Shown here piece after piece: positions 1 through 64,000 of a DNA stretch of 64,000 nucleotides (position 1 is the stretch's first letter; each line of letters opens with the position of its first letter). Source of the DNA: Acetobacter sp. (GTDB taxonomy: Bacteria; Pseudomonadota; Alphaproteobacteria; Acetobacterales; Acetobacteraceae); NCBI RefSeq assembly GCF_052102375.1, contig NZ_JBQDXI010000002.1:4159-68158 (forward strand), in the 5' to 3' direction. The translations under genes and the position numbers were made by a program. A model generated the notes under the pieces. It was not told where the DNA came from. It worked only from the letters and a program-made list of their open reading frames with translations, and searched no databases.

Positions 1-59
1 GCCCATAGCTGTTAAGTCCTTTTCCTCAACCGGAATGATACAGAATGGAGAATATGTGA

Positions 60-935
60 ATGATCGTTGACCAGAGGGTCGGCCTGCGCATCATTGGCAA
101 AGAGATCCTTGGCGTTATCCTGCTTATGGCAGCGTGGGATTTTGCCGTGGTTATTCTGTTTCAGGTTTTCCATCAGGAATGGATGGAACAGCCCAGCCTG
201 CCAACTTCACTCATTGGCTCTGCCCTTGCGCTGTTCATGGGCTTCCGGAGCAACAGTGCCTACGCACGCTGGTGGGAAGCCCGCACATTATGGGGTGCCA
301 TTACCAACAACTGCCGCTCGTTCGGGCGGCAGGTCGGCACCCTGCTGGGTGACCGCCCGGATCTTATGTATGGCATAGCAGCCTATCCCCATGCCCTGCG
401 CGGCGCCTTGGGCAAAATTGATTCCTCTGAAGATGTCAAACGTCTTTTACCGCCAGAAATGGCAGAGGCCATTGTTGGGTGGCGAAACCAGCCCAACGCC
501 ATTTTATATCAGCTCGGCTTGGGTGTGAGTGAGGAAGTGGCGAAGAAAGGCATTGACGGCGCGGTTCATGGCCAGATTGACCGCATTTTATCCGATCTTG
601 CCAACGCTCAGGGTGGCCTTGAGCGTATTCGCAACACGCCTCTTCCCATGCAGTTCTCGGCACTCCCCAGAACGCTGGTCAATATTTTCTGTATCGTGCT
701 CCCGCTGTCCATGGTGCAGACGCTGGAATGGATTACCCCGCTGGGGTCTTCCCTTGTGGGCCTTCTGTTCCTTGTGCTCGACAAAAGTGCGGATGACCTT
801 CAGGAACCATTCTCTAACACGCCGCACGCCCTACCTATGGCAACAATGGCCCGTACCATTGAAATTGATGTGGTCCAGCCAACGGGTACACAGTCTCCAC
901 CACCCCTGACCGCCGTAAAAGGTATTCAGGCCTAA
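60..935 (+). CDS. Bestrophin-family (YneE-like) membrane channel protein
   Basis: 291 aa, several hydrophobic segments; family motifs FRSNSAYARWWEARTLWG and LERIRNTPLP; GGAG RBS at 47-50. Confidence 0.88.
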   Translation: MIVDQRVGLRIIGKEILGVILLMAAWDFAVVILFQVFHQEWMEQPSLPTSLIGSALALFMGFRSNSAYARWWEARTLWGAITNNCRSFGRQVGTLLGDRPDLMYGIAAYPHALRGALGKIDSSEDVKRLLPPEMAEAIVGWRNQPNAILYQLGLGVSEEVAKKGIDGAVHGQIDRILSDLANAQGGLERIRNTPLPMQFSALPRTLVNIFCIVLPLSMVQTLEWITPLGSSLVGLLFLVLDKSADDLQEPFSNTPHALPMATMARTIEIDVVQPTGTQSPPPLTAVKGIQA

Positions 936-950
936 AGCAGTAACAGAGAC

Positions 951-990
951 CGCAGGCCGGTTGCATGATGGAAGACAGGCCTGCGTTTTT
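951..990 (+). terminator. Possible weak intrinsic terminator after the bestrophin gene
   Basis: CGCAGGCC (951-958) / GGCCTGCG (978-985) followed by TTTTT; the 19-nt loop is long, so uncertain. Confidence 0.35.
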
Positions 991-1000
991 GTGCTATAAC
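972..1000 (+). promoter_or_regulatory. Candidate sigma70 promoter of carD with extended -10
   Basis: AAGACA (972-977), 17-nt spacer, TG at 992-993, TATAAC (995-1000). Confidence 0.5.
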
Positions 1001-1008
1001 CCTGTGTT

Positions 1009-1599
1009 ATGAGCACATTCAGAACCACCCCTAAAGGCGGCGTGACAGATGCAATGGCACGCACAGCAGCAGCGGCTACCGCTGCACAGGCCAAAACCAA
1101 GGTCAAGGATGATGACCCCTTCCAGGAAGGTGACGCCATTGTTTATGCAGCCCACGGCGTAGGACGCGTTGACCGCATTGGTGTAGACGAAATTGCTGGC
1201 ACCAAGCTGGAAGTCATTCAGATTTCCTTTCCCGGCAACCAGATGACCCTGCGTATCCCGCTGACCAAAGCCCGCAAGGCCGGTCTGCGGAAAATCGTCT
1301 CTCGCGAGATTGTTGATAAAGCCATGGCCATCATCAAAGGCAAGCCGCATGTCAGCAAAGGCATGTGGGCACGCCGGGCTGTTGCGTATCAGGAAAAGAT
1401 CAACTCTGGTGATCTTGTCCAGATTGCAGAGGTCCTGCGTGACCTGCGCCGCAATGTGGATAGCCTGGATGGCAGCTTCAGCGAGCGCAAACTGTTTGAA
1501 GCCGCTCAGGAACGCTTTGTAGCAGAAGTTGCTGTTCTTGAGAAAAAAGAGCCGACAGACGTTCTGACTGCCCTGACCGAGGTCATGAAGGCAGCCTAA
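1009..1599 (+). CDS. carD: CarD family transcriptional regulator (start may be 1054)
   Basis: FQEGDAIVYAAHGVGRV N-terminal RNAP-interaction motif, MWARRAVAYQEKINSGD with conserved Trp, SFSERKLFEAA C-terminal motif. Confidence 0.93.
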   Translation: MSTFRTTPKGGVTDAMARTAAAATAAQAKTKVKDDDPFQEGDAIVYAAHGVGRVDRIGVDEIAGTKLEVIQISFPGNQMTLRIPLTKARKAGLRKIVSREIVDKAMAIIKGKPHVSKGMWARRAVAYQEKINSGDLVQIAEVLRDLRRNVDSLDGSFSERKLFEAAQERFVAEVAVLEKKEPTDVLTALTEVMKAA

Positions 1600-1623
1600 A
1601 ACTGCTTTGTTGAACAGGTTATG

Positions 1624-1658
1624 AAAAACCGGTGCCCTTATGGGTCACCGGTTTTTTT
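1624..1658 (+). terminator. Intrinsic terminator of carD
   Basis: AAAAACCGGTG (1624-1634) / CACCGGTTTTT (1646-1656) inverted repeat with T7 tract. Confidence 0.85.
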
Positions 1659-1719
1659 ATGACTTTGCCCTGCATGGAGCGTCTTTCCCGCCTTAAACAA
1701 GCAGGATACAGTCACGGTC

Positions 1720-3339
1720 ATGACGCACGCTGCCCCAACCGTACTTACTCCAGACCCAACGATGCTTCGCCGCGCTCAGAGCGAAATCAAGGTCGGCAAC
1801 TTTGCGTCCACGCTTGAGGCTCTGAAACCTTTTGCCCGCAGTAAAGATGAGCAGACCCAATTATTGCTTGCCGCATGCCTTGCAGGCACCGGCAAAGCTG
1901 AAAAAGCTGCGAAAATATTTTGTACTTTTGCAGCAGCCAAACCTACGGAGCAACATCCGCTCCAGCCTTTTACCGACCTGCTGATAGAACTGGGCAAGCG
2001 GGAAGAAAGCCTGCCAGTATGCCGTGCGGCTATAATTCTAACACCCGAAGATGCCAGAGTTTATGACATACTCGGCACTATACTAGTGCAAATGGGTGCG
2101 TTTGACGAAGGGGTTGATCTGCTCCGCCGCTCTGTCGCGCTCAGGCCGGACAACAGCTTTTCGGCCAACCTACTTGCTATGGCCCTATCCGAGCGCGGCG
2201 ATACGGAAGAGTGCCTTGCCTTACTGGAAGCCACCCTCAAAAAAGACCCGACGCACGCAGGTACGCTGTCCAATATGGGCTGCGCGCTTTCCGCTATTGG
2301 CAGGATGGAAGATGCCTTCAATTTCTATCGCAGAGCCATTTCCCATAACCCCACACACCCGCAAATTCGTCTTAACCATTCCATTTCCCTGCTCAAAGCC
2401 GGGCGTTATGCTCAAGGCTGGAGCGAGCACGAATGGCGCCTGAAGCTGCTCGGCCATAGCAACCTGCCCTCAGCAACACTCATGCCATCTCTTGGTCCCG
2501 ACAGTAATATTCGGAGCAAGCGGGTGCTCATTACGCAGGAGGAAGGGTTAGGCGATACATTGATGTATCTCCGCTATATTGAGCCTTTGGCCCAGCGCGG
2601 TGCCATACCGCACCTGTGGGTGCCAGACACATTGGGCGACCTCTGTCGCCGGGTAAACGGCGCAGCCATTGTGCAGGTTGGTGGCGATGTTCCGGAATTT
2701 GACTGGCATTGCCCGTTTATCAGCCTTCCCCGCGTGTTTTCCGCCACTCACGATGCCATGGGCGCACCCGTCCCGTACCTGAAGGCAGACACTGCGAAAA
2801 TTCGGGAATTTGCAGGACTGGTCCCGCAAAACGGCAAGTTGAATGTCGGCCTGATCTGGGGAGGAGCCCCGCGCCCTACACTGGTTGGCGCCTACATGAC
2901 GGACCGCAGACGCTCCATGCCGCTGGAAACACTGGCTCCACTAGCAAACGTGCAAGGCCTGAACCTGATAAGCCTGCAAAAAGGCCCCTATGCTGACCAA
3001 TTGCAAACCCCGCCGGACGGCATGACGATCTACGACCCAACAGACGAATTGCACACGATGGATGACACGGCAGCCCTGCTGATGTCGCTGGATGTTCTGG
3101 TATCGGTTGATACCTCCTGTGTGCATCTGGCCGGTGCGCTTGGCAAACCTGTTTTGCTGATGGACCGTTTTGATAATTGCTGGCGTTGGCTGCACAATAC
3201 CGCAAGCAGCCCTTGGTACCCTACCCTGCGTATTATTCGCCAGAGCAAGCCGCGGGAATGGAGCGATGTCGTCAATACAGTCTGTGCCGGGTTGCACGAT
3301 ATGGCGCGATACAAGGCCATACGGTCTGCAAAAGCGTAG
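1720..3339 (+). CDS. TPR-repeat protein with C-terminal GT-B (GT9-like) glycosyltransferase domain
   Basis: N-terminal TPR-like helices (e.g. HAGTLSNMGCALSAIGRMEDAFNFYRRAISHNP); C-terminal EEGLGDTLMYLRY, LISLQKG, LDVLVSVDTSCVHLAGALGKP, CWRW, SPWYP motifs. Confidence 0.82.
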   Translation: MTHAAPTVLTPDPTMLRRAQSEIKVGNFASTLEALKPFARSKDEQTQLLLAACLAGTGKAEKAAKIFCTFAAAKPTEQHPLQPFTDLLIELGKREESLPVCRAAIILTPEDARVYDILGTILVQMGAFDEGVDLLRRSVALRPDNSFSANLLAMALSERGDTEECLALLEATLKKDPTHAGTLSNMGCALSAIGRMEDAFNFYRRAISHNPTHPQIRLNHSISLLKAGRYAQGWSEHEWRLKLLGHSNLPSATLMPSLGPDSNIRSKRVLITQEEGLGDTLMYLRYIEPLAQRGAIPHLWVPDTLGDLCRRVNGAAIVQVGGDVPEFDWHCPFISLPRVFSATHDAMGAPVPYLKADTAKIREFAGLVPQNGKLNVGLIWGGAPRPTLVGAYMTDRRRSMPLETLAPLANVQGLNLISLQKGPYADQLQTPPDGMTIYDPTDELHTMDDTAALLMSLDVLVSVDTSCVHLAGALGKPVLLMDRFDNCWRWLHNTASSPWYPTLRIIRQSKPREWSDVVNTVCAGLHDMARYKAIRSAKA

Positions 3340-3500
3340 AACTTGCCCCCAAACCGAGTGTGAAAGGGGCTTTCAGGCTCTCGTCTTCTGGAATACCACT
3401 CCTCATACCTTCAAGCGTTCCGGCCATGCTGGTAGGGGCTTTGTCCTCTGTCTTTTTTAGTGGCATTATCACTGCATAAACACGAAGAAGGCATACCATA

Positions 3501-5039
3501 ATGAATGCACCCCTGACCGCTCAGCCTCATCGCCCCGTCATGCTCGTTATCCTAGATGGATTCGGATGGCGTGAAGACGATGCCGACAATGCGGTCCGCC
3601 TTGCCAAAACCCCAGTTTTTGACAGCCTGTGGCAAAACAGCCCACGCAGCTTTTTGCGCACCTGCGGTGCAGATGTCGGCCTGCCTGACGGGCAGATGGG
3701 TAACTCTGAAGTCGGGCATCTGAATATCGGCGCTGGCCGCGTTGTCATGCAGGAATTGCCGCGTATTTCTGCTGCCTTGCACGATGGCTCTGTCGCCCGC
3801 AGCCCGGTCATGGCAGAGTTTCTGGCAACATTGAAAAAATCTGGCGGCACCTGCCACCTGATGGGGCTGGTGTCCCCCGGCGGTGTCCATGCTCATCAGG
3901 ACCATGCCGTTGCACTAGCAAAACTTGTAACGCAGGCAGGTATTCCGGTTGCCTTTCACGTCTTTACTGATGGGCGCGATACCGCACCCCGCTCTGCGCT
4001 GGATTATGTCGGGAAGCTGGAAGCTGCCCTCCCCTCCGGCGCAACCATTGCAACCGTTTCCGGCCGCTATTATGCCATGGACCGCGACAAACGCTGGGAC
4101 CGTGTTGAAAAAAATTACAATGCGCTTGTCAGTGGTGAAGGCCCAGTCGCAGCCACCCCGCTGGATGTTATAAAACAGGCTTATGCGGCTGATATTTCAG
4201 ACGAATTCATCCTGCCTACAGTGATCGGTAGCTATTCAGGCATGAAGGATGGTGACGCCATCCTGTCTTTCAATTTCCGTGCCGACCGTATCCGTCAGCT
4301 TCTGGATGCGTTGGTTGACCCTGCTTTTGACGGGTTTGCCCGCAAAAAAATCGTACAGTTTTCTGCTGTACTGGGCATGACGCATTACAGTGATGCCTTG
4401 GCCGAGCAGATTTCCATACTCTTCCCAGCCGAAACACTCACAAATATTCTGGGTGAGGTTGTTTCCCGTGCCGGGCGCACACAATTACGCATGGCCGAGA
4501 CAGAAAAATATCCGCACGTCACCTACTTCCTCAATGGTGGCCGGGAAATGCTGTTTGAAGGTGAAGACCGCATTCTGGTTCCATCACCCAAAGTTGCCAC
4601 CTATGACCTGCAACCAGAAATGTCTGCGCCGGAACTGACAGACAAAGCGGTTGAAGCCATTGAAAGCGGAAAATACGATCTTATCGTCCTGAACTTTGCC
4701 AACCCGGACATGGTCGGTCACACCGGCGTTCTGAAAGCCGCCATCAAAGCTGTTGAAACGGTTGATACTGGCGTAGGCCGTATTCTGGAGGCGCTCAAAA
4801 AACAGAATGGCGCTCTGCTGGTTACCGCAGATCACGGAAACTGTGAAACCATGAAAGACCCCGAAACCGGGGAAGCCCATACGGCCCATACACTCAACGA
4901 AGTGCCGCTGGTGGCCTTCAATATTGGTAAACAGACGTTGCGGGATGGCCGTCTTGCAGATCTGGCCCCCACCTTGTTGGCCATAATGGGTGTTGCCAAA
5001 CCGGATGACATGACGGGCCAATCCCTGTTATCGGACTAA
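3501..5039 (+). CDS. gpmI: 2,3-bisphosphoglycerate-independent phosphoglycerate mutase
   Basis: LVILDGFG, QMGNSEVGHLNIGAGR (catalytic Ser), AETEKYPHVTYF, NFANPDMVGHTG, TADHGN motifs. Confidence 0.97.
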   Translation: MNAPLTAQPHRPVMLVILDGFGWREDDADNAVRLAKTPVFDSLWQNSPRSFLRTCGADVGLPDGQMGNSEVGHLNIGAGRVVMQELPRISAALHDGSVARSPVMAEFLATLKKSGGTCHLMGLVSPGGVHAHQDHAVALAKLVTQAGIPVAFHVFTDGRDTAPRSALDYVGKLEAALPSGATIATVSGRYYAMDRDKRWDRVEKNYNALVSGEGPVAATPLDVIKQAYAADISDEFILPTVIGSYSGMKDGDAILSFNFRADRIRQLLDALVDPAFDGFARKKIVQFSAVLGMTHYSDALAEQISILFPAETLTNILGEVVSRAGRTQLRMAETEKYPHVTYFLNGGREMLFEGEDRILVPSPKVATYDLQPEMSAPELTDKAVEAIESGKYDLIVLNFANPDMVGHTGVLKAAIKAVETVDTGVGRILEALKKQNGALLVTADHGNCETMKDPETGEAHTAHTLNEVPLVAFNIGKQTLRDGRLADLAPTLLAIMGVAKPDDMTGQSLLSD

Positions 5040-6608
5040 ATGCTTTCTTCTTCCCCCTTGCCGCGCTTTCCCCACATGCATCGCCTTTGCGGCGGCGCTG
5101 GCAAGGGAGTTTTTAAAACAGCCTTAGGCTGTATGCTCCTATGCACTGCTGCAAACTCTTACGCAGCGGAGCATAAACATACGGGGGCTCATCACTCTGC
5201 TGCACGCCACAGCACCCCAAAAAGTGCCCCGCAGCCACACAAAACCTCTCCTTCCCGCAAATCTTCCTCTGCTGGGTCACATCCCGCTGCCGCACGCCCT
5301 TTGACCAAAGCGGAGGTGCAGGCAGAGCAATCCGTCAAGCAGGCGCGAGATGCGTTGCAAACTACGCAAACCCAAAGGGATGCCATAGCCAAACAGAAAG
5401 CCGCGCAGGCGGCAGCGGTTGAGGCTTCCCGCGCCAGAAGTAACGCCGCGCAGGCTCTGGCTGTGCAAAGTGCTGCTAAAGCTACCGCATTATCAGCCGC
5501 GACAGTGACCGCAACATCCCAACTGCAAACAACAGAGCAGCAGATTTCGGATCTGGATGGCCGCATTGCCACTATCCGGCAGGAGCAGGAAAAACTGCGC
5601 AGCGCACTGGCGGAAGATGCAAAAGCCCTTGCGCCTGTTTTACCCCTTGCCGAAAGATTATCCCTCTACCCGTCAGACACACTTTTGGCGGCCCCGGTTC
5701 CGCAAGGTGAGGCTGTTACCGGGTTTCTTGTTCTGAAAGGGCTTTCAAGGGAACTGGAACATCAGGCTGAAGATATGCGGACCCGGCAAACGCAACTGAC
5801 AGCACTTGATACAGAACTGACCAACCACCTTGCCCAGTTAGGGACCCTGCAACACAAACAAACCACCCAGCGCGATACCGTCCGCCAGCAGGCGCTTAAA
5901 GCAAAACAGGCACAGCAGCAGGCTAACACAGCAGCCAAAGCCGCCGCACAACGATTGGCAGACGCGACACGCAAGGCCTCCAGTTTACAGGATGCCGTTG
6001 CACGGCTGGACGTATTACAGGCCGATGCCGAAAGTGCTCTACAAAAAGAAATCGCCTCGGCAGAGCGTGCCCACAAAGCCGCGCGGGATGAAGCTGCTCG
6101 TAAGCTGGCTGAAGAACGCGCTGCGGAGGCACGCCGCAAAATGGCGGCCCTGCAACGGTCTTCTGGCCCCGGCCTGAGCGAACACTCTGCCGCACAACCC
6201 TCTAAAAAAACCACCACATCTTCACCCGATACCAGTGCCTCAGTCGGCAGTGGCCCCAGTTCCGGCACGCGCCCTGTTGCAGGCCGCATTGTGGCAACAT
6301 GGGGGGCTGCGACCGAGACTGGTCCTTCAACCGGCATTACCTACAGTACACCCTCGGGCGCGAGTGTGCGGACCCCCTGCTCCGGCAGGGTGGATTTTGC
6401 TGGGGCGTTCAGAACCTACGGCCAGATGGTTATTTTGAACTGTGGTCAGCACTACCGATTCATCATGGCAGGGTTAGGCGGGCTGGACGTAGAAACGGGG
6501 CAAAGCCTGACGAAAGGCGCTCCCGTCGGGCATATGAGTGGGTCTGGCACCCTCTTCATTCAGCTTAGGCACGGCCAAAAAGTCATAAATCCAGCGCCTT
6601 TCCTCTAA
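5040..6608 (+). CDS. envC: EnvC-family murein hydrolase activator (coiled coil plus degenerate M23/LytM domain); true start may be slightly downstream
   Basis: Long Ala/Gln coiled coil; C-terminal LytM-like domain (FAGAFRTYGQMVILNCG...LFIQLRHGQKVINP) lacking Zn ligands; position between gpmI and ctpA. Confidence 0.82.
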   Translation: MLSSSPLPRFPHMHRLCGGAGKGVFKTALGCMLLCTAANSYAAEHKHTGAHHSAARHSTPKSAPQPHKTSPSRKSSSAGSHPAAARPLTKAEVQAEQSVKQARDALQTTQTQRDAIAKQKAAQAAAVEASRARSNAAQALAVQSAAKATALSAATVTATSQLQTTEQQISDLDGRIATIRQEQEKLRSALAEDAKALAPVLPLAERLSLYPSDTLLAAPVPQGEAVTGFLVLKGLSRELEHQAEDMRTRQTQLTALDTELTNHLAQLGTLQHKQTTQRDTVRQQALKAKQAQQQANTAAKAAAQRLADATRKASSLQDAVARLDVLQADAESALQKEIASAERAHKAARDEAARKLAEERAAEARRKMAALQRSSGPGLSEHSAAQPSKKTTTSSPDTSASVGSGPSSGTRPVAGRIVATWGAATETGPSTGITYSTPSGASVRTPCSGRVDFAGAFRTYGQMVILNCGQHYRFIMAGLGGLDVETGQSLTKGAPVGHMSGSGTLFIQLRHGQKVINPAPFL

Positions 6609-6713
6609 GAAAAGCTGGCAGGCAGTTTTCCTGACACAAAGAAACAGCTAACCTTGCCAGCTACAAGGATACGACCCGCACGGGCACCGCCCGGCGACAG
6701 GAGACGAGAACGC

Positions 6714-8165
6714 ATGAAGTTTCGCACAGGCCTGATGCTCGGTGCCACTTTTCTGGCAGGCTTTGCCGTAGCCTCCCACACTGGAGTGCTTCCGGGCTCC
6801 TCCATGCTGGTATCTTCTGCTCTGGCGGAAAAAGCCCCTGATGCCTCCCCCACCTCCAACCACGCAGAAACCTACCGCCTGCTAACCCTGTTTGGCACCG
6901 TGCTGGATCTGGTCCGGGCAGACTATGTCGAACCCGTTTCTGACAAGGACCTGATTACCAACGCGCTGAACGGCATGTTGACCGGTCTTGACCCTCATAG
7001 CTCGTACATGACTGAAAAACAGTACGAAGACATGATGACGCAGATGAAAGGCGAGTTCGGCGGGCTGGGGCTGGAGCTGCAACAGCAGGACGGCCATATC
7101 CGTGTTGTCTCCCCCGTTGATGGCACACCGGGCTTCCGGGCTGGTATCAAGCCGGGTGATTATATCATTGCTGTTGACGGACACCCTGTTGATGGTACGC
7201 CGCTGGATGAAGCCGTGAAGAAAATGCGCGGCAAACCCAACACCAAGATCACGCTGACGCTGGTGCGTGAAAAAACGCCCAAACCGATTATCCTCACCCT
7301 GACGCGTGAGATCATCCATATCGAGGTCATCAAGTCTGCCCTGTATGACCGCGTTGGCTATATCCGTATTGCCCAGTTCAACGAAGAAACGGAAAAAGGC
7401 CTGCTCAAAGCCTACAACCAGCTCAAACAGCAGGCGGGCGGCACACTGGCGGGACTGGTTCTTGACTTGCGGAGTGACCCCGGTGGCCTTCTGAATCAGG
7501 CTATTGAAGTCTCTTCCAACTTCATCCGTTCTGGTGAGATCGTCTCCACCCGCGCGCGCCACCCCAAGGATAGCCAGCGTTGGGATGCACATGGGACAGA
7601 TATTACCAATGGCCTCCCCATTGTCGTGCTGATTAATGGTGGATCAGCCTCCGCCTCCGAAATCGTGTCCGGCGCTTTGCAGGACCATAAACGGGCTGTG
7701 CTGCTGGGTACTCGCTCCTTCGGCAAAGGGTCTGTGCAGTCCATTATCCCCATACCCGGCAATGGCGCTGTACGCCTGACCACGGCGCGCTATTACACGC
7801 CATCAGGGCGTTCTATTCAGGCTCTGGGCATCACTCCTGATATTACAGTCAAGGAATCCCGCGAAGATCCGGGCTTCAGCCTGCACGAGGCTGACCTTGA
7901 ACATATTCTGAAGAATCAGGGTGGGAACCAGACCAAAGCCACACCTCGCACGGATCTTCCCGCTATCGCCAAGGATATACCTAACGAGCCCCCGGCAAAC
8001 TGGCCAGAATTTGACTATCTGAAGCCAAAGACAGACTTCCAGCTTCAGGAAGGCTTACGGGTTGTACGGTCCATGGCGGGGCTGCCAGCGCTTGACCCAG
8101 CCGCCGCATTGCCCCCGGCAAAGCCGGTGGACAAGAAAGACGAGAGTAAAGCACCGTCAAAATAA
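6714..8165 (+). CDS. ctpA: S41 family carboxy-terminal processing protease
   Basis: Signal/anchor, LDPHSSY, PDZ (GEFGGLGLEL), SASASEIV catalytic Ser, FGKGSVQ catalytic Lys; AGGAG RBS before ATG 6714. Confidence 0.93.
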   Translation: MKFRTGLMLGATFLAGFAVASHTGVLPGSSMLVSSALAEKAPDASPTSNHAETYRLLTLFGTVLDLVRADYVEPVSDKDLITNALNGMLTGLDPHSSYMTEKQYEDMMTQMKGEFGGLGLELQQQDGHIRVVSPVDGTPGFRAGIKPGDYIIAVDGHPVDGTPLDEAVKKMRGKPNTKITLTLVREKTPKPIILTLTREIIHIEVIKSALYDRVGYIRIAQFNEETEKGLLKAYNQLKQQAGGTLAGLVLDLRSDPGGLLNQAIEVSSNFIRSGEIVSTRARHPKDSQRWDAHGTDITNGLPIVVLINGGSASASEIVSGALQDHKRAVLLGTRSFGKGSVQSIIPIPGNGAVRLTTARYYTPSGRSIQALGITPDITVKESREDPGFSLHEADLEHILKNQGGNQTKATPRTDLPAIAKDIPNEPPANWPEFDYLKPKTDFQLQEGLRVVRSMAGLPALDPAAALPPAKPVDKKDESKAPSK

Positions 8166-8183
8166 CGCCGGTTGGTAAGGAAA

Positions 8184-9287
8184 ATGACAATGCACAGCGC
8201 GTCCCTCTGGCAACAAATGCCATCTTCCGGGCGTCTTTTTGTACGCTTCTGGGGCGGCTGTGCCGTTGCCGCTGGCGTATTGGCCATTGGCCTGCAAATT
8301 GCGGGCCCTCCACCAATGGGCGGTGACGATATTGACGTCTCCACTCCTGCACTTAACCCGGCGGATAAATCTGATATTCCCGGCTTGCAGGCTGATCTGC
8401 TGGAAAAAAGGTCTGGCCCTAACGGGTACCCACTGCCGCGCCGGGGGCAGCATGGCCATGTGGCACGGCAGGTTTACGCGGCTCCTGCAGTGGATGTTCC
8501 GGCAGGAGAAGCCCAGATTGCTCTGGTCGTGACTGGTGTAGGGGATGCGCGTGCCCTGACGGACGAAGCCCTGACCTCCCTACCCGGCGCGGTCTCTCTG
8601 GTAATTTCTCCCTATGCGCCGGATATGAAGCACTTGCTGGAGGAGGCACGTGCCAACAAACACGAAACCCTGCTGTCTCTGCCCATCCAGCCGAACAAAG
8701 GCGGTGCTGAGACAACCGCTTCTTTAGCCGGCCCAAATGCTTTGGGAAGTGATCTTTCCGCACGCCAGAACCTGCAAAACTACCAGTGGGCACTGTCCAG
8801 CCTTGCCGGTTATGTTGGCGTAACAAATGCAGCGCCCGGCGCAAACCAGAGTGACTTTACACACTCCGCAGCCTTCAGCCCCCTGCTGGACGATATTGAT
8901 AAGCGCGGCCTTCTGTACCTGAACGCCACCCCCAACACGACGTTACCCAGCAAAACCGGGGTCACAGGGACTGCCGATATTGCCGTGAATACGGATACGG
9001 ATATCGTCAATATTGATATTCAGCTTCTCAAGCTGCAACAGGCTGCCCGCCGCAATGGTCGTGCCATTGGTGTTATGGGGCCACTGCGTCCCGTTGCTCT
9101 GGCCTGCCTCCGCGCCTGGATTCCACATCTGAAGGACGTAGGGATTACACTGGTGCCGGTCAGTATGCTGGTTGCTCCAGTAGCCCAACCACAAGCGGCC
9201 CCGCCCTCTTCCAGTTCAGGACCGACGATGGATAACGGAGCAATGCGCGTTCACCTGACCAACCCACGAATGGGCAAACAGCAGTAA
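8184..9287 (+). CDS. Divergent polysaccharide deacetylase family protein (YibQ-like)
   Basis: N-terminal TM; QIALVVTGVG, SLVISPYA, HETLLSLPIQP, ARRNGRAIG motifs; conserved position after ctpA. Confidence 0.82.
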   Translation: MTMHSASLWQQMPSSGRLFVRFWGGCAVAAGVLAIGLQIAGPPPMGGDDIDVSTPALNPADKSDIPGLQADLLEKRSGPNGYPLPRRGQHGHVARQVYAAPAVDVPAGEAQIALVVTGVGDARALTDEALTSLPGAVSLVISPYAPDMKHLLEEARANKHETLLSLPIQPNKGGAETTASLAGPNALGSDLSARQNLQNYQWALSSLAGYVGVTNAAPGANQSDFTHSAAFSPLLDDIDKRGLLYLNATPNTTLPSKTGVTGTADIAVNTDTDIVNIDIQLLKLQQAARRNGRAIGVMGPLRPVALACLRAWIPHLKDVGITLVPVSMLVAPVAQPQAAPPSSSSGPTMDNGAMRVHLTNPRMGKQQ

Positions 9288-9337
9288 GATATTTTTCTTA
9301 CTTTCGCCCGACAGAAGAAGAACGAGCCACGCTGAGC

Positions 9338-9829
9338 ATGTTACCACAAGACCTCCCCTACCGCCCCAATGTGAGTGCTCTTATTGTACGCGCAGATGGT
9401 AAATTACTGGCTGCGCGACGCACAGATATGCCCGGAGCAGGCGGCCCTTTGTCTGAAGGTATTTGGCAATGCCCTCAGGGCGGCATTGATGCAGGCGAGG
9501 ACACGCGCCACGCAGTATTGCGTGAGCTGCACGAAGAACTCGGGACAGACAAATTCATTATAAAATACGAATATCCCGAATGGATCCCGTACGACTTGCC
9601 AGAGCATCTCATCGGTAAGGCACTGGGTGGGCGTTACAAAGGGCAGACGCAGAAATGGTTTGTTGTTGAATTCCTCGGCAAGGATTCAGACATAAACCTT
9701 GCTTTTCAGAACCCTCCGGAATTTGACGTTTTCCAATGGGTATCACCAGCCGAGTTTCTAGCGTTGGATCTTGGTTTCAAAAAAGCGCTCTATGAGCATG
9801 TCTTGGCACATTACGTCTCACGCCCGTAA
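9338..9829 (+). CDS. rppH: RNA pyrophosphohydrolase (Nudix)
   Basis: YRPNV, WQCPQGGIDAGEDTRHAVLRELHEELGT Nudix box, YDLP, YKGQTQKWF. Confidence 0.93.
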   Translation: MLPQDLPYRPNVSALIVRADGKLLAARRTDMPGAGGPLSEGIWQCPQGGIDAGEDTRHAVLRELHEELGTDKFIIKYEYPEWIPYDLPEHLIGKALGGRYKGQTQKWFVVEFLGKDSDINLAFQNPPEFDVFQWVSPAEFLALDLGFKKALYEHVLAHYVSRP

Positions 9830-9967
9830 CGCATGAACTCTATCGGCTGATAGCCTCTTATTGGGCTTTATGAAGCTTTGCTAAACGCTGCGCCATCTTT
9901 CTACGCTAATATTGAGAATACTCGCATAGCTAAGCGCGTTACTTAAATTGCACCATCTCTATCAATA

Positions 9968-10004
9968 AAAAAGGGCCTGCACACCGGATGTACAGGCCCT
10001 TTTT
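9968..10004. terminator. Bidirectional intrinsic terminator between rppH and emrB-like gene
   Basis: AAAAAGGGCCTG (9968-9979) / CAGGCCCTTTTT (9993-10004). Confidence 0.88.
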
Positions 10005-10020
10005 GTGCTCAGTTAAAAAC

Positions 10021-11598
10021 TTAATGTGCTGCACCTGGCTTGCCATTTCCCCGCACCGGAGAAAACAGGAAGCAGAATGGAACACACAAAAACGCCCCTA
10101 CACCCAAAATCATGAACACTTCATTGTAAGTCAGCAACGCAACCTGTTGGGAGAAGCGCACAAACTGCACATGCTCCGCTATTGCCTGCGCTGTTTGCGG
10201 CAAGGCTCCATTGGCTTCTGCCGCTGTTTTTACATGGTTCAGGTAGTCATTATAGGGCTGATGGAACGGGGTCATCCAATGCACCATATGGGCCTGATGC
10301 GCCTGCCTGCGTTCGGTCAACAAAGCTGTTGCACCAGAAATTGCCAAAGACCCCAGCACGTTACGCGACATACTGAACAACGCTGACGCATCCGCATTCA
10401 TCTTCTCAGGGATGGTGGAATACGCAATGGTTGAGAGCGGCACAAACAGAAAGGCCAAACAGGCCGTCTGGATCATGCGGAAGAAGACCAGATGCTTGAA
10501 GTCAAGCGCGGGTACAAGATTGGCGGAGGTATAAAGCGCTATCCCCATCAGGAAGAACCCCAGCGCAATCACGTTACGAACGCTCGTAAGCGACATAAGC
10601 TTTCCGACAATGGGGATGAGAATAATAACGGCAATCCCACCCGGCGAAAGAATCAGGCCGGACAGTGTAGCCGTGTACCCCATCACCTGCTGGGCAAACT
10701 GCGGGACAATGATAGCCGATGCATAGAGCAAAGCCCCCATAGCCCCGATAAGCGCTGTGCCTACTGCGAAATTACGGTCCTTGAAGACACGCAGGTCCAC
10801 GGCAGGTTTGTCCGTATGCAGCAGCCACATAATGGCACCACCAATGCCAAGCACTGCCAGAACAGCCATAATACGAATGAAGGTTGAACCAAACCAGTCA
10901 GCATCCTCACCACGGTCAACCATCACTTCAAGGCAGCTAAAGCCCAGCGTGATCAAGCTTATGCCTATGACGTCAACCGGCGCTTTGCGCTTTCTGGCCC
11001 ATGGCGGGTCTTCCACCATGGTGGCAACACCCAATGTTGTCAGGAAGCCAAAGGGAACGTTGATGAAGAAGATCCAGCGCCATGAGAAGTTATCAGTAAT
11101 CCAGCCACCCAGCGTTGGGCCAATAACCGGCCCCACCACAGCGGCAATGGCTGTCAGGCCAAAGGCAGCCGCCCGCTTTTCCGGCGGGAAGCTGTCAAGA
11201 ATGATGGACTGCTGATTGGGCTGCAATCCCCCGCCAAAGAAGCCCTGCATCATACGGAAGATGATGAGCTCCACCAGAGATGTGGCCATACCGCAAAGAA
11301 ACGAGGAGACAGTAAACATGACAATACAGATCATGAAATACTGTTTTCGACCAAAGACTTTTCCCAACCATCCGGAAATGGTCAGAACAATACCGTTAGC
11401 AACAAGATAGGCGGTCAGTGTCCATGTTGCATCGTCATAAGTACTTGAAAGACTGCCAGCAATATGTGGCAGGGACACGTTAACAATTGTCGTGTCCAGA
11501 ATTTCCATAAAGGCCGCCATGGTTACCACGAAGGCAACGGCCCACGGGTTGTGGCGGGGCTTCCACCCCGCCTTAGCTGTGTCGGCCTGTCCGCTCAT
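10021..11598 (-). CDS. emrB: DHA2 family MFS efflux permease (EmrB/QacA type)
   Basis: AAFMEILDTTIVNVSLPHIAGSL, GKVFGRK motif A, GPVIGPTLGGWITDNFSWRWIFFINVPFG motif C; about 14 TMs. Confidence 0.88.
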   Translation of the reverse strand: MSGQADTAKAGWKPRHNPWAVAFVVTMAAFMEILDTTIVNVSLPHIAGSLSSTYDDATWTLTAYLVANGIVLTISGWLGKVFGRKQYFMICIVMFTVSSFLCGMATSLVELIIFRMMQGFFGGGLQPNQQSIILDSFPPEKRAAAFGLTAIAAVVGPVIGPTLGGWITDNFSWRWIFFINVPFGFLTTLGVATMVEDPPWARKRKAPVDVIGISLITLGFSCLEVMVDRGEDADWFGSTFIRIMAVLAVLGIGGAIMWLLHTDKPAVDLRVFKDRNFAVGTALIGAMGALLYASAIIVPQFAQQVMGYTATLSGLILSPGGIAVIILIPIVGKLMSLTSVRNVIALGFFLMGIALYTSANLVPALDFKHLVFFRMIQTACLAFLFVPLSTIAYSTIPEKMNADASALFSMSRNVLGSLAISGATALLTERRQAHQAHMVHWMTPFHQPYNDYLNHVKTAAEANGALPQTAQAIAEHVQFVRFSQQVALLTYNEVFMILGVGAFLCVPFCFLFSPVRGNGKPGAAH

Positions 11599-12761
11599 TG
11601 CGCAATATGCTCATGAGCTGGTTGCGCCGCAGTGTGTGCCGGGGCATCAGAATGGCCATCTGTATCGATATGCACGACCGGCACCACGGAAAGCCCCAGA
11701 GCCAATGGCAGGTTGGGATCCAACCCGTCATCAATCAGAATCTTTACCGGCACACGCTGTACAATTTTCACATAGTTGCCGGTTGCGTTTTCTGGCGGGA
11801 ATGCACTGAAGGTTGCGCCCGTTCCCTTCTGCAAGGAGTCAACATGACCATGCAGTTTAAGGGAGGGATACGCATCGACCTTCACATCCACGGCTTGGCC
11901 GGGACGGATGTGCGTGAGCTGCGTTTCTTTATAGTTAGCAACAACCCATACTTCCGGTTCTACAATAGACAGCACATGCTGGCCTGCAGCCACATAGTTG
12001 CCGCGCTCCAGATTACGCTGGGAAATCCAGCCGTCACAGGGGGCACGCAGTTCCGTCCATTCAAGGTTCAGGGCAGCGTTATCAAGGTCAGCCTGAGCAG
12101 ACTTAACCTGCCCTTCCTGCTGGCTGACACGAATTTTGGTGTTGTTGATGTTTGGCAGAACAGGTGTAGCAGTCTGTACCGCACCCTGGGCTTCCATAAC
12201 CTGCGCTTTGGCAGACTCCAGCGCGGCGCGCGCGTAGTCAATATCCTGCTGCGATGTTGCGGCACGCTCAACAGAACGCTGGCGTTTGTAATCTGCTTCA
12301 GCTTTCAGGGCCTGCGCTTTGGCGGCTGCCAGATTACCCTGCGCCTGCGTCAGACGACCCGGGAATTCAAGGGCGGCAACATCCCGCAGCATCTCAGACG
12401 CCTGAAACCCAGCCTGCGCCTGCTCCAGCACACCTGCCGCTTTATCACGCGCAGCTTTCCAGTCCCTCGGGTCAATACGAGCCAGCAACTGACCTTTGTG
12501 AACATACTGGTTATCGTTCACCAGCAGCTCAGTCACATAACCACCAACGTGGGGAGAAATGGTAACGGCGCGGCCTGCGGTAAAGGCGTCATCCGTCTCT
12601 ACCTCGTTGCGGGTCAGGAACCAGTAAACCCCTGCGGCAACAGCCAGAACCAGAATAACGACCGTAAGAATGATCTTACCGCGCGCACTCTTTTTCTTCC
12701 CAGCAGGCTTTGTCCCGTTCTCAGCCTCTTCACCAGACTGTTCGTTATGGTCGTCAGCCAT
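11595..12761 (-). CDS. emrA: HlyD/EmrA family periplasmic adaptor
   Basis: N-terminal TM, ETDDAF, lipoyl and hairpin domains, FSAFPPENATGNYVKIVQRVPVKI; ATGA overlap with emrB. Confidence 0.88.
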   Translation of the reverse strand: MADDHNEQSGEEAENGTKPAGKKKSARGKIILTVVILVLAVAAGVYWFLTRNEVETDDAFTAGRAVTISPHVGGYVTELLVNDNQYVHKGQLLARIDPRDWKAARDKAAGVLEQAQAGFQASEMLRDVAALEFPGRLTQAQGNLAAAKAQALKAEADYKRQRSVERAATSQQDIDYARAALESAKAQVMEAQGAVQTATPVLPNINNTKIRVSQQEGQVKSAQADLDNAALNLEWTELRAPCDGWISQRNLERGNYVAAGQHVLSIVEPEVWVVANYKETQLTHIRPGQAVDVKVDAYPSLKLHGHVDSLQKGTGATFSAFPPENATGNYVKIVQRVPVKILIDDGLDPNLPLALGLSVVPVVHIDTDGHSDAPAHTAAQPAHEHIAQ

Positions 12762-12828
12762 CCTGTTCCCCGTCTTTCAAACGCAATACCGCACTCACTT
12801 CCGGCCATGAGCGCATACCTCGCACGCC

Positions 12829-12851
12829 ACTGACCGATCGGTTCGGTCAGT
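12829..12851. promoter_or_regulatory. Candidate TetR-type operator upstream of emrAB
   Basis: ACTGACCGA-tcggt-TCGGTCAGT perfect 9-5-9 inverted repeat 68-90 nt upstream of the emrA start. Confidence 0.65.
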
Positions 12852-12987
12852 ATGTGACACGATCAGAAGAGCGCTTCAAGCAGGCATAACGTGCCCTGCC
12901 TGATTTTCACCTACGCCCGGCCAAATGGAGCCTGAGAAAAGGTCTACGGAAACAATCCCTTAAACCAATTCTCCGGCACTTCTCTTT

Positions 12988-14862
12988 TTAACGCTCCAGC
13001 CCCTGGGTACGCACCAGACGGGCATAGAGACCATCCTGCGCCATCAGGCTTTCATGGGTACCGCTCTCCAGCGCACACCCCTCAGCCAGTACAACCACAA
13101 GATCGGCTGACCGGACGGTAGAAAGCCGATGCGCGACAATAATCGTGGTCCGCTTATCCCGCATCTGCGCCAGTGCCTGCTGTACAGCGGCCTCGTTTTC
13201 ACTATCCAGCGCACTGGTCGCCTCATCAAGCAGCAACAACCGCGGGTCGCGCAAAAGAGCACGTGCCAGCGCCACACGTTGCCGCTGACCGCCAGAAAGG
13301 CGCTGCCCCCCCGGCCCCACCCCTGTTTGGTAACCATCTGGCAAGCTTTGAATAAAGGAGTCTGCTGCGGCCGCCTGAGCGGCTTGCTCTACGGCCTGCT
13401 CAGATGCATCGGGCTTGCCGATAAGAATATTTTCCCGCACGGAATAGTCAAACAGCAACGGGTCCTGACTGACATAAGCAATAGCGCCACGCAGGCTCTC
13501 AAGCTTTAAAGTCCGTAAATCCTGCCCGTCCAGAAGGATGCGGCCAGACGTGACATCATGCAAACGCGGCACCAGAGACAACGCAGTGGACTTTCCCGCA
13601 CCGGAGAGGCCGACCAACGCCACGGTCTGCCCCGGCAAAGCCTCAAAGCTCAGTTTATCAAGCCCTACGCGGCCATCACTGTAGACAAAACCGACATCCT
13701 CAAACACCAGATGGCCCTTCCCCGGCGGCAGGTCTACTGCATGGGGGCTATCAGTCACCGCAGTTTTCTCATCAATAATGCTGAAAATGCGGATCAGACC
13801 AGCCAGCCCCTCCTGCACTGCTGCATTGAGAGACCCCAGCGCACGCAGCGGGCGGGCAGCGAGCAACAACGCTGCAACAAACCCGGAAAAATCGCCGAGT
13901 GTGGCCCCTCCCATAGCAGCACGCCACCCGGCAAAACCCAGCACGGCAGCCACAGCAGCACCGCCCAGAGCTTCAAGCAACGGGTCAACACGCGCACGCC
14001 CTTTGGTGATGCTGAGCATAGCAAGATACAGTCGATCGAAAGACAGTGTAGCCCTTGCTTTTTCGCCCTGCTCCATCCCGTACACACGCACCGTCCGCGC
14101 CTGAGAGAAACTCTCCGTCAGGAAGGCAGCAGTTTCGCCAATACGTTCCTGCATCCCACCGGAAGCCCTGCGAACGCGCTTACCCAGTTTTTGAATAGGC
14201 ACCGCAGCTATGGGGTAGAGCAAACCCGCAATCAGGCTCAGCTCCCAATCCATGTAGAACATGGAGACAATCAATCCCACGACCGTCACAACGTCCCCTA
14301 AGGAGTTGACGGCCCGTATCATGGCTTCGCGAATAGACACGGCATCTGTTGTAAAGCGGGCTGCCAGCTTGGCCGGGGCCTCGCTTTCAATACGGGTAAT
14401 GTCTGTTTGCACAAGATGCTCGAACATCGTGCCCTGCAAACCGCGTATTACCACCAGAACCAACCCTTGTGCGGCCAAGGTCTGGGCGTATTGAGAAATT
14501 GCCTTTGCCAGCGTAATCAGCACCACCAACATGGGCACCTGATACAGAATACGCGGGTCGCGTTCTGCAAACATGTCCAGCGCACGCTGGATCACCAACG
14601 GATACAGCGCAGTAAACACGGCAGTGAGCACTGTCAGGCCGATAACAGCAATAATACGACTGGGGTAAAGCCGAACCTGCTCGCGCCACAACCGCCCCAG
14701 CAACACGCGCGTATCATCAGCGGAGAGAGCCGCTTTTTCGCGCTTCTTCTTTTTAGGGGAGCCTTCATCAGTCTGCCGTACTGCGGCAGAGGGTTCATGC
14801 TGCTGCGCCTGCACAGATGCGCGAGAAGACGGAGATGGTACAAGTGGGTCAGAAGAGCTCAT
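12988..14862 (-). CDS. MsbA-like ABC exporter (fused permease and ATPase)
   Basis: 6-TM N-terminal half; Walker A GLSGAGKST, LSGGQRQR signature, LLLLDEATSALD Walker B. Confidence 0.88.
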   Translation of the reverse strand: MSSSDPLVPSPSSRASVQAQQHEPSAAVRQTDEGSPKKKKREKAALSADDTRVLLGRLWREQVRLYPSRIIAVIGLTVLTAVFTALYPLVIQRALDMFAERDPRILYQVPMLVVLITLAKAISQYAQTLAAQGLVLVVIRGLQGTMFEHLVQTDITRIESEAPAKLAARFTTDAVSIREAMIRAVNSLGDVVTVVGLIVSMFYMDWELSLIAGLLYPIAAVPIQKLGKRVRRASGGMQERIGETAAFLTESFSQARTVRVYGMEQGEKARATLSFDRLYLAMLSITKGRARVDPLLEALGGAAVAAVLGFAGWRAAMGGATLGDFSGFVAALLLAARPLRALGSLNAAVQEGLAGLIRIFSIIDEKTAVTDSPHAVDLPPGKGHLVFEDVGFVYSDGRVGLDKLSFEALPGQTVALVGLSGAGKSTALSLVPRLHDVTSGRILLDGQDLRTLKLESLRGAIAYVSQDPLLFDYSVRENILIGKPDASEQAVEQAAQAAAADSFIQSLPDGYQTGVGPGGQRLSGGQRQRVALARALLRDPRLLLLDEATSALDSENEAAVQQALAQMRDKRTTIIVAHRLSTVRSADLVVVLAEGCALESGTHESLMAQDGLYARLVRTQGLER

Positions 14863-14936
14863 GCTGCTTCCTCTACCAGCCTCTTCCCCACGCGTGAAAG
14901 CCGCAGAGCCTAAAAAAAATTTTTACCCAGCCGAAC

Positions 14937-16169
14937 TCACAAGACCAAACCCGCATAAGCAAGGCACGCCTGCCGGGATGCCACACAGCCCCCTTGCTGC
15001 CACCAGTGCCGAATATGCGCCAATATACGCCCGACTTCTGGCCCCGGCGGTAAACCGGCGGCAAGCAGGTCTCTCCCTGCCAGAGGGAAGACGGGGGCAT
15101 CCATGGTAGCAAGCCTGTGACGCACCCGCTCAAACTGAGCTTTTTCTGCGTCTGACTGAGGCTTATCGCGCTTGAAGTCAGCCTGCGCCAACCATGTCCG
15201 CCCGATCAGAATAGCGGCTGGCGTATCAGATAACAGGCACCGTAACGCCGCGTCATCCATATCAGGTGCCGGAACAGGTTGCTCAGTTAAAGCTTTTAGA
15301 GAAAATTCGTCCGCACGGGAAAATTTTAGCCCTCGCGCAAGGGTCGTCACATCCCCTTGCACAAGGGCGGCAAGACGCAGCACCGCATCGGCAGGAGGCA
15401 TCAGATCCATCAAGGCGCTAAAACGCTCTAGTGTAACCCCTTGCGGAAACAATGCCCCCAGCACACCAAGTTCCGCCATAAGAGCCAACTGCCCTGCTGG
15501 CGCTGGCCCGCTCAAGAGCCGCTGCAACTCTGACCAGATGCGCTCCACAGAAAGGCGCGCCAACAACCCAACCCGGTCTGCTATGGCTTTCACAGCGTCC
15601 GGGTCTGGCTGACCTTGGCCATAGCGAGCCTGAAACCGAAAAAAACGCAAAATGCGCAGAGCATCTTCTTCTATTCGGAGCCCTGCCTGCCCGACAAAGC
15701 GCACATGTCCGGCAAGAAGGTCTGCCTGCCCGCCAAAATAATCATGAAGCAGCCCCTCTTTGTCACGGGACATGGCATTGATGGTAAAATCTCGCCTTAA
15801 AGCGTCTTCTCGCCAGTCCTGTGTCCAGCATACAATGGCGTGGCGTCCATCCGTTTCCGTATCCCGGCGCAAGGTCGTAATTTCATACGGTGCAGCCCCG
15901 ATAACAGCCGTTACGGTCCCATGGGACAGCCCAGTCGGCACCACTTTTATCCCGGCGGCTTCCAGCTTTTCCTGCACCTGTTCTGGTGGCTCCGGTGTGG
16001 CCAGATCAACATCCGCAACGGTGCGGCCTACCATCAGGTCACGCACAACACCACCAACCAGCCGGGCCTCTGGCAGAATATGCCAAATTTCAGCCAAAGC
16101 CTGACGCTGCGGTGGGCTTAACCCCTCACTTCCCTTCGTCAACACAGGCTGCAATTTTTCCTTCGCCAT
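14937..16169 (-). CDS. cca: CCA tRNA nucleotidyltransferase (class II)
   Basis: LVGGVVRDL, DVDLAT (DxD), RRDFTINAM, RIEEDALRILRFFRF, LSVERIWSEL. Confidence 0.92.
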   Translation of the reverse strand: MAKEKLQPVLTKGSEGLSPPQRQALAEIWHILPEARLVGGVVRDLMVGRTVADVDLATPEPPEQVQEKLEAAGIKVVPTGLSHGTVTAVIGAAPYEITTLRRDTETDGRHAIVCWTQDWREDALRRDFTINAMSRDKEGLLHDYFGGQADLLAGHVRFVGQAGLRIEEDALRILRFFRFQARYGQGQPDPDAVKAIADRVGLLARLSVERIWSELQRLLSGPAPAGQLALMAELGVLGALFPQGVTLERFSALMDLMPPADAVLRLAALVQGDVTTLARGLKFSRADEFSLKALTEQPVPAPDMDDAALRCLLSDTPAAILIGRTWLAQADFKRDKPQSDAEKAQFERVRHRLATMDAPVFPLAGRDLLAAGLPPGPEVGRILAHIRHWWQQGGCVASRQACLAYAGLVL

Positions 16170-16172
16170 GAA

Positions 16173-16766
16173 TCAACTTTCCGCGGGCATACGGGAAAGC
16201 GGAAAAAAACAGTCACAACTCCACACGCCCATACAGGGCACACCATTGCACTGGCCGGGCTCAGCCAAAGCAGCAAGCTCGTACCAGACAGAACGGGAAA
16301 GACGCGCCTCTATGGGAAACCGACCATCCCCAGCGCGCACGGTGATATAGGGCGGGCAACCACCCTCAGCGCATGCATCCGGCGGAACGTCCCACTGCGC
16401 GCGAATCGGGTTCTCACGACTGGCAACCACTGGTTCGTCCACATTGGTGCAAAAACAGAGCTTTTGCATCCGCCCACAGCCCTTCCAGTCCAGCCCTACC
16501 GCCAAAAACGGTACATCCTCTACCTCAATGCATCCACTCTCAAACGGAGTGCGGAGGAGATATGCCCCCTTATCATCCCGCGTGAGCATGGACCCGAATA
16601 AACAGACCATGGCTTTGCGTTTGATAGGTGTACCCTTATAGAGCCAGACACCATCACGCTTTATCAAAAAGGGCAGTTTTCTGTCAGTTTCGCCGCGTGC
16701 GGCTTCCTCCGGTCCTGCGGTATGGCAGGGCACCGCGCTCTGTTGGAATGGGCCTTCATCGTGCAC
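16173..16766 (-). CDS. DUF1285-like protein, unusually Cys-rich
   Basis: IKRDGVWLYKGTPIKRKAMVCLF, YLLRTPFE..IEVEDVPFLAV, EARLSRSVWYELAALA, GVWS motifs; 12 Cys in 197 aa; divergent from moxR. Confidence 0.75.
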   Translation of the reverse strand: MHDEGPFQQSAVPCHTAGPEEAARGETDRKLPFLIKRDGVWLYKGTPIKRKAMVCLFGSMLTRDDKGAYLLRTPFESGCIEVEDVPFLAVGLDWKGCGRMQKLCFCTNVDEPVVASRENPIRAQWDVPPDACAEGGCPPYITVRAGDGRFPIEARLSRSVWYELAALAEPGQCNGVPCMGVWSCDCFFPLSRMPAES

Positions 16767-16864
16767 TGGCAGATAATCCTGTTATGACTGTTTCACTGCG
16801 TAGACCATGATATAGGGATGATACCCCGCTTGATGTAAGCCCCGTATCTGCCCAGATTGGACCC

Positions 16865-17887
16865 ATGACCGCATCAGACCCTCAGCCCATCACCGGCCAG
16901 ACCGCCACAGCAACCCCAGATGTGCGTGAGGCTGACCGCCTTTGCGCCCACCTGAAAACAGTGCAGCAAGAAATTGCGCGCATTATTTTTGGGCAGGAAC
17001 GGGTTATCAACCAGACCCTGACAGCTATACTGGCAGGCGGGCACGGGCTGCTAGTTGGCGCTCCGGGCCTTGGCAAAACCCTGCTGGTAACAACACTTGG
17101 CACTGTGCTTGGGCTTGATGCCCGGCGCGTGCAGTTTACCCCAGACCTGATGCCCTCCGACATTACCGGCAGTGAAATTCTGGACGAAGACGCGGCCGGT
17201 CATCGGAGTTTTCGTTTTGTGCCTGGGCCAGTCTTCTGTCAGCTTCTGATGGCCGATGAAATTAACCGTGCCAGCCCGCGTACCCAGTCCGCCCTGCTTC
17301 AGGCCATGCAGGAACGGCGCGTTGCCATTGCTGGCACGGACCATGCCCTGCCGTATCCCTTCCATGTACTGGCAACCCAGAACCCGCTGGAGCAGGAAGG
17401 CACCTACCCTCTGCCAGAAGCCCAGCTTGACCGCTTCATGCTGCAAATTCCGCTCAACTTCCCAGATGAAGCTGCCGAGCGGGCCATGCTGCTGGCCACA
17501 ACAGGAGCCGAAAGCACCACCGCCCAACCGGTCATGACACCGCAGGACTTGCTGGCCGCACAATTCCTTGTCCGCACCCTCCCGGTTGGTGACAAAGTGG
17601 TGGATGCCATTCTGAAGCTGGTCCGCTCCGCACGGCCGGAAACCACGTATGATGACACCCTCCGCAACCAAATTGCATGGGGCCCCGGCCCACGTGCAGC
17701 GCAGGCCCTCATGCTTGCCACACGGGCCCGCGCCCTTCTGGATGGACGCCTCTCCCCCAATCTGGACGACGTGATTGCTCTGGCGCACCCTGTTCTGGCC
17801 CACCGTATGTCTTTAACATTTGCGGCGCGGGCGGATGGGGTGCAGCTTGATGCTGTCATTACCCAGCTCCTCAAACATTTGGGCTGA
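16865..17887 (+). CDS. MoxR family AAA+ ATPase
   Basis: GAPGLGKT Walker A, RVQFTPDLMPSDITG, DEINRASPRTQSALLQAMQE, ATQNPLEQEGTYPLPEAQLDRF. Confidence 0.95.
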   Translation: MTASDPQPITGQTATATPDVREADRLCAHLKTVQQEIARIIFGQERVINQTLTAILAGGHGLLVGAPGLGKTLLVTTLGTVLGLDARRVQFTPDLMPSDITGSEILDEDAAGHRSFRFVPGPVFCQLLMADEINRASPRTQSALLQAMQERRVAIAGTDHALPYPFHVLATQNPLEQEGTYPLPEAQLDRFMLQIPLNFPDEAAERAMLLATTGAESTTAQPVMTPQDLLAAQFLVRTLPVGDKVVDAILKLVRSARPETTYDDTLRNQIAWGPGPRAAQALMLATRARALLDGRLSPNLDDVIALAHPVLAHRMSLTFAARADGVQLDAVITQLLKHLG

Positions 17888-18953
17888 CATCTTGCTTTCT
17901 CCCGCCAGTCTCCTGCAACGCCTGAAGGGGCGCACCAGTCAGGCCACGTCCTTACTGAAGGGGAGCGATAGGGCTGCCACGCAGGATTTTTCTGCGTCTC
18001 TGCACGGGAGGCAGCCTGATGACAGTGGCAACAATGCCCTCGGCTTGCAGGGCACTCACCTTGGTCCACAGGCAGCGGCTCTTGCTGCCCGCTTGCCCGA
18101 CATGTTGCTCAAAGCCAATCGTATTGCGGCTACACTTCATGCGGGTCAGCACGGGCAACGGCGTGGTGGGTGGGGCGAAGCCTTCTGGCAATACAGGCAA
18201 GCACAGCCGGGAGAACCTGCGGCCCATATCGACTGGCGGCAATCCGCCCGAAGCACACAGACATACGTGCGTGAAACTGAGGCCGAGGCACCACAGACCC
18301 TCCTTTTGTGGTGCGACCTCTCTCCGTCCATGCAGTGGTGCTCTCACAGTAGTCTACCGGAAAAGCGTGATCGTGCTCTGCTGTTACAACTTACGGTAGC
18401 AGCGCTCCTTTTGCGTTCCGGAGAACGCGTACGCCTGTTGACGCCCGCTGGGCTGGCCACCCTTCCCACAGGGGGAAGCCCCTTGGAACGCTTGGCATTG
18501 GGTTTGTTGCGCCTTGCAGAAACAGCCGAGCATTCGTGCCCCGCTCTTCCTATAGCAGCCTATATTCCTCGTCACGCGCACCTCCTGATAACAAGCGATT
18601 TTTTGTGCGAGGATGCGGCTTTGCACACGGCACTCCGCCAACTGGCGGGCGTCCCTTCCGCAGCGCATCTCATCCATATTTATGACCCGGCAGAACGAAC
18701 CCTCCCTTATCAGGGCCGTGTTTCATTTGAAGGGCTGGAGCAGGAAGCACCGCTCGATCTACCACATGTGCAATCGCTGCGGGCCGATTACGAAAAACAG
18801 TTTCTGGCACGTCACAATGCCCTCGCGGCACAGGCCGCACGTTATGGCCATTCGCTGGTAACTCACTGCACGCAGGACTCGCCGCTAAGTTGCCTGCTCG
18901 CAGTTCAAAACACCATACGCCATAAGGCCGCACAGAAGGGAGACCGCCTATGA
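17820..18953 (+). CDS. DUF58 domain (VWA-like) protein; true start probably downstream of 17820
   Basis: EAFWQYRQAQPGEPAAHIDWRQSAR, YVRETE, CDLSPSM (MIDAS DxSxS), ITSDFL. Confidence 0.88.
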   Translation: MRRGRMGCSLMLSLPSSSNIWADILLSPASLLQRLKGRTSQATSLLKGSDRAATQDFSASLHGRQPDDSGNNALGLQGTHLGPQAAALAARLPDMLLKANRIAATLHAGQHGQRRGGWGEAFWQYRQAQPGEPAAHIDWRQSARSTQTYVRETEAEAPQTLLLWCDLSPSMQWCSHSSLPEKRDRALLLQLTVAALLLRSGERVRLLTPAGLATLPTGGSPLERLALGLLRLAETAEHSCPALPIAAYIPRHAHLLITSDFLCEDAALHTALRQLAGVPSAAHLIHIYDPAERTLPYQGRVSFEGLEQEAPLDLPHVQSLRADYEKQFLARHNALAAQAARYGHSLVTHCTQDSPLSCLLAVQNTIRHKAAQKGDRL

Positions 18954-21772
18954 TCTTCCTAACGCCTCTCGCCCTGTTGGGGCTGTTAAGCCTGCCGGTT
19001 GTTTGGTTTCTGCTCCGGGCTACGCCACCCCGGCCACGCAGGCAGAGTTTTCCTGCTATCCAGATCTTACGTAGCCTCCATCCGCAGGAAGTGGATGCCA
19101 GTCGTGCGCCTCTATGGTTGTTGCTTATACGGCTGTGCGCGGTGACATTGCTGGTTTTGGGTTTAGCTCGCCCTGTTATCACGGGGGATGCCCTCCCCTC
19201 CGTCGGGCATGGCCCCATTGCCTTGGTACTGGATGATGACATGCTGTCCGCTGCAAGTTGGCCCGAACGGCTAGCCGTGGCACAAAGCCTTGTTGATGAT
19301 GCAGACCACGCTAAGAGACCCATTCTGCTGTTACGCACAGCGGGCACGAGTACTGAAGACGCTACTGACGCCCCCTCAGTACTCCGCCCGGCAAGCGTGG
19401 TCAGGCAGGAACTGGCCTCCCTCCGTCCCTCCCCATGGGAAACAGATCGCACCGCTCTGGCTCGCAAACTTTCTGCGCACAGCCTGCCGACCTTCGGAAA
19501 CGTGATTTACATCGCTAACGGTGTAGCCAGTGACGGAGATGCCCTGTTGGCAAAAAGCCTGCAGGCGCTTGGCCCGGTACAGGAAATACGCATTCCGGAC
19601 AGTGCCATCTACGCCCTGCAACCGGCGCACTCCCACACAGGGGCTGTCATGGGGCATCTTCTTGCCCTGCCCACCGATGCCCCAAGGGCTGTTACCGTGC
19701 ACGTTCATACACAGGATGGCGGAACGCTAGCCGTTGTTCCTGTCACACTCCCCGCCAAAAGTGGTGGAACAGATATTGTGGTAGATCTCCCTACCACCGT
19801 GCGTAACCGGATTGACCGGTTATCTCTCTCTGGTCAACCCAGTGCCGCCACCACTCTTTTGCTTGATGAAGGTGACCGCCTGCGCCCGGTTGGTCTCATG
19901 ACGACAGGCGCTGCTGATACACCTCTCATAGGCCCGCTTTTCTACCTTCGCCGTGCTTTAGCCCCGACAGCAGATTTGCATGAAGGCCCTGCCGCAACCC
20001 TGCTATCACAACCCTTTTCTGTGCTAATTGCACCAGACGGCGCCTTGGCAGACCCTGCCCTGCGCCAGAAAGTAGCGGAATGGGTCAAAAATGGCGGTAC
20101 GCTTATTCGGTTTGCAGGCCCGGCTCTTGCTGGTGCCCAGCACGATGGTAGCACGCCCCCTCCAGCCGATGCCCCAACTGGTACAGATCCTTTGGATAAT
20201 GGTCACGATGCACTGCTCCCCGTTGCCTTACTAGACGGGTCGCGGCAGCTTGGCGGCACCATGACCTGGGGCACACCGCAGAAGCTTGCTCCGTTTGACG
20301 CCTCCTCTCCTTTTCACGGGTTGGCCATTCCGTCAGATGTCACAATTTCCCGGCAGGTTCTGGCCAGCCCTATGGCAGACCTATCTGCCCATAGCTGGGC
20401 ACGGCTGGCAGATGGCACACCGCTTGTCACCCATAAAGAACTTGGCAAAGGCGAGGTCATTCTCTTTCATGTCAGCAGCACGGCAGACTGGTCTAACCTG
20501 CCCCTGTCCGGCCTTTTTGTCAGCATGTTGCAACGCCTGACGGAACACGCCAATGGTGTGAGCATGCCAGCGGATAACAGCATTCTCTCTCCTGTGCTGA
20601 CATTGGATGGAGACGGCGCTCTTGGCCCTCCGCCTGCTACAGCCAAGGGCTTACAGGCCGATGCCTTTGCCACCACGCAGGCATCTGCAGCACATCCACC
20701 GGGCCTGTACGGTCCACGCGCCACACGCCGTGCCCTTAATGCAGCGACACAGTTGCACATGTTAACCCCAGCGGCAGCGTTTGGGGTCATAACCAGCCCA
20801 TCTGGTCATAGGCCAGACACGCCGTTAGGCCGCTATTGCCTGCTGGCAGCCCTTGCGCTGCTTCTGCTGGACGCCCTGCTGGTCCTAGCCATGCGACAAG
20901 GCTTAAAACTGGGCAAACAGACCTTTAGCCGTCGTGGCAGTGTCGCCATGGTGCTTGTTCTGTTGTGCTCCGCGCACCCCGCCGCACAAGCACAGACGCC
21001 TGTGGCACCAACTAACAGCGCGCCAGCACCGGCGCATGTTCCCGGTGGAGCGCTTGAAACCCGGCTGGCTTATGTTCTGACTGGCCATACCGACATTGAT
21101 ACCGTCTCCCGGCAGGGTCTTCAGGGGTTGTCTGATTATGCCAATGCCCGCACCTCCGCCATGCTTGGGCACCCGGACGGAGTGACCCTCGGGCAGGATG
21201 ATTTGAGTTACTACCCCCTGCTTTACTGGCCGATTACGGCAGATGCACACATCACCCCACAGCAGACCGCTGCGTTAACAGCCTTTATGGCGCATGGCGG
21301 CATTTTGCTGATTGATACGCAAGGGCAGGATTCCGGCAACGCAGAGTCTACTGACCCTTCTGCTGGCTTTGCCGGGGATGCCCCCGGGTCACGCTCCGCC
21401 CTGCGGCGCGTGACGAATGGCCTACCCATTCCGCCGCTCAGCGTTATGACCGACCACCACCTTCTGGCGCATACTTTTTATATGCTGCACGACTTTCCGG
21501 GCCGTTATGCTGGGCAAAATATATGGGTGGCGCGTGAAGGCGTTGCTGAGAATGATGATGTCAGCCCCGTTATCATTGGTTCGGGTGACTGGGCGCACGC
21601 ATGGGCGGTAGATGAAAACGGCAACACCCCCTATGCCGTTATTCCCGGCGGCACGGAGCAGAGGCAACTGGCATATCGCTTCGGGGTTAATGCCGTTATC
21701 TACGCCCTGACTGGCAACTATAAAGCAGATCAAGTGCACGTGCCCATGCTGCTTAAACGGCTGGGGGAATAA
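18950..21772 (+). CDS. BatA-type N-terminal double-TM, degenerate VWA and C-terminal DUF4159 membrane protein
   Basis: MIFLTPLALLGLLSLPVVWFLLRATPPRPRRQSFP BatA-like start; second TM pair near aa 630-680; YYPLLYWPI, GGILLIDT, AYRFGVNAVIYALTGNYKADQVH. Confidence 0.8.
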   Translation: MIFLTPLALLGLLSLPVVWFLLRATPPRPRRQSFPAIQILRSLHPQEVDASRAPLWLLLIRLCAVTLLVLGLARPVITGDALPSVGHGPIALVLDDDMLSAASWPERLAVAQSLVDDADHAKRPILLLRTAGTSTEDATDAPSVLRPASVVRQELASLRPSPWETDRTALARKLSAHSLPTFGNVIYIANGVASDGDALLAKSLQALGPVQEIRIPDSAIYALQPAHSHTGAVMGHLLALPTDAPRAVTVHVHTQDGGTLAVVPVTLPAKSGGTDIVVDLPTTVRNRIDRLSLSGQPSAATTLLLDEGDRLRPVGLMTTGAADTPLIGPLFYLRRALAPTADLHEGPAATLLSQPFSVLIAPDGALADPALRQKVAEWVKNGGTLIRFAGPALAGAQHDGSTPPPADAPTGTDPLDNGHDALLPVALLDGSRQLGGTMTWGTPQKLAPFDASSPFHGLAIPSDVTISRQVLASPMADLSAHSWARLADGTPLVTHKELGKGEVILFHVSSTADWSNLPLSGLFVSMLQRLTEHANGVSMPADNSILSPVLTLDGDGALGPPPATAKGLQADAFATTQASAAHPPGLYGPRATRRALNAATQLHMLTPAAAFGVITSPSGHRPDTPLGRYCLLAALALLLLDALLVLAMRQGLKLGKQTFSRRGSVAMVLVLLCSAHPAAQAQTPVAPTNSAPAPAHVPGGALETRLAYVLTGHTDIDTVSRQGLQGLSDYANARTSAMLGHPDGVTLGQDDLSYYPLLYWPITADAHITPQQTAALTAFMAHGGILLIDTQGQDSGNAESTDPSAGFAGDAPGSRSALRRVTNGLPIPPLSVMTDHHLLAHTFYMLHDFPGRYAGQNIWVAREGVAENDDVSPVIIGSGDWAHAWAVDENGNTPYAVIPGGTEQRQLAYRFGVNAVIYALTGNYKADQVHVPMLLKRLGE

Positions 21773-21778
21773 GAGGCC

Positions 21779-23956
21779 ATGCTCACTCACCTCACCTCCA
21801 GCTTGGGTTTTGCCCCTCTTGTGCCGTTATGGGCTCTCATCGCACTGGGCTGTGCCGCTCTTGCCCTGTGCGGGTATGCGTTACGCCACCGTACAAAAGG
21901 CGCGATGTTTCGGCTGGCCGCTATCCTCTCTGTTCTTGTGTGGCTGGCAGGACCGCAACGCCTGCATGAAAGCTGGCATATGCTGCCAGAAACAGCGCTG
22001 CTGGTGGTGGACCAATCCCCCTCCATGTCACTGGGCCAACGCGCTGCACTGGCACAACAGGCAGAACATCTGTTGGCCAATGATAAAAAGCAGGGCCTGA
22101 ACCTTCGCACAGTGACAGTGCGGAATTCCGGCCACGATGGTACACGCCTGTTTGAGGCGCTGGATCAAGCTGCGGCAGATATTCCCTCTGACCAGTTTGC
22201 CGGAGCTATCATGCTAACGGATGGTCAGGTTGCGGACACACCACAAAGCCTGCCCGAAAAACTGACTCCCACCGCCCCGGATGATCGTAAAACCACACTG
22301 CCACTGCATGTTATTCTTCCCGCCAAAGGGGAGGAAAGTGATCGTCGGCTAAGGGTTCTGCAAGCCCCGCCTTATGCCATTGTGGGCCAACCCGCCACCG
22401 TGCGTGTGCAGGCTGATGATTCCGGTCCCGGTACGGCAAAAGGGACCGCAGCCACCCTGACGGTGCGTGTGAATGGGGATGCCCCTTTCACCTTACCAAT
22501 TACAACAGGTACACCACAGGATATTGAAATACCGGCCTCACACCCAGGCCAAATTCTTGTCAGCCTTGCGGTGTCCCCTCTGGAGGGCGAAGTCTCCAAC
22601 CTGAACAACCAGACCGTTACCCGGATGAATGGCATACGCGATCGGCTCCGCGTTCTGTTGATCTCCGGCACCCCCAATCAGGGAGAGCGCGTCTGGCGGC
22701 GTCTGCTGAAAGCTGACCCTTCTGTCGATCTCATACACTTCACCATTCTGCGGCCACCGGATAAGGATGATGGTACCCCCCTGTCCGACCTCGCTCTGAT
22801 CGCCTTCCCGGTTCGGGAGCTTTTTCAGGAAAAGATTGATCAGTTTGATCTGATCATTCTGGACGGGTTTGAAAATCAGAACATTCTACCGCCCAGCTAC
22901 CTACGCAACATTGCAAATTTTGTGCGTAAAGGGGGCGGCCTGCTGCTGACTGCCGGGCCGGAATTTGTCGGCCCCGGTACGTTACAGGACACTGCGGTAG
23001 GCGATATTCTGCCTGCGCATGTTCCGCTTGATGGCAGCATGGTAGAGCAGGCCTTCCGCCCGCGTCTGACAGCAGAGGGGCAAAATCACCCTGTTACGGC
23101 CGCTTTACCGGGTGCTCCAACGCCCGCCACCGGCACACAGGCTGACACGGCGCACACCATCACAGGCCAATGGGGGCCATGGTATCGGTCTCTCAAACCC
23201 AGTTCCACACATGGCCAAACCTTGCTCAGTGGGCCAGACAATGCGCCGCTCCTGATATTAGACCGGGTGGATCAAGGCCGGGTCGCCCTTCTGCTCTCTG
23301 ACCAAATATGGCTCTGGTCACGCGGGGAAGGAGGCGGAGGCCCACAGGCTGAGCTGTTACGGCGTATTTCTCACTGGCTTATGAAAGAGCCGGAGTTGGA
23401 AGAAGAACAACTGACAGCACAGAATGAAGGGGGCGTACTCACAGTCACACGCCGCAGTGCTTCTGGCAGCACTCCCCCCACTGTAACAGTCACAGCACCG
23501 GATGGGCAGACACACCCTCTGGCCCTGAAGACTGCTGAGCCAGATAAAGCTGCGTCCACTTCCTCTCCTGTAAAAAGTGGCATTGCCACTGGCCACATGC
23601 AGGCGGAGCAAGCCGGAATTTGGCAGGTCGATGACGGAACCCACAAGGCATTTGCTGCGGCCATGCCGCCTGACCCACAGGAATTTACCGATATCCGGGC
23701 AACGGCCTCGCGCCTCGCCCCACTCAGTACCGCCAGTGGCGGGGGCATTTTCTGGACTGGGGTTCCGGCGCAGGTACCAAGCCTTAAACTGGTAGAGGGT
23801 TCTTCCTTTCACGGGGCCGATTGGGCAGGGTTTCCTCACAGGAATGCTCATGTCGTCACGGGCCGAACCGCAACACCGCTCCTGCCTGCGTGGCTTATGC
23901 TTATAGTCTCACTCAGCCTTCTTTTTATAGGCTGGTGGCGGGAAGGACGTTCTTGA
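21779..23956 (+). CDS. Membrane protein with VWA-like and glutamine amidotransferase-like domains
   Basis: Two N-terminal TMs, VVDQSPSM MIDAS, LTDGQ, LRVLLISGTPNQGERVWRRLLKADPSVDLIHFTILRPP, C-terminal TM ending GWWREGR. Confidence 0.75.
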   Translation: MLTHLTSSLGFAPLVPLWALIALGCAALALCGYALRHRTKGAMFRLAAILSVLVWLAGPQRLHESWHMLPETALLVVDQSPSMSLGQRAALAQQAEHLLANDKKQGLNLRTVTVRNSGHDGTRLFEALDQAAADIPSDQFAGAIMLTDGQVADTPQSLPEKLTPTAPDDRKTTLPLHVILPAKGEESDRRLRVLQAPPYAIVGQPATVRVQADDSGPGTAKGTAATLTVRVNGDAPFTLPITTGTPQDIEIPASHPGQILVSLAVSPLEGEVSNLNNQTVTRMNGIRDRLRVLLISGTPNQGERVWRRLLKADPSVDLIHFTILRPPDKDDGTPLSDLALIAFPVRELFQEKIDQFDLIILDGFENQNILPPSYLRNIANFVRKGGGLLLTAGPEFVGPGTLQDTAVGDILPAHVPLDGSMVEQAFRPRLTAEGQNHPVTAALPGAPTPATGTQADTAHTITGQWGPWYRSLKPSSTHGQTLLSGPDNAPLLILDRVDQGRVALLLSDQIWLWSRGEGGGGPQAELLRRISHWLMKEPELEEEQLTAQNEGGVLTVTRRSASGSTPPTVTVTAPDGQTHPLALKTAEPDKAASTSSPVKSGIATGHMQAEQAGIWQVDDGTHKAFAAAMPPDPQEFTDIRATASRLAPLSTASGGGIFWTGVPAQVPSLKLVEGSSFHGADWAGFPHRNAHVVTGRTATPLLPAWLMLIVSLSLLFIGWWREGRS

Positions 23957-24026
23957 GCGGCTTCTTCTTCCCGCCGTCCTGCCAATGTGATAGTTTGGCT
24001 GTTATCGTTTTCCGTATGGACAGAAC

Positions 24027-24632
24027 ATGACCCGCTTGTTCCGCATTCTTCCGGCTACTCTGGCCTGCTCTGGTTTTCTGGCAGTTGCCCTCCCTGCCTC
24101 TGCCTGGGCGCAATCCGCCCGTGAGCAGGAGCAACAGGCCGCTGCGGAAGAAGCCCAGCAAAAAGCTGAGGCTGCCAAAGAAGCCAAACGCGCAGCCCCA
24201 CCGGCCGCCATTCCCGGCGCGGGGAATGATGAAGATGACGGTGAGCATGCCAATGCGGACATGGAGCCAACAGCAGCCCTGTTTGACGCCATCAATCGTG
24301 GCAGCGTGAGTGCTGCCAAAGAATCTATCAACCGTGGCGCGGATATGTATCACCGGAATATTCTGGGACAGACCCCGCTTGAAATGTCTATTGACCTGAA
24401 CCGTAACCCCATCACCTTTCTGCTGCTCTCCCTCCGCAGTGCGGACGAACAGGGGGCACGCACCGCTGTGGCAACCGGTGAGCCACGTATGAGCGTGGAA
24501 AACGGTTCGGGCCACCTTACAATCGGCGCGGGTAAGGCTCCGAGCAAAACGTCACGCTACGGTAATCGTTATGATCAGTCCGGCGGCACACCGAAACCGG
24601 AAGTCGGTTTTCTCGGGTTTGGCGGCAGATAA
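24027..24632 (+). CDS. Secreted protein with ankyrin-like repeat
   Basis: Sec signal ending ASAWA-Q; LFDAINRGSVSAAKESINRGAD..RNILGQTPLEMSIDLNRNPITFLL resembles ankyrin consensus. Confidence 0.65.
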   Translation: MTRLFRILPATLACSGFLAVALPASAWAQSAREQEQQAAAEEAQQKAEAAKEAKRAAPPAAIPGAGNDEDDGEHANADMEPTAALFDAINRGSVSAAKESINRGADMYHRNILGQTPLEMSIDLNRNPITFLLLSLRSADEQGARTAVATGEPRMSVENGSGHLTIGAGKAPSKTSRYGNRYDQSGGTPKPEVGFLGFGGR

Positions 24633-24650
24633 GCCTGACCTGCCCAAACA

Positions 24651-24680
24651 AAAAAAGCCGCTCATAAGAGCGGCTTTTTT
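24651..24680. terminator. Bidirectional intrinsic terminator between the ankyrin-like gene and ccrM
   Basis: AAAAAAGCCGCTC-ATAA-GAGCGGCTTTTTT. Confidence 0.92.
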
Positions 24681-24699
24681 ATTGCGTAAGCAGTTGTTT

Positions 24700-25833
24700 T
24701 TAGCCAACAGCCGTTTTTAACGCCATTTCCATAGTCTCTTGTGCCAAGGCGAGACTTTCCTGCCGCAGCACGTCCAGAGGCAGCAACTCTCCATTCCGCT
24801 CAAAGTGCCAGAATGTCCAGCCGTTGCAGGAAGGAGCATTTGTCAGCATAGCGCCCATTTTGTGAATGGAGCCGCGCTTTGTACCGCTAACAAGCGTGCC
24901 ATCTGGTGCAACAGTGGCTTGAACGCGCTGTTTCTTGTCACACAAAGCAACACCGGCACCAATAAGCCCCTGCTCTACCAGACTGCCAAACGGTACACGG
25001 GGCGTTTCGCGCTTATCAGGTGTGGCCTGCACGGCGTCCTCGGCGAGAGGCACTTCACGCTCAACACGGTCTCGTGCCGCCGCAACATAGTCCGGGTGAC
25101 GCTCAATACCAATAAAACGGCGGCGCAACCGGCGAGCCATAGCCGGTGTGGTGCCTGTGCCCGTGAAGGGATCAAGCACAACATCCCCAACAGCCGTGGA
25201 GGCCAGAATAACCCGGTGCAGCAAGCTTTCGGGCTTCTGGGTTGGGTGCAGCTTCAGGCCGTGCTCGTTCCGCAAGCGCTCATTCCCCGTGCAGAGGGGC
25301 AGATACCAGTCTGACCGCATCTGCACATCATCATTCAGTGCTTTCATGGCCTGATAGTTGAAGCGGTAACGGCTCGTCTCGCTTTTAGCCACCCAGATCA
25401 TGGTTTCGTGCGCATTGGTAAAGCGCCGCCCACGGAAATTGGGCATAGGGTTGGACTTGCGCCACACAATATCATTCAGGATCCAGAACCCGAGGTCCTG
25501 CAGAATAGCCCCGATCCGGAAAATATTGTGGTAAGAGCCAATCACCCACATGGTGCCGTCTTTATGAAGCACCCGGTGGGCTTCCGTCAGCCAGTCCCGC
25601 GTAAATTTGTCGTAGGCCTGAAGGTCTGTAAATTTATCCCAGTCATCATCCACCCCATCAACAAGGGAGTCATCTGGGCGGCGCAATTCACCACGCAACT
25701 GAAGGTTGTAAGGTGGGTCTGCAAAAATGCAATCCACGGAGCCTGAAGGCAGGCCACGCATGGTTTCCACACATTCGCCGCGCAGAATCTGGTCCAGAGG
25801 CAGTTCCATGCCCATTGATTGTGCGCCGCTCAT
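24700..25833 (-). CDS. ccrM: Cell-cycle-regulated beta-class DNA adenine methyltransferase CcrM (GANTC)
   Basis: [11 protein letters not shown] (motif IV), [42 protein letters not shown] (motif I), C-terminal SIHK...CNGWTFWH domain; adjacent to rnhB. Confidence 0.93.
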
Positions 25834-26459
25834 GCCCGGCCCTCCCTGTTAAAAAGTTCAAGTTGCCGGCGTACTGTGCCGAAAGTTTTACGATGATGCG
25901 GCGTGACACCCACTGTAGTCAGCGCATGGCGATGCACAGGCGTGCCGTAACCGGCATTCCTATCCCACCCATAAGCGGGCCAGCGGGCATCCAGACGCGC
26001 CATAATGCGGTCGCGCACCACTTTTGCAATGATGGACGCCGCCGCGATAGACAGACTCAGGCCGTCACCGCCAACCAGCGTTTGTGTGCTGCACCCAAAA
26101 TCCGGGGTCTTGTTGCCATCCACCAGCACGTGGTCCGGCACACTTGGCAGGCGCGCAACAGCACGCTGCATGGCCAGATGTGCGGCATGATGGATATTCA
26201 TGTCGTCAATTTCAGAGGTCGAGGCTGCGCCAAGCCCGATTTCAATACCCGGCACAGTGGGCAAGCGTGCGGCTATAGCCTCACGCAGCATTGGCTTCAG
26301 TTTTTTGGAATCATCAATAACGGCAGCCAGATCATCCGGCACGCCAGCGGCAAACACGACTGCGGCAGCCACGACAGGACCAGCAAGTGGGCCACGACCC
26401 ACTTCATCCACTCCCGCCACACGCCCACCGTGTTGCATTTCCCGCGTAAAATCTGGCAT
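25830..26459 (-). CDS. rnhB: Ribonuclease HII
   Basis: [53 protein letters not shown]; ATGA overlap with ccrM. Confidence 0.96.
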
Positions 26460-26484
26460 TGCCCCTCTTTCGACTGATTTGGAA

Positions 26485-26574
26485 CGACTCGGTTAAAATT
26501 ACCGAGTCGCACCATCACCGACTCTGTGAGGCAAGGAGAATCACTTTTTGACTCCGAGCGCAAGACTCGGAGTC
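26485..26574. promoter_or_regulatory. Array of seven GANTC (CcrM) sites in two hairpins upstream of rnhB-ccrM
   Basis: GANTC at 26486, 26504, 26520, 26538, 26550, 26564, 26570; IR1 CGACTCGGT/ACCGAGTCG (26485-26509), IR2 GACTCCGAG/CTCGGAGTC (26550-26574). Confidence 0.8.
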
Positions 26575-26583
26575 GGTATTTTT

Positions 26584-26889
26584 TTAGGAACGCTTGCCAC
26601 GTGGGAAAAGCAGCCAGCCAACCAGCAGGCCAACTACGGACACAATACCCAGTGACAGCAGGGGTTTATCGCGCACGAAGGTCACAGCTTTTTCCACTAC
26701 GCCTTCACCTTCTTCGTACAGGTCAGCAAAGTCCTGCTGGGCTGCACCGGTAAACTGGTCAAATTTACCTTCAGCCTGCAAACCGAGATCACCCGTCAGA
26801 CCACCCACAGCGTCTTTGACGCGTCCTTTGGTTTCGTCAACCAGACCTTCAACCTTGTTGGACACGTTTTTCAGTTTATCGTCAGCCAT
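26584..26889 (-). CDS. CsbD-like general stress protein with C-terminal tail anchor
   Basis: KVEGLVDETKGRVKDAVGGLTGDLGLQAEGKFDQFTG CsbD pattern; C-terminal KPLLSLGIVSVVGLLVGWLL TM; AAGGAG RBS favours ATG 26889. Confidence 0.82.
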   Translation of the reverse strand: MADDKLKNVSNKVEGLVDETKGRVKDAVGGLTGDLGLQAEGKFDQFTGAAQQDFADLYEEGEGVVEKAVTFVRDKPLLSLGIVSVVGLLVGWLLFPRGKRS

Positions 26890-26949
26890 TTGGCGTCTCC
26901 TTTTGTTATCGTTTTCCCACACACATCCGCTTAAAAAAGCGGTAATAGT

Positions 26950-28392
26950 GTGTGGTCGGATGTTGCATCAGACCGCAAAAACGCGTCTCTGACTAGCATG
27001 GTGTCACTTAGTCGCGTTCATCTCACAGCCCTTATTGTCGCTTCCATGCTATTTATGGAGCAACTTGATGGCACCATTCTTTCAACAGCCCTCCCATCCA
27101 TTGCTAACAGTTTACATGTGGATACGGTTGCAACCTCTGTTGCGCTGACTGCATATATTATTGGTTTGGCCATATTTATTCCCGCTTCCGGCGCTTTAGC
27201 AGACAGGCTGGGCAGCCGCACTGTGCTGAGCGGGGCCATTATTATGTTTGTCTTGTGCTCGGTTGCCTGTGCATCCGCGCACAGCCTCACGTTTCTGGCT
27301 TGTATGCGCACATTGCAAGGCATTGGCGGGGCATTAATGGTGCCAGTAGGCCGACTTGTTGTATTACGCAGCACCCCTCGGGAAGAGCTTGTCCGCACCA
27401 TGACGTGGATGATGCTTCCCGCAACACTTGGCCCCCTGCTCGGGCCGGTTGTGGGCGGCTTTATCACCACCTACCTTTCTTGGCGGTGGAATTTTTACCT
27501 TAATATACCGGTTGGTATTATCGGCCTTATTCTGACCCGACGCTTCATTCCAGAAGTCAGAGAGAAACAACCACCGCCGTTTGACCTCAAGGGCATGTTT
27601 CTTGCCGGGGGTGGCCTGGCGCTTCTCTCCCTTGTAGCGGAGCTATTCAGCCATAATGAGGGGACTAAAACCCTCATCCTCACTCTTCTGCTCATGGGTG
27701 CTGGCCTGATGAGCATTTACGGCCTCCATGCCCAACGCATCCGGTCTCCGTTGCTGGACTTCCGCCTTCTGGCCACAGACACCTTCCGCATTTCTGTTAT
27801 CGGGGGTGCTGCATCCCGCATTGCCGTGGGGGCCTTTCCCTTTCTGCTGCCAACCTTCCTACAAATTGGCACTGGCATGACGGCAGCCCAAAGCGGCATG
27901 GTGACTTTTCTGGCCCCTGTTGGCGCTATCGGGATAAGGCCATTTGTGCCTGCCATACTCCGCAAATGGGGGTTCCGGCGGGTTTTGGTCACAAACGGAC
28001 TTTCCGCAGGCATACTGGCAGCACTTTTAGCCCAGTATCACCGCGGACAATCACTCTGGGTTTTGGCAGCTATCCTGCTGGCATCCGGCATGGCACAATC
28101 CGTACAGTTTTCAGCCTATAACACCATTGCCTATGCTGATATTCCTGCAAGCCGCATGAGTGCCGCAACCAGCTTTTATGCCACCATGCAGCAACTGATG
28201 CTCTCTTTGGGCATTTGCATCGCGGCTGGCACCCTGACTCTGACAGGCATCTTGAATGTCCATCCCGAGCCCACGCCACATGACTTTGTCATAGCGTTTC
28301 TGGTGGTTGGGTTTATCTCGTTACTTGCCACCCCGGCAGCGGCTCGGCTCGCGCCAAATGCGGGCGCCGTTTTAACTGGCAAAAAGGCATAA
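26950..28392 (+). CDS. DHA2-type MFS transporter (start may be ATG 26998)
   Basis: MEQLDGTILSTALPSIA, LADRLGSRTV motif A, GPLLGPVVGGFITTYLSWRWNFYLNIPVG motif C. Confidence 0.88.
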   Translation: MWSDVASDRKNASLTSMVSLSRVHLTALIVASMLFMEQLDGTILSTALPSIANSLHVDTVATSVALTAYIIGLAIFIPASGALADRLGSRTVLSGAIIMFVLCSVACASAHSLTFLACMRTLQGIGGALMVPVGRLVVLRSTPREELVRTMTWMMLPATLGPLLGPVVGGFITTYLSWRWNFYLNIPVGIIGLILTRRFIPEVREKQPPPFDLKGMFLAGGGLALLSLVAELFSHNEGTKTLILTLLLMGAGLMSIYGLHAQRIRSPLLDFRLLATDTFRISVIGGAASRIAVGAFPFLLPTFLQIGTGMTAAQSGMVTFLAPVGAIGIRPFVPAILRKWGFRRVLVTNGLSAGILAALLAQYHRGQSLWVLAAILLASGMAQSVQFSAYNTIAYADIPASRMSAATSFYATMQQLMLSLGICIAAGTLTLTGILNVHPEPTPHDFVIAFLVVGFISLLATPAAARLAPNAGAVLTGKKA

Positions 28393-28634
28393 AATCAGCG
28401 CCTTTCTGCTTATTTGCATATGTCATTTTTTATATAAACTCTGTTTTAAGCCCATTGTCCTTGGCCCCCCTCCCAAACTTGGATAGGCTAAACTGCTTTT
28501 CATTCTTGGGAGCTATGCGTTTGTGCTTTTATTTGTTTCTTATTGGCACTGACTCTGGCATAGCTATCTACCTGCCCGGCACGCCGTCAAAAGCCGGTGC
28601 GGCTATTTCGTATGTTTCCAGTCAATAATTTCAG

Positions 28635-29933
28635 GTGAACGACCAAGCGCGCCCTATGGATAACCATACCACGGACCCTCGATCCGATTCACCCCACCCT
28701 CCCCGCACATCTGGCAAGAAAAAACGCCTCATCTGGAGCGGTGTTGCCGTTGCTGGCGTATGCCTTCTGGCCTTTGCTTTCTGGCCACACGGAGCCAAGC
28801 AGACAACAGGCAAGCACCACCGGCATAATGCTGCCACCCAAGCCAGCACTGCCCCCGGAGCCAATGCCGGAGCATCAGACGCACAACCCGTCGCGGTTGA
28901 AGTTGTCCAGCACGGCACCATGCCTGTTGTGCTAACTGAACTTGGCACAGTGGTCCCCATCACCAATGTCACGGTACAAACCCGCGTTGAGGGCTACCTG
29001 ACGGATGTTCTGTTTACGGAAGGGCAGCACGTTCATAAGGGCGACCTTCTGGCCATTATCGACCCACGCCCCTATCAGGTTTTGCTGGACCAGTATGAAG
29101 GCCAGCTAGCGCGCGACAAGGCACAACTGGCGCAGGCCCGCGTCGATAACGGTCGCTACCAGCGCCTTATCAAGCAGGACAGTATTGACGCCAAAACCGC
29201 ACGTGATCAGGAATTTATGGTCGAACAGCTTGAAGGGACTGTAAAGTCTGATCAGGCGCTGGTAGATGCCCAGAAACTTCAGCTTGTTTACTGTCACATT
29301 GTGGCCCCTGTGGATGGCCGCATAGGTATTCGTGCAGTGGATAAAGGCAACTACCTCTCAGCAGGTCAGTCAGGCGGCCTTGCTGTCCTGACACAGATGC
29401 AGCCTATTTCTGTCATTTTCACCCTGCCGCAAGATCAGTTGCCGCAGGTAGCGGAACAGCTCCGCGCTACAGGTTCATTGCCTGTTGAGGCATGGGACAG
29501 CTCCAACACCAAAAAAATTGCAGACGGCACGGTCAGTGTTCTGGATAGCCAGATTGACACCGCTACAGGCACCGTACGCCTGCGCGCCATCTACTCCAAT
29601 ACGGATGAACATCTGTTCCCCAACCAGTTCGTTAATGCACGCCTGCTGGTCAAAACCTTGCAGGATGTCATCCTTGTTCCTGCTGCCTCTCTTCAAACAG
29701 GGCCATCCGGTCAGTTTGTCTATGTGGTGAAGGATGACAACACGGTAGACGTCCGCACTGTCACCATTGGTATTTCCGATGGCACACGCACTGTCGTCAG
29801 CTCCGGCCTTAAAGTTGGTGACCGGGTTGTAACAGACGGCACGGACCATCTGCGCGGTGGGGCTAAAGTCACCATTCCAGCCGCGACCAAAACCGATAAA
29901 ACCGACACCCCAGCAGGCACGTCAGCGCAGTGA
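28635..29933 (+). CDS. mdtA: RND efflux periplasmic adaptor, MdtA-like
   Basis: N-terminal [52 protein letters not shown]. Confidence 0.8.
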
Positions 29934-32900
29934 ACCCTTCTGCCCTCTTTATCCGCAGGCCGGTAGCCACAACCCTGCTCATGTTTGCCATCCTGATGGC
30001 GGGTTTGCTGGGTTATCATTTTCTGCCCATTTCCGCCCTGCCACAGGTAGATTATCCAACCGTTACGGTTGAGACCTTCTACCCCGGTGCTGGGCCGGAT
30101 GTTATGGCAACATCGGTCACTGCACCGCTGGAAACGCAGTTCGGGCAAATGCCGGGCCTTGACCAGATGACGTCCCGCTCATCTGGTGGCGCCTCGGTCA
30201 TCACCCTGCGTTTCAACCTGACCATGTCCATGGATGTGGCAGAACAGGAAGTACAGGCCGCCATCAATCAGGCAAACTCGCTCCTGCCGAGCGACCTGCC
30301 TGCGCCGCCAATTTACGCCAAGGTAAACCCAGCTGATACCCCCGTATTAACATTGGGCATCACGTCCGCCACCATTCCCCTGCCAGAGGTGGAAGACTAC
30401 GTTGATACGCGACTGGCCCAGAAAATCAGCCAGATTTCTGGCGTCGGCCTTGTCTCTCTGTCAGGCGGCAACCGCAAGGCTATCCGGGTTCAGGTCAATA
30501 TTCCTAAGCTGACCTCCTACGGCATTGATCTGGATACACTGCGGACAACCATTGGCAACGTGAACGTCAATTCCCCCACCGGGACATTTGATGGCGCAAC
30601 CCGTGCGGCGACCCTGCGCGTTGACGGGCAGATTACCTCCATAGACACCCTGCTAAATCAGGTCATTGCGTATCAGAACAGCGGCCCCATTCGCTTGCGG
30701 GATGTTGCCTCTGTGGTGATTGGGGCGGAAAATACCCAACTGGCTGCATGGTCCAACCTGACACCAGCACTGATCATGAACGTCCAGCGTCAGCCGGGTG
30801 CCAACGTGATTGCTGTTGTGGACAACATTAAGGATGCCCTCCCTCAGCTCCGTAAATCGCTCCCTCCGGGTATTGATATCGTCCCCCTGACGGACCGGAC
30901 CACAACCATCCGCGCCTCCGTTGCGGATGTTGAGTTCGAGCTGTTTATGGCGCTGGTTCTGGTTGTTGCTGTTATTTTTGTCTTCCTGCGCAATGTCCCG
31001 GCAACCATCATTCCCAGCCTGTCCGTGCCGCTGTCTATCGTGGGCACACTGGCCATCATGTATCTACTTGGTTTCTCGCTGGATAACCTCTCCCTTATGG
31101 CGCTGACCATCGCAACGGGCTTTGTTGTGGATGATGCCATCGTCATGATCGAGAACATTTCGCGTTATGTCGAAATGGGTGAAGACCGTATGTCCGCCTC
31201 CATCAAAGGGGCTGGGGAAATCGGGTTTACCATTATCTCGCTGACCATCTCTCTTATCGCGGTGCTCATCCCGCTCCTGTTCATGGGCGATGTTGTTGGG
31301 CGGCTGTTCCATGAATTCGCTCTGACACTGTCCGTCACCATTGTTCTGTCAGCCATAGTCTCTCTTACGCTGGTGCCCATGATGTGCGCCCGTATTCTGA
31401 CCGAGCGCCCGCACGATGCCAGCAGCGCAACCACTCGCTTTCAGCGTTGGTCCGCAAAAGTTGAGATTGCGACAGAGAAGCTGATTGCGGCCTATGACCG
31501 GGCGTTGGACGTTGTGCTTGCCTACCGCGTAACAACCCTTCTGGTTGCGGTAGGAACACTGGTTCTGACCGGTGTGCTGGCCTATGTCATACCCAAGGGT
31601 TTCTTCCCGCAGCAGGACACAGGCGTTATTCAGGGTATCTCTGTTGCTGCACAGTCCATCTCTTTTGAGAGCATGAAAACCCATCAGCAGGATCTGGCCA
31701 AAGTTATTCTTAAAGATCCGGATGTCGTGTCCATTTCCTCCTTCGTGGGGGTAGATGGTCAGAACGCAACCCTTAATCAGGGCCGTTTTCTGATCAACCT
31801 GAAAGACCATGACGCCCGCTCCAGCAGCGCTGCCGAGATTGCACGCCGCCTGTCACAGGAAACAGCGCAGGTTACTGGCATCAAGCTCTACATGCAGCCA
31901 GTGCAAGATCTTTCACTGGATACAACGGTTACAGCAACGCAGTACCAGTTCCTGCTTGAGAACCCGGAATATAACGCTTTCAACACATGGGTACCAAAGC
32001 TGCTGGAACGCCTGCGGGCAGAACCTGCGCTTTCTGATGTCACATCGGATCTTCAGGCACAGGGCCTAGTGGCCAAGGTTACGCTCGACCGTACAACAGG
32101 TGCGCGGTATTCCATCACACCGCAAACAATCGACAACGTGTTGTATGACTCTTTTGGCCAGCGTCAGATCTCTACCATCTACACGCAGTCCAACCAGTAC
32201 CGTGTCATTCTGGAAGCAGACCCCCGCTTTCAGAGCAGCCTGTTCTCACTCAACCAGCTTTATCTGCCCGGCATTAGCGGAAACTCGGGCGAGAGTGCAT
32301 CCGGCCCAACGCGTTCTCCAACGTCTGGGCTGGTGCCCCTACCAGCGGTTACAACTGTTACTCATGATACTGCACCGCTACTCATTACCCATTTCGGGCA
32401 GTTTCCAGCCACAACCATTTCGTTCAACCTTGCTCCCGGCTATTCTTTGGGGGACGCAACGGCAGCCATCCGCAAGGTGGAAGAAGAGATCAAACTACCA
32501 GCCTCTTTCCAGACATCCTTTCAGGGGACTGCGGCTGCGTTTGAAGGCTCTCTCAGCAACGAAATCTTCTTGGTCGCGGCAGCACTTATCGCCGTTTATA
32601 TTGTGCTGGGTATTTTGTACGAGAGCTTCATTCACCCTGTTACCATTCTCTCTACCCTGCCCTCTGCTGCCATTGGGGCGCTGTTGACACTGTGGGTTGC
32701 CGGTGCCGGGCTGGATGTCATGGGTATTATCGGCATTGTGCTGCTGATTGGTATTGTGAAGAAAAACGCCATCATGATGATCGACTTCGCGCTGGAAGCG
32801 GAGCGTGAGCATGGCATGGACTCTCTGCAATCCATACGGCAGGCCGCAACACTGCGTTTCCGCCCCATTCTCATGACAACCCTTGCCGCCATGCTGGGGG

Positions 32901-33106
32901 CTGTGCCTATGGTCATTTCACAAGGCACCGGGTCCGAACTGCGTTATCCACTGGGTTTGGCTATTATCGGCGGCCTTGCGCTCTCGCAACTTCTCACCCT
33001 GTTCACCACCCCGGTCATTTACCTCACGCTTGATACGTGGGGTCATCGCTGGGCAACATGGCGGCAGGGCAAACAGACGCATCACCCGGAACAGGCTGCG
33101 CCGTGA
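29930..33106 (+). CDS. mdtB: RND efflux permease, MdtB-like
   Basis: [64 protein letters not shown]; GTGA overlap with mdtA. Confidence 0.85.
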
Positions 33107-36100
33107 ACATAAGCCGGATCTTTATTGACCGGCCAGTTGCCACGACGCTCATGACTGTGGCGTTACTGCTGGCAGGCTTGATGGGATATAGAAGCCTGCC
33201 CGTAGCGGACCTGCCGAATGTCGATTTTCCGGTCATTCAGGTGCAGGCCCGCCAACCTGGTGGCTCTCCAGAGGAAATAGCCAGCGCCGTAGCCGGACCA
33301 CTGGAGCGGCATCTGGGCCAGATTGCAGACCTCACGGAAATGACGTCTCAATCCTCCCAGAACACCACGCGCATTACACTACAATTTGCCTTATCTCGGG
33401 ATATTAACGGTGCCGCGCGCGATGTTGAGGCTGCTCTTCAGGCTGCTCATGCAGACCTCCCGACATCTCTGCGCCAGAACCCCAGCTATTCCAAAGCAAA
33501 CCCCAACGGTGCGCCTGTGCTTATTCTGGCGCTTACGTCAGATACCCATACGCAGCCCCAGCTTTACGATTACGCAACCAATGTTCTGGTGCAGCAGCTT
33601 TCACAAATCCGGGGTGTGGGTCAGGTTGAAATTGGCGGCAGCTCACTTCCCGCAGTACGCGTGGAAATCAACCCGCTGCCGCTCTTCCGGTACGGGATCG
33701 GGTTTGAGGATATTCGTGCAGCTCTGGCGTCTGCCAATGCACACACGCCCAAAGGGATTATTGACCAGAACGGCTACCGCTTTACGCTGGATACCAACGA
33801 TCAGGCGCGGGACGCACAATCCTACCGTGACCTGATTATTGCGTGGCGCAACAACCGCCCTGTCAGGCTATCCGATGTCGCACGGGTAGATGATAGCGTT
33901 GAAGACCTACACAACGCCGGTTTTTTTAATAATTCCCGCTCTGTCATTGGCATCGTGTTCCCGCAAGCCGGGGCCAATGTTATTCAGACCGTGGATGAAA
34001 TTAACGCCAAATTACCGCTCCTGCGCTCAGCTTTACCCGGAGGCGTTGACCTGCATATTGGGCTGGACAGGTCTCTGACCATCCGTGCCTCTTTGGCAGA
34101 TACACAACTCACCCTCATTATCTCGGTTGTGCTGGTTATTCTTGTTGTGCTGGTCTTCCTGCACTCTATCCGTATGACGCTTATTCCAGCCATTGTTGTC
34201 CCAACGTCTATTGTCGCGACATTCGGCGCTATGAAGCTTCTGGGGTATTCGCTAGATAACATGTCCCTCATGGCGCTCACCGTCTCAACCGGTTTTGTGG
34301 TTGATGATGCCATTGTGGTTGTGGAAAATATTGCGCGTTATATTGAAGAAGGCCTGTCCCCCAGAGATGCCGCTTTGAAGGGAAGTCAGGAAGTTGCCTT
34401 TACGGTTATTTCCATTTCCATTTCGCTCATTGCAGTTTTTCTTCCCATTCTGCTGTTGGGCGGTTTGGCTGGTCGGCTTTTTCATGAATTTGCCATGACT
34501 GTGTCTATCACCATTCTTATTTCAATGGTGCTTTCCCTGACACTTACCCCAATGATGGCAGCGCAAATCCTTAAATCAACACCGCCGGAACACCGCAGAA
34601 AATATAGCTTTCTTTCCAAAATATCCGCTGGCATCACCCGTTTTCTGGATAATGTTCAGGAGCAATACACCCGCTCTTTGGATGTTGCCTTGCGGCACTA
34701 TTGGTTGGTGCTTCTGTCACTACCAGTAACACTTGTTATGATCGTCGCGTTATTTGTGCAGATGCCAAAAGGCTTTTTCCCAACAGAAGACACGGGAATG
34801 TTGATGGGCCATTTACGTGGCGACCAAGGCATTTCCTTTAAAGCCCTGTCAAAAAAGCTTACGCAGGTACAAAACATTATCAAAAGCGACCCGGATGTAA
34901 AAAGTGTTGCGAGCTTTATGGGCGGACGCGGTTCTTCCAACTCTGCCAATATGTTTTTACAACTCAAGGACAAATCAGAACGTCACGATACGCCAACCGA
35001 GTTGATTGCGCGCATTGAAAGCAAATTCACCTCTATGGTCGGCGCTCAGTTTTTCCTGATGCAGCCCGGTGCGGTCCGTGCCGGAGCACGCCAAAGCAGC
35101 GCCTCTTACCAGTACACGCTGGAAGGAGAAGATGCCTCAGAGGTGTATTCATGGACCAGCAAACTGCAGGCCGAGTTGCAAAAACATAAGGAATTGACGG
35201 AAGTTACCTCCGATGTTGAGCAAGGCGGCTCCGCCATCAGTGTCATGATTAGTCGTGACACGGCAGCGCGTGTGAATGTTACCCCGCAAATGCTGTCCAA
35301 CACGCTTTATGATGCGTTTGGTCAGCGTGCGGCCTCTGTCATTTATAATCCGCTCAACCAGTATCGCGTTGTCATGGAAGCTGACCCCGCCTTCTGGTCT
35401 TCTCCCAATGACCTGCATCAGGTTTGGGTTAGTGTTTCCGGCGGCTCCGCTGGTGGGGGAACGCGCGCCAACACCATCCGCGTACGCAACACCAAAGGGC
35501 GGGATTCAGCCGGGAACAATGTTGCATCCAGCCTGAGCACACAATCTTTCAAGAACCAGATTGCCAATGCATTGGCCGGTGGTAGCGGAGCATCCAATGG
35601 TTCTGCCGTCTCTACGTCCTCTTCCTCCGTCGTCCCTCTGACTTTTATATCGCAACTTAAACAGACCAAAACGCCCCTCTCGGTTAATCACCAGGGGCAA
35701 TCTGTCGCCTCTACAATCTCGTTCAATCTAGCTCAGAACGTCTCTCTAGGCGCTGCTACGCAAAGTATCGAAGCCGCACAGGTTGCACTGCACATGCCCC
35801 CCACCATCCATGGCAGTTTTGCTGGCAACGCGGCACAGTTCCAGAAAACCGTTAACGATGAGCCTCTGCTGATTCTGGCCGCCCTAGTAGCCGTCTATGT
35901 GGTGCTGGGCGTACTCTATGAAAGCTATGCTCACCCCCTTACCATCCTTTCCACCTTGCCCTCCGCAGGTGTAGGAGCTCTTCTGGCACTCCAGATTGCG
36001 GGCGAAGAATTTTCACTCATTGCCATGATCGGCGTTATTCTTCTGATTGGCATTGTAAAGAAAAATGCAATCATGCTCGTAGATTTTGCTATTGCGGCAG

Positions 36101-36405
36101 AGCGCGAGCAGAACCTTTCGTCGTTGGAAGCCATTCGGACCGCGTGCCTGCTGCGTTTCCGCCCGATTATGATGACTTCCCTTGCCGCGGCCCTCGGGGC
36201 CGCACCGCTTATTGTCGCCAATGGCTATGGCGCTGAGCTGCGCCGCCCTCTGGGTATTGCGATTGTTGGCGGACTTGTCGTCAGCCAAGCGCTGACACTT
36301 TACACAACGCCTGTTATTTATTTGCTGATAGACGGCCTGCGCCTGCGTATAGAACAGGGTAGACTGTGGCGCCTTCCTTTTTCCCGTAACCTGCAAGATA
36401 CCTGA
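33103..36405 (+). CDS. mdtC: RND efflux permease, MdtC-like, with long Gly/Ser-rich insertion
   Basis: (M)[15 protein letters not shown] from GTG 33103 overlapping the mdtB stop; [38 protein letters not shown]. Confidence 0.85.
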
Positions 36406-36415
36406 AATACCGCCG

Positions 36416-37987
36416 ATGAAGCTTTCTCCTTTCCGTCCGCTCTCACGCCGTTTGGGTATCCTGCTGGCACCGCTGGTTTTTACCGGCTGTATGGTTGGAC
36501 CATCTTACAAACGCCCTACACCCATCGTATCCTCAAAATTCAAGGAACTGCGCCCTGCCCCCGGCTGGAACTACGCCAACCCGGCTTTGGCTGAACTTCC
36601 TAAAGGCACATGGTGGACCATTTATAATGACCCCGTGCTGAACCAGCTTGAAGCTCAGGTTGAACTGAACAACCAGAATGTGAAGGAATATGAGTCCCGC
36701 TACCGCGCAGCACGGGCCAGCATTAATTCCATCCGCGCGCAGCTTTACCCTACCCTGAGCGGGTCTCTCACTTTTAACCGGCAAAGTGCAGGGCGTGGCT
36801 CCCGCTCCTCTGGTACAGTTGTCAGCAACGGTGGCACGACAGACGTCGGTGGGGCAGCGCCGTCTAATAGTACAGCAAATACGTATGGGATGGGGCCTAG
36901 TGCCTCCTGGGACCTTGATCTCTGGGGCAAAATCCGCAGGCAGATTCAGGCTCAGGTTACGGAAACACAGGCAAGTGCGGCTGACTTAGCCAATGCCAAA
37001 CTGTCCTATCAGGCCCAGTTGGCAACCGCTTATTTCAACATGCGGTATCAGGACAGCCTGCATGACCTGCTGCAACGCAACGTAAAGTTCTACGAACGCT
37101 CTTACGATATCACCCGTAACCAGTATGAAGCTGGCACAGCGGACCCTACAACTCTGCTGCAAGCCAAAACCCAGCTTGAACAGACCCGCGCTCAGGCAAC
37201 AGCTACTCAGGTTAGCCGGGCACAGTATGAGCATGCTGTTGCCATTCTGATTGGTAAGGCCCCGGCAGACGAGTCGATTGCTCCCGGCGCACTCCCTCGG
37301 GATATTCCCGCCATTCCGGTCTCCGTGCCAGCTCAACTGCTTGAAAGACGGCCGGATGTAGCCGCTGCAGAACGACGTATGGAAGAATATAACGCTCAGA
37401 TTGGTGCTGCCATTGCCGCGTTTTATCCAGAAGTTAAGCTAAGTGCTTCTTACTCTTACAGTGGCGACCCGGTAGGTACATTGGTACAGGTTGCAAACCG
37501 TATCTGGTCACTTGGGGCTTCTGCAACTGAGACACTTTTTGCGGGTGGCAGCCGTACAGCCGCCGTGCATCAAGCTGACGCGAACTATGACCTGTACGTG
37601 GCCACCTACCGCCAGACAGTACTGACTGCATTACAAGGAGTGGAAGATCAGCTCTCAAACCTGCGTATTCTTGCACAGCAGGCAGACGAACAGAAAGTGG
37701 CGTTAGAGGCTGCTAACAAAGCCGTTACTGTTGCCCTGAACCAATATATGGCTGGCACCCAGATTTATACGACGGTCATTACGTCTGAAGTAACAGCTCT
37801 TTCAAATGCCCAGACGGCACTCCAAATTCAGCAAAGCCGCGTTTTGGATTCAGTGGCACTTATCCAGAACCTTGGTGGCGGTTGGGATATCACCACTCTG
37901 CCAAGCAAAAATTCCATGCAGAAAGATAACCCCTTCCTGCCAAGCTTTATCCAAAAAGATAAAAACTTTCTGCCCAGCAACCGCTGA
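36416..37987 (+). CDS. NodT/OprM family outer-membrane efflux lipoprotein
   Basis: Lipobox FTG-C MVGP, WWTIYNDPVLNQL, SWDLDLWGKIRR, QLLERRPDVAAAER, LIQNLGGGW. Confidence 0.92.
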   Translation: MKLSPFRPLSRRLGILLAPLVFTGCMVGPSYKRPTPIVSSKFKELRPAPGWNYANPALAELPKGTWWTIYNDPVLNQLEAQVELNNQNVKEYESRYRAARASINSIRAQLYPTLSGSLTFNRQSAGRGSRSSGTVVSNGGTTDVGGAAPSNSTANTYGMGPSASWDLDLWGKIRRQIQAQVTETQASAADLANAKLSYQAQLATAYFNMRYQDSLHDLLQRNVKFYERSYDITRNQYEAGTADPTTLLQAKTQLEQTRAQATATQVSRAQYEHAVAILIGKAPADESIAPGALPRDIPAIPVSVPAQLLERRPDVAAAERRMEEYNAQIGAAIAAFYPEVKLSASYSYSGDPVGTLVQVANRIWSLGASATETLFAGGSRTAAVHQADANYDLYVATYRQTVLTALQGVEDQLSNLRILAQQADEQKVALEAANKAVTVALNQYMAGTQIYTTVITSEVTALSNAQTALQIQQSRVLDSVALIQNLGGGWDITTLPSKNSMQKDNPFLPSFIQKDKNFLPSNR

Positions 37988-38008
37988 AGTTAGACGTTAT
38001 CCGTACGC

Positions 38009-38047
38009 AAAAAAGCCTCTCCCACTTTCATGGGAGAGGCTTTTTTT
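38009..38047. terminator. Bidirectional intrinsic terminator after the RND operon
   Basis: AAAAAAGCCTCTCCCA-ctttca-TGGGAGAGGCTTTTTT 16-bp inverted repeat. Confidence 0.92.
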
Positions 38048-38075
38048 ATGACGCTTGTTCAAAAAGAACGCAGCA

Positions 38076-38252
38076 TCATCTCATAATGGTGCGACCTGCC
38101 AAAAGCGCCACAACCAGAAACACAACAAACAGGACAATGGCGATAAAGAACAGGATTTTTGCCATACCGGCGGCTGCATCGGAAATGCCACCAAATCCGA
38201 ACAACGCGGCGATGATAGAAATCACCAAAAAGAAAAGAGCCATTTTCAGCAT
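38076..38252 (-). CDS. DUF1328/UPF0391 small membrane protein (58 aa, absent from the ORF track)
   Basis: Manual translation [58 protein letters not shown]; matches the family pattern ([17 protein letters not shown]). Confidence 0.88.
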
Positions 38253-38286
38253 AAGAGTACGTCCTTAAAAAAGAGCTGTTACTAGA

Positions 38287-38529
38287 TTAAAGTTTGCGTT
38301 TTAGAACAGCACCAAGCAGAAAACTTGCAGCCCCCGCCACGCCAACAGCGAGGAGTGGTTGGTCAACAATTGTGTCTCGCACCGCATCCAGTGCCGTGCA
38401 GCTTTTAACGCCGCTCACAAAGTCATCCGTTGCAGTATCGGCTTTATCAAACAGCTTGTCCGCACCGTCTTGCAGGCGGCCTACACCGTCTTCCAGTTTG
38501 TGCTGAATGTCATCTGCCTTGTCACTCAT
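38287..38529 (-). CDS. Small ElaB/YqjD (DUF883)-like tail-anchored protein
   Basis: 80 aa, acidic helical N-terminus, C-terminal QPLLAVGVAGAASFLLGAVLKRK TM; GGAG RBS. Confidence 0.65.
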   Translation of the reverse strand: MSDKADDIQHKLEDGVGRLQDGADKLFDKADTATDDFVSGVKSCTALDAVRDTIVDQPLLAVGVAGAASFLLGAVLKRKL

Positions 38530-38613
38530 TACGCCTACTCCCTTCTAATAACTTCTTCTAACGCAGCATTTTGCGCTGGGATGCGTGGTCGCATCAAATT
38601 TTTGATAAAATAC

Positions 38614-39429
38614 CTAAATTTGGCCGGAGTACCAATAAGGAGCCCCACCCGGATCTGCCTCACCCGCGATCATGGCGCGTAAACGGGCAGAGTTGATACG
38701 AAACGCTTCCGAGAGCGGGTCTTTCTGACTTTCGGGCACCTCCAGAACTCCAGCAATACCTGCCGGTGCACCAGAAAGCACGACTATGCGTGTTGCAAGC
38801 TTGAGTGCCTCTTCTATGTCATGGGTTACAAACAGAACGGTTTTATGAGTTTGCTCCCATATCCTGAGCAACTCATCCTGCAAATTAAGCCGTGTTACCG
38901 GGTCTAGTGCGCCAAATGGTTCGTCCATCAACAGCAGATCCGGGTCAACTGTCAGGGCGCGTGCCACCCCAACACGCTGGCGTTGTCCACCAGAAAGCTG
39001 GCGGGGCCATCGTTCAGCGGCCTGCTCCAGCCCTACAAGCTTCAGCGCTTGCAAGACACGAGATGCTTTTTCTTCTCGTGTCAAATGCAGGCCTTCAAGC
39101 CCAAACGCCACATTCTGTGCAACGTTACGCCACGGCATGAGGCGTGCATCCTGAAACACAAGAGCTTGAGCGCGCCGTTTGGCTTTTTCCTGTGGCAGCT
39201 TTCCGGCTTCATCCGATAAAACCACGCGGCCTTCGGATGGTGCTGTGAGCCCCATAAACACTCGCAGAACCGTGGACTTGCCAACGCCAGACGGGCCAAG
39301 CAGGGCCACAAACTCATTTCTATGTAACGTCAGGCTAACATGACGAAGAATAAAATTCTTTCCGCCATCATAAGACAGGCCAACGTTTTCAAGCCCGGCA
39401 ATCTGGTCTGCGTTGCTCATGGTTGCCAC
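38614..39429 (-). CDS. NitT/TauT family ABC transporter ATP-binding subunit
   Basis: GPSGVGKST, VFQDARLMPWRNV, LSGGQRQRV, LLMDEPFGALD, FVTHDIEEA. Confidence 0.92.
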   Translation of the reverse strand: MATMSNADQIAGLENVGLSYDGGKNFILRHVSLTLHRNEFVALLGPSGVGKSTVLRVFMGLTAPSEGRVVLSDEAGKLPQEKAKRRAQALVFQDARLMPWRNVAQNVAFGLEGLHLTREEKASRVLQALKLVGLEQAAERWPRQLSGGQRQRVGVARALTVDPDLLLMDEPFGALDPVTRLNLQDELLRIWEQTHKTVLFVTHDIEEALKLATRIVVLSGAPAGIAGVLEVPESQKDPLSEAFRINSARLRAMIAGEADPGGAPYWYSGQI

Positions 39430-40181
39430 CGCAAAACGTATTTTCTCACAAACCCGAACAGGAAATCTGTCAGCGCATAAAGCAAAGCCATGGTCAACAT
39501 ATAGACAACGACCACATCTGTTGCCAGAAGGCTAGAGGCCTGCATCATTCTGGCGCCAATACCCGGCACCCCGAACAGCTCTGCGGCCACAACAGACATC
39601 CAGCCTTGCCCTAGCCCGGTACGTAGACCGGCCATGAGACCGGGGGCGGAAGCGGGTAAGACAACCTTGAACAAACGGCCAAAAAAACTGCCATGCCCAA
39701 AAGAGGCTGCAAGCTCATAAAACTCAGGATCCACGCTTTTTACAGCGGCATAGGCTGCGTAAAAATTAATCCAGAACACTGAGATGGCGATAACAAATGT
39801 CGCCCCTGCGGTATTGAGCCCAAACCACAGAATGGCAAACGGCACCCATGCCAACCCCGGCACAGGCCGCAACAATCGCACAACGCCATCCAGCAGACCA
39901 TCCAGCACAGCAAGCATGCCGCACAGCAGCCCCAAGAGGGCGCCAAAAACTGAGCCTATGGCCAAGCCTAGAAGGTAGTGGCCTAAACTGTCCTTGATGG
40001 CCTGTTGCCAAAATCCACCCTGCACTTCGTCTCGCCATGCTTGCCAGAGCGAACTAGGTGCCGGGACCATACCAGCAGGAAGCAGGCCAGTCCTGACCGA
40101 TGCCTCCCAAGTCCCAAAAAAGAAAAGTAATCCGACAGCCGATAGGAGCCATCTGCTTTTAGCCGAAACTGTGTGACTCAC
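39417..40181 (-). CDS. NitT/TauT family ABC transporter permease
   Basis: LRPVPGLAWVP, EAA-like ELAASFG, WMSVVAAEL; GTG 40181 overlaps the stop of the binding-protein gene (ATG 40199 is an alternative). Confidence 0.9.
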   Translation of the reverse strand: MSHTVSAKSRWLLSAVGLLFFFGTWEASVRTGLLPAGMVPAPSSLWQAWRDEVQGGFWQQAIKDSLGHYLLGLAIGSVFGALLGLLCGMLAVLDGLLDGVVRLLRPVPGLAWVPFAILWFGLNTAGATFVIAISVFWINFYAAYAAVKSVDPEFYELAASFGHGSFFGRLFKVVLPASAPGLMAGLRTGLGQGWMSVVAAELFGVPGIGARMMQASSLLATDVVVVYMLTMALLYALTDFLFGFVRKYVLRWQP

Positions 40182-41221
40182 TGTTTGACACGCCGCCATA
40201 AATCAAGATCAAACAGATCATCTACCGGCTGTGCCTTGCGTAACAAGCCCTGCTCAACTTCAAAATCCTGCAACTGCCGCACACCCTCGACTATTCTTGT
40301 GGGGTCACTGACAAACCGGGAGGCCGAATGTTCAAGCGCTTTTTTGAGGGTCTCCTCACTCAGAATGCCTCCGCCAAGAGCTTTCGTAACAAAAGGCGCA
40401 GCCTCATCTGGCTGAGTGGCAAGAAGTGTTGTGGCTTTCACAAACAACTCTGCCAGTTTTTGAGACCACGCCTGATGTTCCGGAGCCTCAGGCTTGACGA
40501 TAGCAAGGACTGATCCGGGCTGGTCGGGTAACAGGTCATGGCCGGTCGCAAGCGTTCTTGTTTCGGGCAGACGTGACCGGACAACCGTTAAGGCAGGTTC
40601 ACGCAGAACGGCTGCATCTACCGCACCTGCAAGAAAAGCCTGCTGTGCTGCATCAATATCAACCCCGACGATGCTGACCGTATTGGCCAACGGCGTGGGA
40701 ATGTTCACCCGTTTCTGGAGCCAGTAACGCAACAGCGTATCCGGCACTGATCCGGCAGGCTGAGCAGCCACACGCGGTGGCCGTGACTGCTGCGCCTTGA
40801 AGCTATCGAAGGCCGTTTTAACAGCGGATACCGGTACATCCCCATCCTGCTGCTTGGGGAGTGCTTCAGCCAGCTTGCCGCGCGCTACAACCTCTAACTC
40901 CTCTACAGAGGCAGCGGTGACAACCTTGACATCCGCACCATGCGCACGTGCCTGCAATAAAGGCAGCACCCCCGCTACGTAGGCATCAATACGCCCCGAC
41001 ACCAGAGCCTGAATGGCTTGCGGGCCAGACGTGAAGCGCACAAGCTGTAAATCCAACCCGGCAGATTTAGCCCAGCCCTCTCCATCCACCACAAACAAGG
41101 CGGATGAGCCAAGGACCGGTATATAACCAACCTTTATAGGCGTACCTGCATTAGCTGGCACTGCAAACGCCGAGAGAGCTACAGCGCCCAGCAGCGCCAA
41201 TCTGGAAAACAAACGCTTCAT
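40178..41221 (-). CDS. NitT/TauT family ABC transporter substrate-binding protein
   Basis: Sec signal MKRLFSRLALLGAVALSAFAVPANA; IKVGYIP, FTSGPQAIQALVSGRIDAY. Confidence 0.88.
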   Translation of the reverse strand: MKRLFSRLALLGAVALSAFAVPANAGTPIKVGYIPVLGSSALFVVDGEGWAKSAGLDLQLVRFTSGPQAIQALVSGRIDAYVAGVLPLLQARAHGADVKVVTAASVEELEVVARGKLAEALPKQQDGDVPVSAVKTAFDSFKAQQSRPPRVAAQPAGSVPDTLLRYWLQKRVNIPTPLANTVSIVGVDIDAAQQAFLAGAVDAAVLREPALTVVRSRLPETRTLATGHDLLPDQPGSVLAIVKPEAPEHQAWSQKLAELFVKATTLLATQPDEAAPFVTKALGGGILSEETLKKALEHSASRFVSDPTRIVEGVRQLQDFEVEQGLLRKAQPVDDLFDLDLWRRVKQ

Positions 41222-41253
41222 GTGTTTTACGCCTATCTGCGGATAAGTGACAA

Positions 41254-41294
41254 ATATTACCATGCAATAGTGGTAATATCTCCTTTTATGTCAA
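41254..41294 (-). promoter_or_regulatory. Candidate promoter and overlapping operator of the ABC importer
   Basis: TTGACA on the minus strand (41289-41294); ATATTACCA-N8-TGGTAATAT perfect inverted repeat (41254-41279) over the expected -10 region. Confidence 0.55.
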
Positions 41295-41395
41295 TCATAC
41301 GCAGTATGTGGTATATTACGATCACATTCTTGCAACGAGTATTTTACCGCCCTACTCCGCAAATTAAGCCAGAAAACCATTCCCTGTTGCGGCCC

Positions 41396-41430
41396 AAAAA
41401 AAAGGCGCAAGGGATAAAGCCCTTACGCCC
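41396..41430 (-). terminator. Intrinsic terminator of the MFS gene
   Basis: Minus strand GGCGTAAGGG-ctttat-CCCTTGCGCC followed by T9. Confidence 0.85.
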
Positions 41431-41464
41431 TTCCTAGGCATATACTGTGAGACGTCGAAATTTT

Positions 41465-42790
41465 TTACTGATTTCCCGCAGCGTGCAAAGCAGCTTCACG
41501 GTCGGACTGGGAGACTGCCTCAGACCGGCGGATATAAGCTCGTGCTTCGGGAGAGACCGTAATGGCAAGTGTCATCACAGCGGAAAGCACATAAAGACCA
41601 CTGAAAATCCAGATGACACCTTCAACGCCGTGCCACCCTTCAAACCATGTCACAATGGCAGGACCAACCCATGTGCTTGCACCAGCGCCAAGACCCAATA
41701 TTGACAATGCGGCCGCTTTTTCCTTGGGGCAGACCTGAGGCATAAGCCCGGAGAGTGGGACAAATGCAGCCAAAGATGCCCCATAGAGAATGCCCATAGC
41801 GGCAGCAATAGGAAAGTTATGCGGCATTGAGAGCGGTACATAATAAAATAACGGGACAGAAATGGCAGCACCAAGACCCCCACCGACTGCCACAACCGCA
41901 CGTGGTCCAAACCGGTCTGCCATCATGCCTGACAACAGGTTGAAGATAATGTTGCTAAGGAAAACAATAGACAAAAGCTGAAGCCACTGTTCCAGCGAAA
42001 AGCCAACCACCTTTGTAAAGACACCCGGCATAATAACCAGAAACGCATATTCAGAAGAAGTGTTGATGGTACGCACCAACCCAGCAATCAGCGTTTTTGG
42101 TTCACGCCAGATAATGCTGATAGACCCAAACATGGCCTGTTTCAGCGTCACATCTGGCGGGCTCAAGCGTTGGGTCCCACGCGGTTCGTGTGTGCACAGG
42201 AGCGCAACAAGTCCGCCCACCATCACAAGCGCCAGAGACGACCAGAAAGTGCCCATTTCACCAATGCGGGGAATGGCAAAACTCGCAAACAGAGAACCAA
42301 GCGTGGGCAGTCCCCCCGAGAATGCAAACCAGAACCACCCTGCGGCAGACCCCAATTGCCGTGCTGGGGTTGCAGCAGCAATCCATACCAGAAAGCCATA
42401 GGCGAACAGCGGATAACCCAAGCCTCGTGCCGTGTAGGCGGCAATCATCAGAGGATAATTATTGGGTTGAAGACCAAAAACCAGAAAAAAGACTTCAAAA
42501 ATACCCCAAATCCACAGGCCAACCCACATGACCTTTTTAGGTCCCCAAAGGTCTGACAGCGGGCCGGAAAGCCATGATGAAAGAGAAACAGCAACACCAT
42601 AAATGGTAAAAAGCAGGGCTACCTGTGTAGAGGAATGTCCCTGCCCTTCAAGAAAAGGGGCCAAATAGCCGGCTTCAACGCCATCCCCGATCATGAAAAG
42701 TAATAAACCAATAAAGCCCCAAAGCAGAGGCCGTGGAATACCTATTCGATCTGCGAGGGATTGTTTTTCCTGCTGGGCTGCTGTTTGCAT
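41465..42790 (-). CDS. RbtT/DalT/CsbX family MFS transporter (polyol or 2-oxoglutarate-type importer)
   Basis: LLWGFIGLLLFMIGDGVEAGYL, RGLGYPLFAYGFLVWI, GWFWFAFSGGLPTLGS, LGAGASTWVGPAI. Confidence 0.82.
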   Translation of the reverse strand: MQTAAQQEKQSLADRIGIPRPLLWGFIGLLLFMIGDGVEAGYLAPFLEGQGHSSTQVALLFTIYGVAVSLSSWLSGPLSDLWGPKKVMWVGLWIWGIFEVFFLVFGLQPNNYPLMIAAYTARGLGYPLFAYGFLVWIAAATPARQLGSAAGWFWFAFSGGLPTLGSLFASFAIPRIGEMGTFWSSLALVMVGGLVALLCTHEPRGTQRLSPPDVTLKQAMFGSISIIWREPKTLIAGLVRTINTSSEYAFLVIMPGVFTKVVGFSLEQWLQLLSIVFLSNIIFNLLSGMMADRFGPRAVVAVGGGLGAAISVPLFYYVPLSMPHNFPIAAAMGILYGASLAAFVPLSGLMPQVCPKEKAAALSILGLGAGASTWVGPAIVTWFEGWHGVEGVIWIFSGLYVLSAVMTLAITVSPEARAYIRRSEAVSQSDREAALHAAGNQ

Positions 42791-43044
42791 CTACATGCTC
42801 TCCTTAGACGCGATAACGGCATAGGCCATGTGCCTCATTGCACAGGACTAAAGCGCATTATCAATACGAACCATGGCGGGAGTGCTCACCTAGTTCGTGA
42901 AAAAAGATTTTGGGTTGGGTACCGCTACAAAGCGCGGATTAGACAGATCTGGAAAGATCTCACCCACACAACATTGAATGGAGCAAACTCAACATTCGCA
43001 GTTGCTTATATCTGCCTACCAACGGAGGTAAACAGACGCCTTAT

Positions 43045-43079
43045 AAAAAAGGCAAAGGGAGCCGAAAACTACGGCTCCC
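43045..43079 (-). terminator. Terminator of the alpha operon
   Basis: GGGAGCCG/CGGCTCCC stem (43057-43079) then TTTGCCTTTTTT on the minus strand. Confidence 0.75.
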
Positions 43080-43095
43080 CAAACATCTCAGCCTA

Positions 43096-43521
43096 TTAAG
43101 CTGCGAGGTCCTGTGTTTCCGCAACTTCTGGGCGCGGGCCGCTATCCTGGCCTTTTGCGCTGATGTCACGGTCAACAAGTTCGATAACAGCCATGTCAGC
43201 TGCATCGCCATAACGCATACCAGCACGCATCACGCGGGAGTAACCGCCTGTGCGACCTTTGTAGCGTTCAGCAATTGCGGAGAAGAGTTTCTTCACAATT
43301 ACATCGTCACGCAGTAGAGCGTGAGCCTGACGACGAGCATGGAGGTCACCACGCTTGCCCAAAGTGATCAGCTTTTCCACAACCGGACGCAGTTCTTTTG
43401 CTTTCGGCAGGGTTGTTGTGATCTGTTCATGTTTGATCAGAGCAACTGCCATGTTGCGGAACATGGCAGCGCGGTGAGAAGAAGTAACGCCGAGCTTACG
43501 GCCGGCAATACGGTGACGCAT
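43096..43521 (-). CDS. rplQ: 50S ribosomal protein L17
   Basis: [34 protein letters not shown]. Confidence 0.98.
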
Positions 43522-43550
43522 AGTTCAGTTCCTAGTCGTAAGAAGTGGGC

Positions 43551-44570
43551 TTAGAACGGCTCATCAAGCCGTTTTGCCAGATCTTCAATATTTTCCGGCG
43601 GCCAAGCCGGCACATTCATACCCAGGGAAAGCCCCATAGAAGTCAGGACTTCCTTGATCTCGTTCAGAGACTTACGGCCAAAGTTCGGAGTCCGCAGCAT
43701 TTCCTGCTCGCTCTTCTGGACGAGATCCCCGATATAGATGATGTTGTCGTTCTTCAGGCAATTCGCACTACGAACAGACAATTCAAGCTCATCAACCTTA
43801 CGCAACAGATTGCGGTTGAATGGCAGGTCATCCTGCGGCTCTTCAGCCTGTACCGGACGCGGTTCATCAAAGTTGATGAACAACTGCAACTGATCCTGCA
43901 GGATCCGTGCAGCAAGCGCAACCGCATCTTCAGGCGTGATAGCACCGTTTGTTTCTACCGTCAGCAGCAGCTTATCGTAGTCGGTAACCTGACCAACACG
44001 GGTCGGCTCAACTTTATAAGATACACGCTTGACCGGAGAATAGATGGCGTCAACCGGAATAAGACCGATTGGAGCATCTTCCGGACGGTTAGCAGCAGCT
44101 GGCACATAGCCTTTGCCCATACCAACCACAAGTTCCATACCCAGCTTCACACCGTCATCCAGTGTGCAGATAACCAGATCAGGGTTCATGATTTCAATGT
44201 CATGACCTGTCTGGATCTGGCCGGCACGAACTTCGCCGGGGCCTGTTGCCGTTAGCACCATGCGCTTCGGGCCTTCGCCGTGCATACGCAGAGCAAGCTG
44301 TTTGATGTTCAGGACAATGTCCGTCACATCTTCACGTACACCCGCCACAGACGAGAATTCGTGCAGCACGCCATCAATCTGCACTGCGGTAACAGCCGCG
44401 CCCTGCAGGGAAGACAGCAGCACGCGACGCAGGGCATTGCCCAAGGTCATCCCGAAACCACGTTCCAGCGGCTCAGCAACAACCGTTGCAATACGTGTCG
44501 GCTCCACTCCGGATTCGACCTCAAGCTTTTCAGGCTTGATCAGAGATTGCCAGTTTTTCTGAAGGACCAA
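43551..44570 (-). CDS. rpoA: RNA polymerase alpha subunit (TTG start)
   Basis: [45 protein letters not shown]. Confidence 0.98.
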
Positions 44571-44640
44571 GGTGCAGGCCTTTCAATACGAAAAACCACT
44601 GCTGAAGCAGCGATTTCTCTGAGCTTTAACAAACAAGACC

Positions 44641-44670
44641 AAAAACAGTGGCTACAGTAATGCAGCCACT
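44641..44670 (-). terminator. Terminator-like hairpin between rpsK and rpoA
   Basis: Minus strand AGTGGCTGCA-ttac-TGTAGCCACT then GTTTTT. Confidence 0.6.
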
Positions 44671-44681
44671 CATTTTCACTC

Positions 44682-45074
44682 TTAGACGCGACGACGCTTA
44701 CGCGGGCGGCAACCGTTGTGCGGAACGGGTGTCATGTCACGGATAGAGGTGATGGAGAAGCCCACAGCCTGAAGAGCACGCAGTGCGCTTTCACGGCCTG
44801 ATCCTGGACCGGACACTTCAATTTCCAGCGTTTCCATACCGTGCTCACGTGCCTTGCGGCCCGCATCTTCTGCTGCAACCTGAGCAGCATACGGTGTGGA
44901 CTTACGTGACCCCTTAAAGCCCTGAGCACCTGCTGAAGACCAGGAGATAGCATTCCCCTGAGCATCTGAAATGGTGATCATGGTGTTGTTGAACGTGGAC
45001 AGAACGTGTGCCACGCCAGAAATAATGTTCTTGCGCTCTTTTTTACGAATACGCGGTGCTGCGGCTTTCGCCAT
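44682..45074 (-). CDS. rpsK: 30S ribosomal protein S11
   Basis: [39 protein letters not shown]. Confidence 0.98.
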
Positions 45075-45140
45075 AATTTTCTACCTCAGTCCCTACCCAG
45101 AAGCCCGCAAAAGCCGTCCGGAGTTTTTCAACAACACGGA

Positions 45141-45518
45141 TTAGCGTGCTACTTTCTTCTTACCAGCAATCGCAACAGCCTTACCTTTACGGGTACGGGC
45201 GTTGGTATGGGTACGCTGGCCGCGAACAGGCAGGCCACGACGATGACGCAGGCCGCGGTAGCAACCCAGATCCATCAGGCGTTTAATGTTCATAGCAACT
45301 TCACGACGCAGATCGCCTTCAACGCGATACTGGGTATCAATCAGCTCACGCAGCTTCATGATTTCGTCGTCGCTCAGTTCGTTAACGCGTTTCGCGTCAG
45401 GAATACCCGCTTCCGTGCAGATCTGGGCTGCTTTGGTTGCGCCAATTCCGTAAATATACTGAAGCCCGATAACAACCCGTTTGTTCGTCGGGACATTCAC
45501 GCCGGCAATACGTGCCAC
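45141..45518 (-). CDS. rpsM: 30S ribosomal protein S13 (GTG start)
   Basis: [34 protein letters not shown]. Confidence 0.98.
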
Positions 45519-45600
45519 GCCTTACACTCCTGTAGACATCCACCCGAAGGCAGATTCTCATAGCTTCCATGCACGGAAGCAGATTTCACTCAGTGGCCGC

Positions 45601-45629
45601 GAGATATACCGGCCACTCGCACAAGTCAA
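45601..45629 (-). promoter_or_regulatory. Candidate sigma70 promoter of the alpha operon
   Basis: TTGACT (45624-45629), 17 nt, TATCTC (45601-45606), directly after the adk terminator. Confidence 0.6.
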
Positions 45630-45631
45630 CG

Positions 45632-45657
45632 AAAACAGATCACTTTTTCGTGATCTG
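45632..45657 (-). terminator. Terminator after adk
   Basis: CAGATCAC-gaaaaa-GTGATCTG-TTTT immediately after the stop codon. Confidence 0.75.
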
Positions 45658-46308
45658 TTACTGTCCAGCCATAACTGTTTCTATCTGAGCCGTAACTTCA
45701 GACGTCGGCAGCATTCCATTAATGGCATGAAGACGACCTGTTTTTTCATAAAACGGCAAAATAGGTGCAGTCAGTTTCCGGTACTCTTTCAAACGCTCAA
45801 CAACGGTCTCACGTTTGTCATCAGCCCGGCGTTTGAACTCATGGCTACCGCACGAATCACAAACACCATCCTGTTTGGGTGGGTTCGAGACCTCGTTGTA
45901 GGTCGCTCCACACTTTGCGCATGTGAAACGGCCGGAAATACGGTCAGCCAGAATATCTTCGTCCACGTCCAGGAACAGGACGACATCAATATGCTTGTTG
46001 CTTGCTTTAAGCATCGCATCAAGCGCTTCTGCCTGCCCTGTTGTCCGCGGAAACCCATCCAGAATGAACCCTTTGGCACAATCTGGCTGAGCAATTCTGG
46101 ACTCAAGCATTTTGATGATCAGGTCATCTGGAACCAGACGTCCGGTCTCCATAAGGCTTTTAGCCTGCTGGCCTGTCTCAGAGCCACGCGCAACTTCCGC
46201 GCGTAGCATGTCTCCAGTAGAAATCTGGACAAGGCCGTAGCGCTCTTCCAGAAGCTTCGACTGCGTACCTTTGCCTGCGCCCGGCGGGCCAAGAAAGATA
46301 ATGTTCAT
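45658..46308 (-). CDS. adk: Adenylate kinase with Cys4 zinc-type LID
   Basis: GPPGAGKGTQ, STGDMLR, LDGFPRT, CAKC-X16-CDSC; ATGA overlap with secY. Confidence 0.97.
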   Translation of the reverse strand: MNIIFLGPPGAGKGTQSKLLEERYGLVQISTGDMLRAEVARGSETGQQAKSLMETGRLVPDDLIIKMLESRIAQPDCAKGFILDGFPRTTGQAEALDAMLKASNKHIDVVLFLDVDEDILADRISGRFTCAKCGATYNEVSNPPKQDGVCDSCGSHEFKRRADDKRETVVERLKEYRKLTAPILPFYEKTGRLHAINGMLPTSEVTAQIETVMAGQ

Positions 46309-47663
46309 CGCCGGATAATCCTCTGCTTTCTCCCACCACGAGACTTCTTCATAAGCCCCTGATACTGGTGCGCAACCAAATGGGATTGAATCTGCGTTAC
46401 CGTATCAATGGTTACAGAGACAATAATGATCAGACTGGTCCCGCCAAAATAGAAGGGAACATTGTAACGGCTGATCAGAATTTGCGGCAGCAGGCAGACA
46501 AGAACCATATACGCAGCACCAATGGTGGTAAGGCGTGTCAGGATTTTGTCAAAATATACTGCCGTGGCAGCACCTGGGCGAATGCCAGGAATAAAGCCCC
46601 CCTGCTTACGCAGGTTATCCGCAGTCTCTGTCGGGTTAAACGTCACAGCAGCGTAGAAGTAAGAGAAAAACACGATCATTGCTGCATAGAACAGCATGTA
46701 GAGCGGTTGCCCCTGCCCCATTTCTTCTCCCAGGAACGACAGCCAACCGGGCATGGACTTACCGTTCATGAAACCGGAAATCGTAACAGGGATAAGCAGC
46801 ACTGAAGACGCAAAAATAGGAGGAATCACACCTGCCGTGTTCACTTTCAGCGGCATATGTGTGGTGTCACCACCAAACATTCTCTGTCCCATCTGGCGTT
46901 TGGGGTACTGAATAACCACCCGACGCTGGGCCTGTTCCATAAACACAATGAACGTAATGGTAATCGCTGCCAGCACAAGAAACAGAAGGACAAAAATAGG
47001 AGACAATGCCCCCGTATAGCCCAACTGAAACAAGCTTGCTAAAGCATGCGGCAAGTTCGCAACAATGCCCGCAAAAATAATCAGCGAAATACCGTTGCCC
47101 ACACCACGAGATGTGATTTGTTCACCGATCCACATCAGAAACATTGTTCCGCCAACCAGCGTTGTCACGCATGATGCCAGAAAAAATGGACCTGGGCTTA
47201 CAACCGCAGCACCCGCAGCACTTCTCATGCTTTCAAGCCCAACGGCAATGCCATAAGCCTGAAATAACGCAATGAAGACTGTGAGATAGCGTGTGTATTC
47301 GTTCAGTTTTTTACGACCAGCATCACCCTCTTTCTTGAGTGTCTCAAGAGACGGTATTGCCGTGGACATAAGCTGAACAATGATGGAAGCAGAGATGTAG
47401 GGCATAATGTTCAGCGCGAACACAGTCATGCGCCCAAGCGCACCACCTGTGAACATATTGAACATGCCGAGTATGCCGCCCTGATGTTGTGCCAGAAGCT
47501 GGCCCATGACGGTCGCATCTACACCAGGAACGGGGATATACGTTCCGAGACGATAAATGATCAATGCGCCAAGCGTGAACCAAATCCGCTTTTTGAGTTC
47601 AGTTGCCTTGGCAAAGGAGCCCACATTGAAGTTGGCAGCCAGCTGTTCGGCCGCGGAAGCCAT
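46305..47663 (-). CDS. secY: Preprotein translocase SecY
   Basis: RLGTYIPVPG, FALNIMPYISASIIVQL, NGISLIIF, GVIPPIFASS, IPGIRPG, GGTSLIIIV. Confidence 0.98.
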   Translation of the reverse strand: MASAAEQLAANFNVGSFAKATELKKRIWFTLGALIIYRLGTYIPVPGVDATVMGQLLAQHQGGILGMFNMFTGGALGRMTVFALNIMPYISASIIVQLMSTAIPSLETLKKEGDAGRKKLNEYTRYLTVFIALFQAYGIAVGLESMRSAAGAAVVSPGPFFLASCVTTLVGGTMFLMWIGEQITSRGVGNGISLIIFAGIVANLPHALASLFQLGYTGALSPIFVLLFLVLAAITITFIVFMEQAQRRVVIQYPKRQMGQRMFGGDTTHMPLKVNTAGVIPPIFASSVLLIPVTISGFMNGKSMPGWLSFLGEEMGQGQPLYMLFYAAMIVFFSYFYAAVTFNPTETADNLRKQGGFIPGIRPGAATAVYFDKILTRLTTIGAAYMVLVCLLPQILISRYNVPFYFGGTSLIIIVSVTIDTVTQIQSHLVAHQYQGLMKKSRGGRKQRIIRR

Positions 47664-47806
47664 GCATCCGTCCTTTCACACAAACAGCGCCGCCGCACTT
47701 AATGCGGGACGCTGGCATGATAGTCTAAAAGCTAAACCAGAAAAAATCTCTGGAAAAACAGACTGAAAGGAGAGACTGCCAAAAACAGCCTCCCCTCTCC
47801 ATCGCA

Positions 47807-48295
47807 TTAGGATGCGCTAGCTTCAGCTGCTTTCGGAGCAAGAACCTTAACGGAGCCACCAGCTTTTTCTACAGCTGCTACAGCAGATGCAGAAGCGCCG
47901 GAAACTTCAAAGGTAACTGCACGTGTCAGTTCGCCTTCACCCAAGATGCGCACACCAGCGTATTTGCCCGTTCCTACAAGACCTACTGTTTTCAGCAGAT
48001 CTTCTGTAACAACAGCACCGGCTTCAATCTTGCCATCCGCAATAGCTTTATCAACTGCACCAAGGTTAACTGGAGCATAAACCTTGCGGAAGATGTTCTT
48101 GAAGCCACGCTTTGGCAAACGACGGTAAAGCGGCAGCTGACCACCTTCGAAGCCGTTAAGGGAAACACCTTCACGTGCTTTCTGCCCCTTAACACCTTTA
48201 CCAGATGTCTTGCCTTTACCTGAGCCGATACCACGCCCAAGACGTTTTTTGCGATAACGAGAACCCTCGTTGTCGCGAAGCTCGTTCAGATTCAT
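47807..48295 (-). CDS. rplO: 50S ribosomal protein L15
   Basis: [34 protein letters not shown]. Confidence 0.98.
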
Positions 48296-48296
48296 A

Positions 48297-48482
48297 TCAA
48301 TCCTCCACCTTCACAAGGTGGGCCACTTTGCTGACCATACCGCGCGTTGACGGGGTATCTTCCAGAACCTTCTCGCGCCCGATCTTGTTAAGACCAAGCC
48401 CGATCAATGTTGCCTGCTGGCCAGGCTTGCGACCGTTACCGGAAGCAATCTGAGTAACCTTAAAGGTTTTTGCTTCAGACAT
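48297..48482 (-). CDS. rpmD: 50S ribosomal protein L30
   Basis: [36 protein letters not shown]; start at second Met. Confidence 0.95.
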
Positions 48483-49053
48483 CTGCAGACTCCCCTGCAA
48501 CAGCTGCCTGATCACGTTTACCGAAGATTTCTGCAACCTTCTTACCGCGACGGTTAGCAACTGAACGTGGGCTTGCGCAACGTGTCAGAGCATCAAACGT
48601 GGCTTTCACCATGTTGTGCGGGTTACGCGTCCCGAGGGACTTCGCAACCACGTCATTGATGCCTAGGCTTTCGAAGACGGCACGCATTGGGCCACCCGCG
48701 ATGATACCCGTACCAGCTTCAGCCGAGCGCAGAACAACCTTACCGGCACCAAAGTGACCAGCAACGTCATGATGCAGGGTACGACCTTCTTTCATCGGTA
48801 CACGGATCATGCCGCGTTTCGCACGTTCCGTAGCCTTACGAATTGCTTCAGGCACTTCACGAGCTTTACCCGCACCATAACCAACGCGACCTTTCTGGTC
48901 ACCTACAACAACCAGTGCTGCAAAAGCGAAACGACGTCCGCCTTTTACAACCTTGGCAACGCGATTGATGGTGACCAGTTTATCAACCAGTTCATCACCT
49001 TCGCGTTCGCGATCACGGCCGCCTCGACCGCCTTCTCTTGGTTCACGAGCCAT
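48475..49053 (-). CDS. rpsE: 30S ribosomal protein S5
   Basis: [32 protein letters not shown]. Confidence 0.98.
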
Positions 49054-49068
49054 TACGTGATCCTTTCC

Positions 49069-49431
49069 TCAGAAGGAGAGACCGCCCTCGCGGGCAGCCT
49101 CCGCCAGCGCCTTCACGCGCCCATGATAAAGATATTCCCCACGGTCAAACACAACCAGAGAGACGCCTGCAGCAACAGCACGCTGGGCAACCAGCTTACC
49201 AACAGCGTTTGCGCTGTCTTTTGTTGCGCCCGTCTTCAGGGCTTCACGCAGTTCTTTATCCAGGCTGGAGGCAGCAGCGAGGGTACGCCCCTGCACATCA
49301 TCAATGACCTGCGCATAAATGTTTTTGCCAGACCGGAAGACCGATAGACGCGGACGACCACCAGCCTTGCGACGGAGCTGAAAACGGAGACGTGCACGCC
49401 GCCGATTCCGCAGTTCCTGCTGAGTGCTCAT
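49069..49431 (-). CDS. rplR: 50S ribosomal protein L18
   Basis: [36 protein letters not shown]. Confidence 0.98.
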
Positions 49432-49964
49432 TATTTCTTCTTGCCTTCCTTGCGACGAATGGTTTCCGTATCGTAACGCACGCCCTTGCCTTTATATGGC
49501 TCTGGCTTGCGGTAGCTGCGAATATCAAGAGCAACCTGACCTACGCGCTGCTTGTCGATACCTTCAACAACAATCGCGGTCGGACGCGGCGTGGAGATCT
49601 TGATACCCTGCGGAATCGGGTAAACCACGTCGTGAGAGAAACCGAGGTTCATCACAAGGTTGGAACCCTGAACAGCAGCACGATAACCTGTGCCGTTGAT
49701 TTCCAGAGTTTTTGAGAACCCATCAGAAACGCCTTTAACTGCTGTTGCAATCAAAGCGCGCGTTGTGCCCCACATCATGCGAGCCTGAGCGGCTGTGCCT
49801 ACGGGTTTAACCGAGACCTTACCGTCTTCAATAGCCGCTTCAATGTGAGAAGACAGCGGCAGCGAAAGTTCGCCAAGCTTGCCTTTTGCCTTGAAAATAC
49901 CATCTGCAATCGAGACGGTCACCCCACCAGGAACTTCGACGGGATATTTGCCTACACGTGACAT
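49431..49964 (-). CDS. rplF: 50S ribosomal protein L6
   Basis: [25 protein letters not shown]. Confidence 0.98.
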
Positions 49965-49974
49965 CTATCGCTCC

Positions 49975-50373
49975 TCAGAAGACGCGGCAGAGAACTTCAC
50001 CACCAACATTGGCAGTGCGAGCCTCGACATCGGACAGAACACCGCGTGGCGTAGACAGGATGGAAACACCCAAACCTGCACAAACCCGTGGCAGTTCTTT
50101 AATTTTAGAATAGACACGACGGCCCGGACGGGACACGCGGTGAATTTCTTTAATAACCGGCTCACCTTCAGAGTATTTCAGCTCGATATGAAGCTGAGTC
50201 ACACCCTTACGGACTTCTTCATGCTTATAGCCACGAATGTAGCCTTCACGCTGAAGAGCATCCAGAACGTTTGAACGCAGGTTAGAAGCCGGAGACACAC
50301 AGGACGCATGACGCGCACGCTGTGCGTTACGGATACGGGTGAGCATATCACCCAACGGATCAGAAAGTGACAT
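49975..50373 (-). CDS. rpsH: 30S ribosomal protein S8
   Basis: DPLGDMLTRIRNA, SRPGRRVY, GGEVLC. Confidence 0.98.
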   Translation of the reverse strand: MSLSDPLGDMLTRIRNAQRARHASCVSPASNLRSNVLDALQREGYIRGYKHEEVRKGVTQLHIELKYSEGEPVIKEIHRVSRPGRRVYSKIKELPRVCAGLGVSILSTPRGVLSDVEARTANVGGEVLCRVF

Positions 50374-50382
50374 TGTGCGCCC

Positions 50383-50688
50383 TTACCAGCTTGCTTTGAC
50401 CAGGCCTGGGATCTGGCCACCAGAAGCTAGATCACGCAGTGCAATGCGGCACAGTTCGAATTTACGATAGTTACCGCGAGAACGACCCGTAAGTTTGCAA
50501 CGCAGACGTACACGTACGCGAGACCCGTTACGAGGCAGTTCAGCCAGCTTCAAAGACGCATCGAACCGATCTTCCACAGGAAGCGTACGGTCCATAACAA
50601 TGTTTTTCAGCGCGGCACGCTTTTCTTTATCACGCGCGGACATACGTGCCCGTTTGGCATTCCGCGTGATGGCAGAAGTCTTAGCCAT
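50383..50688 (-). CDS. rpsN: 30S ribosomal protein S14 (long, zinc-independent form)
   Basis: [28 protein letters not shown]. Confidence 0.97.
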
Positions 50689-50771
50689 ATAAATCTATCC
50701 TCCGGAACCCTTCGAAAACCTTCGACGGTTTTCCAAGACAACAACACCTGAAAACAGGTAGACTATTTCCC

Positions 50772-51341
50772 TTAGGCTGCAAAGGGAAGTTCGAATGCTT
50801 TAAGAAGCGCCTTAGCTTCAGCATCCGTTTTTGCGCTGGTCACGAACACAATGTCCATACCACGGATATCATCCACTTTATCGTAGTCAATTTCCGGGAA
50901 AACAAGCTGTTCTTTCAAACCGAGAGCAAAGTTGCCACGTCCGTCGAACCCTTTGTTTGCAGGCAAACCGCGGAAGTCACGGATGCGTGGCATAGCGATC
51001 GTTACGAGACGATCAAGGAATTCGTACATCTGCACGCGGCGCAGAGTAACTTTACAACCAATCGGCAGACCTTCACGAATCTTGAAGCCTGCAATAGCTT
51101 TTTTAGCCACAGTCTTGACTGGCTTTTGACCAGCAATCAGTGTCATTTCAGCAACAGCCGCATCAAGCTTCTTCTGGTCACCAGCAGCTTCACCAACGCC
51201 CATATTCAGGACGATTTTTTCAAGCCGCGGAACCTGCATAACGTTTGTGTAACCAAACTGCTCACGAAGCTTCGCACGCAGTTCGTTTTCATAACGCTCC
51301 TGAAGACGAGGAACGGAACGAACGCTCTTAGACTCAGTCAT
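50772..51341 (-). CDS. rplE: 50S ribosomal protein L5
   Basis: [32 protein letters not shown]. Confidence 0.98.
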
Positions 51342-51351
51342 TCTCGCCCCC

Positions 51352-51672
51352 TCAGCCTTCGATTACTTCGCCGGTTGCCTTAGCAACGCGGACTTTGCGG
51401 CCATCTTCCAGAACACGGAAACCAACGCGGGTAGGCTTCTTGGAAGCAGGATCGACCAGCTTCAGGTTTGAAAGATGAATCGGGGCTTCACGAGAAATGA
51501 TGCCGCCTTCTCCACCCATGCGAGTCGCTTTCTGGTGACGCTTAACGATAGCAACACCGCGCACGATGGCGCGATTTTCTGCCGGACGCACAGAAAGCAC
51601 TTCACCTTGAGTCCCTTTTGAGGAACCAGTGATAACAACGACCGTGTCGCCTTTTTTAATACGCGCAGCCAT
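51352..51672 (-). CDS. rplX: 50S ribosomal protein L24
   Basis: [20 protein letters not shown]. Confidence 0.97.
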
Positions 51673-52040
51673 TATAGCACCTCCGGCGCCAGAGAGATGA
51701 TTTTCATGAACTTGCGCGCACGCAGTTCACGAACAACCGGGCCAAAGATACGCGTACCAATCGGCTCCTGCTGCTTGTTGATCAGAACGGCAGCATTCTT
51801 ATCAAAACGGATTGCGCTGCCATCAGGACGGCGAACCGGATAAGAGGTACGAACGATCACAGCTTGGTGGACGTCGCCTTTTTTCACCTTCCCACGGGGG
51901 ATGGCTTCCTTGACGGAAACGACGATCACGTCGCCGACCGAGGCAGACTTCCGTTTGGAGCCGCCCAGCACCTTGATGCACTGCACCTGACGAGCACCTG
52001 AGTTATCGGCAACGTCGAGGTTGGTCTCGGGATGGATCAT
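51672..52040 (-). CDS. rplN: 50S ribosomal protein L14
   Basis: [37 protein letters not shown]. Confidence 0.98.
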
Positions 52041-52059
52041 GTCTTAGATATCCTTAAAC

Positions 52060-52332
52060 TTAAGCCGACACGCCAGCGGCAGAAGCGTCAACGGTTTCGC
52101 CATTGCGAGAAACCACAGCCCACGTCTTACGCCGGGAAATCGGGGTGCACTCAATAATTCGCACCGCATCACCCACCTTGCAGACATTTTCTTCATCATG
52201 CGCCGCATATTTTTTAGAGCGACGGATGAACTTCTTATACAGCGGATGCATGACGCGACGATCGACAAGAACCGTAACGGTCTTGTCCATCTTGTCGCTA
52301 GTCACACGCCCGGTAAGGACGCGCCTTGGCAT
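52060..52332 (-). CDS. rpsQ: 30S ribosomal protein S17
   Basis: [41 protein letters not shown]. Confidence 0.97.
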
Positions 52333-52345
52333 CGTCCAACTCCCT

Positions 52346-52582
52346 TCAGGAAATGGCAGCAGATGTTTTTGCACCTGCTGCAGTCTTTTCATTTTGCGCG
52401 ACAATCGTCTTGATGCGCGCAATTTCACGACGGACAACCCGAACACGGCTCTGGCCTTCGGTTTGCCCGGTTGCCTGCTGGAAACGGAGGTTGAGCTGTT
52501 CGCGCTTCAGCTCAATCAGAAGCGCGTTCAGTTCATCGGCCGTTTTGGCACGCAGATCAGCTGGCTTTGTTGCCTTTGCCAT
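52346..52582 (-). CDS. rpmC: 50S ribosomal protein L29
   Basis: [30 protein letters not shown]. Confidence 0.95.
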
Positions 52583-52583
52583 C

Positions 52584-53000
52584 TCACGCATCTCCAATTC
52601 GGGTCACAAACTTGGTCTTAATCGGCAGCTTTGCAGCACCAAGAGCCAGCGCTTCACGCGCGACTTCTGGTGGCACACCTTCGATTTCGAACAGAATGCG
52701 ACCTGGCTTCACACGGGCTACCCAGTATTCGGGAGATCCCTTGCCGGACCCCATACGCACTTCTGCAGGCTTTGTCGAGACCGGAAGGTCAGGAAAAATA
52801 CGAATCCATACCCGACCCGCACGTTTCATAGCCCTGGTAATAGCACGACGGGATGCTTCGATCTGGCGTGCCGTAATACGTTCGGGCTGAAGAGCCTTCA
52901 GACCGAACGTACCAAAGTTAAGCGTTGTACCGCTTTTGGCGAGGCCGTGAATACGACCTTTATGCGCCTTACGGAATTTTGTCCGCTTTGGAGAAAGCAT
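52584..53000 (-). CDS. rplP: 50S ribosomal protein L16
   Basis: [26 protein letters not shown]. Confidence 0.98.
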
Positions 53001-53018
53001 TATCTTTTATCCTTCGCC

Positions 53019-53696
53019 TCAGCGCTGAGGAGCCTGTTCGGCTGCCCGGCGGTCCTGAGCCATGGGGTCATGCGCGAGGATCTCACCTTTGAAGATCCAA
53101 ACCTTCACACCGCAAGCACCATAGGTGGTCTGTGCGGTTGCCGTACCGTAGTCGATGTCAGCACGCAGCGTGTGAAGAGGCACGCGACCTTCGCGGTACC
53201 ACTCGATACGAGCGATTTCCGCGCCACCAAGACGACCAGAGCAGTTGATACGAATACCCTGTGCGCCAAGACGCATAGCGGACTGCACAGCGCGCTTCAT
53301 GGCACGACGGAAAGCCACACGACGTTCCAGCTGCTGAGCAATGTTGTCAGCAACCAGCGTCGCATCGATTTCCGGCTTACGGATTTCGACGATGTTCAGT
53401 GCAACTTCGGTACCGGCCATCCGGGTCAGCTCTTTACGCAGAGCGTCAATATCCTGACCTTTTTTACCAATCACGACGCCTGGGCGTGCTGCATAAATCG
53501 TAACGCGCGGCTTTTTAGCCGGACGTTCGATAACAACACGAGACACGCCTGCACCAGAAAGCTTGCGGCGCAGGAATGCGCGCAGCTTCAGGTCTTCATG
53601 CAGCAGGCGGGAGTAGTCGGCATCAGCGTACCAACGGCTATCCCACGTGCGATTGATCCCGAGCCGAAGCCCGATTGGATTAACTTTGTGTCCCAT
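53019..53696 (-). CDS. rpsC: 30S ribosomal protein S3
   Basis: [35 protein letters not shown]. Confidence 0.98.
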
Positions 53697-53699
53697 ACC

Positions 53700-54110
53700 T
53701 CAGGCCGCCTTCTGCTCAGTAGAAGCTGCTTCAGGCTCAGGAGCCCGCTCTGCAACGACAATCTTCAGATGGCTGAAGAATTTTTCCACACGGGCGGAAC
53801 GACCACGGCCACGGGCGTGGAAACGCCGCATGACAATAGACTTCCCAACCTCAGCTGTCTTGACCACCAGCTGATCAACATCAAGCTGATGATTGTTCTC
53901 GGCGTTCGCGATTGCACTTTCGAGGGTCTTTTTGACCTGCTGCGCAATACGACGCTTAGAGAACGTCAAGGTGGCGACTGCCTGAGACGCTGGCTTGTTG
54001 CGGATAAGACCCGCAACAAGGTTCAACTTACGGGGACTAACCCGAATGTTGCGCGTAACGGCCTGCGCTTCTGTTTCCGCGAGCGTGCGCGGCTGCTTCG
54101 GCTTGCTCAT
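53700..54110 (-). CDS. rplV: 50S ribosomal protein L22
   Basis: [25 protein letters not shown]. Confidence 0.98.
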
Positions 54111-54112
54111 TG

Positions 54113-54391
54113 TTAGCCCCGCTTCGACTTTTTGTCGGCCCCATGCCCGTGGAATGTACGGGTGGGAGAGAATTCACCGAACTTGTGTCCGACCATGTTC
54201 TCTGTCACCTGCACAGGCAGGAACTTATGACCATTATAAACACCGAACGTCAGTCCTACGAACTGCGGAAGGATCGTGGAACGACGTGACCAGATCTTGA
54301 TCACTTCGTTACGACCCGACGCGCGGGACGCTTCGGCTTTGCTCAGCAGATACCCGTCGACGAACGGGCCTTTCCAGACGGAACGTGCCAT
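54113..54391 (-). CDS. rpsS: 30S ribosomal protein S19
   Basis: [28 protein letters not shown]. Confidence 0.98.
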
Positions 54392-54404
54392 CTTCTATTG
54401 CCCC

Positions 54405-55235
54405 TTACTTGCCGGTCTTGCGACGACGGATAATCAGACTGTCCGTACGCTTATTGACCCGAGTTTTGTAACCTTTGGTGGGCTTGCCCCACGGTGTGAC
54501 CGGATGGCGACCACCAGACGTACGGCCTTCACCACCACCATGCGGATGGTCAACCGGGTTCATGACGACGCCACGGTTATGTGGACGACGGCCCAACCAA
54601 CGGGCACGACCGGCTTTACCCAGATGCTGGTTCATGTTGTCTGGGTTGGACACGGCACCAACGGTAGCCATGCATTCACCACGGACAATACGAAGCTCGC
54701 CAGACTGCAATTTGATCTGTGCGGAGCCAGCGTCTTTACCCACGAGCTGAGCATAGGTCCCTGCAGAGCGTGCCATTTTGCCGCCCGCACCCTGTTTCAG
54801 CTCAATGTTGTGCACAATGGTACCGACCGGAATAGCGGCCAGCGGCATTGCGTTACCTGGCTTAATGTCAACGCGTGCGCCAGCGATAACATTATCACCA
54901 ACTTTCAGACGCTGCGGAGCCAGAATGTAAGCCAGTTCACCGTCTTCATACTTCACAAGCGCAATGAACGCTGTGCGGTTGGGGTCATATTCCAGACGCT
55001 CAACCGTACCCAGCACGTCAAACTTGCGACGCTTGAAGTCAATGTAACGGTAAGACTGTTTGTGACCACCGCCACGGAAGAAAGAAGTCGTACGGCCGTT
55101 ATTGTTACGACCACCCGTCTTGTTCTTACCTTCGGTCAGCTGCTTGACTGGCTTACCTTTCCAAAGGTCAGCGCGGTCAATCAGAACCGTACCACGAAGG
55201 CTCGGCGTGACGGGATTAAAGTGCTTCAGTGCCAT
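54405..55235 (-). CDS. rplB: 50S ribosomal protein L2
   Basis: [30 protein letters not shown]. Confidence 0.98.
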
Positions 55236-55251
55236 ATGTTCCTACCCCACG

Positions 55252-55587
55252 TCAGGCCAGTTTGGCGGTCAGGTCAATAGACTGACCTTCTGCAAGCTGA
55301 ACGAACGCCTTTTTGATGTCAGAACGCTGCCCCAGACGCCCTTTAAAGCGCTTGGCCTTGCCCTTCTGGACAAGGGTGTTAACACCAACAACCTTGACGC
55401 CAAACAGTGTTTCCACTGCGACTTTGATTTCAGGTTTGGTTGCTGTCATGGCAACCTTGAATGCAACCTGATTTTTTTCGGAAAGCGCGGTTGCCTTTTC
55501 CGTGATCAGCGGCGCACGAATGATGTCGTACAATGCTTCACGGGAAAGACGCTCAGCTTTCTTGCGCACTGCAAGAATGTTGGTCAT
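55252..55587 (-). CDS. rplW: 50S ribosomal protein L23
   Basis: [33 protein letters not shown]. Confidence 0.97.
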
Positions 55588-56198
55588 GCCAGGCGCTCCT
55601 TCAGACCTTCGAGACCTGCCTGGGTGATGGCCAGAACCTCGTGGTTAAGAATGTCATAAACGTTGGCGCCGATGGTCGGTAGAACATCGATTTTAGGCAG
55701 GTTACGTGCAGCACGTACGAAGCCTTCATCAACAGCAGCGTCAACAATGAGGGCGGATTTAAGGCCGAGGTTCTTCAGCTTAACAGCCAGTTCGCTCGTG
55801 CGTTCAATGCCAGAAGCAGACTGCAGAACAATCAGCTTGCCGTCCTGAGCTTTCTGTGAAAGCGCAGAGATCAGGCCCATACGACGGATTTTCTTTGGCA
55901 GATCATAGCCGTGGTCGCGAACAACCGGCCCATGAACAACACCACCCGTACGATACTGAGGCGAACGCAGAGAGCCCTGACGAGCGCTACCTGTGCCTTT
56001 CTGCTTGTATGGCTTTTTGGTCGTGCCGGACACTTCGCCCATGCCTTTGACCTTGTGTGTACCAGCGCGGCGTTTTGCCAACTGCCAGTGAACAACACGC
56101 GCCATAATGTCTGCACGCGGAGCAACCGCAAACAGCTCATCAGGGAGAGTAGCAGACCCTGCTGTGCCGTTATCAAGCGTTTTGATTTCGATTTCCAT
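55584..56198 (-). CDS. rplD: 50S ribosomal protein L4
   Basis: [29 protein letters not shown]. Confidence 0.98.
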
Positions 56199-56202
56199 GA
56201 CC

Positions 56203-56886
56203 TCAGCCCTCCGCCGTCACGAGAGCTGCCGGATATGGCGCATCGACATGGCGGGCTTTTTTGATCGCATCACGAATCAGGACGGTGCTGTTTTTTGCAC
56301 CGGGAATGGAGCCACGCACCATAACCAGATTCTTTTCCGGATCGATCGCTGCAATTTCAAGATTCAGGGTGGTGATACGTTCGTCACCCAGATGGCCTGC
56401 CATCTTTTTGTTCTTGAAGGTTTTGCCGGGATCCTGACGGTTACCGGTAGAACCATGAGAACGGTGTGAGATCGAAACACCATGGCTGGCTTCCAGACCG
56501 GCAAAGTTCCAGCGCTTCATGGCGCCTGCGAAACCTTTACCTTTACTGGTGCCGGTCACGTCCACTTTCTGGCCAACAACGAAGTGTGAAGCAGAAAGAG
56601 TTGCGCCGATCTCAAGCGTTGCATCATCAGCAACACGAAATTCGCGAACAACTTTTTTCGGCTCAACCTTCGTGCGGGCAAAATGGCCGCGGTTGGGCTG
56701 GGTGACATTTTTCACCTTGGCTTTGCCCATACCCAACTGAACAGCTGTATAGCCATCACGTTCCTGAGTACGGACATCAACCACCTGCAACGCATCTACG
56801 TGCAGGACGGTGACGGGCACATGCGTGCCATCTTCCTTGAAGAGTCGGGACATGCCCAACTTTTTTGCGATCAATCCGGTGCGCAT
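56203..56886 (-). CDS. rplC: 50S ribosomal protein L3
   Basis: [33 protein letters not shown]. Confidence 0.98.
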
Positions 56887-56896
56887 CGTCTGGACC

Positions 56897-57205
56897 TTAA
56901 AGTTTGATCTCGACATCTACGCCAGCGGCGAGGTCGAGTTTCATGAGGGCGTCCACGGTCTGCGGAGTTGGCTCGACAATATCGAGCAAGCGGCGGTGAG
57001 TCCGAATTTCGAACTGTTCGCGGCTTTTTTTGTCCACGTGGGGAGAGCGGTTAACAGTAAACCGTTCGATATGCGTCGGCAGCGGGATAGGACCCCGAAC
57101 CCGCGCACCCGTACGCTTCGCCGTGTTTACGATCTCTTTTGTGCTGTTATCAAGCACGCGGTGATCGTACGCCTTTAGGCGAATGCGGATGTTCTGGTTG
57201 TCCAT
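56897..57205 (-). CDS. rpsJ: 30S ribosomal protein S10
   Basis: [35 protein letters not shown]. Confidence 0.98.
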
Positions 57206-57260
57206 TGTTTTTTAGTCCAACACTTTAACTTGTCCGGGGAAACCCGGCCGCCAAGTAAGA

Positions 57261-57285
57261 CCCCGGCTGAGTGACTCAGCCGGGG
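57261..57285. repeat. Near-perfect 25-bp palindrome between tuf and rpsJ
   Basis: CCCCGGCTGAGT-G-ACTCAGCCGGGG. Confidence 0.85.
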
Positions 57286-57314
57286 CCATACAGTCCTTGG
57301 CCTCTTTACCGAAA

Positions 57315-58505
57315 TTATTCGGAGATGGAAGCCACAACGCCTGCACCAACGGTACGGCCGCCTTCGCGAATAGCGAAACGCAGGCCTTCATCCATGGCGA
57401 TCGGCGCAATCAGTTCAACATCCATAGCGCAGTTATCGCCAGGCATGACCATTTCCGTACCTTCTGGCAGGTGCACAACACCCGTCACGTCGGTTGTACG
57501 GAAGTAGAACTGCGGACGATAGTTTGTGAAGAACGGAGTATGACGGCCGCCTTCTTCTTTCGTCAGGATGTAAGCTTCAGCTTTAAACTTCTTGTGCGGG
57601 GTGATTGAACCCGGCTTAGCAAGAACCTGGCCACGCTCAACGTCTTCACGCTTCGTACCACGAACCAGCGCACCGATGTTGTCACCAGCTTCACCGCGAT
57701 CAAGCAGCTTACGGAACATTTCAACGCCTGTAACAGTCGTCTTCACGGTGTCTTTCAGACCCACGATTTCAACTTCGTCACCAACGTTAACAACACCACG
57801 CTCAACGCGACCCGTCACCACGGTACCACGACCGGAGATGGAGAACACGTCTTCGATCGGCATCAGGAACGGACGGTCAACCGGACGTTCTGGCTGCGGG
57901 ATGTAGGCATCAACTGCATCCATCAGGTCGCGAACGCGGTTTTCACCAATTTCCGGATCACCATCTTCGAGGGTTACCAGAGCAGACCCTTTGATGATGG
58001 GGATATCGTCGCCAGGGAACTGGTAAGAAGACAGAAGTTCACGGACTTCCATTTCAACCAGCTCAAGCAGTTCCGGATCGTCAACCTGATCAACTTTGTT
58101 CAGGAACACAACCAGAGCAGGCACACCAACCTGACGAGCAAGCAGGATGTGCTCACGGGTCTGTGGCATTGGGCCGTCAGCTGCGGACACAACCAGGATT
58201 GCGCCGTCCATCTGAGCAGCACCGGTGATCATGTTCTTCACATAGTCAGCGTGTCCGGGGCAGTCCACGTGAGCATAGTGACGGTTAGCAGTTTCATATT
58301 CCACGTGAGCCGTAGAAATGGTGATACCACGAGCGCGTTCTTCAGGAGCAGCATCGATCTGGTCGTATGCTTTGAATTCTGCGCCACCAGCTTTCGCCAG
58401 CGTCTTGGTGATGGCAGCCGTCAGAGACGTCTTACCATGGTCAACGTGACCAATGGTACCAATGTTACAGTGCGGTTTATTCCGCTCAAACTTAGCCTTA
58501 GCCAT
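57315..58505 (-). CDS. tuf: Elongation factor Tu
   Basis: [50 protein letters not shown]. Confidence 0.99.
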
Positions 58506-58600
58506 TTTTCCACTCCATACCCCTCGCCACATGCAAGGAGCAGTTTCCAAATAAGTCTACCAGCACCCCAAAACAAGGGAGCGCCAGCATACTCGAATGA

Positions 58601-59080
<480 letters not shown>

Positions 59081-59091
59081 TTAACCTTCCC

Positions 59092-59463
59092 TTACTTCGG
59101 ACGCTTAGCGCCATAAAGCGAACGCCGCTGGCGACGCTTTGCGATACCCTGGGTATCGAGAACACCGCGAAGGATATGGTAACGCACACCCGGAAGATCT
59201 TTTACACGACCGCCACGGATTAGCACGACGCTATGTTCCTGAAGGTTATGGCCTTCACCCGGAATATAGCTAACCACCTCATAGCCGTTCGTCAGACGCA
59301 CCTTGGCAACTTTACGCAGGGCGGAGTTCGGCTTTTTAGGCGTCGTCGTATAAACACGGGTGCAAACACCACGTTTCTGAGGGCAACTCTGCAGAGCAGG
59401 CACTTTATTGCGCTTAACTGCAGGCTTGCGCCCTTTGGCAATGAGCTGGTTGATGGTCGGCAT
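59092..59463 (-). CDS. rpsL: 30S ribosomal protein S12
   Basis: [31 protein letters not shown]. Confidence 0.99.
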
Positions 59464-59665
59464 GCGCCTTTCCCGATCCTTACACAGTTCGGTCGGCTAG
59501 TCTTTTCATCGACTGCCGACTGTCATTTGAAAATCCCATCGAGCAAAACGCTCATATGGGGCTATGTTGACATCCGGCGTTGCTTCCTGCCGGAAGCCAA
59601 CCGCATGTTTTACAAAGAATTACGATTTACCCCTGCCCCTGCAATGGAGCGGAGCTGAGGGCTGC

Positions 59666-59694
59666 TACCTAACCCTGTGCCCACGCGAAGTCAA
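59666..59694 (-). promoter_or_regulatory. Candidate sigma70 promoter of the str operon
   Basis: TTGACT (59689-59694), 17 nt, TAGGTA (59666-59671), downstream of the rpoC terminator. Confidence 0.6.
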
Positions 59695-59746
59695 GCGGAG
59701 AGACGCGATTCTTAAGGTTTTCAGCCGATAACCCTCTATAAAATAG

Positions 59747-59777
59747 AAAAAGGGGCCGGAGCGTTAGCCCCGACCCC
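59747..59777 (-). terminator. Intrinsic terminator of rpoC
   Basis: Minus strand GGGGTCGGGGC-taac-GCTCCGGCCCC then TTTTT. Confidence 0.85.
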
Positions 59778-59808
59778 CTATTCCGAGCCTAGTGCCCTCT
59801 ATTAAGGC

Positions 59809-62800
59809 TTACTCAGCCGCAGAGGAGCGTCCTACGCGCTGACGGTCCTGAGATGCCGCAATGGCACGCAGACGGTTCATGACGCTTCCTGTCCCCGCAG
59901 GGATGAGGCGGCCAACAATCACGTTTTCTTTCAGGCCATTCAGGCGGTCAACCTTACCTGCCGTAGCAGCTTCGGTGAGAACGCGCGTTGTTTCCTGGAA
60001 GGACGCGGCAGAGATGAAGGACTGAGTTTGCAGTGATGCCTTGGTAATACCCTGCAGCACGGGCATGGCTACGGCAGGCCGCTCACCAGCATTCATGCAT
60101 TTGGTATTCTCGACATCAAACTCAATCCGGTCAACTGTTTCGCCAATCAGGTAAGTCGTGTCGCCTGGCTCCAGAATTTCAACTTTCTGGAGCATTTGAC
60201 GCACGATAACCTCGATGTGCTTATCGTTAATCTTAACGCCCTGCAGACGATAAACATCCTGAATTTCATTCACAAGGTAATCGGACAGAGCCTCAACACC
60301 CATGACCTTCAGAATGTCGTGCGGAACACGAGGACCGTCGACCAGCGGATCGCCTTTTTCGACAAAGTCCCCTTCCTGAACGGACACATGCTTGCCTTTG
60401 GGAATCAGATATTCAGTCTCATGGCCGCTTTCATCATTTTTCACGATGATACGACGCTTGGACTTATAGTCCTTCCCAAATTCAACGCGACCTTCCATCT
60501 CCGCAATAATCGCATGGTCTTTCGGACGACGAGCTTCAAAAAGCTCGGCGACACGCGGCAGACCACCAGTAATATCGCGGGTCTTGGAGCCTTCACGTGG
60601 CAAGCGGGCCAATACGTCACCTGCATGGACTTCTGCACCGTTTTCAACGGAAAGAAGTGTTTCAGGCGACAGGAAGTAACGGGCATCGCTGCCGTTATCC
60701 AGTTTCATGACTTCGCCGTTCGGACCTTTAAGCTGCAAGCGCGGACGCAGATCTACACCCTTCCCTGCCTGCTTGTAGTCCACCACCACTTTTGCAGTAA
60801 GGCCCGTCACTTCGTCCATACGCTCAACAAGCGTAATGGAGTCGATCAGATCAAGATACTCAACCTTACCTGCCTTTTCGGTAATGATAGGCAGTGTGTA
60901 GGGGTCCCACTCAGCCAGTTTCTGACCGCGTGAAACAGCTTCGCCTTCCGTTGTCAGCAGTCGTGCACCGTAAGGCACACGGTAACGTGCTTTTTCTGAA
61001 CCGTTTTCATCCGTGATCAGAATTTCACAGTTACGCGCCATGACGATCGGCACGTTCTGAGAGTTATGCACCACGTTACGGTTACGGATAACGACCAGAC
61101 CATCACGAGAGGCTTCAATTGCTGACTGCTCAGCACCACGCTGTGCCGCACCACCAATATGGAAGGTACGCATTGTCAGCTGTGTGCCAGGCTCACCAAT
61201 TGACTGAGCCGCAATAACACCAACCGCTTCACCGATATTGACTGGCGTACCACGCGCAAGGTCACGACCATAGCAATGACCGCACACGCCAATCCGGCTA
61301 TCACAGGTCAGAACAGAACGAATGAAAGCAGATTCTATACCGGCATTTTCAATACGCTCTGCATCAGCTTCTTCAATGAGCTGATTACGGGCGACAATCA
61401 CTTCACCCGATGCTGGGTCAACAATGTCTGCTGCGGCTGTACGTCCCAGAATACGCTCGGAGAGGGAAGCCACAACTTCACCACCGTCTAGCACCGCACG
61501 CACAGTCAGGCCGCGCTCGGTACCGCAATCATTTTCGATAATGATGCTGTCCTGAGCAACGTCCACCAGACGACGGGTCAAGTAACCGGAGTTAGCCGTT
61601 TTAAGCGCAGTATCGGCCAGCCCCTTACGCGCACCGTGAGTGGACGTAAAGTAATCGAGAACCGACAAACCTTCTTTAAAGTTTGCGATAATCGGCTGTT
61701 CGATAATCTCACCAGATGGTTTGGCCATCAGACCGCGCATACCAGCAAGCTGCTTCATCTGTGCTGGTGACCCACGCGCACCGGAGTGGCTCATCATCCA
61801 GACAGAGTTGATCGGCTTACCAATTTCCTGACGGGAAATTTCTTTGGTCATGGCTGCCTGCACTTCATCCGTGCAACGTGACCATGCGTCAACCACTTTG
61901 TTATAGCGTTCGCCAGCGGTGATCAGACCATCCTGATACTGCTGTTCAAATTCCTTAACTTCAGCAGCAGTCTTCTCAACAAAAATCTTTTTCTCTTCAG
62001 GGATGATCATATCATCTTTACCGAAGGAAATACCGGCTTTTGCTGCGTGACGGAAACCAAGAGCCATCAGACGGTCACAGAAGATAACCGCTTCTTTCTG
62101 ACCACAGTGACGATAAACCGTATCAATAACGTCAGATACAGCTTTTTTGGTCAACTGCTTGTTGATCAGAGAGAACGGAATAGCTTCGCTAAGTGGCAGG
62201 ATCTGCGCAATCAGAACGCGACCAGGTGTCGTGACGATTGTTTCGTAGGTTTTCTTGCCGTCTTTGATGGTTTCAAAACGTGCACGGATTTTGTCGTGCA
62301 GTTTTAAAGCACCTGCATTCAGAGCATATTCAACTTCCCCAATGGATGAGAAAGAAGGCGCCCCGGCTTTGATCAGCTCACCTGTCGTGTTGTCGTATTC
62401 ATTACGGTCAGGTGTTGCCGCAAACTCAGGTAGTTCAAGGCTGAGATAGTAGAGACCCAGAACAATATCCTGAGACGGCACGATAATGGGCTTACCGTTT
62501 GCCGGGCTAAGAATGTTGTTCGTAGACATCATCAGGACACGTGCTTCAAGCTGAGCTTCAAGACTCAGGGGCACGTGTACCGCCATCTGGTCACCGTCAA
62601 AGTCTGCGTTGAACGCAGTACAGACGAGCGGATGAAGCTGAATAGCCTTCCCTTCTACCAGAATGGGCTCAAACGCCTGAATACCAAGACGGTGAAGCGT
62701 AGGCGCACGGTTAAGCATAACCGGGTGCTCACGGATAACCTCTTCAAGGATATCCCACACTTCAGGACGCTCTTTTTCAACCATACGCTTTGCAGCTTTA

Positions 62801-63984
62801 ATGGTTGTGGCGTGACCGTATTTTTCCAACTTGGAATAAATGAACGGCTTGAACAGTTCCAGAGCCATCTTCTTGGGAAGACCGCACTGATGCAGCTTCA
62901 TTTCCGGGCCAACCACGATGACCGAACGGCCTGAGTAGTCAACACGTTTACCAAGAAGGTTCTGACGGAAACGGCCCTGCTTGCCTTTCAGCATGTCAGA
63001 CAGAGACTTCAGCGGACGCTTGTTGGCACCGGTAATCGCACGACCGCGACGACCGTTATCAAACAGAGCGTCAACAGCTTCCTGAAGCATACGCTTTTCG
63101 TTACGCACGATGATATCGGGCGCACGCAGTTCCATCAGACGCTTCAGACGGTTATTACGGTTGATAACGCGACGATACAGATCGTTCAGATCAGACGTTG
63201 CGAAACGACCACCATCAAGCGGTACAAGCGGACGCAGTTCCGGTGGAATAACCGGTACGTAGTCAAGGATCATCCATTCCGGACGAGAACCGCTTTCTGC
63301 AAACGCTTCAACCAGTTTGAGACGTTTGACCAGCTTTTTGCGTTTGGCTTCTGAAGTGGTTTCCTTCAGTTCCTGACGCAGTTCTACTTTTTCAGCATCG
63401 CAATCAATCCGCTCAAGAACTTTCTTGATGGCTTCTGCGCCGATACCGACTTCAACGCCTTCTTCGCTATATTCATCCATAGCATCGAGGTACTGTTCCT
63501 CGGTCAGGAGAGAATACTGCTTAAGCGGAGAGGTACCGGGTTCAAGCACCAGATAGTTCTCAAAATAGAGAACCTTTTCCAGATCTTTCAAGGTCATATC
63601 GACCATGAGACCGATACGGCTTGGCAAAGATTTCAGGAACCAGATGTGTGCAACAGGGCTTGCAAGCTGAATATGACCCATGCGCTCACGGCGCACTTTG
63701 GCCAGTGTAACTTCCACGCCGCACTTTTCGCACACAATACCACGGAATTTCATCCGCTTGTATTTGCCGCAAAGGCACTCGTAATCTTTGATCGGGCCAA
63801 AGATACGGGCACAGAAAAGACCATCACGCTCCGGCTTGAATGTCCGGTAGTTGATCGTCTCGGGCTTCTTGATTTCGCCGAATGACCAAGACCGGATCTG
63901 CTCTGGTGATGCCAGCTGGATCTTGATCTGATCGAAGGTCATCGCCTGGCCGGTCTGGCCAAGAATTTTCATGAGTTCATTCAT
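59809..63984 (-). CDS. rpoC: RNA polymerase beta-prime subunit
   Basis: [13 protein letters not shown] zinc finger, [17 protein letters not shown], catalytic [20 protein letters not shown]. Confidence 0.99.
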
Positions 63985-64000
63985 GTGCCGAAGCCCCCAA

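Follow-up and report, generated by a model that had tools for sequence, protein, structure and literature searches.

Why should the operon that encodes a DNA methyltransferase be preceded by a dense cluster of that enzyme's own target sites? To our knowledge, CcrM is a model epigenetic regulator of bacteria whose own control is understood in Caulobacter only, where it is driven by CtrA. In the 64-kb stretch of Acetobacter DNA analysed here (hereafter the window), seven GANTC sites lie directly upstream of the rnhB-ccrM operon, and the preliminary description of this DNA presented them as a candidate autoregulatory switch. We examined what these sites have in common with those of related loci, which transcripts the region may produce, and whether their presence could be explained without any regulatory role for methylation.

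The csbD-rnhB-ccrM locus

The RnhB locus of the window is 99% identical to that of Acetobacter cibinongensis. It comprises three co-oriented genes on the minus strand. The last of them, ccrM (24700..25833), encodes a GANTC-specific N6-adenine DNA methyltransferase of 377 aa, recognized by the NCBIfam CcrM model (E 4e-190, 631 bits, a score under the strict 830-bit cut-off of this model) and containing the Pfam domains N6_N4_Mtase and RAMA. The gene rnhB (25830..26459) encodes an RNase HII of 209 aa (NCBIfam RNase HII model, 223.6 bits, above the cut-off; Pfam RNase_HII). Upstream, a csbD/DUF883-like gene (26584..26922, with a likely true start at ATG 26889) encodes a stress protein with Pfam CsbD and DUF883_C domains. 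The gene calls and the ATGA overlap by which rnhB had been said to be fused to ccrM are correct: the rnhB stop codon and the ccrM start codon can be read within these four nucleotides, and a GGGAGGG motif directly before ccrM belongs to ccrM itself. The gap between the csbD-like gene and rnhB, estimated earlier at about 125 bp, measures 124 bp, has a G+C content of 49% and is filled by the GANTC sites. A Shine-Dalgarno (SD) sequence of rnhB is predicted at GAGGGG 26463-26468; the segment running from it to the first base of the start codon (26459..26468, minus strand) is the 3′ partner of an anti-SD helix described below.

A dense GANTC array in a genome segment depleted in GANTC

All seven sites reported between 26486 and 26574 were found at the positions given for them: GACTC 26486, GAGTC 26504, GACTC 26520, GAATC 26538, GACTC 26550, GACTC 26564 and GAGTC 26570. 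GANTC occurs 74 times in the 64-kb window, compared to 244 occurrences expected from base composition and 198 in dinucleotide shuffles. GANTC is thus depleted 3.3-fold, and a depletion is likewise seen in CcrM-bearing Alphaproteobacteria. At the background rate, 0.09 sites would be expected in the stretch that contains the seven observed ones (Poisson P about 8e-12). A sliding count over 100 bp along the window confirmed the array as the outlier, with at most three sites per 100 bp elsewhere; the sole other group of three (56274-56365) is located within a coding ORF.

The gap could be aligned well among 26 Acetobacter species. Four GANTC sites are invariant in all of them: the distal site (26564) and the three sites closest to rnhB, hereafter A (26520..26524), B (26504..26508) and C (26486..26490). 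The distal site reads GA(C/G)TC followed by TTGC throughout the genus (GANTC-TTGCGC). The site at 26538..26542, TGATTCT on the sense strand, is common to a subclade and occurs in 11 of the 26 sequences. Those at 26550 and 26570 are found in this species alone and form the two stem arms of a hairpin that follows the csbD-like gene. The conservation in relatives anticipated for the array thus holds genus-wide for four sites out of seven, is limited to a subclade for a fifth, and fails for the two species-specific ones. Every Acetobacter locus has four to seven GANTC in the 150 bp upstream of rnhB and at most two in any other 150-bp interval. Pooling 29 loci, two of which are from Gluconacetobacter, the density amounts to 30.3 sites per kb in these 150 bp and to 0.98 per kb elsewhere.

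The csbD-rnhB-ccrM order and the array are also kept in other genera of the family. The numbers of GANTC in the gap are seven in 314 bp in A. musti, six in 156 bp in Komagataeibacter xylinus, five in 172 bp in Gluconacetobacter diazotrophicus, five in 185 bp in Nguyenibacter and two in 97 bp in Lichenicoccus. In these five groups the array is kept with an altered central base, a proximal GATTC/GAATC replacing GAGTC/GACTC. Since only the central base varies from genus to genus and GA and TC remain constant, it is the GANTC word itself that is kept. At a shorter evolutionary distance, the gap shows zero differences from that of a strain about 98% identical, recovered in metatranscriptome contigs, whereas the flanking genes differ at about one position in 40 nt; this pattern suggests that the gap is under purifying selection and speaks for the promoter proposed below.

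The array is specific to the CcrM word and does not reflect an enrichment in palindromes of any kind. In 13 representative gaps, GANTC occurs 66 times in total and each of seven control palindromic words only one to seven times, so that a generic hairpin effect cannot explain the array. Over the window, GANTC is on the contrary the rarest of these eight similarly built words (74 occurrences vs. 156-418).

GANTC arrays upstream of ccrM in other Alphaproteobacteria

In the alphaproteobacterial loci that we retrieved, rnhB is followed by ccrM almost everywhere. Outside of Acetobacteraceae, 100-400 bp separate the two genes, and this interval contains 18.9 GANTC per kb vs. 1.85 per kb, a 10-fold enrichment. 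The typical layout there is TTGACg-N3-GANTC-N6-GANTC-AT-GATTC, with sites located in the spacer and flanking a CATGAT −10 box. The gene neighbourhood is therefore the same as in Acetobacter, and the sites hug a promoter-like TTGACg-N17-CATGAT box, but the array separates rnhB from ccrM and surrounds the −10 element (GANTC-AT-GATTC), whereas in Acetobacteraceae it precedes rnhB in a fused unit. The idea that this kind of array is peculiar to Acetobacteraceae must consequently be abandoned: other Alphaproteobacteria also have GANTC arrays directly upstream of ccrM, and the Acetobacter array is one version of a link between ccrM and its target sites that is found widely. Judging from the loci compared, the array appears to have moved upstream of rnhB where rnhB and ccrM became one translational unit. 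In the searchable literature we came across no account of the link between rnhB and ccrM or of GANTC arrays of this kind, nor any relevant work on GcrA in Acetobacter.

Inverted repeats and hairpins

The two mirror pairs of sites that the preliminary description had noticed within inverted repeats are real. The first belongs to hairpin 1 (26550..26574, minus strand; arms 26550-26558 and 26566-26574), just 3′ of the csbD-like gene, predicted by folding and from a covarying stem. The sites at 26550, 26564 and 26570 lie within it, at about −69 to −65, −83 to −79 and −89 to −85 relative to the transcription start proposed in the next section. The second pair consists of sites B and C (26480..26514, minus strand; arms 26480-26493 and 26501-26514), which form an inverted repeat or hairpin of 9-13 bp. 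Its six core pairs, i.e., GANTC plus one, never vary, whereas the outer pairs show compensatory changes between clades (GGTGC/GCACC, GATGC/GCATC, GGTAC/GTACC and GAGC/GCTC). In an alternative hairpin formed by sites A and B all pairs are invariant, hence uninformative on covariation. Hairpin 1 lacks the U-tract of an intrinsic terminator on the sense strand, where a run of A comes after it; the corresponding T-run is on the opposite strand and exists in this species only.

These structures raise the question of whether the GANTC sites could be a by-product of RNA or DNA hairpins, with selection acting on pairing only and methylation having no regulatory part. Five of the seven sites are located in hairpin arms of covarying stems, the two additional sites of this species are precisely the mirror arms of hairpin 1, and Ga. 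diazotrophicus and Nguyenibacter have lost the third site while keeping a GC-rich hairpin in a shifted register. Pairing, however, would be satisfied by any palindromic word, and GANTC outnumbers each of the seven control words by more than 9 to 1. Moreover, the GA and TC positions of the B:C repeat are fixed, although its outer pairs and, between genera, the central base vary. Site A and the GATTC site, as well as the distal one in most species, are outside of stems or in a loop, and other Alphaproteobacteria have arrays before ccrM without having these hairpins. An origin of the sites in pairing alone is thus unlikely, and among the alternatives that we considered it suffers most clearly from the sequence comparisons, through the control words and the central base.

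Alternatively, the CGANTCG repeats could be operator half-sites of some dimeric DNA-binding regulator, their overlap with the CcrM word being secondary and methylation at most modulating the binding of that protein, as in MucR-type shielding. Sites B and C indeed make a palindrome of 9-13 bp with conserved C and G flanks beyond GANTC, and MucR-like proteins of Caulobacter and Brucella occupy GANTC-containing promoters and keep them hypomethylated. Against this stands again the central base, which varies between genera when GA and TC do not. The start-to-start distances between A and B and between B and C are 16 and 18 nt in Acetobacter but 10 and 11 nt in G. oxydans, and the A-B distance is 12 nt in Gluconacetobacter; an operator of fixed geometry would hardly tolerate such widely differing spacing. 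In addition, the sequence CGACTCGG is found at no other place in the 64 kb and no candidate regulator gene adjoins the array. We consequently give this explanation little credit.

A putative promoter embedded in the array

For Gluconobacter oxydans 621H, which also belongs to the Acetobacteraceae, a map of primary transcripts is available (Kranz et al., 2018; PMC5756330). In this organism, a multidrug transporter gene, a divergent ‘general stress protein’ gene and the ribonuclease HII gene are found in the order observed in the window, and rnhB (GOX_RS02880) has a primary (5′-triphosphate-enriched) transcription start site (TSS) 43 nt before its start codon (PMC5756330). The gene rnhB and the following one are classified as a ‘primary operon’, whereas the stress protein gene is monocistronic and expressed about 10-80 times above rnhB (PMC5756330). 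We assume that the following gene, GOX_RS02875, is ccrM, based on the synteny seen in every other member of the family.

The 50 nt preceding the G. oxydans TSS, catgcatttttgggcttccctttcGAGTCgccatGATTCaaaaccGATTC, contain GANTC at −26, −16 and −5, and the TSS directly follows the third site. The alignment of this stretch to the consensus of Acetobacter covers the pyrimidine tract and the three sites A, B and C, and it stops exactly with the final base of C. By homology, the start of the rnhB-ccrM transcript in the window is predicted at about 26485 on the minus strand, which would give a leader of 26 nt. Relative to this position, site C (CGAGTCG on the sense strand) would be at about −5 to −1, site B (CGAGTCG on the plus strand) at about −23 to −19 (centre ~ −21), site A at about −39 to −35 (centre ~ −37) and the subclade-specific site at about −57 to −53. 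GANTC sites within 40-50 bp upstream of a TSS are thus observed directly in G. oxydans and placed by homology in the window (−39, −23 and −5). A −10-like hexamer, TAATTT (26496..26501, minus strand; −16 to −11), is located in the loop of the B:C palindrome and aligns with the G. oxydans −10 element (GATTCA); its assignment is tentative since the spacing of 10 nt to the start is long for sigma-70. We found no strong sigma-70 consensus on the sense strand of the gap, and inspection by eye revealed neither sigma-54 nor EcfG-type motifs there. The AT-rich box between B and C is absent in Komagataeibacter and Gluconacetobacter, although the sites are kept, so that the promoter may sit elsewhere in these two genera.

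The public RNA runs consist of assembler contigs devoid of direction or read ends, and the deep ones gave genome-length contigs. Suggestive breaks appeared only in two independent SOLiD RNA-seq assemblies of an A. pasteurianus-like strain: the rnhB contig begins 3 nt downstream of the homologous start position and the csbD contig stops upstream of site A, breaks that constitute weak evidence since structured RNA is under-represented and RNase III fragmentation could deplete the hairpin region.

The position of the sites relative to this putative promoter allows a more direct role for the enzyme, in which CcrM bound at the clustered sites would block RNA polymerase and the array would act as a sensor of CcrM concentration, comparable to what is known from some self-repressing restriction-modification methylases. 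The sites overlap the −35 region, spacer and start of the inferred promoter, their multiplicity would increase local occupancy, and the array always goes with ccrM, both in Acetobacteraceae and in other Alphaproteobacteria. Nevertheless, the family matches of CcrM comprise methylase and RAMA domains alone, with no dedicated operator-binding domain, and binding at a fully methylated site should be transient. Blocking by the bound enzyme accordingly seems improbable to us.

A leader RNA predicted to silence read-through transcripts

The preliminary description was right about the mirror pairs and overlooked that their inverted repeats are part of a covarying leader RNA with an anti-SD tract directed at the rnhB ribosome-binding site. 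This polypyrimidine tract, UUCUCCUUGCCUC (26528..26540, minus strand), is located upstream of the predicted transcription start and is predicted to pair with the SD sequence and start codon of rnhB. In the minimum free energy fold, 26459-26465 are paired with 26528-26534, and the anti-SD helix is also found by RNAalifold. Four of its seven pairs change on both sides (31 cells), and the covariation score of 0.49 compares with at most 0.31 for slid controls and is reached by none of 500 shuffles. For instance, TTTCT is accompanied by AGAAAG in A. malorum DsW_057 and in the MAG L008, and TTGCTTT by AAAGCA in A. thailandicus. The predicted anti-SD:SD duplexes range from −11 to −19 kcal/mol, with −16.4 kcal/mol in G. 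oxydans. A complementarity upheld by compensatory changes is what characterizes leaders that sequester ribosome-binding sites, and the pairing of a pyrimidine tract with an SD sequence and start codon is likewise shared with them. The difference is that the anti-SD tract lies here upstream of the mapped (G. oxydans) or predicted (window) transcription start and would serve as an insulator rather than as a ligand or temperature switch.

Given its location upstream of the predicted start, the tract would be carried only by RNA reading through from csbD. Such read-through exists: metatranscriptome contigs run from csbD to rnhB, indicating that co-transcription with csbD is real. We infer from the pairing that neither rnhB nor the ccrM coupled to it would be translated from the read-through RNA, insulation being the simplest reading.

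The same data could be taken to mean that rnhB-ccrM has no promoter of its own and is merely the tail of the csbD transcript, the gap being devoted to intercistronic processing or translation control. The metatranscriptome and RNA-seq contigs that are continuous from csbD to rnhB fit this view, as do the selection on a gap-spanning RNA revealed by the anti-SD:SD helix and the missing sigma-70 consensus. It conflicts with the primary start directly upstream of rnhB and the monocistronic stress protein gene of G. oxydans (PMC5756330) and with the contigs that break across the gap in the SOLiD assemblies. Furthermore, it makes little sense for an anti-SD tract to silence the sole mRNA of an essential-type methylase. 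The absence of a separate promoter is thus very improbable.

Three other possibilities can be dismissed briefly. A replication origin with a GANTC cluster of the Caulobacter Cori type does not agree with a GC skew that is uniformly negative over the 64 kb, nor with a 124-bp gap between co-oriented genes; the flat skew indicates that the array is not an origin. A known RNA family is not supported by Rfam 15, which gave no meaningful match (E up to 10) for 26000-27200, and a plus strand sRNA produced from a promoter-like box and a terminator-like hairpin would depend on a T-run present in this species only. Finally, a dispersed repeat or REP-like element can be discarded, CGACTCGG being confined to this locus in the window.

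GcrA and the reduced CtrA circuit of the family

In Caulobacter, promoters activated by GcrA together with sigma-70 carry the motif YGAKTCK centred near −20 or at +2 to +30, and almost never have sites beside the −10 element or the start. Reading of the flanks bears out that four sites of the window (26486, 26504, 26538 and 26564) fit YGAKTCK on one strand, as had been proposed. Site B (CGAGTCG, −23 to −19 from the inferred start) agrees with both the motif and the position described for GcrA, whereas A and C are outside both zones. The claim of GcrA-type sites is thus sustained as regards the motif and, for site B, the position, but not for the placement of A and C. The putative rnhB promoter resembles the GcrA/sigma-70 promoters of Caulobacter (ctrA P1, mipZ, ftsZ and cckA) in having a YGAKTCK-type GANTC near −20 (CGAGTCG at −26 to −22 in the G. 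oxydans rnhB promoter), a −35 element that is weak or absent and a replication-linked gene downstream. It differs from them by additional sites at −37 and at the start, where the Caulobacter regulon has almost none. More than one GANTC is present at only 11 of the 96 cell-cycle-regulated Caulobacter TSSs having GANTC within 50 bp upstream, and three sites in 40 bp, as seen here, are therefore unusual.

A search of the 64-kb window with an approximate N-terminal GcrA probe gave no match for gcrA. The genes ccrM and gcrA are listed for Gluconobacter, Acidiphilium and Granulibacter, in which divK and chpT are absent, two of these genera also being without a clear ctrA. CtrA activates ccrM in Caulobacter. 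The reduced CtrA circuit of the family makes a route through methylation and GcrA more plausible there than control by CtrA. The only trace of a CtrA box in the gap is a TTAACC half-site, present in some species and not conserved. Feedback through GcrA is possibly the route used, judging from the motif and its position.

A model for the control of rnhB-ccrM

We propose that the rnhB-ccrM operon is controlled from the 124-bp gap and that this control would operate in two layers, one of DNA and one of RNA. At the DNA level, a sigma-70-type promoter would fire just 3′ of site C, at about 26485 (minus strand). Whenever a replication fork passes, the fully methylated sites would become hemimethylated until CcrM restores full methylation, so that promoter output would track the CcrM activity of the cell and feed back on CcrM and, by way of the operon, also on RNase HII. 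The marks would most likely be read either by RNA polymerase or by GcrA, the cofactor of sigma-70. At the RNA level, the anti-SD tract of the csbD read-through RNA would pair with the ribosome-binding site of rnhB, the B:C hairpin acting as a clamp, and efficient translation would be limited to transcripts begun at the methylation-sensitive promoter.

Viewed as a whole, i.e., as a methylation-sensing promoter at about 26485 through which CcrM feeds back on itself and on RNase HII, combined with an RNA layer that silences read-through, this model is in our opinion the probable one, with a good deal of room left for error. The sequence features of the array are those expected for a GANTC-regulated promoter, and CcrM probably reads its own marks to set its own level. 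The sites, their conservation as GANTC, the covariation of the RNA and the transcription start of a relative are observations; the start in the window, the sensitivity to methylation, the role of GcrA and the insulating role of the RNA are put forward as the parts that the model would require. The feedback could have either sign, and the cooperativity suggested in the preliminary description would go beyond what sequence can tell.

The closest known system is the ccrM promoter of Caulobacter, where GANTC methylation at its own promoter is regarded as the most probable control of ccrM, although one of the sites is said to have only a minor effect on ccrM expression. The Caulobacter ccrM leader reportedly carries two GANTC sites in an inverted repeat. 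In both organisms the control region of the methylase holds the target sites of the enzyme. The Acetobacter version differs in having four to seven sites instead of about two, three of which would be placed over the −35 region, the spacer and the start rather than in the leader. The promoter would drive rnhB first, with ccrM translationally coupled to it, and a read-through leader sequestering the ribosome-binding site is superimposed. It would also operate in a family whose CtrA circuit is reduced, whereas ccrM is activated by CtrA in Caulobacter. What we describe would be a richer version of the feedback already known from Caulobacter; the new elements are the number and placement of the sites, the fused rnhB-ccrM unit and the read-through insulator.

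Dense and conserved arrays of CcrM sites accompany ccrM in many alphaproteobacterial lineages. The Acetobacter array provides a concrete and easily mutated cis element that bears on how a methylase may measure its own output, on whether GcrA reads several sites per promoter, and on why an enzyme of ribonucleotide repair is tied to the methylase. The leader, for its part, illustrates a neat means by which a housekeeping operon expressed at a low level may be protected from a strong stress gene located upstream of it. If the sites proved to matter little, which the case of one Caulobacter site hints at, another reason would have to be sought for their strong conservation. More speculatively, and with doubts that we consider serious, the self-sensing array could be ancestral and near-universal in the alphaproteobacterial CcrM system, and in Acetobacteraceae it could be the main coupling of CcrM and RNase HII to the replication fork, a multi-site hemimethylation timer protected by an RNA shield against stress-driven read-through. 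If this were true, Acetobacteraceae would possess a minimal epigenetic cell-cycle oscillator, made of CcrM, its own sites and perhaps GcrA, that works without CtrA.

Gene order around ccrM

Among the fetched alphaproteobacterial loci (L001-L070), ccrM directly after rnhB is the rule. In most Acetobacteraceae loci, rnhB and ccrM either overlap or lie almost end to end, as they do in a few further loci (L057, L061 and L063); in Acidisoma, a 67-bp gap separates them. A literature search found no paper connecting rnhB with ccrM.

In Komagataeibacter xylinus, ccrM is immediately followed on the same strand by a second DNA methylase gene (L082:4288-5562), whose product belongs to the Dam-like Pfam family MethyltransfD12. 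In the window, an ORF of about 200 amino acids on the plus strand (24027-24632) is convergent to ccrM; it has a signal peptide-like N-terminus and no match in Pfam or NCBIfam. Family-less genes of 206-232 amino acids occupy the equivalent place beside ccrM in Acetobacter musti (L081:4432-5064), Gluconacetobacter diazotrophicus (L083:4507-5205) and Nguyenibacter (L084:4382-5002).

Conservation of the csbD-rnhB gap

Four metatranscriptome runs contained a strain about 98% identical to that of the window, with not a single base difference over the whole gap between the csbD-like gene and rnhB plus its edges (26278-26658); the flanking coding sequence differs at about one position per 40 nucleotides. 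The motif CTTGCGC (window 26559-26565; columns 40-46 in the alignment of this gap from 26 Acetobacter species) directly follows the distal GANTC site in all Acetobacter species, where it lies in the loop of hairpin 1 (26550-26574), just after the csbD-like gene. Gluconacetobacter and Nguyenibacter also carry CTTGCGC, but outside this loop, which is also the position of its counterpart in K. xylinus, CTTGCAC.

On the plus strand, 26548-26585 can be read as a hairpin resembling a terminator, complete with T-run, and a promoter-like box lies nearby. A small antisense RNA was considered here and rejected, since the T-run derives from the sequence around the csbD stop codon and none of the other 25 Acetobacter species has it.

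As judged from the sequence, the most likely start codon of the csbD-like gene is ATG 26889, which is preceded by AAGGAGA, and not GTG 26922 of the mechanically called ORF. RNA contigs of two runs, one with adapter sequence attached, end at 27016-27024, a position that may correspond to the start of the csbD transcript.

The only other place in the window with three GANTC sites within 100 bp (56274-56365) is located inside an ORF on the minus strand (56203-56916) and is therefore not an intergenic array. This ORF is one of several short ORFs, closely spaced in a row, which together resemble a putative ribosomal-protein operon.

GANTC arrays and a candidate leader RNA ahead of ccrM in other Alphaproteobacteria

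GANTC is enriched 10-fold in the rnhB-ccrM gap of loci L034-L070. These diverse Alphaproteobacteria have in common a promoter-like arrangement upstream of ccrM, TTGACg-N3-GANTC-N6-GANTC-AT-GATTC, whose last two GANTC sites form a near-palindrome across a CATGAT -10 box.

Ahead of ccrM, one group of aquatic 'Rhodospirillaceae'-type MAGs carries a conserved leader, roughly 150-200 nucleotides in length (L043:3700-4010, and the same region in L038, L040, L046, L047, L048, L051, L052, L054 and L058), located downstream of a -10-like box between two GANTC sites (GATTC-TAAT-GATTC). The leader had no match in Rfam, even at E-values up to 5. Three helices make up its predicted fold, in which 11 pairs are compensatory. 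Lying ahead of a DNA methylase gene, the leader may represent an undescribed cis-regulatory RNA.
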